Origin: Spizellomyces punctatus DAOM BR117
Taxonomy: Eukaryota
DNA length: 64,000 nucleotides
Direction: 5' to 3' (one strand)
Assembly: GCA_000182565.2 (NCBI GenBank)
Contig: KQ257456.1
The notes under the pieces are model-generated. The model was not told where the DNA came from. It saw only the letters and a program-made list of their open reading frames with translations, and ran no database searches. Shown in pieces: positions 1-64,000 of the stretch. Within the stretch, counting starts at the first letter, position 1. Every line of letters starts with the position of its first letter. The position numbers and the translations under genes were made by a program.

Positions 1-202
1 CAAACAATCCGATCCGGAGAGAAAGTGATTGCACGACACCCATTCCCTGCACACCAACGTCGGCGTATTGCTCGAACCATTTTTGTTTGGTGAAGGTTAT
101 GGTCAAGCTCAAGGCAAAAGCTCCAAGTGCGACGAGAGCAAACAGGAGGGGAACGGAGCGTAAAAAGGTCGGTGGTCTCGATTGTTTTTCGAGCAGTGGC
201 AT
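1..202 (-). CDS. 5' end of a gene running off the window; N-terminal hydrophobic anchor, product unknown
   Basis: ATG at 202 opens MPLLEKQSRPPTFLRSVPLLFALVALGAFALSLTITFTKQKW... with no stop before the window edge. Confidence 0.45.
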   Translation of the reverse strand, partial: MPLLEKQSRPPTFLRSVPLLFALVALGAFALSLTITFTKQKWFEQYADVGVQGMGVVQSLSLRIGLF

Positions 203-1506
203 GACTGGTTTTTCCAAATAAGTTCAACTCAATCTCAACGCTGAGGGTAGACGGGATATTCCCCTTATTTTAAGCTAGATCCGTAAACTCAGCGAAACAA
301 GAGACGGAATAAAAATAATAAATCTAAGGCGAGAATCTAACAAGAAAGCTCAGGAGCAAGAAAATGACAAGAGGATGCTTGCTTATGAGCTCAGCTGTTG
401 ACGCGCATCCACCTCCACCAATAAAGAAAAAAAAGAGTCTATGAACGGAACCCTCGCCCCAATGACACCCAAACCCCCCCAGTTCCCAAGTGTCCTTTTG
501 AACACTTCTTTCAATCGATGAGCAACCATTTCAAAACAAAATAAAACGCGCTGTTTGGAGTCATTACGTGATGCTGGTTGATTCGGTTTGTTACTGATTG
601 GAATGTGAGATCATTCTGATTTCACTCTTTTAACACCTTTTTTTTTTACAGACACTAACTGTTCTCCACCATACAAACGTACGATGATGAGGAAAACGAC
701 CCACGGGTGCCTCAAGTGACGTTAGAAGGTCGTGTGAGTTGCAAGGATTTGGGCTGTGCTAGAATTATTTCCGATGGGTGGGATGAACGACATTAAAGTG
801 GAGGTGTTCATCATCAAGACGCACTTGCATCGTATTAGTATTTTTCCTACTATGTGCAGCGCCACAATATCATTTTACCACAGCAACTACAACGCTGTGA
901 GGCAATGTGCATTCCGTGATGGAAGAACCTACACAAACCACATTCCAAGATAAGTTCCAAACTTGACCATATCCTGTGCGTGAAACAAGCTCTGCGCGCC
1001 GCCAAGCCCATTGCGTGGTTTCATGGCCACAATCACACCTCTTGCTATGCTGAGATAATGCAAATGCAAAGTAGATTAGAACGTGGTCTCACCGTTGGCA
1101 GAAACGGTTGCAGATCATTCCCTTTTTGCTGAAATCGGTTTTGGGCTTGGCTTCGACAACTTGAATGTGCACGAAGGTGGTGGGATCTATATGGAAAGAT
1201 ATTTAGCGATCCAAGAGATCTTTTTTTCGTTTTTTGACGTGGGGCCCTCCAAGATCTCTATGTGTGCTCGTAGGGCCTTTTTTTTGTACCTGAAATGCCA
1301 CTGGTCTTTCCTTGACCCTTGGCGAGTCCCTTTCAACTGCAAATGAACTGCAGGATGGACTGTCACCTGACTGATTACATAAAGATTACTCTATCTTTAC
1401 CATTCGAATGCATTCTTGTCTCACTCGTTGATTCTCACTTTGCACTGCCTCGCCGTTTCGCTTTCTTTGCTGCCAATGCCATTCCACTGCTGAAAGCGGC
1501 CAAACA

Positions 1507-3211
1507 ATGTGCCCACCGCATTTGCTGCGGCTAGCTTTAGCTCAAGACCCTGCTCTTCGAACATCCCGCTATCTCCTCAGACTCGCCACATATGTCTCGA
1601 CGTCCACAGAAGCAGACAAGCAACTCCGCACAAGCCACGCTCGGTTTCTTCCCCACTTTTTCAAATGGTCACCTTTAGCCCTTACCCAAAGCTTTCCCCT
1701 ACGTGCATCAACACATTTACGTCAGAGTTCTGTAGCCTATCACTGCATTCACGCTAGAGAGCGACATGGATTTGCTTCAACAATACACCTACCAAAATGT
1801 GAATGGAGCCCAAAGCTACATATTGCACAGAAACGTTTTGTTGGAACGTCAAAGAGGCGCTTTCATGCCACACCGATAGCTTCCAAGACTCTGTTGACGG
1901 GGGCGATTGTAACGGGGTTCTTTAAACTTGCGAGGACTGTTGTGACCGCCTTGCCAATTCTCTGGAGATGGCAATGGTTCAAGAGGTAGAGAATACCGAA
2001 AGCCGTGGATTTGTAACGGAGGGACTAACACTCGTTTCTTTGTTGCAGTTATCCACGTACCATGTGGACAATGGCGGCTTTACCTGTGGTTGGCGTTGTT
2101 GCGTTGGTTGGTTTGGCTTACGAAGAGCATCCGTTTACGCAGGTTGGCATCCATTGATTCAAGTTTTATTTGCGGTGTCTATCAACGAGTTAACCGGCAT
2201 ATTATTTCTTTAGCGATCACGCCTAATGTTTATTGATGAGCCTACCGAACTCCAAATGGCCGAGTCCAGCTATCCCCAACTCCTTTCCCGATACCAAAAG
2301 CTCTTCCTACCCGCGTCGCATGCTGATTACACATCTATCAACGAAATTGCCACCTCTCTCCTCGATATCGTCGGTCCTATACGCGACTGGCAATTACACG
2401 TCGTCAAAGACGACGATGTTGTTAATGCCTTTGTTACACCCACCGGCAAGATTTTCGTTTTTACAGGTCTCCTGCGAATGGCCGACGATCCGGATGCCGT
2501 TGCAGCAATTTTGGCTCATGAGCTGGCTCATGTGTTATCTAGACATGGAGCGGAGAAGATGGGATTTCAGTATTTGGCGAGGCTGGGCTGGGATTTTGTA
2601 CACTCGCTGTTGTATACTTTTACATTGAATTTACCCATGCTGGGGGATTTGGCGGGACGAGGTGTTGATGCAACTAAGGATATCTTGAGTTCTTTGCCGT
2701 ATTCGCGCATGGTAGGTTAATCTCAAAGCTTTTTGACGGGCATATCTGGGGTTGACGCAGTTTGCTTTCCTTGCAACAGTGCGAAAAAGAAGCCGATGCC
2801 ATTGGCCTGTACTTAATGTCTATTGCCGGATACAATCCACGTGCAGCCGTCTCCTTCTGGAATCAGCTCTCCACCCATGACCCATCTACGCCAACATTCG
2901 AATTTCTTAGTGACCACCCCTCTCATACCCACCGAGCCGAGGATCTCAGAACCCACCTTCCCGCTGCGCTCAAAATCTTTCACGCCCGCCAACACATTGC
3001 AATTGAATTTGAGCAAGCCCGCCTGAGCTCTGCCAAACGCGTCGAAGGTGTGGGGAAGCACCATTGGCATAGCATGGACGAATTGAACCGAGAACTGTGC
3101 AGAGTTTTGAATTCCTACGCTGGCCGACCCCTTTTTGGAGAGGAAACGTTTATTGAGAAAAGTTTGGAGGTTTTGGAGAGCGAGGATATCAAAGGCGTTG
3201 CGGCTGCGTAG
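1507..3211 (+). CDS. OMA1: Mitochondrial M48 metalloprotease OMA1-like (multi-exon)
   Basis: VNAFVTPTGKIFVFTGLL, HELAH (HExxH), YSR..EKEADAIG and FLSDHPS motifs across ORFs 2226-2720 and 2762-3211; basic presequence-like N-terminus. Confidence 0.9.
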
Positions 3212-3573
3212 CCCACCTATTATTTTTGTAGGGTTTGTATAATTTTGGTTAGTTACTCTGAATGAAGGTTTGGACCAACATGGGCTGTTTTATGGATCAA
3301 GAGATATGGCAGAGATATGCTACATAGTACTGTTGACGTGACCGAAGACAAAAATACAACATTTCTGCATCCATTCGCTATAGCCATAAATAACGAAGCA
3401 AACTTTGCAGGAAAGTAGCTTTTCTTTTTTATGTATCTCTGGATACGGAAACGTGTCACAGAATGCCCCCACCGGCTTAGCGTCTATAACCGAGGTATAT
3501 ATCCCTTCTCTCTAACTAACAGCCTCAACATACTTACAAGCTCCCCTCTCATCAACATATACAGCCAACCCAA

Positions 3574-4826
3574 CTAACGCCACTTTGCAGAGTAAATCTT
3601 CGTAACCTCTACGTCTGTTTCATCCGATTGATCCACCAAACTACGCACCCACGACCACGCACCGGACCACCACGACACGACCTCTTCAGCAGTCACTTCT
3701 CTCCCAACGCCTGCTTGGTCCTCACCAACTTCTCTGACAATCGCATTGATAATCCACGCTATGCGCACGCCAGCCTGTAAAACCCCCAACTCTGCCTCAT
3801 CAATCACATTGTCATAGTACTCGCGGCCTAAATCCCATTTCGAATTATCCTTGTGTTGGTCGTAAGGCGGCCAGACGACTTCGCAGGCTGTGAGTGCGGA
3901 ATGCGTGGCCCAGTCTTCGGGACAGACGGGAATGGAGGAAGGAATGGATGAGTGGAGGAGAAGAGTTTTCGGGAGCGAACATCTGGCCCAGGAGGGAAGA
4001 GAAGGTGACCAGGTTGTGGCCAGTTCAGTGAGCAAGTGGGTTGCGTAGGTGTTGACACTGCTTGAAAAGTCCTTTCTAATGCGTTTCTGTGGAGGATACA
4101 TAAAGGGTCAATATAGGGAACCCTGCTAAAAGGAACGTCACGAACAAACCTCAAAAAGCATGTAATCCCAAACCTCATGCAAACTCGTCACCCGCCCATC
4201 AAACACAACCTTCACCTCCGTTCCACCCGCATTCCTCCCGGACGCATGTAAAGGCTGATGCACATCCCCAATAAAGTGTATCAAAAACTTTAGCGCCTCT
4301 TCTTTCTCTTCCCTCGTGTACTCTGGTGAGAGTAGGCGACTCGTATAATTGTATATTCCGCCCACAACGCACTGGGTGCATGAATTGGCGGGGATGGGGG
4401 TGCACGGCACCGGAGGGTTGATGTAGTGTAGACGGTCTGCCCAGTCGTACGTATGACCATGCTTAATTTCTATATCAAGCGTAATAAGAAGATAGCACAG
4501 ATCAAACGTGGTGCGTAGTCAAAAGAGAGGTACCGTCAGCCCACAATGCTGCCTTGGCTAGGTTGCCGTTATGATGCGGAAGGAGGTATCGAACGTATTC
4601 TATCGCTTCTGATGTCAAACATTGCTGGGCTAACCATCCTGTCATCCAATGACCTGTTCATTTCATGCGATTAGATAATGCAATAAAAAAAACATGCGAA
4701 AAGCTCCAGCAGCAGTCCATTCGAATATCAAGCTTTAGACGTACCTACTCGGCCATACCCATCCACCACACTCACAAATCCAACTCCAAGTGCCATCCAA
4801 ACGAGCAAGCTTGTCCAGAAGTGCAT
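3574..4826 (-). CDS. Secreted S1/P1 nuclease (multi-exon)
   Basis: Signal peptide from ATG 4826, then YGRVGH, AALWAD, ALKFLIHFIGDVHQPLH, LHEVWD and AGVRIAWIIN motifs. Confidence 0.9.
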
Positions 4827-5553
4827 TATTTCGTTTCTCTCGACAGTTTGCAGTGAATGCTTATTCCACTTCGGAACACACAACAAAAAGCAAAGGAAAA
4901 CAAGTCAAAGTATCTTTTATACCTCCTCCCCAAACTTTAAAATAACTCGGATTTGCCACCAATCCACCCAAACTACGCAAAAAAAAGAAAACCTCATTCC
5001 ATATCTTCATTTTACCTTATCCCTTCATCGCGTAAGCCATTAATTGTCTTATCACGGGATTTGCACGTTGCCGTTGCGGTGGTAAGGCGAGCAGAATGAA
5101 ATGCATGCCATTTGTTAGTTTGTCGTTTTTTGATTTGTAACGGATATGAAGAAAAGCAGCATTTTACTGCTCATGATGAACAGCAATGGTTCATAGTGGT
5201 AATCATGTACGATAAGAGCATCCACGAAAATCCCGTCAACTCTTGAATTTTGGACTTTTGAATATGATGCCTTGTTATGCCTCGTATTGATGAAGGGCTG
5301 CCTTCTTTTCTTGCCACAATTTTACACCCCATGCACTGACACATATGAGATCCCACTTTGCAAGTTCCTGCAAGGATCAAAAGGAATCCGGCAAGCCTGT
5401 CTTCAGGCTGAGACCAGCACCGGATTGCGTGCCAGGGGATTAAAGCCCTACCCAAGAACCAAGTGTTGACGAACGCGTATAACGTAATCACGCCGACCTG
5501 TGGATTCGTCGTCGTTGGATTCGCTATCAGCTTCTCCTTGTCACGTCCATCCA

Positions 5554-7356
5554 ATGACACTCATCCCGATCACAACCCCACAGCCGCCAGCACCTAGCAT
5601 CCGAGATTCTACCACAAGGATTCTTTCCATCTCGCTAGTCCGTACTTACCTCTCTGATCTACGTCTCAAAAAGACTGTCAAAGTCCTGTTGCACGAGCTA
5701 TCGGAACAACAGGGCGTTGCTGCGAACGAGCTTGGGATTTTAAAGCGAAGGGAGGTCGAAAGGGCATTGGGATCAAGACCAAAGGAGGAATTTTTGTTGG
5801 AGACGTTAGTTGAGCTCGCTAGGGCGAACGGTGTGGCAGGGAGGGCAACCTCTGATAGCCAACCAGATACCATGAAAAGCGGTCACATTGCGGAACGATC
5901 ACGAATCTCGTCTGAATCTCTGTCGGCGCCAACTTCTAGAGTGAAGCAAGTTGCAAGCCGAAAGCCGATGAGCACTCGAATTGAAATTGCCAGTCCTCCT
6001 TCACCGAGATCGCCAATGAGATATGATCCATCCCCAAAGCAAACATTAAATAGTACCCAACACTTTGCCCGCAAGTCCTTGACCCACCAAGAATTCGCAT
6101 CCAGTACGCAATCAAGACAAAAAGACTCGACGAATGTCGACATGCATAGTTCAAAGCCGATCAATTCGGATCGTCGCCCGGGATCAAAACCACAACGCCA
6201 CAACGCCAACGACATTGAAATAACCTCCATTTCACCAACCCACTCTGATACAGAGCTCGATTTCAACCCTTTGTCCAACCCTCCTCCCCTTCCAACCAAC
6301 CCGACCCCTCTCACACACGCAGAGTCCCAAACCCTCCACAACTTGCTTTGGGATCGTCAGAAACCCCCACCAGCGTGGTTAACAGCTACATTAACCCTCA
6401 ACACGAACCCATCCTTGCCCTATGGACTAGTCCAGACTAAGGGCGGCCCATGCGGCGTGCTGGCGGGAATTCAAGCTAGCTTAATAAAAGTTTTAGTGGA
6501 GAGAGGCAGAGATGTGTGCCGGGTCTCGAGGAAGGAAGCCGAGGAAGCACTTTGGAGGGGCGTCGCAGAGGTGCTGTGGAGGGCAGGTGGTGAGAGGTTT
6601 GGAAGAGTCGTGGTTGGGATGTGAGTAAATATTCTCGAGTCATTGACATTTCGACATTATTATTCAAATGAGGCAAAACTAATCCAATCTCTTACCAGCC
6701 TCCAAACCCCAACACCAACTCCTACACCTCTCAACCTCACCCTCCACACCCTTACAACCCTGCCCAATCTTACCATCTTTCTCATTCACCACCGACCACA
6801 CCACCTCCTCCCCCTCCTCTACTCCCTCCTCCTAACTCACACACCCACCCTCCTTCAAACCGAAATGGACGACCCCTCCACACCCCTCATCGCTACGCAT
6901 GGTTACTGCACACAAGACCTTGTCAACCTCATCTTAACCGGTCAAGCTGTATCGAACGTCTTCAACGGTACCCAACAAACAGATGGATATGTCATGAAAG
7001 GTGTACAAAACACCCCACCGACAGGATTCTTATCCCTGTTTGAATCGTACGGGACCATCCGCGTAGGCTCTTTTTATAAATTTCCAAAATATCCCATTTG
7101 GACCATCCACTCTGAATCTCATTACACGACCCTTTTCTCACCGACTGCCTTGGATGAATATCAAAAGACGTTGGAATTGATTTACTATGATGGATTGGCG
7201 AATCAGGATGGTGAGATTCGTATTCGGGTGATTTGTGGTGAAGGCATTGTGGATAGCGAACATGACACCGAGTTGATACCGCCGCTTGAGAGGTGTGTGA
7301 GAACAAGATGGAAAGGTGCCCGGGTAGAGTGGGTTGGGTGTGAACCAATTCTGTAA
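5554..7356 (+). CDS. MINDY4: MINDY-3/4 family deubiquitinase (FAM188B/MINDY4-like)
   Basis: GLVQTKGGPCGVLA (catalytic Cys), HGYCTQDLVNL, PIWTIHSESHYT (catalytic His), YYDGLANQ and PPLERCVRTRW; one intron near 6621-6698. Confidence 0.88.
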
Positions 7357-7605
7357 TCAGTGCACAATCAGATGTGAACGTTGATCCGTTCATTCATGAC
7401 ATCCTGGCCAAGCGCTGTAGTAACTCACTCAATTAAACAATGCAATGGCACAAAAACTATCCTTCAAATAGTACACGTAAATATATATGAAATATGTGGC
7501 AGCCCAAATCAGCACCAAGCCTCAAAAAACATATGTACACAAAACTAACGCTAAATCAAAAAGTCCAGTAGCGGACGAGTCGTAATCATATCCACCGCTC
7601 CGTAA

Positions 7606-9925
7606 CTAAAAACTACACCCGGAAGATAATACATCAAATAAATTACTACTAGCTCTCAGGCCTCCTTGGCCAACAGTCTTCTCATTCCCTTTGGTCTTTA
7701 TTCTCTTCTTTTTCTTCTTGCCACTCACGCCGCCATAGCTCATAACTCTTTCCACACAGTCCTCTAATCCCTCCACGACGGCCTCAAAAACTTGCCTATA
7801 GAGCCCAAGTCTCTGCTCATCGGCCTGCTCATGGCCATCACCACAAAGTAATCGCACATGCTCCGCACCACCCTTCGCCAACTCTATGCATCGATGAAAC
7901 TCCTGGCCGTCCAAACAGGTCCAATGTCCAGTTAAAAAATCGTTGTGGTGAATCAGTGGATGTAATAAGGATTGTGCGAGAATCAGAGAGGAAAAAAGAA
8001 AGACTTCCATTTGAGCCAACCGGTGTAATGTGAGAGGGGTTGATGCGGCTCCGGTAGCCATGTTGGTGGTGGGCATTGGCAAATTCGATTCGCTCTGAGC
8101 CCGGGAATATGACACGAGCCCTGCGCTGACCAGTGCAACCAGTTCGTAATTGGCTAGGGGTTGCCCTCGAGCGGATAATTCTGAGATCATGCTACGCACG
8201 CTGATAGCAAGGGGACGAATTCCTACAGGCAAAGATCGTATCTTGTCGGTGTCGGATTTGAGGATACGTAAATGCATCGCTTCCCGTGCCGAATCAGACA
8301 GGCTCAATAGAGTGTGTTTCGAGTCGCTGCCGGTTACGCTGATTGACAGAGTTTTCAACTCATCCCACGCAACAGGTTTTACGTTCTCTGCAACCAGTCG
8401 TTCTCCACGTCGAAGGTATTCCTTGACCAAGAGGTTACCTCTCACGTAATCTACCCATAACTGCTCGTCGACTGGTAAGCCTTCCCAAAGCGACTTGCTA
8501 TCCGGTTGATTTTCTCTGCTTTGCTCCGTAGACCAACTGATCAACGCATAGGCCCATCTCCGTAGAGGGCGTGCTACTTCCCATGCAGCGGCTACAAGTT
8601 GTAATAGAAGGACGTGTCAGTGCGAACAATGCGGCAGAAAATGGCTGTGGAAAACACCTCACCCCGCCCAATGTCTTCCAAAAAAGGCGAGCACCAGAAT
8701 ATGCGCTGGGTGGCTACCTCCACTAGTTTATGATTAAACCCTCCTGTGCGATACAGCATGGTAATGGTAGCTGACGCTGCTGGCGGAATCGGGAGTGTTT
8801 TCTCATTCAACCCAATATATTGCGCCACCGCGAACTTCAATTCCGCGCCGACCTCTATCGCCGACCCGGCAGGGACATGTCTGGACATCAACATATCAAT
8901 GGCAGCCAATGGGTCGGCTAGATCATTCAGTCCGCTCAACAGTTTCACCACATGCTTTATCCGTGCATGTCCCTTCTTCGCGCCAAGGATCTCTTGCATA
9001 GCACTGGCACGATCGCGACGAGAGGTGTAATCACAGCCGACCAAGGCAGCCAACGCCGGCAGCAAACTCGGGCAAACTCCAAGTGATTCTGCAACTCTTG
9101 GGCGGCGAAAAAGCTGAGCATGCAGGACGTCTTCGTTGACACGCAGGGTGTTCAAAGGAATGTAGCCAAGGAGGGGCCGACTGGACGAGGAAACTTCCTC
9201 TTGCGAACAACGGTCGGGATCTTCAAGCAGATGAACAAAAAAGTCGCTATCGAGGCTGATAACTGGAGCTGACTGAGTGCGAGCCATCTGAGCAAGGGCT
9301 ACATCCGCTTCCCTTTGCGGAACGATGATGGGGATATCCATTTCGCGGAGTTGATTCATTAATGCCGGAATGGCAAGAGGTGGTAAGAGGGTAGCAGCTA
9401 CCGGTGAAGAGGTAGCGGATATGGCACCCAACGCTCGTCGTTTGACTACCTCGGCCATGACTGTGCTGATTCGTGATATCTTTTCGGCATCTCGACCGAT
9501 ACGTTCATCAATCTTATGCACAGGGAGGACTCCATCGAAGACAAAGGTCAACCGAAAGCCAGCTCGCTTGAAGATTTCAACTTGCTTGCCAAGGACTTTG
9601 GCTAACAAATGGGGACGAGCTGCGTACCCAAGTGTTTAGGACTACGAAATCAAATTGACATGCAAACAGTGAATCAGCCAACCTCCTTGCGCCCAGCTGA
9701 TCTCCTTGGCAACATGATGCGCTGATATATAACAACGATTGGTGAATTCCTCATTCGCAAATATCGTCCTACACACAAGAGCTCACCGTAGGCATGTCCG
9801 TCAACAAAAACGACCTGTGAAGCGTCTTCCTTGTCCACACTTGCAGGTCCTAGTTGCCATTCCAAATGTTCACCGGGAGAAGGCTGCAGTTGTTGCACAT
9901 AAGACGCAAGACCGGTCACACCCAT
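7606..9925 (-). CDS. Asteroid-like XPG/PIN-domain nuclease family protein
   Basis: MGVTGL start, VFVDG, FVFDG, EAD..LA, SLDSDFF and LAALVGCDY motifs; alternative ATG at 9943. Confidence 0.82.
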
Positions 9926-10193
9926 CAGAGACCTTATGCCCACATGTGTCTGTTCATGTCCTATAAAGGAACAGATCGGAGTGGGGATGGAAATGGTGTG
10001 TCATCTTTGTTGCTATAGTAATGAGGGTTCAGAGTAGCAGTGCAGATTGGGTTGATAAATATTAAGCATTTCCAAGTCCATCTCCCAGAAATAAGAGTGG
10101 GTTTTATGCTGCCCTTAGCAGAGATCCATGGATAGAATGTCAAAAGCTTGGGATTGCTCATCCTACATACACAACTCCATAGGTCTACGGTAG

Positions 10194-11397
10194 TTATTTC
10201 TTTGATTTCCTGCAACATAAGACGGGATCAGAGCGGTTCAACGGCTTGCCGAGCACCACCCTCGAGTCTTCCACTGATATGCTGGAAGAAGTACTCACTT
10301 GGCTTCAGCCTCTTTGACTTTATCCTGGTACGAATCAGATCTCATCACATCAAGGAACGCCTGTACATTGTTGTCTTCCAATATATCAGCCAGAAACGGG
10401 TACCAAGGATTTTTGTACAGCTTTAACACCGATCCTTCGCTTTCCAGCGGTATGGTGGCAAAGCTCTTTGGAAGTGACTTGAGCTTGTTGCCTTGGAGGA
10501 GACAGTATTTTAGAGACTGGAGGTTACCAATCTCGTCGGGAAGGGAGGTCAGGTCGTTGTTACAGAGAACAAGCTGGGCACCCAAGTCAGCGCTGTGAGT
10601 AATAAAACTTTGAACCGATAATACATACAGTTGCGAGTTGTGTCAATTTGCCAATTTCTGCGGGTAATGTCTCAAGATGGTTGTCAGACAGATGGAGGGA
10701 TCGAAGCGTTGCTAGAGCCAAGACAATATCAGCCAGAATGGAAATGTAGGAGCCAAAGGAGAAAGCAACGTACTCAAGAACCCAAAATTTGGCGATAGTT
10801 CTTTGAGCTGGTTACAACTCATATCCAAAAACACCAGACTGGGACAACTTCCAAAACCCTGCGGAAGTTCATAGATAAAGTTGTGACTGGCAGACGCATA
10901 ACACAGAAAACAAGATCGATTGAGTACCCTGCACTGCATCTGGAACTAACGCAAGGCCAACAACACACAGTATTTACCCCATTTTACCTTGCCGTCAAAA
11001 ACTTTAGCGTTCTTATACCGTTAATTGTTTTGGGCAGTTCACCCAGCTTATTCCCAAACACAGTGAGCATCTCGAGGTTTTTGAGACGGACAATGTTTTC
11101 CGATACATCTGACAATCCGTGATTGTCTCAGATCAGTCCAGGTAAACCGGGTGCAGCTAGAGGATTGAAGCACCAGTTTCAAGCTTACCAGTCAGCCGGT
11201 TATGAGCCAAGTTGAGTCGGGTCAGAGATTCAACCTCCACTTTCGAATTGAAATCCATCAGAATATAATCAAGGGCAGCAGCAAAAGGATACGAGCTCAC
11301 ACAATTCCGCGGGAAGATGCTTCAACCCTTGCTCATTGAGGTCTAATGCAGTAGCATTGCTTGCTCGTGCATTTTCGATGATCGTTTTCAAACCCAT
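10194..11397 (-). CDS. RSU1: Leucine-rich repeat protein, Ras suppressor RSU1-like (multi-exon)
   Basis: About 7 LRRs collinear with RSU1 as I recall it: LPQGFGS.PSL, LRSLHLSDN, LPAEIGKLTQL, NDLTSLPDEIG, QGNKL, NPW..LAD, RSDSY; a tiny last exon gives KKSKK*. Confidence 0.75.
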
Positions 11398-11640
11398 ACT
11401 TGCGGTTGGTCTACCCTGCACTCAACGACGCCGACACGTCCGAGGAACAGCAATCGTGATTATGTCAGCAATATCTTGCCCACTGAAGCAATCCAAATAG
11501 ATGTCTTTTTACAAAACAACAGAAAACCAAGATACATGCACCATGTCGAAACTACAATATCACAAGAACTTAAACTCCTGAGACCTTGACCCATAAACGC
11601 CACTATTCATCAATGGACCACCCAATGTAGTATTCCGTCT

Positions 11641-12867
11641 TCACTCGTGCTTCTTGACCTTGCCCTTTGCTTCTTCAACCTTCATCCTCGCTCTCGCTGC
11701 CGCCGTGTTCAAATAGATTGACAGGCTGTCTGTTATCTTGTGAGTATGCTTCGCAAAGGCATCTGATGCCGTGTGAAGGTAGGTGTCAATCTGTGCCCTA
11801 TTCGCGAGGTATAGGCGTGGGGTCGCGAAAGTGAGGATCACCGCTGAGAGCATGGTTAGCAAATCTGTAGGTGACCATATGTAGTTAACTGGTGTGCAGA
11901 CGTACCAGTATAAAAAAGTGTGCTGGAAGAAATATATCCAGAGAGCAGGTAGACGAATCCAGTGAAGAGAAGAGCCTGTACACGAAGAAAGAACATGAGA
12001 CTCTACGACTGTTGCCAAAATCCAAACTAACAAACCTTTGCAGATCGGACATTATCATCTACAGCAATAATGCTAGCCACGTAGGAGAAGGCCAAGTTGA
12101 TCGTGTCCACAACGAAATCAACCCAGTCTCGAACAAGATTACGATTGACTGGCTGGCGATTTGCATGGTCCAAAAACCACCTGCAAGGACATTAGTATCC
12201 ATATTTTGGGTTTGACACACTAAATTCATTAAACTTACATGGTAGGAGGCTTTTTGACACCACCATGTTGCTGCACATTCACAAACAAACTCCCACTATA
12301 CACCCACAAGTTGACAAAAACCATGTTGGCAAAAGTCGCTGAAGCCAGCAGGAAGGATAGAATGCGAATCGGAGAGTAGTGAGTCAAGGCGTAGTTGAGG
12401 GAAAGTAACGTTGAAACAGCAGCCAGGGAGTAGAGAGGGCGCTCCCAGAGAAGCAGTGAGCGAACTAGACAATCATACATTAGCCATTCAAGTATTCAAT
12501 ACATTAATACAGACAAACAAGAGCTTACTGTAGGACTTCACATAGACAGACTTATCCGTCGTGACTTTGCACAACACACACGAGTCAATAACGCTGCTCC
12601 CCATAACAATTACACAAACGCCAACTCACCACCACCTTCAGTAACTCTTGCTTTTCCACCTCCTACATCATGGTGGACAGCCATAGGCGTTGAAACGGTT
12701 GTATCAACATTAGAATCCATTGTTCTCAAGTCCTCCTTTGTAGCAGAATTAGGATTGGCTCCTGGAAAAATATCCTGAATTGTTGGTGGAAGCGCACTGG
12801 TTGCAGTGGAATCAGTATCTGTTGCGTTTGCAGAAAGAAAGTGCGAATCGGTCGAGACGTCAGACAT
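11641..12867 (-). CDS. Reticulon-like protein (multi-exon)
   Basis: LLLWERPLYS motif, two long hydrophobic segments, and C-terminal FATPRLYLANRAQIDTYL. Confidence 0.8.
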
Positions 12868-13626
12868 GAATAAGAAAAAGAAAGGTTGGGGGTGTCGGTA
12901 GGTTTTTATTCAGTTTTGTTTTTCTTTGAAATGGCTATGACTCTCTTGTGTTTGTGAGTGTTCACGTTACCTTTTGGTTAAAAGGGGGGGCAAACATCCG
13001 TTCACTTTTTGAACACTTGTTCATTACGCGATGCGCGTCATTACGTGTGTGTCAAGGGTTAAGTGGGGGGGAGGCCATGTTTGCGTCATGTTTATCCACC
13101 CCGATATGATTATTACGGCGTACAGTATAGTGTACTGACAAAATAACCTTTGTGAAGAGGTAGTCTTGGGTAGTTGGAGTGTGACGCCCTTTGATAGCGC
13201 AAATGCCCAGATTGGACATGTAGCGGAATACTTGGAGAGATACGTTGTGATCAATGCTTGCCAATTGTAGTAAACCAGATTAAAGCAAAGGCAGTGACGG
13301 GGACTTTGTTAGAGATTATGGTTACCTTGCAGACGTTTCAATACTTACCAACAATTAAGATCACAAACAAAATGAAGACCTAGAAGGGCAAAGGGCTGGC
13401 AGTGGGACGGGAACTCATCAGTTGCCCCACACTTGGATCTCAGTGGGTCACGTGCCTTGCTGTGCCATTTGGCGGAGAACGAGCAAGCTTCCGACGAAAT
13501 TCGTTTGGTTTTTCTGACATTTACAGATCCTTGTCAATATTGCCATAACAGCGCCTCAAGAAAGCACCGTCAACAGCCACCTTGACACACTGGACACTTT
13601 TTTATCAATCGAACGTCAATCACAGC

Positions 13627-15012
13627 ATGGATCCAAACGGGCAATCCCCAGCAGTTCCAAGGGGCACTACGGCGAACCGGGAAGCAAGAGCCAAAGAAAT
13701 TCTCTCCAAGGACACTAAAAAAGTACCTGAGTTTCAATATCAGAAATTGATGAATGAGACCGCTCGTAATTGGGATCTGTAAGTAGCTGTTTGTTATAGA
13801 TAACTTTAAACATTCTGTCCGCTCATTCTATCTAGATTTTATAAGGTTTGAATACACGCAGTAACGTTTGAATCCTGGAGTGGGCTATCAATGCGCTATG
13901 AACAGAGAAATACAACAAACTTCTTCAAAGATCGGCATTGGACAGATAGAGAATTTCCAGAATTGCGACCCTCCGGCGGCGAGAAATCTTCAAAGGTGAG
14001 GATTAAGCACCCTTTTGGACCCAAACACCTGTTAAAACATTCTGATTTCTCTCATCCAGAAATTGCTAGGTGTGTTTTGATATTTAATAAACGCTCGCCG
14101 ATGGCTTCAGCTCATTTGCGTCTCCTCGTGTCTCACCGAACGCCAGAACTGGGTAAGCAAGAAATCGAGCATGGAAATGTATGCTTTGGAAGTCCAGTAA
14201 CACATGCCTTTCTTGACAGGCTGTGGGGTGGGAAATTTTCTCTACCCATTACTAGACATCAATCAAGAGCTTTTCATCTACGCGTGCGACCTGTCGACGC
14301 GAGCTGTTGATTTCGTCAAGGTAGTCACGGAATACATCATAAGAATCCAGTGTCAAAGAGCTTATTGATGCATAGGCAGATCCGAAATATGCTGAAGGCC
14401 GCTGCAAAGCCTTTGTTTGCGACATTACCAAATCGCCTCTCACCGACAGCATCCCCGCCGAATCACTAGATCTGATATCTGCACTATTTGTGTTAAGTGC
14501 AGTACCTCCAGCGTGAGTGGCTCCCTCAATGCAAGCATCTTTCTGATTCAGTTATGAACAGTATTGCCTCTGTAGCAACATGTCAGCATCAATAGAAAAT
14601 CTCAAAACCGTTCTTAAACCGGGAGGAATCGTTCTCTTCAGAGATTATGGTATGCATATCTAAAGCGATTGCTTAGGGCCCTTTTTTGCTGGACTCTCAT
14701 TACCGGATTCTAGGTCTCTACGATGCTGCCCAGCTCCGCTTTAAACCTGGATCAAAGATGGACGAGAATTTTTATGTTCGACAGGACGGAACCTTCTCTT
14801 ATTTCTTCAGTACAGGTATCCTCATTTCGTCTGTTATTAGAAATATGTTAAGCACGGACTCATTCCATTGTTCAGAGCGCCTAGAAGAACTGTTCAAAGT
14901 AGCCGGGTTCGAAGTGCTTGAAAATCAATACGTCGTTAAGACGGTGGTCAATCGCAAGCGGGACTTGTCAATGGAACGTGTGTTTGTTCAGGCTAGATTT
15001 CGAAAAATGTAG
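13627..15012 (+). CDS. METTL6: tRNA m3C32 methyltransferase METTL6/Trm140 family
   Basis: Spliced product gives NWDLFYKRNTTNFFKDRHWTDREFPEL, KLLELGCGVGN, LKPGG..LFRDYG.YD and YVRQDGT; includes microexons 13836-13845, 14060-14069 and 14147-14152. Confidence 0.9.
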
Positions 15013-15307
15013 ATTCTCTAATTAGAGGGTACATAGAAGATAGAATGATAAACGTATTAAAATATTGCGCGACTATTTAAATGCAAAATATTAGAAGGCA
15101 GTTTTAATCACAAGTCTTTCAAAAAAAGCCCAATGCTACAACAAATACCACTGGCTACCTCGGCCAATTTTTAACGTCTGCAATACGTACAGCTTTCTGA
15201 AGCTTTTTCAGTCAGAGCCGAAATCGACACGCCACCGAACCGATATCACTGTTCAATCAATGTTCTGTGTCTCCAGCACTAGTTTATTAACGAAAAAAGC
15301 ACTCCAC

Positions 15308-15644
15308 GGCTGGTGGTATGGACTCCTTGGCTACCGGCTGCTCAGACCCCCCATGCCACTCGATTCAGATGGCGGATCGCCGCATGTTTCTTCATCGGGG
15401 GAAAGTAACAGAACTCCACAACCCCTCAGGTTACCACGAAGAAGCGCGGATTAGAGCAGGCATCTCATTTCGCTCCTGAGTGGACTAGCTATTTGAGCAC
15501 ACCAAGACGAGGTGTGCGGGATGCAGGTTGCGATGTTGCGCAGCTGCGCCGTAATGGGATTGAGGGTCTGGAGACTCCCCTCGTCGGACAGGAGGGGAGC
15601 CGTATCCGACGGGTAGCCGGAGGGCTTCATACTGATTTCTAGCC
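15308..15644 (+). ncRNA. Candidate structured non-coding RNA (unassigned)
   Basis: Nested long-range complementarity 15316-15335:15612-15632, 15343-15349:15564-15570 and 15386-15393:15438-15445, plus local hairpins; G-U pairs favour the + strand. Confidence 0.35.
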
Positions 15645-16691
15645 AGATCAAAGGTGAGTTCACCTAGAACAGCAGAGCTGCAGTTTACTACGAACAATGT
15701 AGGTCATAATGGACTATCACGAGAGCGAAGAGATTATAGATGGGAGGAGAGGAAAACTGGCGCACCGTGAGGGCGAGTTACTCTACTCTCCTCACGATAC
15801 ATCGCTTATTACCTTTCAAAAAAAATCTAGACAAATCTTAATGACCTGACATGAGCTACAATTTTTCTTGTATTCTGTTAGCGGTAGATTGAGCCTTGCA
15901 CACTTTCGATAGAATATTTGAAATGTCATTCTGAGACATCGTGCAGGGGAAATTGTGCGCAAATATCTGGAGAGTCTTGACATACTGTGCTGGGTACCAA
16001 CATTGGGAAGATCCAATTCGATCCTACACTGCCAATGCTGGTATGCCCCAAGCTTATATCTCGTTGAACTCCAATCATCTCTAATATTTTGTTTTATCTG
16101 GATGTCACATATGTCGTGATGCAAAGAAGTACTCTTCGCAAATTGCGCAGCATAGCGTTCTTTGTGGGAATCATTACGTAAGCAATTAGCAAAGAAATCT
16201 TCTATCACTACAACACGCCCATCTCGTGCGCAGTAAACACACGCGTGCCCTGGGGGTTATAAAATGGCCCCCTCCAGCCGATTCCCCCCTTCTCCATCTT
16301 GCCTTTGCTCGGTCTTCAGACCATCTCAACAGCATGACCAACGCGAGCTTACAAGCAGCTCTCATCCGTCTGAGAACCTGCCTTCTCAGCGGAATCGGCC
16401 AAGGCGTCACGACAGGTGCGCTAGGTTGGTACAGCGACAGCCTACATCTGCTACCGACATTCTCTGTTCCTTACCCTTTCGGTTCGGCAGTCTGTTCGGG
16501 TGACAAACAGAGCAGGCATATATGCCACAAAGCGTTTCCTCTCAGTGAATGAGGCCAAGATGTAAACGCAAGGTACTTACGCATCGCCTTTGGACATGCG
16601 CACTTACTCATCTATTGCGCTCGACAGGCTGTAAACGCGAAAAGGAAAGCAAGTGCTCCTATTACCGAAAAGAAATTCACTTCACTTTCTC

Positions 16692-16845
16692 TACAGATTC
16701 GGCCAAGAATGCAGGGAGGCAATCAGCCAGTCTGGCGCACGTACTTCAAGCCCTTTACGGATTCGGCCAAGACTGCAAGGCGGCGTTTAGCCAGCTTGTC
16801 CACGCACTTCCTAGTGCGTTCTCTACGGATTTGGTCAAGGAGGAA
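16692..16845 (+). repeat. About 64-bp degenerate tandem repeat x2.5 in a decayed ORF (LY(G/R)FGQ units)
   Basis: TAC(A/G)GATT(C/T)GG(C/T)CAAG recurs at about 16692, 16756 and 16824. Confidence 0.55.
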
Positions 16846-16945
16846 AGATGGTCTCACAATGACGTACACGTAATACTCTAACGTTTCTGGCTGACAGATA
16901 TTCTCACATCGCCATGTAAGCGGATGCAGTCAAGCGATTACGATT

Positions 16946-17215
16946 GTTGAGGTGAGGGACGATAGTGGCATCGGCTACCGTTCATGCGCTAGGACCGGGT
17001 CGTTCAAATGCTGCCGAGCCTCCCCCTCCATTGCTGGGGCGTGCGCGTGGGCTCGGCGGGCCGTTGAGGTGAGTGAAGATGGTGGCATCGGCTAAAATTC
17101 ATGCGCTAGGACCGTCCAATGCTGCCGAGCCTCCCGCTCCATTGCTGGGGCGTGCGCGTGGGCTCGGCAGATTGTTGAGGTGAGGGAAGATGATGGGGCG
17201 TGCGCGTGGGCTCAG
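16946..17215. repeat. About 110-bp tandem repeat x2.5
   Basis: GTTGAGGTGAG recurs at 16946, 17063 and 17174; GGGGCGTGCGCGTGGGCTC occurs three times. Confidence 0.85.
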
Positions 17216-17236
17216 CGGCCGATGCGCGGATATCAG

Positions 17237-17562
17237 GGTTAAGCGCCGATTCGGGACCGCCGACAAAAGGGTGCTTAAGCGTTGCTCGGCCCCATTGGCG
17301 AGGCTGCAGCGCTCTAAAGTCGAGTTGCCCGCCTCGGCGCATCTCGTAGGTAAGTGGCCCCCTCGGTCTCCCACGGCAAGCATTGCATATGCGCAGGCTC
17401 CTTGAAGCGTTGCTGAGTGCTTCATTGCTGAGGCATGCACGTATTCATGGTTAAGCGCCGATTCGGGGCCACCGACAAAAGAGTCTTTGAGCCTTGCTGG
17501 CCTTGCCCATTGACGAGGCTGCAGTGTTTCAAGGTTGAGTGGCCCGCTTCGGCATCCCGTAG
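17237..17562. repeat. Direct repeat, two ~112-bp copies about 211 bp apart
   Basis: GGTTAAGCGCCGATTCGGG..CCGACAAAAG..CCCATTG.CGAGGCTGCAG at about 17237 and 17449. Confidence 0.85.
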
Positions 17563-18256
17563 CTGTTGCAATTCTTGTATGTGTTGGGTACTTGAACGTT
17601 ACCAGATCCTCCATTTGGATTGACTTGGCCCGAATCGTCCTTTCGATGTTGTGGACGGAGATCCACAGATTTTTCGAGATACATGACGTCGTTTAAGATT
17701 TCACTAGGAAGATCCGCTCAAGAGATGTTGGCGTTAGAGATCTGGGACGCGATGACGTCGATCACGATCTCGCAAAAAAGATGGACAGAAGATAGACACA
17801 TTGTCGGAGACATCCCGTACCCACTCCTAGGGAGGGTCTCGTATACCTGCACCCTTTTCATACCGCAGGGGTTGCGCAGATACATCTCGGAGGCTCGGAG
17901 GGGCATCCCCTGTTCATACCGCCAGTACCGTCATCATGTGCTCGATCGCATAAGCGTTACCGAACCATGAGGTGCGTCATAGGGCAGGTACTCTTGACGC
18001 GTTGGGTCCTCCACCACACGCGTACGCGTTCAAGGGGTCAACTGAACCCTACCGAGGTCCGCGCCTGGCGCCCGATCATTCAGTTGGGTGTGATCTTCAG
18101 ATTTGGTTCTCCAGCTACCGTCATGAGCGACCCTGGTTCAATCAATTCTGGATGGCTGCAATAATTTCTGGGCGTTCCTGGGCGGTCGTTGCCAGGGTAC
18201 GCCTAATGTCGGATCAGGGTGATGTGCCAAAGTTACACGCTATAAGGTTTGCTTGT

Positions 18257-18293
<37 letters not shown>

Positions 18294-18550
18294 CACGCGT
18301 CCAAGATTCCACGCGCCTACCTTAAACACCTTAAATTGGAATACGCGTGAATTTGAGCATCGAGGGCTCTTGGACAGCGCGTTGAAGTTGCCGACACACA
18401 GTATTTAGAGATGAATAAGATCAGTGAGTGATGGTTTACATCTGTAAATAAATGTTCAAAAAATTGTTGCAACGGAATCTCGCTGTTTTGCTCTGTTGCC
18501 TCTCGCGTCTATTTCAACTGCGCCCAGTTTTGTGCATGGCTCTAAGAGTA

Positions 18551-20183
18551 TCAGCTGTCTCCCCCCTTCCACCGCGCAACTAGCGCCAGATTCTCCAAGC
18601 TCTTGTCTTTACCAATATAATACACGAGGTCCGCCTCGAATCCCAATCTTCTCAAATATAATAATCGGCCATGATCGAATATGCGTTTGCACTGAAAACC
18701 GATTTTCTCTCTTTCTGAGAACGACAGGCCTGACCAATGTTCACCGTCCTTTTGCAAATCTACGGCATCGACCGCCTCAATCGTGTGTTGATCTGCCTCT
18801 TCGTCATCCTCTTCTTCTGTCTGGCTCTTCTCCCCATTTGCGACACCTTTAAGAGCACTCTCCTCCTCAGCAGCCCTCCGTTGTTCCCGACTTCCACAAA
18901 CAGCCCACGTACTCATCACGCACATGAACCGAAATTCCTCTTCGTTGACCCCAATCTCATCCAAATACTCATGATCAACGTACATGCCGTATTTACAAAT
19001 CTGGTGACAACAAAGTGCAATGACGACTCCTTGAATGTTGCCACCGTTCTTTACGTAATGTCCGATGCACCGGAGAGTGATGTCAGTTGCGGATCCGCAA
19101 AGATGTTTAGAGACTGCTACGCTCTTTTCTGATCGGATGCGACCATATTGCGTTAGATCGAGATCTTTTATATCCATGGAGAGCCGATCAACCCATGTTG
19201 TCGGGTCGAGTTTGATGTTTGCGTCAAACTGATGATACTCCTGGTTAGCACCGTGTTTTCCCTCTAGAGTAGTTGGACAGCACGGTACCTTTTGCCGGAA
19301 GTTGCGACGATCCACCAAAACATATCTGGAAGGGTCACCGACGGCGACGTGTATCCAATTTGCGAGTTCGCCTTTTCCGCATCCGAATTCAATGTATACG
19401 TTACTCTGCTGGAGGAGTCCCAAACGATCCAAGTGGCCAAGCAGCGATGATTGTTGTGTGGCATGTTTTCCACTGTGTGATATATCACTGCGCAAGTGAG
19501 AATGTGGGTCGTGCCCGACGGCAATGAGATTCTATAGTCGCAGCACTTACAGTCTACTGGCCATTGCGGGATGTGATAAGATGAACGTATCAAAGTCATT
19601 CTTTCCCTCTGGTAACACCTTGGCATGCAACCGCCGTATTTTGTCCACTAATGCAGTAAACATGTGGGGCGGCAATTCTCTTAGGCGGTCTTTACTAGTC
19701 ATTCCATCCGCATCATCGGATGCGAGCGTAGGTGGGAAACGAGGAACATTGATATCGTCAACGTGAAATGGGGGACAGGGTTTGGGGCGGCTGTTGCACT
19801 TTTTGAGATGCTTTTCCACATCTTTTGCTGAAATGTTGCTAACAGACGGGTTTGCTTTGACGTCCTTTTAAACAAATCGTGTGGGTAGGAAACGTACTGT
19901 TTGGGATCATAAGGGCATGGAATGCGATCACCAGGCTCTCCCTCCTCCAGAACCGAGTGTTGCCCACAATAGGTCTTCCCTGGCTTCACCCCCAGATGGC
20001 AGTATCTCCTTTTCCGCTTGACCTGAACAAACAAACAAGACGTAGTCAAATGACAAGCGCCGTCCCCACAAGTGTTCACTGTCAAACGGCCGTTCTCTCA
20101 CTTACCCAATAATGACATTGGTTATCTCTTGCTGGGGGGATGACTTCCTCTGCTTCTTCCTCTTGCCTCTTCCTCTTCGCCAT
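18551..20183 (-). CDS. TRM13: tRNA:m4X 2'-O-methyltransferase Trm13 (multi-exon)
   Basis: CCCH finger (C..WVKRKRRYC..YCGQH), RIPCPYDP..HLKKC finger, EFGCGKG, SKHLCGSATD and IALCCH motifs. Confidence 0.92.
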
Positions 20184-21258
20184 AAACCCCGTTCCACTGT
20201 GATCGATGCAGTGTGTTAATTTTGGGCCCTTTCTCACTTGAGGGTGTCACTTCAGTTACGCCTGGATGCAATGCATGTTTCAAATCATTCCAATGAATGA
20301 AACCGCCTTCAGAGTTTACGTAAGCCATCCATCTGCTCGAAGCTTCGTTCAACCCGCACGTGTCGTTGTGTGATGTTGGCCAAGGGAAGGAAGGGCTTGA
20401 AGGGACAAATAGGCCACACATTGGCAAGATGCCAGTTTCCAGGACAAGAACACTGGAGCCTAGTCATCCTTGTAAGTCTGGCTGTTCGAGGTCCCCTTTT
20501 GGAGGGGAAAAGCCTTTGCCGTGCTCCTTTGCCCATGTCGCACCTGAAAGCATCAAGCAGGAGCCCGTACAAGAAATCCGTGGCGCCAAGAAAAAAGAAC
20601 ACCTGAGCAAAATGCCCTGTTCTTCCTCCACCCGTCCTTCAAATACCTTTTTTTTTTTGTTTCGTCCGAACGCCCATCACGATCTCGTCACACTCTGGTG
20701 TGATATCTCACACCCCCATTTTCCTACTTACTTTATTTGAGTGACGGAAATCCCCCTTTGGCTTGACGTCGTGTCGCGTTCGTCATACAAATGTGATATG
20801 CCCTTTCAGATCCCAGTGCGATGACATATGGCGATATACCCAACAAATAAACGTATTGAAAATCAAGTTTCTGGTAGCCGCCGGGGTATGAATTACCCCC
20901 AAGATCCCCCGTGGTGATCGGTCGCCTTTTGAGTTTTGTGTGATTCTCTCGAGCACAGGATACTCCTGTCATCCCACTTTAATTTTGAATGACAGGGACC
21001 AGAAGCCCTGAGCGAAAGAGATTTCCTTTCGGGATCTGGTGTGTGTGTGGTGGGGGGGGGGGGGGGGGAGGCTCCGAGTTTTATAACATAGTTCCATTGT
21101 TGGAGAATGATCTCACATGGGCTTCATCGTTTAGACCACGGAGAAAACACGGCCTTTCAGAATTCAAAAAAATGGTGGCGGCTTGAAACACCCGACCCAA
21201 TTGGGGGGCTCGGCCGGGCCCCCGTTCCTTTCCCATAAAAGGTGGGGGGGGGGGGGGG

Positions 21259-21455
21259 NNNNNNNNNNNNNNNNNNNNNNNNNNNNNNNNNNNNNNNNNN
21301 NNNNNNNNNNNNNNNNNNNNNNNNNNNNNNNNNNNNNNNNNNNNNNNNNNNNNNNNNNNNNNNNNNNNNNNNNNNNNNNNNNNNNNNNNNNNNNNNNNNN
21401 NNNNNNNNNNNNNNNNNNNNNNNNNNNNNNNNNNNNNNNNNNNNNNNNNNNNNNN
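21259..21455. other. Assembly gap (N run)
   Basis: Run of n bases. Confidence 1.
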
Positions 21456-22418
21456 TTCTTCCCCCACAGTTCCGCCAAGAGTACAGCACAGGTCTAGACG
21501 ATCTTGTGCTGTGGTGGTTCCGGACACATCTTCTCGGCTGTACGTCGGCGAGACAGGAAGGAAGTCGCCGTCAAGTTGATTCCAAAAGCTTGCATCCCAG
21601 ACAATCAATGGGTGCACGACGACGTGCTGGGACTTGTACCGAAAGAGGTATGTGTTCATGGCGTCCTGCCCGCAAGCTGTGGGAGAAAATTGCTGACAGT
21701 CACCGTGACATAGGTCCATGTTCTACGAACCATTGACCATGCTTCCGTCATTTGCTTTATCGATTTCTTCCAAGATGACCGAGCAGTTCTCATCGTTATG
21801 GAACTTTTTGGATCATCATGGCGATGTTCAGCAATTCGACCCACCGAACACAACCCTTTCCCCTCCGCTATCCGACCAGTCAGACGACGTGCAATGGATC
21901 TCTTTGAGCTTCTCGAAGTGAAGCCACTGACGGAAGACGACGCCCACACCATCTTTCTTCAAATCATTACAGCTGTCGACGCCCTTTTCACAAATTACCA
22001 TCTTATCCACGGGGACATTAAAGACGAAAACATACTCATCGACTGGTCAGGCACCCTGCCCATTGCAAAGCTCATCGACTTTGGCGGCGCGTTGCAAAAC
22101 GTTGACACAAATACAAGATGCACGGAATCCGACTTTCACGGCACGCTCGAATTTGCCCCACCAGAGATCGTACTTGGCAAAGGATACGACCCTGAAAAGG
22201 CAGAAGCATGGAGCCTAGGCGTGCTTTTGTACGGAATGGTCAACAGGGGTTCTGGGCCATTTGCGACACCGCATCAAACCGCCTTTGGCGGTTATCAGCT
22301 ACCTAAATGCTCAGACGCTTGCCAAGAGCTCATCGGGAGGATGTTGGTCAAAGACCAGAGGTACAGAGCTGGATTCAAGGAAATATTAGAACATCCTTGG
22401 GTAGTCGGAAAACGCTGA
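21456..22418 (+). CDS. Ser/Thr protein kinase, PAS-kinase/PIM-like catalytic domain (5' end lost in gap)
   Basis: VAVKLI, WVHDDVLGLVPKE, MDLFE, HGDIKDENIL, DFG, GTLEFAPPE and WSLGVLLY motifs; intron at about 21648-21712. Confidence 0.85.
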
Positions 22419-23584
22419 AAATTGGCAGGACCCAAGTTGTGTTCCTGGGTAGAGCTAATCTATTGCACTGTCGTCTGTATTCTGTATATATATAGTATTT
22501 ATCCGAGGATGATTCCCCAAATGACAATCAAAAGATGCTCTTTACACACAGTGTTCAGTTGCGCTAAAACGATCCTTGTTGAGCTCTGTCCACAGCCAAG
22601 ATAGGGTGGCACAGTTGTGTAAGCCCACTACAGTTGGGGAGTTTGTTGGTTCGAGGTTGGGACTCGACGACGACGACGAGTTGCCTCATCCACGACATCC
22701 CGTCAGTTTTCTACATCTGCAATGCTGTTATCCGGCACTAGAACAAAAGTCAAAATCTCTTTGTGGTCCATCCTTTTTAAATCCACTTGCAAGCTCTGCA
22801 AATCGTCCCAAAAGCCATGATCATCCCTACAGCACAGCAAGCACACAAAACTTTAAAAAAAACTTATATAAATAGCACCCAACGAACCCAAAAACATTTG
22901 CTTGATTGGCGTGACAGACTGATGCTATTTTGAGAACGTGACCATATCCCCAATCCTCGCATAACCCCATCGTTCGGTTAGAATGAGCCACTGTCCTCAA
23001 TTCCAAACCTCCCAATGCATCCAAACAAAAAAAAAAAAAGAATAATTGTGTGAATTGGGAAACAAAACACTTTTATATCACACTGGTTGCAAAAAAAGAA
23101 AGCCGCGTTTCATCTTGCTTTCCATCTTGCCAATTGCAATGAAAACTGTCACACCTTCACACTTGCACACTGGCACACTCTCTCTTGCGGGCGGCAACAA
23201 GGGGAGAAAGGAAAAGTGGAAACTTTAGATGGTCTCTGTCTTTCTTGACTTGAGAAAAGGACGGGCGTGATGCATTTAGAAACAGACTCTTTGAAGTAGA
23301 GTTTCTTCTTCCATTTGGCCATATTTCTGTTCCTAGTGGTCAGCTCACCCCGACGCCTCCCCTCCACGGCCGTCGTTTTCCCTTCTTCCAGTCGTGAAGG
23401 AAGTTGAGCGTTTCCCAACAGTCTCCCAGCTTCTCTTCCAATTTATTTGACAGCTGGCACCGTTGCCCCGCTCTTGTGCCAAAGCTTACTACATCCCCTC
23501 GTTTGTTGTCCACACATTAGCACAGCACTTTGTTGCACAGTCGATCATCGTGTTCTTTCAGAAAGCGATAGGGAAACGTCTGAA

Positions 23585-24879
23585 ATGTCAGGAACACTTC
23601 TCCCTTCTGCCAACCTTTCTACGGCCTGTGTAGTGGGCTTCAAAGCCATTTCATTTACTGTGGGTCTCAATGCAACGGATAATGAAGCGATCGATTTCTG
23701 TCGAACGCAGATATCCGGATTTGCTGCCGGTGTTGCCCAGCAGGCCGCTACCTCATTCGGTGGGCCCGGCGTCGTTATCGGTGCCAGTCTGCCGTGGATC
23801 TTTGTTGGGCTCATCATTGCTATAATGCGCCTGTTCCGAATTGTAAATGCGAGGAGTTTGTTCCTGTTTATCGCAACTCTGGGAAACATGGCCTTTGCCT
23901 CCGCCATCGTCTATGCTTTTAAGGGTCTAGATGCAAACTATCTCGTGTCGGATGTCGTTGGATTGAGTGGATTCATTATTCTTTTGGTATGTGACCAAAA
24001 GTTTATTTCACTGTTTGGTAGTTGATACTTATCTCGGCAACCGTGCATAGACCTTTTTGGCCATGGCAGGAATCACTCGGTTTGGCCAAGTCATCACACG
24101 GACCAAACGCCGAAAGCTTTTCCAGAGAGGTCTTTGCACATTTGTGCTGCTCTACGCTGGATTACTGGGCTACAGGGCCGGAAAGGAAATTATCGAGGCT
24201 CCGTCTTATCCCACGACGTTTACACCACTATTCACGGGACTCTGCTTCGTTCCGTTGGTCATTTACATTCTCGGTGGTCTGTTCTGCTTCTCCTGGAACC
24301 TTCCTCGACACGCTCTGACTCTCCCTGGTGGAAATGGCCGAATTGAAGTCCTCCGCACCCTACGAATTGTCAATGATGTGATGATGGCGCTAGTGATCGC
24401 TCTGTGTGTGAGCGAATTGGGATGCTTCTTCCCCTTGAGAAGTAAGTAATGACACGCGCTCATGATCTTTCAAGTTGAACGCAAGCTCATTTGGAACTTT
24501 TTTCATTTTGTTAGCCTCATCGTACAATAATTCTGTAGCCTGCCTACACATCTCCATCGTCCTCTTCATTGAAAACATCTTTGAAACCGTCTCCAACGCT
24601 ATGCGTGGCAAAGGCGTCTTCTCCGCCAACACATCCCAGCATACCGAATCTAGCGAGCTATCCGCCATCAACCGAGTACGCAACGGAAACAACCCCACGG
24701 GGTCGTCCTCCTCAAGCAGCGGCCGCTACATGGGTCCATACAAATCCGACAACGTTGCTCCTGCATACACTGACGGACGGAATTATCCCACTGATACGTG
24801 GAAAAGCACTCAAAATTCGCCATACGGTACACCATATGGAACCAATTCCTCGCACAATGCCGGGTCAAGACAGTACTGA
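23585..24879 (+). CDS. Orphan seven-transmembrane protein (GPCR-like topology)
   Basis: Three exons (introns about 23987-24050 and 24407-24474) join into about 7 hydrophobic helices with an N-glycosylation-site N-terminus and a Ser/Tyr-rich tail. Confidence 0.7.
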
Positions 24880-25585
24880 GTATATCGTATGCATCTCACA
24901 ATATAGTATGTATTCAGGACGTTTGGGACAAGTAGGGGCGGGTACTCTACGTGTACAGTAATAGAGATGTCCAATCTGTGTCTAGACCTCTAGCCCTCTT
25001 TAAATAGTGAGGCCCTATTTCTTAAAATTGTTTAATGAGATGATTACTCTGACTCCTTATAAGCTTTTGGTTGCAATCCTCCATGTTCTGCTATAACGTA
25101 GACCACTTTCAAGAATATGACGAAAGCGATCGTGGAACACGATGAGCAGATCCACCGTACGAAGCCGTTTACAAAAGCCTTGGAGTATTAGATGCTCGTC
25201 ATGCGGATGCTCCAGATTGGTTGTGAAATAATCCAACCCCGAGGACAGTTGGAACAAAATGAACTCAGCAAGACAGAACAATGAAGCTCCTGATGGGCGC
25301 ATTTCGAATCATGTAGAAAACTAATACTGGTTGCGTCGTAGCAGAGACATGTAAAAGTACTGGGCACCGGGCGCGCGGTAATTAACCGTCATCGAAACAC
25401 TAGCTACTACGCTAAAGCTGATACCACCCTATGTCTGAGACTTGGCGCTCTTCCCTATGAACATGGATGCCTAGTCCAAAAGCACAACAATAGCCTATTG
25501 TCCCGATTTCCTCGAGCCAATTTCCTTTCATTTTATACCGCAATTCTCAAGCGTATCTCTTGGTCCACTAGAACCATCGTTTAAA

Positions 25586-34198: not shown

Positions 34199-34850
34199 CA
34201 TCAGGATATTGAGAACATCAGGACAAACTCTCACACACGATGCCCTAGCGAGAGTGTGCACCTGATGCTATCTGGAAAGGAACACTTGAGAGACTAAAAG
34301 TGGCTTTGAGAGGTATACCGAGAATCGATGTTGCGTATGATTTTCTGTTGAAGGCGCTTTTGGAGGAGTATAGGAACAAAGCAAGATTCATCGGCAAAGT
34401 AAGCGGAGTGGATTTAGAGATTGCGAGCAACGAATAGATCCCCTGGATTGTTGCGGGGTACCATGGCTTAGACAGCACTAGATCAATTGAAATGAAAGGA
34501 TCAGCTTGAATGAAAGATGCACTTGGTGAGCGGGAACTATGAAAAGCCACATTTGGTGGAAAATGGAGATGCAACGTCACGTCAAAAGGGATGAGACCCT
34601 CGAAAAAAAAACGCCATAGTCACTGCACAAAGTAGACTAGACAAGTAACCCGTTTCCAGAACGGTTGATAGGATCGATGAGTTGCGTAATGAGATTGTGT
34701 GGTGAGCGCACACGAGTTAACTATTGGGGGAGGGATTAGAATTTAAACTGGCCCAACAAACTCAGCCCATCGTTAACTTTGTGGGGGGCGCGTGGAGTGT
34801 TGCAACTTTTTTGTTCAATCGTTCCCAAAAAAACCTACATACCTGCAGGA

Positions 34851-36511
34851 ATGAGAGCTGCAATTGTCTTTGTGACTGCTCTCTGTGCAAGTAGGGCATG
34901 GGGCATGCCCGAAGCATCGTTTTTTACTGCAGTCGTCTCGTCCGCTTCCAGTGGCAACCTGGACACATATGATATTATAAGTGCGCAGCCCATTACAGGA
35001 ATTCAGTCTCCGGTGTTTCCACTCTTATTCAACACTCTAGCGGCCCCTGCTTCATGGGTGGTGAGTAATGGTCGTTCAGCGCTCAGGCTCGTGCGAAACT
35101 CTACGGAGGCACGTGGAATTTGTGCTCATCCGTAGCTGTGGGTCTGGTGACAGGGACATGTACAAGACGTTGCTGATGGGTGTGCGTTCAACACTACTAC
35201 TCTGTTGAGCCTTGGCAATATCCGTCGGGTGCCTCTTCTCGAACTAGGGACTGCGGATTGTGAACCACTAGACGCTCTACAAGGAATCTCTACATTACGT
35301 CCTGCTGGCGTTCTCGTCTATGCCGCATCATCAGATAATCAGCTCAAGTATCCAGATACCTTGGAGCAGTCCCGCTTTCCCATCATTCAGATTGAAAGGA
35401 AGGTGGCCCAAAGCATTAAAACCGCGATTCTGGAGCTGGCAAGCCGGAATATCACTGGTGCGGGGGCGGTGAATACTTCAATGGCGATTGCGTATGCGGC
35501 CGTGACTCAAGCGATACCAGATGCAACGCCAAGTCCACGCATTCCGCAAGGAAATGTGGATGTCGGGTTACTCTGGCAATTTGGACTGGCGGTAAGAAAG
35601 ACCAGTCGCCAACATGGTGTAGATCGACAAACCTCATGACATTGGTACTTTGCATGCAGCTGATCGGTGGTATCCTCTTTTTTGGCATTCCCTGCACGTG
35701 TGTGCTCTCATGGTGGGCTCGAAGACGGATCGAAGCTAGCAGAGCACTGACCTTGGCGGATGTCGAAGCGAATGTGCTTGTGGCCGACATGTCCTCACAC
35801 CAGTCGAGCAGCAACCTTATGAAGGAAACAGATTTGAAGCATTTCCCCATCAAACGGTATCGTCCGCATCAATTCAAACGACAGCAGCTCTCAATATGCG
35901 ACGAGAAGATATCTGTTAAGGAATCCATGAAGCGGGAAAGTGGTGCACCTCAGACGCCAACGACCTGCCCACCCGACTTCCTCCGCACTTCAACCTTCCC
36001 CGATTCGACCATCACCCTTTCAGAAGAAGAACCGCAACCACCTACCCATCAAAGCATTCCCGAAATCAGCGACACTGCATCCTTACGATCCACAGCAAGA
36101 TCACTGGCATACTGTATCGACAATTGTCCAATATGTTTGGACCAATTTGAAGAAGGGGAACCTATTCGAGAACTTTTACCGTGTCAACACTACTTTCACA
36201 ACGAATGCATTGAACCCTGGCTAACTCAACGGAAGAGTATATGTCCCATGTGCAGAATAAATCTGTTAGAGACTTGCGGGAGTTCCCCAAATATTCCTGG
36301 CGTGGATCTCGGTGACGGGCTCACGGCTCCACGAGTTGAAGAGAGACGTGCATTGGGTCAAGACCAACCGGTCGTTCACGAAGAATTGTCCGTCGATAAT
36401 GCCGCGACACACCCATACCGAGTACCATCCTATCCGCACAGTGACATTGGCACACGCGTTCCCCTTTACGACTTGGCAGACGGACACCCGCGAGATTTAT
36501 CAAATTCATAG
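34851..36511 (+). CDS. PA-TM-RING-H2 E3 ubiquitin ligase (RNF13/GRAIL-like)
   Basis: Signal peptide, PA-like segment, TM helix, and CPICLDQF..LPCQHYFHNECIEPWL..CPMC. Confidence 0.88.
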
Positions 36512-38432
36512 CACATAGTGTATAATTGTAGTCATTATGTACAGAGCACGGTTTAATCGGCATTTTTACTTTTGTTTCGCAACGCAGTTTTTGATGATGG
36601 CAGTTTAGTTGATGAGGCTTGGTGGCAGCCTATTTGATAGACGAATCCATTGAATTAAAACACAACAAGTACAAAAAGTAGTACCCGGAAATCCAACGTG
36701 CAAATCGACCTTCAAAAGTGCTTGATCTTTCCTACATCTAAGCGTTGCAACATGCAGTTACTTAAGATTTAAGGCGCAGCAGATAGACTTGAGTTCCGAC
36801 CAAGACTAGGCAGCCTTACCCATTTTGAGCATGATTTAAATGATTAAAAATATCAAAGGTACCCGAGTTCACAGGCCGATAGAAGGACATTCAAAATCAG
36901 CCCAACACGATTTGGTGTCGCACTAACTTGTCAGATACTAGCATGACTTTCACCTCTCCATGGGACACATTAGAATCGCATTATTGTGTTAAATCTAAAT
37001 AAGAACAATCTGCAAACTTCCATAGCTGAACGGACCACTGCTTCGGCAAACATTCCTCAAAGAATTTATGAAGACAGCAAGGATGTCTTTTGGGTATAAG
37101 AAAAGATACACCATGCTCACATATCTCCATACGAGGTATTAAAACTTGCCTCCTTTGCCACATCCTTCTCCTTCATTGTCGCCTGTTATTCCTGCCAAAC
37201 CATTAAATGGGAGACTGCGCTAGTCGCTCCCGTTGTGCCCGTACTCCATACAGATGGTACTTACTACCTGGAACCTGAGACATTGGACTTGCAACGTTGC
37301 GTACCAGACCCGACTATGACATACGCCGGCCTGCTTATTTGTCATGCCAGAATTCGCTTCAAAGTGATCGAGCGACTGTCGCACGTCTTTGTTCGATAAT
37401 CTCTTTGAAGAACCCGATATTTGGTTTAATCTCAAAATGTGTGTTTCTTCCCACTACTTCGTATTGATAACAGCCTTGCCTTATGAACACTTTACTGTCG
37501 CATTTGGAGTATTGCTGCAAGCCGATTTTGAACGACATTTATCTTTGGTGAGATTGACCAACTTTTTGGAAAGGCAAACTCATCGCATGTATAGCAATTG
37601 ATCCGATTGGGTGAATGAGTTGGAAGGGCTTTGTATACCGACCTATCATGTCTGGGCAAGAGAACAAAGCACAAAGGAACCAAAGCACTGCATCATGTTT
37701 TAGGCGTCGCACAATGTGGACTCTTCCACTCGATCACGCTTTGTTTGGCACCTTCACAATACCATCTCTTCCTGCTCTAGTTAAAGACAGCCTTTCAAGC
37801 ATGGCCGATAGTGCCTATATTCCATCCTCTGAGCAACAACCGGAACTAAAGGCCCATACAGATCGCAACGTAATCAACATGATCGCGTGTGCGCAGCCGT
37901 TTGATGAATCCACATTGCTGGGTTCTATTGCGTGATGACGTGATAATTACTACAACAAACCCAAAAAGAATTTATCCGAAAAGTGTGAGAAAATCCCCAT
38001 CAAAGAAACTGACCGTGGATAATAACCCCAAATTTTCCCACGGTCCAACACCGTGAGACTTTTTTGTTTTTGGAGGGGCGAATAGTGGGGAAGTTTGAGG
38101 AGATGTTAATAATGGGATTGTGTGTTTTTCTTTTTTTTTTTGGATTTCTCAGCGAGCGATTTTGAGAAAGTCACTGCGCTTTTTCGCTTTGGATAATGTT
38201 GGAGGTTAAGCAAACGGAAGTGTTGGCATTCTTGAATGACTAGGATGATTCCACCGTAGGAGGGATTGGCCAATGAGTTACATAGCATACAATAAAAAAC
38301 AGAGATAAAATCACTTGTTGTTCTAGTGGGAGGTGGAGCATCCTGGGACCTTTTAGTTCTCGTAGCCGGAAGCTTTCCTTGTCAGTGATATTTGGGCGAT
38401 CTGCTGCCATTCCCGCTGCAACATAAACGAGA

Positions 38433-43162
<4,730 letters not shown>

Positions 43163-43467
43163 CTTGGGTGTAATTAGACATTTTTTGCTGTGGGATTTTT
43201 TTAATGTAAGGGGATGATTTGGATGATTTTCAGGGAAGGACACTGTAATTATCTCCCCCTTTCCACATTAGTTTCTATGTAGTACACAAGTAGGCTATAC
43301 GTGTGGGGTAGCACTACTCCATGCTGTCTTCTCGCAACATAATTAAGATTTTTTTTGGTCGTTATATAGATATCGACCGTTGCTGTCATAGTTATAGATT
43401 TCCTAAATGAATACAAGTTGAAAGTGGCCAACGAGGGCAAGGACCGATGAGTATCGAGATGAGGTCT

Positions 43468-46072
43468 CTAAAACATTGTAGTGCCTAGACAAATGCCAGC
43501 AAAAAAAGAGTTGGAAAACCGCGAAACAATGTCAAGCACCATGTCGTAGGAAACTCACCAGTGTACCCCTCATTCGTCGCTTCACCACCATCCCATCCAA
43601 CCGCCTCCTTGTGCTTGAATGTGAACCCAACAAACTCTCTCCTCAACATCCCTACATCACCTTTCGGGGCACCCTTCTTTTCCATATCCTTCATCCGGTC
43701 CTGCACCTCCTTGTACATGGCCATATCCTTGGGATCCTCGAAATCATCAAAATAGGTGGTATCCGTTTCTGCTTTTAACGTAGGTATGAAAGGAGGGGGA
43801 TGTGCTGGATCATCCGCACGAAGGATTCCAAAGTTTGTGGACGCAAAGAAAGGATGAGATGTAACTTGTGATAGAGATGCCAATCGATTTTGTGTGTGTG
43901 TGATGAGTGATTTGACGAGTGACCATGCTGTGTCTGTTAAATTGAACTCCTCGTCAGCGCCGGTGTAGTGTGGTCTTTCAAGAACTTTTTCCCAGTGATA
44001 GACATTCACCCAAACATCGTCGGTTGTGGGAGCTGTGAAGGGTGGATAACCTTTTACACAGAAAAATTAGAGTTGAATGTGACTGGGCTACTGGGAAAAG
44101 AAGTTACATACCAACGAGACATTCAAAAAGGATGCAACCTATGCTCCAGTAGTCAACTGCTAGTCCATATCCGGCCTTATTGTTCATGAGAACTTCAGGT
44201 GCCATATAGTCTGGGGAGCCAACGAGGGAATAGGCCTATTATCGTAAAGGAAGAAGAGAATATTGCAATCAATGATGGGCAATGTGAGTTTAGTAGAAGC
44301 AAAAAACGTTACCTGCATATCCTCCCTTCGGATGGATTTGTGAATGCTACGACGCTCAGCAGTTGAAAGATGCGTGAGCGGCATGTCCTTGACCTTATCG
44401 AGCTGATTTATGAAAGTAATATAAGAAAAAACTCCATCGGACATGAGGGCTAATCACAGTCGGTAGTCTGCATTCTCACCTTGACCCTCAAAGATTCCAC
44501 AACAGCGGGACTCAGCGCACCCCGACTCAATCCAAAATCTGTGAGCTTCAAATGGCCACTAGCATCAATGAGAAAGTTTTCTGGTTTCAAATCTCTGTCA
44601 AGGCAATGAATTACATACGAAATCCATCACTCATTTGTAATGATGACAAGAACTTACCTATGAATGTATCCCAATCGATGCAACTCTCCTACAGCAACAA
44701 ACATCTCTGCAACATAGAATCGGGCATGCTCTTCTTTCAATACCCCACTATTATTGAGCAGAGTGCGCATGTCTCCTCCTGGAACATATTCCTGTTTTGC
44801 ATCGAAATATTTCAGGCCCGAGATCCCCAATATAATTTATCAGGTTGTAATTCGTACCATTGCCAGATAAACATGTTCGTAATCTTGGAATGCGTAAAGT
44901 AGTTTAACGAGCCAAGGGCTGTTGGTGCGGGTAAGTATATCCCGTTCCGTAAGAATGTGTTGAATCTTGGGGACGAACAAAAGAGGTGAGTGTGGTGGAT
45001 CTTTGTTGGTGTGAACGTAAAACAATAGCAGCTGGTACCTCTCCAAGCTTGTGAAGCAGCTTTTTGCTCATTTTCTTCAGCGCACATAGTTCTTTTGTGT
45101 CGTTCTTTTTGGCGAGGAAAACCTTGAATAATGTATACATGTTCAGTTGACGGCTGCTTTTTAAAAAATGAATTTCTGAGAGGTAAGTTTACCTGTCCAT
45201 ATCCACCCTGCCCAACCTGCGTGATAATACTAAAGTTCGCCAACCGAGTCCTTGTCCGACGCTTTCGTAGGTGAGCGCGCTCTTTTCCACAGAGGTAATT
45301 CCATTCCGTATTATACTGCTCTTCTGTGCACTAAGATCGATTGCATGAGGTGTAAAAAAAATGGGGTAAAGATGAGTGGCGTTCTTTAAAATGAATCCTT
45401 ACCCTGCGTTCTCGCATGTCTTCTTTGAACCTTTGTAAGCGCTGCTTCCGTTGGTCCAAGTAGGACAAGAGATCAAAATAGTAGTCAAGGAAATCTATAC
45501 GTGGGATCAAGTCGGCATTGAGTCCGCTGCTCGTCAATGACCGTCGCAGAATGAAGCCAGTACTCACAAACATTGGTCATTTCACATCGTCTCCGGGTTC
45601 CCGCACTTGGGGTGAAGGGCTCATCGGCTTCTCTTCGGGAGGATCCAACGGCATGGACGGTCTGAGGCCGCTGATCTCGCAAAGTTACCATGCTCGGATT
45701 TCCTTTGTGACTTTTGCAAGTCACCTCTTGTTCTTCAGCAGCAGGAGATGCATGTCGGGCCGGCCTGGCAGGTCGAGTGGGCTTCGGGGGAGGGGCAGGC
45801 TTAACGACCATTCCAACTGGCGCTTTTCCCTTTTTATCCATCCTTGGTAAACTCTGCGTCTTGTCGCTAAATGTCATACTGGCCATGGCATCCGTTAAGC
45901 GATCTTGGGAGGTCGGGATGTGATGAATCGGAACAGGAATGCGAGTTCGAGGCTGCTGTACTTGACTTTCGGTAGCTGGAGGAGCTGGAAGTGGATGAGC
46001 TCTTCTGGGCGGTACCGGTGGGGCTGCAGCCAAAGGAGCGGCACCGGCAGGTCGAGGAATGTTAGAGAGCAT
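43468..46072 (-). CDS. DBF2: NDR-family kinase Dbf2/Sid2-like (multi-exon)
   Basis: [43 protein letters not shown] and C-terminal FVGFTFKH; last exon ...GTTMF*. Confidence 0.9.
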
Positions 46073-47639
46073 GCTGTTGGAGAGTTTTTCGACAATGTGA
46101 TAGTGAAGTGAAAGGGAATAAGAAGGTGCAGATCTAGTTGCAATAGCACAGCATGCATTAGATTCTATCATACACCCATTTCCAAACAGATAACAAAGGC
46201 CCCGTTGATGCTGATCAGATCCGGATTTTACCTTTAATCCTGCCTGGTCGTCTACTCAGCAAGAAAACCTCCCCAACCTATTTACCAACAAGGAGGTTTT
46301 TGGCAAGCCAGAGGAATTATCGAGCGAGAGGCCATTTTCCAGATGCTAGCTTCCCGCCCATTTTTTGTAGACGTCGCTCCGGGCCAGACAAACTGGTAAA
46401 TTCTCCGATCCTCATTATGCTGGGAACGACGGATCAAGATATTTTAAAAGGACTGTGACAAAAGTTTGCAGAGCGATTCTTTATACACAAATCGGTCAAG
46501 AGCTATACACAACGGCACATTTGAAAGGAAGTTGAAAATAAAGCTAAAGTCTGGTCCTGTTAAACTTTCCGCGTCGCTGTCCAGACGACGCCAGGACCAT
46601 AACCCCTCACAGCTTTCTTTTGTATCGGTTTAGCTTTAGCTCTCCTTCAGATAGAGAGTGCGTGTGCTCTGGCCGCCCACCATTGAACAAGACCTCAAAA
46701 AAAAAAAAAAAATGGGAGGATGCATAACGGATGTACCAAGGTTGATGTGACGACGCCCTGGCATTCGGGTCGTCTCCCATGTAGAGCCCTGTTAGACCTA
46801 GTAGTCACCAACCATGAACTGAAACCAAACTTTTAAAAAAGGGAGTAGAAGACATTTACGACGGATAATGCACACTCTGCCAAAAGCGAGCACAGAGTTG
46901 AGCATTCAAGCTGAACAACATGCGCAGGAACAGTTATTCCTGCTGAATAGGTTTGTCCAACAGTTTAAGCATTGGTGATATTTGGAGTTTTAAGCGACAT
47001 TGCATTCGTCCCCAATCCATTTTTCTCTTGGCGCCCCCTTAAACTTACTTGCGAGTACCCGATCTGCCAAGAGACGTGGGTTTTGTGATGGGACTGAAAT
47101 CAGCAACGGTTGTTTGGCGCATGTCAAGCTATAATAAGGGGGGCTCTCTTTATGAATTGAATGGAACCAGCATCTCTCCTTTTGTAGTCCAATGTGTGTG
47201 TGTATGGGTTCCGCATAAAGAACAACACACATTAAAAAGAAGCTACAGAAGCTCATTCATCGTGTGCCGTGGTCGTCGTTCTTGTTTTTTTTTGGGTTTC
47301 AAGCCTTTTAGAAAAACAAAAAAAAACGTTAATTTACTGCGCAAGTGATTTCTGTGGTTCGGAACCCCCCCGCAAAACGCGGACGCTTTATTCCAAAAAT
47401 TGAACACCTTTTGGGATTTTGTTGGGTATCGATTTGCAACCTTCTGCAAAGGGCTGCGCAACGATTTTCTTCCCTTTTTTTTCGTTTTTTGGATTCGATC
47501 ATATGCAGTCTTGATTTCGCTATCGCTCGACTAGACGATCCCTTTCATGTTGTTATATGTCGGCAGGTCTTAGGCGTTACACCCTTGAAGAGCTGTCGCG
47601 GATAGATAGATCGGACTTTGAAAGTCTTGCGTTATTGCC

Positions 47640-50415
47640 ATGCTCGGCTTGGAAAAGAGTACGTTAGATCGTAGCTCGCCTTTTGCGGCATTGACCAGTT
47701 TCGCAACGGCCGTCAGCAACAGTGACAAGAACGACAAACGACCACCAACTAGTATTATACAGGGCGGACGTAGAAGTTTTCGCCATATGGGGAAAGGTAG
47801 CGGAGGAGGCGGGCCTCCGGCTGCGACACCCTCGTCCATCCTAAAACGATTACGAAGACCAGGCTGTCTACGCGGCGTCATATGCATTGCCCTCATGTGC
47901 TTTGTAGCATACACAGTTCTTCTGAGTGGACCTACCGGACGAGGCTATCGGGATGTGATACGCGCCACAACGTCACCTTTGGCGAGACCCCCCGCAGTAC
48001 AGCACCAAAACGATGCAGAAGATCACTCATTATATCATGATGCCAAGGGAGGTCGCTTGGAGGAGCACCCAAAGGGGCAAGTCCCCATACAGGAGCGTCC
48101 AGACGAGCGCTCATCTTATCATAACGTCGAGGCAGGTCACTCAGAGGAGCCCCGACTCGTTCCAGGAAGGGGGAGCTCTCGTCTACCGGCTGCTAAACTA
48201 CCAGATCCCATAACGGGCTCCACCGACACATCCAACCCAGTTGTCCCACCTCCCGACTCTGATCCTTCACGGCGACCCATGTCCCGACCTGATGGTCTGC
48301 TGGCAGGCCTATTCCCAGGAAAGAATTCCAATGAAACAATTACATACTTGCTAGAGCAATATGATGCATTAAAGCGAAATCTTCAAGAGGAGATTGAAAA
48401 GGCTGTTAAAGCTGATCGCGAACGACGAAATAATGAGCAAAAGCAACTACTAGAAGCTGAACTTGCGCAACGCATTGGTGTTGAGCGACAGACAATAGAA
48501 AAAGAGTATGAAAAGAAGCTAGCGTCCGAACTGGAAAGAGTAAATGCAAATAAACAGCAAGCAGACAAAACAGTAAAGGCAGAATTGGATCGAATATTCA
48601 CGATTCAAGAGAGTTCGGATCCTTCTTCCCGGATTTTCAATCCGGATCTCGCTTTAAAAATGCACGGCACCAAAGAAGTGAGGCTTGCGGGTTTCAAATG
48701 GTGTACGACGCTGGAAGGAGCAGACTTTAATGCTTGGATTCATATCGGTTAGTGTTGTTGCAATCAAGATGTGTGGGTCTGTTTAAACCCGTTTAATTTA
48801 TGCTCACGATACTTTTAGCTCCACTTGGTGGCAACCTCATAACAGCGAATCCTTCAAGATCCTTGGCAGCGAGTATGATTGATGCACTTGCACGAAAAGT
48901 GTATGATAATGTCATGTCATGGGCAGAGCATGAATCCTTTGATCCGACCAATGTGCGTCGCTTTGCGTGCTACATGGCAGCTCATGGCAAAAATGAATAT
49001 GCGCTTGCCACCGATGGAATGTGGTTGCTGCATGTGAACGGGACAGCATATTTTCCGGAGCTGACGTTAGAGGGGCCTGGAAATTCCCCTGTTAGAGGAC
49101 AAAAGCAACTGGGTGGGCGACATAATCGACGAGCTGTCGAACCTACCGGAGAGCAGGACAATGCAGTTCTGCAAGGCGACCACAAAGATAAGAAGGACAG
49201 TAATGCCGATGACAAGGAAGGGTCCAACAATGCACCAACAAACACCTCATCCAGTGCACTAAAATTCATCAAAAATCGCTCGGACCCACCACCCAAACAA
49301 CGCCATTCTGCGCCAACTACGCCTCTTCCGAACCGACGTCGTTATAAGATTGCGTATCTGCTTCTCGTTCACGAACGCTTAGACGTCTTTTCCACGCTCT
49401 TTGATGCTCTCTACGATCAAGATGGCGTTTTCCTCATCCATGTCGATGCTAAGCGGTCCGATTTCCGTGCAGAGGTTCACAAGTGGTTGAGTTCGCACAA
49501 GGTTTATGCCGATAGTGACAATATATTCGTCATGGAGAATTCATTCAACATGAACTGGGGTGCAAGCAGTATCGTCTTTGGACAACTGCAGGGGTTTTTC
49601 ACCCTGATGGATCTGGCCGACTGGGATTATGTCATCAATTTGAGTGGATATGACTATCCTGTTAGGAGTTCGAAGGCTATTCATGCTATATTGGAGGTGA
49701 GCACTCGTCATGTGTCGGCAATGTACCAAAAGCAGCTCACCTACTGTTGCCGTGTTCCCAGCGAGATCCCGGTAAAGCGTACATTGAACACTGGTACGAC
49801 TCTGAAATCGAATGGCGCCTTGAGCGGCCTTTCTTCCTTACCCGATCTCGTACATCCGTCCGAACTCCTTCCACGGCGCCCGAACGCCGGTTCCCATTGG
49901 ATCACCGCTTCCGAGCAATCAAGCACCATCAATGGATGATTCTCCCACGAGCTTTTGTTCAATACCTCCGCAGCAGCCCAGATGCTCATGACCTTCTCGC
50001 TTGGTCAGAGCACAGCTGGATTCCAGACGAAAGCTACTTTGGGATGGTCGCTTTGGCGAAAAGCAGCACAGAAGGGGGTTGGAGTGATAAAGTCATCAAC
50101 GATTGCAAACGGTTTATATATTTCGAAAAGGGGGCAATGCATCCCATTTGGCTAAAGAACGGAGACGAAGGAAAATTGGAACCAGGCGGAAAAGTGGAAG
50201 TCAGTTTACCTCTCAACTCGACACAATTGGCTGATCCGAGCAAGCGACCTCGAGAATTCTTTTTTGTGAGAAAGATTAATTCGTTATGGGAAAAAGGTAT
50301 TCGTCAGTGGATGGACGATCGGAGAAGGGAGGTTGATGAGGCACTTAAAGAGGAGATTGAGGCGGTAGATAAAAGGTTTTGGGATGGGGAGGAATCAGAT
50401 TATAGTATTTACTAG
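47640..50415 (+). CDS. GT14 (core-2/I-branching / xylosyltransferase-like) type II membrane glycosyltransferase
   Basis: TM anchor; KIAYLLLVH, IHVDAK, WG.SSI, WDYVINLSGYDYP, QWMIL.R.F, PDESYF and FVRK motifs. Confidence 0.88.
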
Positions 50416-50856
50416 ACGCGAGACTGTCGGCGGATAATTATGTGTAGAGTATTTTATTTTTTATTACTTAGTACCCTGAATGACAATCGTTCATATCAAG
50501 CATGTCACTACTTTTAAACAGACGGACGTTCCACTTGACTCGGGACCTTCTCGGGCCCATCTGACATATTAAATTGGGCAAGAAAGACTGTCAGTCTGCA
50601 GATAGATGCAGCCACTGGATCGAATCAAATGCAAGATGCCTTGATCTAAGCAAATGAACTATGGTTCGATGCACAAAAGATGCTCCATCATGAGAAAACG
50701 GGTCCGATATGTGTGGCCAGTATGAAAAACGGGTCCAATACCTGCGATAATGAACAGATTGCAATTACTATCCCTTGCGGCCATCTGACAGCCATCTATG
50801 AGAGGAATATTCTGCAGTTGCCACATCTATGACACTCCATGACTCAATCTTTTTCC

Positions 50857-50864
50857 TATATAAA
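50857..50864 (+). promoter_or_regulatory. Putative TATA box of ghost 2 internal transcript
   Basis: TATATAAA plus pyrimidine tract, about 100 bp upstream of ATG 50956. Confidence 0.55.
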
Positions 50865-50955
50865 CCCCCCCTCGTCCCCTTCCCCCCATCTTGTTTCTTT
50901 ATCCCTCGACTCTTGAAGCATCTGCCCGACGCTCAAGCACTCTCTCAAGTCCATC

Positions 50956-51297
50956 ATGAGAGTACTGCTCTGGTGCCGAGGACCTCGCCCTCCCGATGAC
51001 TACAACCAACTGGAACCAGCAGCAACCACTCGGAACCAACAAAGCTGCTGTTATGCTACCACATTAGTTGAGCTTGGTTGGTATGTACTGATTGCATCAT
51101 TTTATTTCTTGTCATCGGGTGATCTTCTGACATGCATTTTTTGTAGTCTCCAAGCCTTGTCACTGAACATCCTCTGGCTTGTGACGCTGCCCAGTCGATT
51201 CGCTCCTGGATGCAAGAGTCTGGCTTCAATGCCATCAAGAGTTCCAGATCAAGGCCTAGTAGGGACCGCGTGTGGTGGTGGGCAGTTATCCGGTTAG
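50956..51297 (+). CDS. Spliced small ORF (91 aa) inside ghost 2, with WCRGPRPPD motif
   Basis: ATG at 50956; intron 51081-51146 (GTATGT..CTGAC..GTAG) at the same position as in ghost 1; same stop context. Confidence 0.45.
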   Translation: MRVLLWCRGPRPPDDYNQLEPAATTRNQQSCCYATTLVELGWYVLIASFYFLSSGDLLTCIFCSLQALSLNILWLVTLPSRFAPGCKSLASMPSRVPDQGLVGTACGGGQLSG

Positions 51298-51343
51298 AAC
51301 AACCGTTACGTATTGCGTGTATAATTGCCTAGTAGTAGCTTAG

Positions 51344-51432
51344 CTTTTCCGAACTGGTTGTCGCCGGTTTATTCCCTGGTGTGCGAGGCACTGACATTTG
51401 TTTTTGCCAATACACTATTAAATTCTCCGATA
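51344..51432 (+). ncRNA. Fanzor omega-RNA (74-nt scaffold 51344-51417 plus guide TTAAATTCTCCGATA)
   Basis: CTTTTCCGAACTGGTTGTCGCCGGTTTATTCCCTGGTGTG...TACACTA; both stems retained. Confidence 0.8.
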
Positions 51433-51907
51433 AGCTATAGGATTTCTATCCGCGGTAGTTGTCTCGTGCTCATGACTGGTGAACATTATGCTCAATTAAT
51501 TGGAAGAGACAACACAGCTCCGACAAGGATTCAGGGCCATTACTAGCTGGCTACTGATCGCAATCAAGATGCTGCAGTCATATATGCCCTGTAACTGATG
51601 GCAAATGCCCTCGCCAGGTATAATCAGCCTGCGGTTGTGGAGGATAGCAAAATGCAAGGAATCTTCGGAGATTTAGATCGAATCTCAGGTGCCCCTTGGG
51701 AATGTTTTGATGGGGCCCGGATATTTTCTTGTTTTGGGGATCCTTTTGACATCGTCAGGTTCTGAGTACTATCGCACCGAATGGATCGCTTTGTTCAATT
51801 TCGGAAGTTTTCTGCAGAATGTTGCTTTGTCAGTCCGGGGTTTTTACCTCAATAGAGCGGGTTTCTCCCATCCCGCGGGGTCGAATGGGGGATAGTTTGA
51901 TGTTTGA

Positions 51908-53150
<1,243 letters not shown>

Positions 53151-54128
53151 TCGGGTTGATTGATATTCTTTTTTTCTTACCGGATTCAAGATTTATTTTT
53201 TTGGGAATTGCTGAAAGGGCTGCGTAGTGGATGTTGTGCCCATTGAAATAAATATACCAGCTCGGCTGTAGTGATGGCGAGACAGAGATTCAACGCCCTG
53301 CGTTTTTGGAATCGTTGCCGTGCTTTACGTTTTGCGAGTCTATTGTTGTCTCTCACACATTTTGCCGGGGGCGAAGATGACTGTTATTCGAGTTCATATC
53401 CGAGGTCATAGTCTGATACTTGACAATGTCAATATAATGTACCAAATACACCAGGCTCGATTCTAAATTTTTCAAGACATTTCGTTCTCACTAACCTGCC
53501 TGCTACACTATTGAAGCTACATTGAACCGGGGGTATGAGAAATCCCACGACAACTGCGTCGTTACGGTCCATGTGCTGTAGGATGAGGACAAAAGGCCAC
53601 CGATCTTGCGAGATATTGTACTTCCGATACTGGCCAAGAGACATGTCAGGAAACAGGTCTGATGGAGTAGCAATCACCCATTCACCAAATGCATTTCATG
53701 ATCGAAAACAACTGGGTACTTCCTCCGTTCAATAAGCAAAGCTATTTATTTTCACTGCCTTGATCTCATCTTGTGAATTTGGGTGCAATCCGACAATTGT
53801 CTCCCAATTCCGACTTGTTCAAGTATAAACAATGATTATGTCACGCCTTATCCAATCCCCTCACGTGAACTGCGGCAAAAACGTGCCAGCGAAATCGGCA
53901 AAATGCATTTTCATTGGGTGATTTCCAATATTCCCGCTGGGCTTTTCTCACTGAACTCTCTCCGCCATTTTCTATTGCGTGTTTTTGCGTAACTCTTGAA
54001 CGGGATTTCCTCTGAAAGCTTTTGGCGAGGCGGCTTTCATCCTTTTCCTTTTTCCAACCGTCGTCTTCGCCTTGCAATCTCGCATCGACTACTCCCTCGA
54101 TTGACACACTGTAGACGACGCTTACAGT

Positions 54129-56201
54129 ATGCCGGCCATCCTTCTGAAAGTGAAGGGGCAGGACCACGAAAGCGAGTTTGCTCCCTTCGCCAATTTAGAC
54201 AATGGAGATGATTTTGCAACCACCTGGAAAACATGCACAAAGGTGGGTTGCATTATGAATAACACATGACTTGAGGAGTGTATTCACCGAACTTTGTGAT
54301 GCAGGTGAAGGACACTTTGGAGAATGGTTCTCGTTTAGAGAATCTCTCTTGGAGGTTGTGGCATCTGCATCAAGTCATGGTAGAAACCAAAAAGATGAAT
54401 CAAATGCAGTTTAAAAAGATTTCGTGCAAGACGACAAAGCGGTTTAGCGAAAAGGATTCTCAAGTGTCGCCGCGAAACGCTCCTGTACCACTCGCGAGAA
54501 AGGACCTGAATGCGCAGCCAAAACAGGTGGAACAAAAGCTGGTCTTTGCGGAAAGTCAAGCACAGCAGACCGCACTTTCTATTCTTCAAACACCCTCCGG
54601 TGTCACCGATTTTCTAGACCAGACGGACATGTCGAATGATTGGATGGATCTTGGAATTGCGATGGACTTTGGAAATGGTCTGCTAGATATGTGGAATGTG
54701 GAAACTGGTATTGGAAACTCAGGTGCAGACGCAGATATCGGATTGGCGAACATCGAAGACCTGCAATCGTCTCTGAGTTCCTCTGGTGCGCTGCCATCAC
54801 AAACCGGGAAGACCATGGATGCAACTATTATTCCGCACATTCAGGATGACTCATTCGGGGACAGCGCCTTGTCATGGGTGATGCAGACGGGGCCAGGTGC
54901 TAGTGCACCTCCGAACCAACAACGGATGGCAAACTGCAGTTCCACCACTTCCGTACCTGACTCTCTTGGGTCCACGCGCACAAACCTTTCTGCCAACTCA
55001 TCCATGCCATTAGATGTGAGAGTTGGAGAACCGCGGCAAGCTTCAAAGTACACCTATCCTGTAACTGGCGTTTCATCGAACTCTAAATCCGACATGTGCA
55101 CAGCTGCTCCCACCTCTTCCCCTTACCATGTCTCCAGTTCTTCCTCCCGTAATCCATCTTTTGGACGAGCGCAATGGTCTGTCCCTTCAACATCGAATCA
55201 AACATCGCTGCCACCCTCTGCACCGATGCACTCCCACGGCTATCAGCAGCCAATTTCAACTGGCTACAATTACGCACCAGCTACCACGGGGCTCACTCAA
55301 ACCGATTGGTCGTCCTATGGATATAGTCTTAATTCTGAGTCGTACTCTGTCTTGAAAAACGGTTCACAGTCAGATATGATTTCCGCATCAAAAGTCCCAA
55401 TTCAACAACCTGTATCTCAAGCGGTCGCCCCCTCATCTGCACCATTGTCTGTTCCACAACTCCCGCAGCCGACTGGAAAGAAACCAGCGCCTCGGCGATC
55501 AAGTTCTCGCCAATCTGCCGTTCCCACTCCATCCGCACCACGACCAAAAGCTGGCGGAGCAACTGCTGCATCTGGGGATGGAAAGTGCCAAAACTGTGCA
55601 GCAACATCAACACCATTGTGGCGCCGATCCGTCAATGACGAACTGTTGTGCAATGCTTGCGGATTGTACTTTAAATTGCACAATTCTCATCGACCAAAGT
55701 CAATGCGCCCTCGTGATCAGCGAAAGGATGCCGCTGGTCAAGTTCAGGAAGCTTGTTGCCACAATTGTCAAACAACCAAAACACCGCTTTGGAGAAGAGA
55801 TGACGAGGGGCATACCTTATGTAATGCCTGCGGTCTCTAGTGAGTGTCATTGTGCAGGGATTCTGATATGCTGTAACGACCAATTGACTAACATTCTGAA
55901 TACTTGTAGTCTCAAGCTGCACCAGGAGCAACGTCCCCTATCGTTAAAATCAGACATAATTCGCAAACGCCAGCGATACGAAACTGCCTCTGCGAGAACT
56001 GCAGCTGAAGGAACCGCGGACAAAAAGATGAAAATGGATGAAAATGGGCAGCAGTGGAATTCTGGTGTCGTATGGAATGGTGGTGTTAAAATCCCGGAAT
56101 CCCAGCCATCGCAGCAACAGTTGGGATATCAGTATGAGAGTCTCAAAGGATACCATGGCTTTGGAATGGAGTTTGGGAATGGTGGTCCGAGTGCGTTTTG
56201 A
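54129..56201 (+). CDS. GATA transcription factor with DUF1752 (AreA-type) N-terminal motif and two GATA zinc fingers
   Basis: [53 protein letters not shown]. Confidence 0.92.
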
Positions 56202-56332
56202 GGGGTTATCATGAATAGAAAGACATTCTGCTGTTTATATTTTGTGTTTGTATGATTTCAAAAAGTGTTCTTGTCAAATAGAATGATAAAGACCGTTACG
56301 TAATCACTTCCTTTTATGGGTAAATTTGGAAT

Positions 56333-56432
56333 NNNNNNNNNNNNNNNNNNNNNNNNNNNNNNNNNNNNNNNNNNNNNNNNNNNNNNNNNNNNNNNNNNNN
56401 NNNNNNNNNNNNNNNNNNNNNNNNNNNNNNNN
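56333..56432. other. Assembly gap (100 N)
   Basis: Run of n bases. Confidence 1.
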
Positions 56433-56703
56433 GGATGGAGGACAGTTGACTATTTTTTACGCACTTGTCGCCGCCGCACCGTCTTGCTGGCCCTCCCTAG
56501 GCCTCTCTCCACGTCTTGGCTCATCACAAAGCTGTCCGGGCTCTACCCGGACCTAGTGCTGAGTCCACGGTTTCACCCCTCTCACGTCACAGCCGCCACG
56601 ACTCCCCCCTCCCCCGTTTGCCAAGTCGCGCATGTTCCAACTCTAATTTAGACAAACCCAAGTTCACAGCAAAATCTCTCCTGAATTTCATAAACCGTCG
56701 AGA

Positions 56704-58023
56704 ATGATCTCCACTGTGAGTGACTATATTCTTGTCCCTCTGTTCCTTGTCGCGTGGCGATGGGGGACCTGGTTGCAGGTTGGTCAAGTCATTGCCTGGT
56801 GGGTGTTTAGTGGAGGTCAGGAGCGGACTGTGCAAGTTCAACAGTGGGTTATGGAAATGGTGGAAAGAATAAGAACGAGAGCAAGATTTCAGGGTATATC
56901 CGTGGGTGTGCAGACTGAAGCCGTGCAGAATGACAAGAAAGCGCCTGAGAAAGTTTCCGAGAATAAAGAGCGACCATTTTCCGTTTCTGGGGGGTCTGTT
57001 ATTGCACCTGCTTATCAATGCGAGAAAGGAGAGCAGGAGAAGAGGGTGGATGGGTCCAAAACGTATGCTGCCGGTGTACCTCCTATGTGGGATGTTGATT
57101 CATCATCGGATTCGAATTCGACTTTGGTGAATCCGGACGGGGATGTAGAGTGGAAGGAGGCGGTTGGGGTGCTTGCGGCTATGGCGGCGGCCGCTGCTGA
57201 TAAAGAAGATGAGAAGTCGCAATCTCTCCCATCGTCGGTGAAGAGTGAGCAAGTAGATGTGGAAGAAGATAAAGATGCCGAACTTTTAAGTTTTACGCAA
57301 AAGATTCGGCAAATGTACGGCCATGATCCGCTTCTCAAAACCTTTAGCGATGCCCACATTTCAAAATTCGTTGTTGGATCTGGTGCCTTTAGAACACGAG
57401 AGGAAGATGCTATAAAAGCCCTAGAATCTACACTTGAATGGCGGCGGAAGAATGACTATGATTCCCTCTTTACCGAAGACTTTTCGGACATTGAACGAAC
57501 CCGCAAACTCTATTTTCACCCTCACCCAACCAAAGATGGCCTGCCTATTTTGGTTTGGCGAGCGGCACGTCACGTCATGTGCAAGGACGAGCATGAATTG
57601 CAGCGAACAGTTCGATACCTGATTTCGGTGGTGGAAAAGGCCAAAAAGAGCGGAAAATTGGATACACGATTGACCCTGCTTATATCTCGTTTGGACATTC
57701 TCCCCCAAAACAAGGATCCAGCGCTACTCAAATTGCTCCTGTCAACATTCCAGACTCACTATCCTGATCATCTGGAGCGGTTGTACATATTTCCAAAGAC
57801 GGTCCTGCTGACTATTGGATGGAACGTTGCAAAAGTATTTTTGAGCTCTGACGTGCGTGGACGAGTGGAGATACTTGGTGGAGATTGGAGAGAAGTGGTC
57901 AGGAGGGAGGTTGGGGTGGATGGGCTGGGTGAGGAGGCTATGGAATCTAAATCGGGTAGTATTAAAGAAAAAGGCAAGGAAAAGGAATCTGAAGTAAAAA
58001 AGAGGTTTGGTGTCAAATGGTAA
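56704..58023 (+). CDS. CRAL-TRIO/Sec14-domain lipid-binding protein
   Basis: A..ALESTLEWR, KDGLPILV, FQTHYPDHLERLYI and W..AKVFLS motifs; 439-aa ORF. Confidence 0.85.
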   Translation: MISTVSDYILVPLFLVAWRWGTWLQVGQVIAWWVFSGGQERTVQVQQWVMEMVERIRTRARFQGISVGVQTEAVQNDKKAPEKVSENKERPFSVSGGSVIAPAYQCEKGEQEKRVDGSKTYAAGVPPMWDVDSSSDSNSTLVNPDGDVEWKEAVGVLAAMAAAAADKEDEKSQSLPSSVKSEQVDVEEDKDAELLSFTQKIRQMYGHDPLLKTFSDAHISKFVVGSGAFRTREEDAIKALESTLEWRRKNDYDSLFTEDFSDIERTRKLYFHPHPTKDGLPILVWRAARHVMCKDEHELQRTVRYLISVVEKAKKSGKLDTRLTLLISRLDILPQNKDPALLKLLLSTFQTHYPDHLERLYIFPKTVLLTIGWNVAKVFLSSDVRGRVEILGGDWREVVRREVGVDGLGEEAMESKSGSIKEKGKEKESEVKKRFGVKW

Positions 58024-58792
58024 TCTTGATAAACTGAGCACATACGAGTGCCATAGTATTTTTTGTATATTTTATGTAGTAGCATAATTAGGGATGGCCT
58101 CTCTCTCTATCTCTGTGCTTTGGTTGGGCCTTGTGCAGTTGCTGTTGTCGTCCTTTGACTGCCCTTTATTAGTGTTATTTTTTTTTTTTTTTCGTTCGTG
58201 CTTGTAGAATTAATTCAACTGATATGCCATTTCCTTTCCTGTATGATTACGATATCTTGGCGAAAAGCAACTTCTTCCTCCGTATTCCTCCGATGGCGAA
58301 GTCTTTTGACAGATACCTACTCCCTTCCCAGCACACTCTTAAACTCGTTTGAAATATGCTCAGTCTAAAACTCATTTCACACTTTTGTTTGCTTATCCAA
58401 AAATCTCTTGAATGTTGAAATGCGTGTTCACCAGACGAGTGGAATTTAAAATGAATTAAAACGCCGCAAGGGAATTTGAATCTGTGCCGCAGTCGTTGGC
58501 GCGCATCCCTTTGCGGCCAACCCCTTGTCTCAGCCCAACGTTTCAGATAACTAAACTGAAAGAACACTTTTTTCTTGTAAGTTGAACGAATCCCCAGTTT
58601 TAGAGAGCCGTGTGCTTTCCCCCTCCTCCTCCCCCCAAACTCCCTTCAATTACGGGCTTTAATGGTTTGAAAAGATAATTCCGTCTTCTGGTTTGGGGGA
58701 GGAGTTTTCTGTTTTTGTTTTGGACCAGTTTTTAGTCAGAAAAAAAAGAAAATCACAGAGGATTGTTTAAAAAAGAGTGGAGGAAAACGGAG

Positions 58793-58847
58793 CTTTTGAG
58801 CGGTAGTGTAAAGAGCGCGAGAGAGCGAGAGAGAGAGCGAGCGAGAC
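58793..58847. repeat. Imperfect (GA)n microsatellite upstream of the phosphatase gene
   Basis: AGAGCGCGAGAGAGCGAGAGAGAGAGCGAGCGAGA at about 58812-58847. Confidence 0.6.
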
Positions 58848-59347
58848 AAGGGAAGCAAACAAACAAAAGGCTTCCGACAAGTCTCGTTGTTGAGAGCGAA
58901 ACCAACGTACGGGAAAGGCCCCCAACAAAACTCGATTGCAGAGACGACAAGAAGGAATTGTCACACGAGAGCGATCTTTGGTCGGAAGGAAAACCCCAGC
59001 AAGAGCAAAGCAAGCAGAGTCCAAACAGCTGAAACCACAGAAACTTTCCAACAAGAAGAAGGTCTCTTTTTTCAGCTACCGCACGCACGCGCGCTCTCGC
59101 ACTTGTTCTCCTTCCCTCCGTTTTATTTTATTTGTTCAAAGTAATCGACCCCCCGTCATCGAACTTTTTACCACGGAGTGCTCCGCCAGAGGTACCATAA
59201 GAAGACGGAACAATCCATCGTCTGCCTCATCGCACACTTTTCCCTCCCATTGACTTGTACCATCGCTGGTCACTTAAAAAAACCTTCCAACCTCATACTC
59301 GTCGTTTGAAAAAGAAAAAGAAAACCAAAAAACCCCTTCAACCTCAA

Positions 59348-60112
59348 ATGGCAAATGCGATGGCTCCACTGTCTCCACCTTCGCCTCAATCCTATACAAC
59401 AACAACAACAACATCTCCCCGCTCTCGTTTACGGAATCACAGCAACTTGAAAATCAGTCTTCCCTGCTCTCTTGCCGGTCATCAAACCGAATTGAACACA
59501 CCGTCGTACACCACACCGTCTCCGACTCCGACCCCATCTTCTACGGAATCTCACCTAGCCCTCGGATCCATCACGCCCCCCGTTGAAGCAACAGATAATG
59601 GCTTTGAAGTCGAACTCTACGACCAAGGCCCTGCACTCATTTTACCCGGGCTATACCTTGGGTCCCACTACACATCGCAATCCCAGAGCACTCTTGCTCA
59701 ACTCGGTATCAAAGCGGTCCTCAACGTTGCTGAGGAGCTCGCCCCGCAAATAATACCACCGTCTACACCCAGCACAACAGTCTCCATGTACCCACCCTCA
59801 CCATCTACACCAACCGAAAGTACCTATCTCCACCTTCCGCTCTCGCACATCCCAGACACACTTGCCCCGCACATCCCCACCGCTATCAAATTCATAAACC
59901 AAGCCATAACGCAAGGCCACCCAGTGCTTGTTCACTGCTCCCAAGGCGTTTCCAGATCAGCAGCAATTGTCATTGCCTATGTCATGTGGGAGCGCGGATG
60001 GAATGTCCGTGACGCGTATATCTGGGTCAAAGAACGGGCCAACGGGATATGTCCAAGTGTCGGGTTTGTGGGTGTTTTGGTAGAGTGGGAACGGACTGGA
60101 ATGGCCATATAA
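59348..60112 (+). CDS. Dual-specificity (MAPK-type) protein phosphatase
   Basis: GPALILPGLYLGS, VLNVA, VLVHCSQGVSRSAAIVIAY, VKERA..ICP motifs; R..SNLKISL docking-like motif. Confidence 0.92.
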   Translation: MANAMAPLSPPSPQSYTTTTTTSPRSRLRNHSNLKISLPCSLAGHQTELNTPSYTTPSPTPTPSSTESHLALGSITPPVEATDNGFEVELYDQGPALILPGLYLGSHYTSQSQSTLAQLGIKAVLNVAEELAPQIIPPSTPSTTVSMYPPSPSTPTESTYLHLPLSHIPDTLAPHIPTAIKFINQAITQGHPVLVHCSQGVSRSAAIVIAYVMWERGWNVRDAYIWVKERANGICPSVGFVGVLVEWERTGMAI

Positions 60113-62019
60113 GACCATTTATTCATATTTGGATTCTATGAGCTTACCAAAACGTTTTTTATTTGTATATACATTTTGCACTTTCCCTTTTTTTTTGTAA
60201 ATAGTTTGGGGGAGCGGACAATCGAGTTTGTAGGGTTGGTTTGGATGATAATACCATTTGATGGACACGTACGCCATCTTTTTTTTAAACAGCTTTCCTT
60301 GTTTCCTTTTACATCTTGATCGCCTGTGATGACTCTATATTTGTCTCGTTGACTCTTGTTGCTGTCTGGCGGGATTCGCACGTCTGGAGAAAGACGAATG
60401 CTTTCGAGTGCTGATTGGCAGACAACTGCTGTCATTCCAATGACCACAGTCAAGACGTACCACGCTTTTGCCAAGATCCTCCATTTTTATACCGTCCTGA
60501 ATATCGTGCAATCGACATAGTAACTACCCAGAAAGGCGATATCCCTTAATTTGGACGCTGGAGTCGATCAGAACACTTGCCACGTTTTAATGGGCGGACA
60601 GATTGTCTACGCTGGTTGTTCCTAAGGAGATTTTCCCAAAACCCCTGCTCAATTTAAGAACAGCTAGTCATAGCTCAACAAAAGGTAAGCTCTTGCCCAT
60701 TTCTACATATTAGTCACTGTCTTTGACTATTCATCGGTTGGGGGTCAGCCATAAACTTGGGAGGTACAGCATGAGTAATCTAAGGATTCAAGAATGATCA
60801 AACATACTGTGCATTTGTGATTGTCCAGACAACCTGTGCAGAAATGCATGAACAAGTATGGGCACCAGTCAATATCATCAAGTTAATTCAAAAGTTTATC
60901 TTCATCGACCCAGTCATAGTTGTTATTTAAAGTGTGTAAAGTACGCAAAATTCGGTGGTCTAGCTTTGTTAAATAGATTTAATTTCACTACGATGGTAAA
61001 CTTTCCGTATGGTGGCTTTGATTGGAAAATGCCTGTAATGAACAGTACATGCAAAAAACTATTAGCCATTTTCCAGATCCTTTCTGTAGCAAGAACTGAA
61101 ACTGTAACTTCTTGAAGAGTTTTGGGATCAGATTCCCTGTGTTCAATAAAGATCTAAAGAATATCTTTGATATATACAAGTATTTTCGGATGCTACCTCA
61201 CATTCTTGGTCACGAATATTGTAATGACTGTACTGTGTCAAGCCAGATGGGTTAGTGTCTTGAACTATTCTAGTTCGGAATTCACATCTGCTCTTGCATG
61301 CACCCTTTCAGACGGAATGTCCCTTTTCCCTCCCCATCGTCGCGTAACGAAACTCCACAGCATCGAATTTCTGCAGGATAGCTACGTTTTGTTGCAAGCT
61401 TAGGTGATTGGGGCTTGACGTGAACGAGCTCAACAACGGTGTAGACCTACCATCTTGTGAATCCCACGATCATGGGTTAACCCTCAGACCATTAGATTTG
61501 TCGACTACTTTCACTCAAAAGTCACATCTGATGATTCAAGTAATTGTCATTGAAAATGACTCGGTCTATCGACAGCACAGCACAGCACAGCCTACGAACC
61601 TCCCCAACCCCAACAAAAAACCCCCCCGTTGCTTCAAAGAAAACATTTCGTTGCAATGAAATCAAATTGGCAAGTCCCGACTGCGTACGTAAGCAGCTCA
61701 CGCGTACGTGTCACGGCACAGTCATCAAACTTTATCCACGTGACAGCACACTTAAGTGTTCCTTTTGGCACTTTTATTAAACTTGGTTTCTGAAATTTGT
61801 TTTTGGCGACCAAAAAGGAGGGACCTTTGGCTTTATTTGCAATCAATTTGCGGAGAAGCTTGATGGGCGGAAGCGGCTACCGAAAAGCGGCTACAAGGAA
61901 TTGCAGGGAACCTCTTTTTTTATTTGAAAACTCTTAGTATCACTCCAATCCTACTGGCCGCCATTTACAACGGACATACGCTGCCTCATACAGAGTAGTT
62001 GAAGAAACCTGACAGCATC

Positions 62020-63574
62020 ATGTTGGCTGTACAAACAATGACACACGCAGCAAGTCTAACTCACGAAGAGATTCATGGGGCAGAAGCTGTAGAGGTTCCA
62101 GTGGTACACTTGAGTATCTCGAAAATACTGTCAGGGACAGTCACCGTTCCGGACCTACCCCACCTGGAAGCCACTGGCCAATACAAACTGTTAATCACAT
62201 CACTTTGCACGTTTGTACGAGATGACAAACGTATCTTCACTGATCCATGGGTGAAATCATGGTGTGCAAAGCGATGGCGGAACTTTTTCATCGTTGAGGC
62301 TGCAAAGGATCCGCGTTCGGTTACTTGGGCGACCTATGGGAATTGGATTCAGAATGCAGTGGGATTTGGTGATACGCGGTGTCCGGAGCAAAAAGTTGCC
62401 GAAAGATTCTTGAAGGGAACTGGACCAGAAGAGTGGATATGGGCAGTTCAAGGAGAGGAAAACATTTGGTCAGAGCAAGCAATGTCGTTACGGGGGGGCG
62501 TAGCACCCTTACCTCCCGTTCAGATGCCCGAATCCGTGGCAAAGGAAACGGGATGCATGTTTTGCCCTGGCTTGCTAAATGGCCTTGTACCTGTCCGTGC
62601 CTTTGACGAAGGATTCCCAGCTCTCGAACGCGACCACAACCTCTCCATCCTCCGTGTCGATGCCCACCCACTACGAGGCTGTCATGACAATATGGCCGAT
62701 TACATTAATGCCTTTAAACACGGAATCGGTCTCTCGGCTTCTTGCGCACCTCACATTTCCCCAGAACACGCATCCCTGAAAAAGTTTTGTATATCTTATT
62801 CGAAGGGAACACCCGATCTCCTGACTTTCCTCACTCAACACCCATCGTACGCGGAATCCATCACTTCCCTTTTTGTTTGGGCTGGGGCGGTGTATGGATC
62901 TTATATTGCGGACTCGGCAGCATCTCTCGTCACCAAGCTACCTGTTGATCATTCCATGGGTGCGCTAATACGGGCTGTGGATCTGCTATGTCCTGTGGTC
63001 GATTTAAGGAGGATTGGGCCTCTTTCCAGGATCAATGATATTCGGGCTACAGATGCTGTGAAATCGCTGATGACTGCGGAGCGAACTCAGTTCATGAAGG
63101 AGCATGGAGAAAAGTTTACATCAAAGGGTGGATGGGACAAGCCTATCTTTTGTGTAACGGGCAGTACTGTCCCAGAGGTGAATACTTGTCATTCGCCAAA
63201 GGTTTTACTCAACGTGGATCTGAACCTTGTTCTCTGTAGGACGTTCCATATTTCCAAGCTCCGGCAGCTCGTCAGCTGCGGATGTACGACAACAATAATG
63301 ACATGCAACTGACAACGCGACAAAGTCTTGTAGAGTCAGACATGGCCATCCACTTGGGCATTGTCAACGCAAATCACTGGGACATGAGGTACGACTTTTG
63401 GTAGATCTGTATCGCATCTTTCCCAAACACTGAACAACGATCATCTTCCTTAGTTTCTCAGAGTTTCCCATGATGCTCAAAGTTGGATCAAGCAAATTCA
63501 AACACCCGTTCCCAAAAACAGCCGCAGTCACAGCCATGTTCTATCTTGTAGCTGAGTTGGGACTATGTGATTAA
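62020..63574 (+). CDS. Alpha/beta-hydrolase-fold protein (multi-exon)
   Basis: PGLL oxyanion-loop-like motif, ISYSKG nucleophile elbow, AGAVYGS, NDMQL, NANHWD and C-terminal PFPK. Confidence 0.7.
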
Positions 63575-64000
63575 ACGATGGACGCTGCAAGAGTTTCTTG
63601 GGTAGGTATTGTACAGTTTGGTGGATTTTTATGGATATGTTCTTAGTTGCAGTAGTAGCATATTATCTTTATTATAATTATTACCGATGACGAACCTCAT
63701 AATAATAATGGTCAAAGGTCATCACTAACACAACGATCCCCTGCATACTGTCATCACGTTGGGGTCAGTAGGGTGAGATATGCATCGGCATTGCACAGTT
63801 GATCATTCTTTGGGTTCCTGTGCACCTCAGCCGACATGTTCAGGCTGGCTTCTTTTCAGAACATTGAAACCCCCATGCGCAATGATCCTGTGGGCTAAAC
63901 AGATAGGGTGTCACCTGAGCGTAAACAACAAGAAGGTTCCGAGTAGAGTGTGGGGCAATGTGTCCCCCTCTATATCCTCAAAAACCCCGGATCACATGTA

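Follow-up and report, generated by a model that had tools for sequence, protein, structure and literature searches.

A ghost Spu-1 element of Spizellomyces punctatus with a putative minority inverted-repeat subtype and part of its predicted guide target at the left junction

The segment at 50565-51432 (plus strand) of a 64-kb window of Spizellomyces punctatus DNA, the whole stretch analyzed here, is a gene-less "ghost Spu-1" element that carries a Fanzor guide RNA. We call it ghost 2; a related element in the window, ghost 1, lies at 31035-31816 on the minus strand. Ghost 2 is likely to be a non-autonomous member of a minority subfamily, B, within the family's common 30-nt inverted-repeat (IR) family. 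Its left end begins with the target-adjacent motif (TAM) and the first bases of its own guide target, a junction that could be the scar of Fanzor cutting and repair.

Anatomy and guide RNA of ghost 2

Saito 2023 described 134 ghost Spu-1 loci in S. punctatus (PMC10432273). They are preceded on the left by CA and bounded by 30-nt IRs distinct from the Fanzor-locus IRs; the body is conserved, and a scaffold of 75 nt covers the right IR. Four ghost RNAs were functional in cells, SpuFz1 cuts 16-21 nt past the TAM, and the guide extends 14-15 nt past the scaffold (PMC10432273). Ghost 2 has the same CA, 30-nt IRs, conserved body and, as predicted, flank-derived guide, with its scaffold over the right IR, and like the published ghosts it lacks a Fanzor ORF. 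The first-pass annotation had taken the segment for a Fanzor ghost, and this identity was borne out by the CATA motif, the spliced mini-gene and the 74-nt omega-RNA scaffold found at 50565-51432. No ORF of 150 aa or more lies within these bounds, where only a spliced micro-ORF is present. The left 75 nt of ghost 1 equal the published gst33 letter for letter (PMC13434818, Supplementary Data 1), which ties the window to the published ghost Spu-1 family. Rfam returned no family for ghost 2. The SPu-1 Fanzor1 element of Bao and Jurka 2013 (PMC3627910) resembles the ghost in its short TIRs, its TA duplication and its lack of a transposase, but it encodes a 633-aa Fanzor1, where ghost 2 has a spliced mini-gene and diverged IRs instead.

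From left to right, ghost 2 begins with CATA (50565-50568), assigned as the SpuFz1 TAM from the motif and from the CA that precedes the left IR in PMC10432273; the TA of CATA is the usual TA duplication, or the first two IR bases. The left copy of a 9-bp direct repeat (50567-50575) occupies the place of IR positions 1-8, and a remnant of the subtype-B left IR, positions 8-30, lies at 50575-50597. Next come the subtype-B left interior (50598-50903), with a TATA-like box at 50857-50864, and the first exon of the mini-gene (50956-51080), whose micro-ORF starts MRVLLWCRGPRPPD and is partly common to ghost 1. A 66-nt GT..AG intron follows (51081-51146; ends GTATGT..TTGTAG). The conserved omega-RNA core at 51344-51382 comprises stem-loop 1, the linker and the 5' arm of the stem 2 base, and the divergent distal stem 2 (28 nt, 51383-51410) is mostly the inner part of the subtype-B right IR. 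The latter spans 30 nt (51388-51417) and ends in TACACTA. The right copy of the direct repeat is at 51416-51424, and a 15-nt guide from the host flank is predicted at 51418-51432 on the basis of Saito's 14-15-nt extension.

An earlier claim that the two ghosts share the same body stood only in part. It holds for 50971-51382 (83% over 425 columns) and for a 32-nt block at 50904-50935, but not for the left interior, where blastn found no match between ghost 2 and ghost 1. The left interior of ghost 2 is instead common to the published record NW_015971538.102 and to flank text near parts 88-89 of Saito Supplementary file 7. That flank text contains a miniature derivative matching window positions 50757-50846, in which the mini-gene and the omega-RNA core are deleted and the B left interior directly abuts a B-like right end. 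The left interior of ghost 1 holds three 23-nt tandem copies at 31510-31589 that are missing from ghost 2.

Splicing of the mini-gene was seen at the level of the family. Contigs from three of the four sequencing runs compared (X1, X10 and X19) skip the 66-nt intron, though not in a locus-specific manner. A contig from run X1 is identical to ghost 2 over 50971-51080 and stops at the exon edge, and contig depth is high over the shared body but not assignable to the ghost 2 copy. A SpuFz1 omega-RNA expressed from the locus would be 88-90 nt long. Run X1 is labelled "DNA?", yet it has intron-skipping joints and zero intron depth (50300-51700) and so behaves like an RNA library. From the TATA-like promoter, a spliced transcript would extend across the scaffold and on into the flank. 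By analogy with other ghosts, the 74-nt scaffold with about 15 nt of flank would then be loaded in trans onto a Fanzor1 encoded elsewhere, and the loaded guide would target CATA plus the guide sequence, which is the empty version of the ghost 2 site.

The scaffold compares with that of ghost 1 as first described. The two agree at 37 of 40 columns over 51344-51382, up to CCCTGGTGT; the next 28 nt (51383-51410) differ, and 51411-51417 are identical. By eye, the core of ghost 2 is also identical at 38 of 39 positions to the published "ghost1" scaffold (PMC13434818). Folding of the 74-nt scaffold predicted both stems, with pair probabilities of 0.82-1.0 in basal stem 2. The earlier statement that the stem base is retained was confirmed, and the scaffold positions that touch the protein are intact too: by alignment, ghost 2 has U5, C6, C7, U16-G20, the linker, U35, G37, A72 and A75. 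G22 is missing, as it is from the published "ghost1" scaffold, and C12 is changed to U with a wobble pair retained.

The divergent 28 nt had been proposed to mark a tolerant region of the scaffold. The proposal is right, as 51383-51410 falls inside C40-G70 of the SpuFz1 omega-RNA, but it is not new: this region makes no protein contact and was trimmed without loss of activity (PMC10432273). A later paper found a modest loss with more active variants. The distal segment folds into GGCA/UGCC plus a 3-bp hairpin, and 705 of 5000 shuffles fold as well; it is thus no more structured than shuffled sequence, and we make no claim of selection on the fold. A degenerate scaffold pattern gave no matches in viral contigs and none in metagenome contigs. 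Judging from other ghosts, the ghost 2 scaffold may load on Fanzor1 and guide cleavage. It adds one more natural variant to the record of how freely distal stem 2 changes, a small gain for SpuFz1 guide engineering.

Several entries in the published scaffold list appear to be of another kind. By our count by eye, about 68 of the 126 "ghost scaffolds" in PMC13434818 are reverse complements of A-type left ends and not omega-RNAs. Thus gst33 equals window positions 31742-31816, and the left-end identity of gst10 and gst104 was verified. The same is true of gst7, gst73 and gst98, three of the five scaffolds described there as distant and of low activity. A further group of 13 entries by eye (gst1/gst8/gst16) shows an altered stem-loop 1 together with a distinct IR variant. 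These entries probably represent a third right-end subtype, with a scaffold that is probably longer and was clipped to 75 nt in the published list. We also considered them as left ends and dropped that reading because the stem-loop-1-like motif is kept.

Inverted-repeat subtypes and mixed ends

The divergent segment had originally been read as evidence that the guide cassette carries ends of different TIR families. Our comparison did not support this reading. The right IRs of ghosts 1 and 2 are equal in length, identical at 19 of 30 positions without gaps and identical over the last 7 nt. Over positions 8-30 only, they agree at 12 of 23, a score that 1002 of 100000 shuffles attain. On sequence grounds, the ends of ghost 2 are best described as a diverged, rarer subtype (B) of the family's usual repeat (A), not as a separate TIR family. 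Ghost 1 has well-matched repeats of its own, its left and right 30-nt IRs agreeing at 27 of 30 positions.

The left end of ghost 2 is more degraded. The 21/29 mirror reported between its left and right ends is reproduced by eye with one gap, but the ungapped match over positions 8-30 is 16 of 23. Within 50520-50640, 33 of 20000 shuffles reach this score. One unrelated site in the window scores 17 of 23, so the left/right match counts only through its position. The score is low in part because a right-flank copy now stands in place of IR positions 3-8. At 11 diagnostic IR positions where the two right ends differ, the left remnant follows its own right end six times, that of ghost 1 once and neither four times. 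An intact B left end is present in NW_015971538.102; by eye, it agrees with the ghost 2 right end at 23 of 30 positions and with its own A-type right end at 19 of 30. Together, the six-to-one split and the closer match of the intact left end show, as far as alignment can, that B/B was a real ancestral pair. Contigs of runs X1 and X2 match the left end only from 50575, behind another flank, which indicates that further B copies exist.

We next consider how A and B ends are paired among published copies. The census consisted of string searches of Saito Supplementary file 7, not of the whole genome. A 21-nt B left-end motif, searched in both orientations and in all ten block registers, matched one record, NW_015971538.102, which joins its B left end to an A-type right end. 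B-like right ends were found in at least three records (four of eight and four of eleven places listed for two search terms). By the refutation test that the first-pass annotation itself had set, the ends are not matched pairs: all three listed records with a B-like right end carry the common A-type left end. Among the matches listed, each of the four annotated records with one B-type end therefore has an A-type partner. The three B-like right ends agree with ghost 2 over their final 22-26 nt and depart from it at scaffold nt 41-49, and thus are close relatives of its right end and not identical copies. One of them, near parts 77-78 of the file, is identical by eye to the last 26 nt of the ghost 2 right IR. 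Hybrids between A and B within a single IR occur in gst9, gst99, gst112 and a record near part 93, and in the un-annotated, internally deleted copy of the flank text a B-like right end follows the B interior. All combinations are thus observed: A-left/B-right, B-left/A-right, B/B and hybrids inside one IR. The idea of modular swapping holds insofar as the ghosts are mosaics of modules, but the mosaicism is within one family and not between TIR families.

In the model that the matched pairs were meant to support, unrelated TIR families have been swapped onto the guide cassette, each with its own Tc1/mariner transposase. We regard this as unlikely. The left remnant does side with its own right end at 6 of the 11 diagnostic positions, the left interior is unrelated to that of ghost 1, the deleted copy likewise joins B interior to a B-like right end, and capture of Fanzor1 by many transposon superfamilies is known; an ancestral B/B pair also leaves room for a separate B transposase. 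Against the model stand the equal length of the A and B repeats, with 19 of 30 positions alike without gaps and the terminal 7 nt in common, and the A-type partner end in all four annotated B-end records among the matches listed. Nor did a transposase come to light. Saito found none between the Spu-1 IRs (PMC10432273), and a Pfam scan of 28 of the 31 long ORFs in the window detected no transposase or Fanzor domain; the remaining three were a pair of overlapping alternative frames and an ORF containing a run of N. An autonomous Tc1/mariner element with ghost 2 ends was likewise not found among the 28 ORFs scanned.

A single family with diverging subtypes remains the reading that we prefer. In this family the right IR doubles as the 3' arm of stem 2, of which Fanzor contacts only the base, as the structure and the trimming of stem 2 by Saito show (PMC10432273). 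In insect Fanzor1 RNAs, the TIR and TSD likewise lie within the guide-adjacent stem (Yoon et al., 10.1101/2023.08.09.552727); the Fanzor literature compared also included Jiang et al. (10.1101/2023.06.13.544871). The outer IR bases would then be under two constraints while the inner bases drift freely, giving rise to subtypes, and subtypes with about 400 nt of common body could recombine or convert one another to produce mosaic ends. Mixed ends further suggest that whatever mobilizes or copies Spu-1 can act on ends whose inner IR sequences do not match, which helps to limit the candidates for the mobilizer.

Ghost 2 itself is set apart from the published copies in several respects. In the records of Saito Supplementary file 7 seen here, B-type ends occur singly, and ghost 2 alone so far has them on both sides of a complete body; it also has its own scaffold nt 41-49 and a left tip replaced by 7 nt of target. 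Its locus was not found in that file, and its exact scaffold is not, by eye, among gst1-126 of PMC13434818. The nearest entries there are gst23, which has the 3' part of the right IR in common with ghost 2 and does not figure among the scaffolds named as tested in the available text, and gst10, which reads as an intact B left end in reverse complement. The Saito end search used a blastn score above 20 over 17 nt (PMC10432273), a criterion that could miss a B/B copy. We found no description of IR subtypes with mixed ends, or of target duplications, at Spu-1 ghosts in the parts of the literature searched; Extended Data Fig. 3b of PMC10432273 aligns all ghosts and may display IR variants.

A copy of the guide target at the left junction

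Ghost 1 and the sister copy with the intact B left end have TA at both ends. Ghost 2 has 9 bp: TATTAAATT occurs at both 50567-50575, directly after CA, and 51416-51424, as a shared prefix. The duplication consists of the fixed TA plus the first 7 nt of ghost 2's own guide target, and the probability of the 7-nt match by chance is about 9e-5. At its left end, the filled site therefore shows the TAM with the first 7 nt of the guide target behind it. The intact B terminus of NW_015971538.102 shows that ghost 2 has lost IR positions 3-8 to the copied target, the final T being common to both. Over 50300-50613, a contig of run X2 agrees with the window at every letter, which confirms the left junction and rules out an assembly error there. 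On the right side, a contig of run X1 matches 51388-51700 without differences and covers the right copy of the repeat; it reaches 30 letters into the element, one letter short of our bridging criterion. With its damaged left tip, ghost 2 is probably no longer excisable, and its supply of guide RNA may persist nonetheless. We suppose that the left tip disappeared, and 7 nt of target stayed, either at insertion or when a break shortly downstream of the TAM was repaired. Inverted template switching between the IRs does not explain the direct repeat found, since its product would be a reverse complement.

DDE transposition in general is prone to one-ended or otherwise aberrant insertions, which leave irregular duplications. 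The junction could have arisen in this way, through a faulty cut-and-paste event in which the transposase joined the right end at TA and host repair fixed the left end a few bases away, leaving an extended duplication and a shortened tip with no involvement of Fanzor. We place this explanation somewhat short of an even chance. It predicts an identical junction at a single locus, but it offers no reason why the left end and not the right, which is intact, should be damaged, and one locus cannot show a bias.

The alternative is restorative homing driven by Fanzor, in which a cut empty allele is repaired from the filled allele. Because SpuFz1 cuts 16-21 nt past the TAM, such repair would leave a junction of this kind if it halted short on the left. 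Copying would proceed from the right side and stop 5-6 nt before the left tip, and rejoining at a 1-nt microhomology would keep 7 nt of target. The duplication begins exactly at the TAM, directly copies the guide seed and is shorter than the cut distance, and only the left tip is lost, all of which fits homing. The same pattern is known from the Fanzor1 elements CRe-1/2/3 of Chlamydomonas, which show 5' truncation together with 7-19-bp duplications right after TTTT, whereas these features are rare in their Fanzor-less sisters (PMC3627910). Craig 2023 tentatively ties the CRe duplications to Fanzor (PMC10288648). CRe-1/2/3 and ghost 2 have in common the 5' truncation and a target duplication after a fixed tetranucleotide; they differ in that the former have Helitron2 ends, TTTT and hundreds of cases, and the latter is a TIR element with CATA and one verified case. 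Homing of TnpB and IscB also resembles the proposed route, in that a flank-derived guide and the TAM rebuild the empty site as a target, but a 2026 review, in the part available, describes homing as demonstrated for TnpB and IscB only and nuclease activity alone for Fanzor1 (PMC13565253).

Other observations weigh against homing. Only one locus was examined, and the contigs of the four runs compared contain no empty allele; a statement on host ploidy was not found in the literature searched. The predicted duplication failed at gst104 (near part 42 of Saito Supplementary file 7), where a single nucleotide is common to the damaged left tip and the right flank, and two further records whose tips are altered lack a duplication as well. 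We therefore hold homing as the cause of this junction to be a tentative reading, decidedly below even. The broader proposal that ghosts are spread and restored through Fanzor-made breaks, with the left junction as a homing scar and the mixing of ends as repair from non-allelic ghosts, is possible but doubtful. If true, it would provide genomic evidence for a biological role of Fanzor1, and the 134-locus family would be a countable record of homing events. TAM-anchored, left-truncated target duplications offer a countable signature by which homing can be tested from genome sequence alone. Since the biological role of Fanzor is stated to be unknown, the junction matters more than the subtype.

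A separate observation concerns the damaged left tip of gst104, in which 7 nt equal the reverse complement of flank positions 14-20, by the reported cut sites. This match was found post hoc and may be due to chance.

A third explanation, that a Mutator-like transposase with 9-bp duplications moves B ends, accounts for the length of the duplication and is otherwise very improbable. The sister copy with the intact B left end has a TA-only duplication and CA before its left end. In addition, placing the ends within the 9-bp repeat would leave them with a 6-nt asymmetry, and the IR is 30 nt long, as opposed to the long, symmetric TIRs expected of such elements.

Neighbourhood and other repeats in the window

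Ghost 2 starts about 150 nt past the end of an ORF at 50415, the last ORF of what appears to be a single gene. This upstream gene has a core-2/I-branching domain (PF02485 in the ORF at 48800-49939). Downstream of ghost 2, a yippee-like zinc-finger ORF is found at 52070.

Elsewhere in the window, 32500-33101 (minus strand) is a fragment of eukaryotic large-subunit rRNA, beside a tRNA gene at 32378-32459. Short repeats around the rRNA fragment recur at 33365-33446, 41203-41258 and 57871-57933, and the rRNA-fragment/tRNA repeats look like a small dispersed repeat family. A cluster of GC-rich direct repeats, 28-82 nt in length, lies at 16679-17498.
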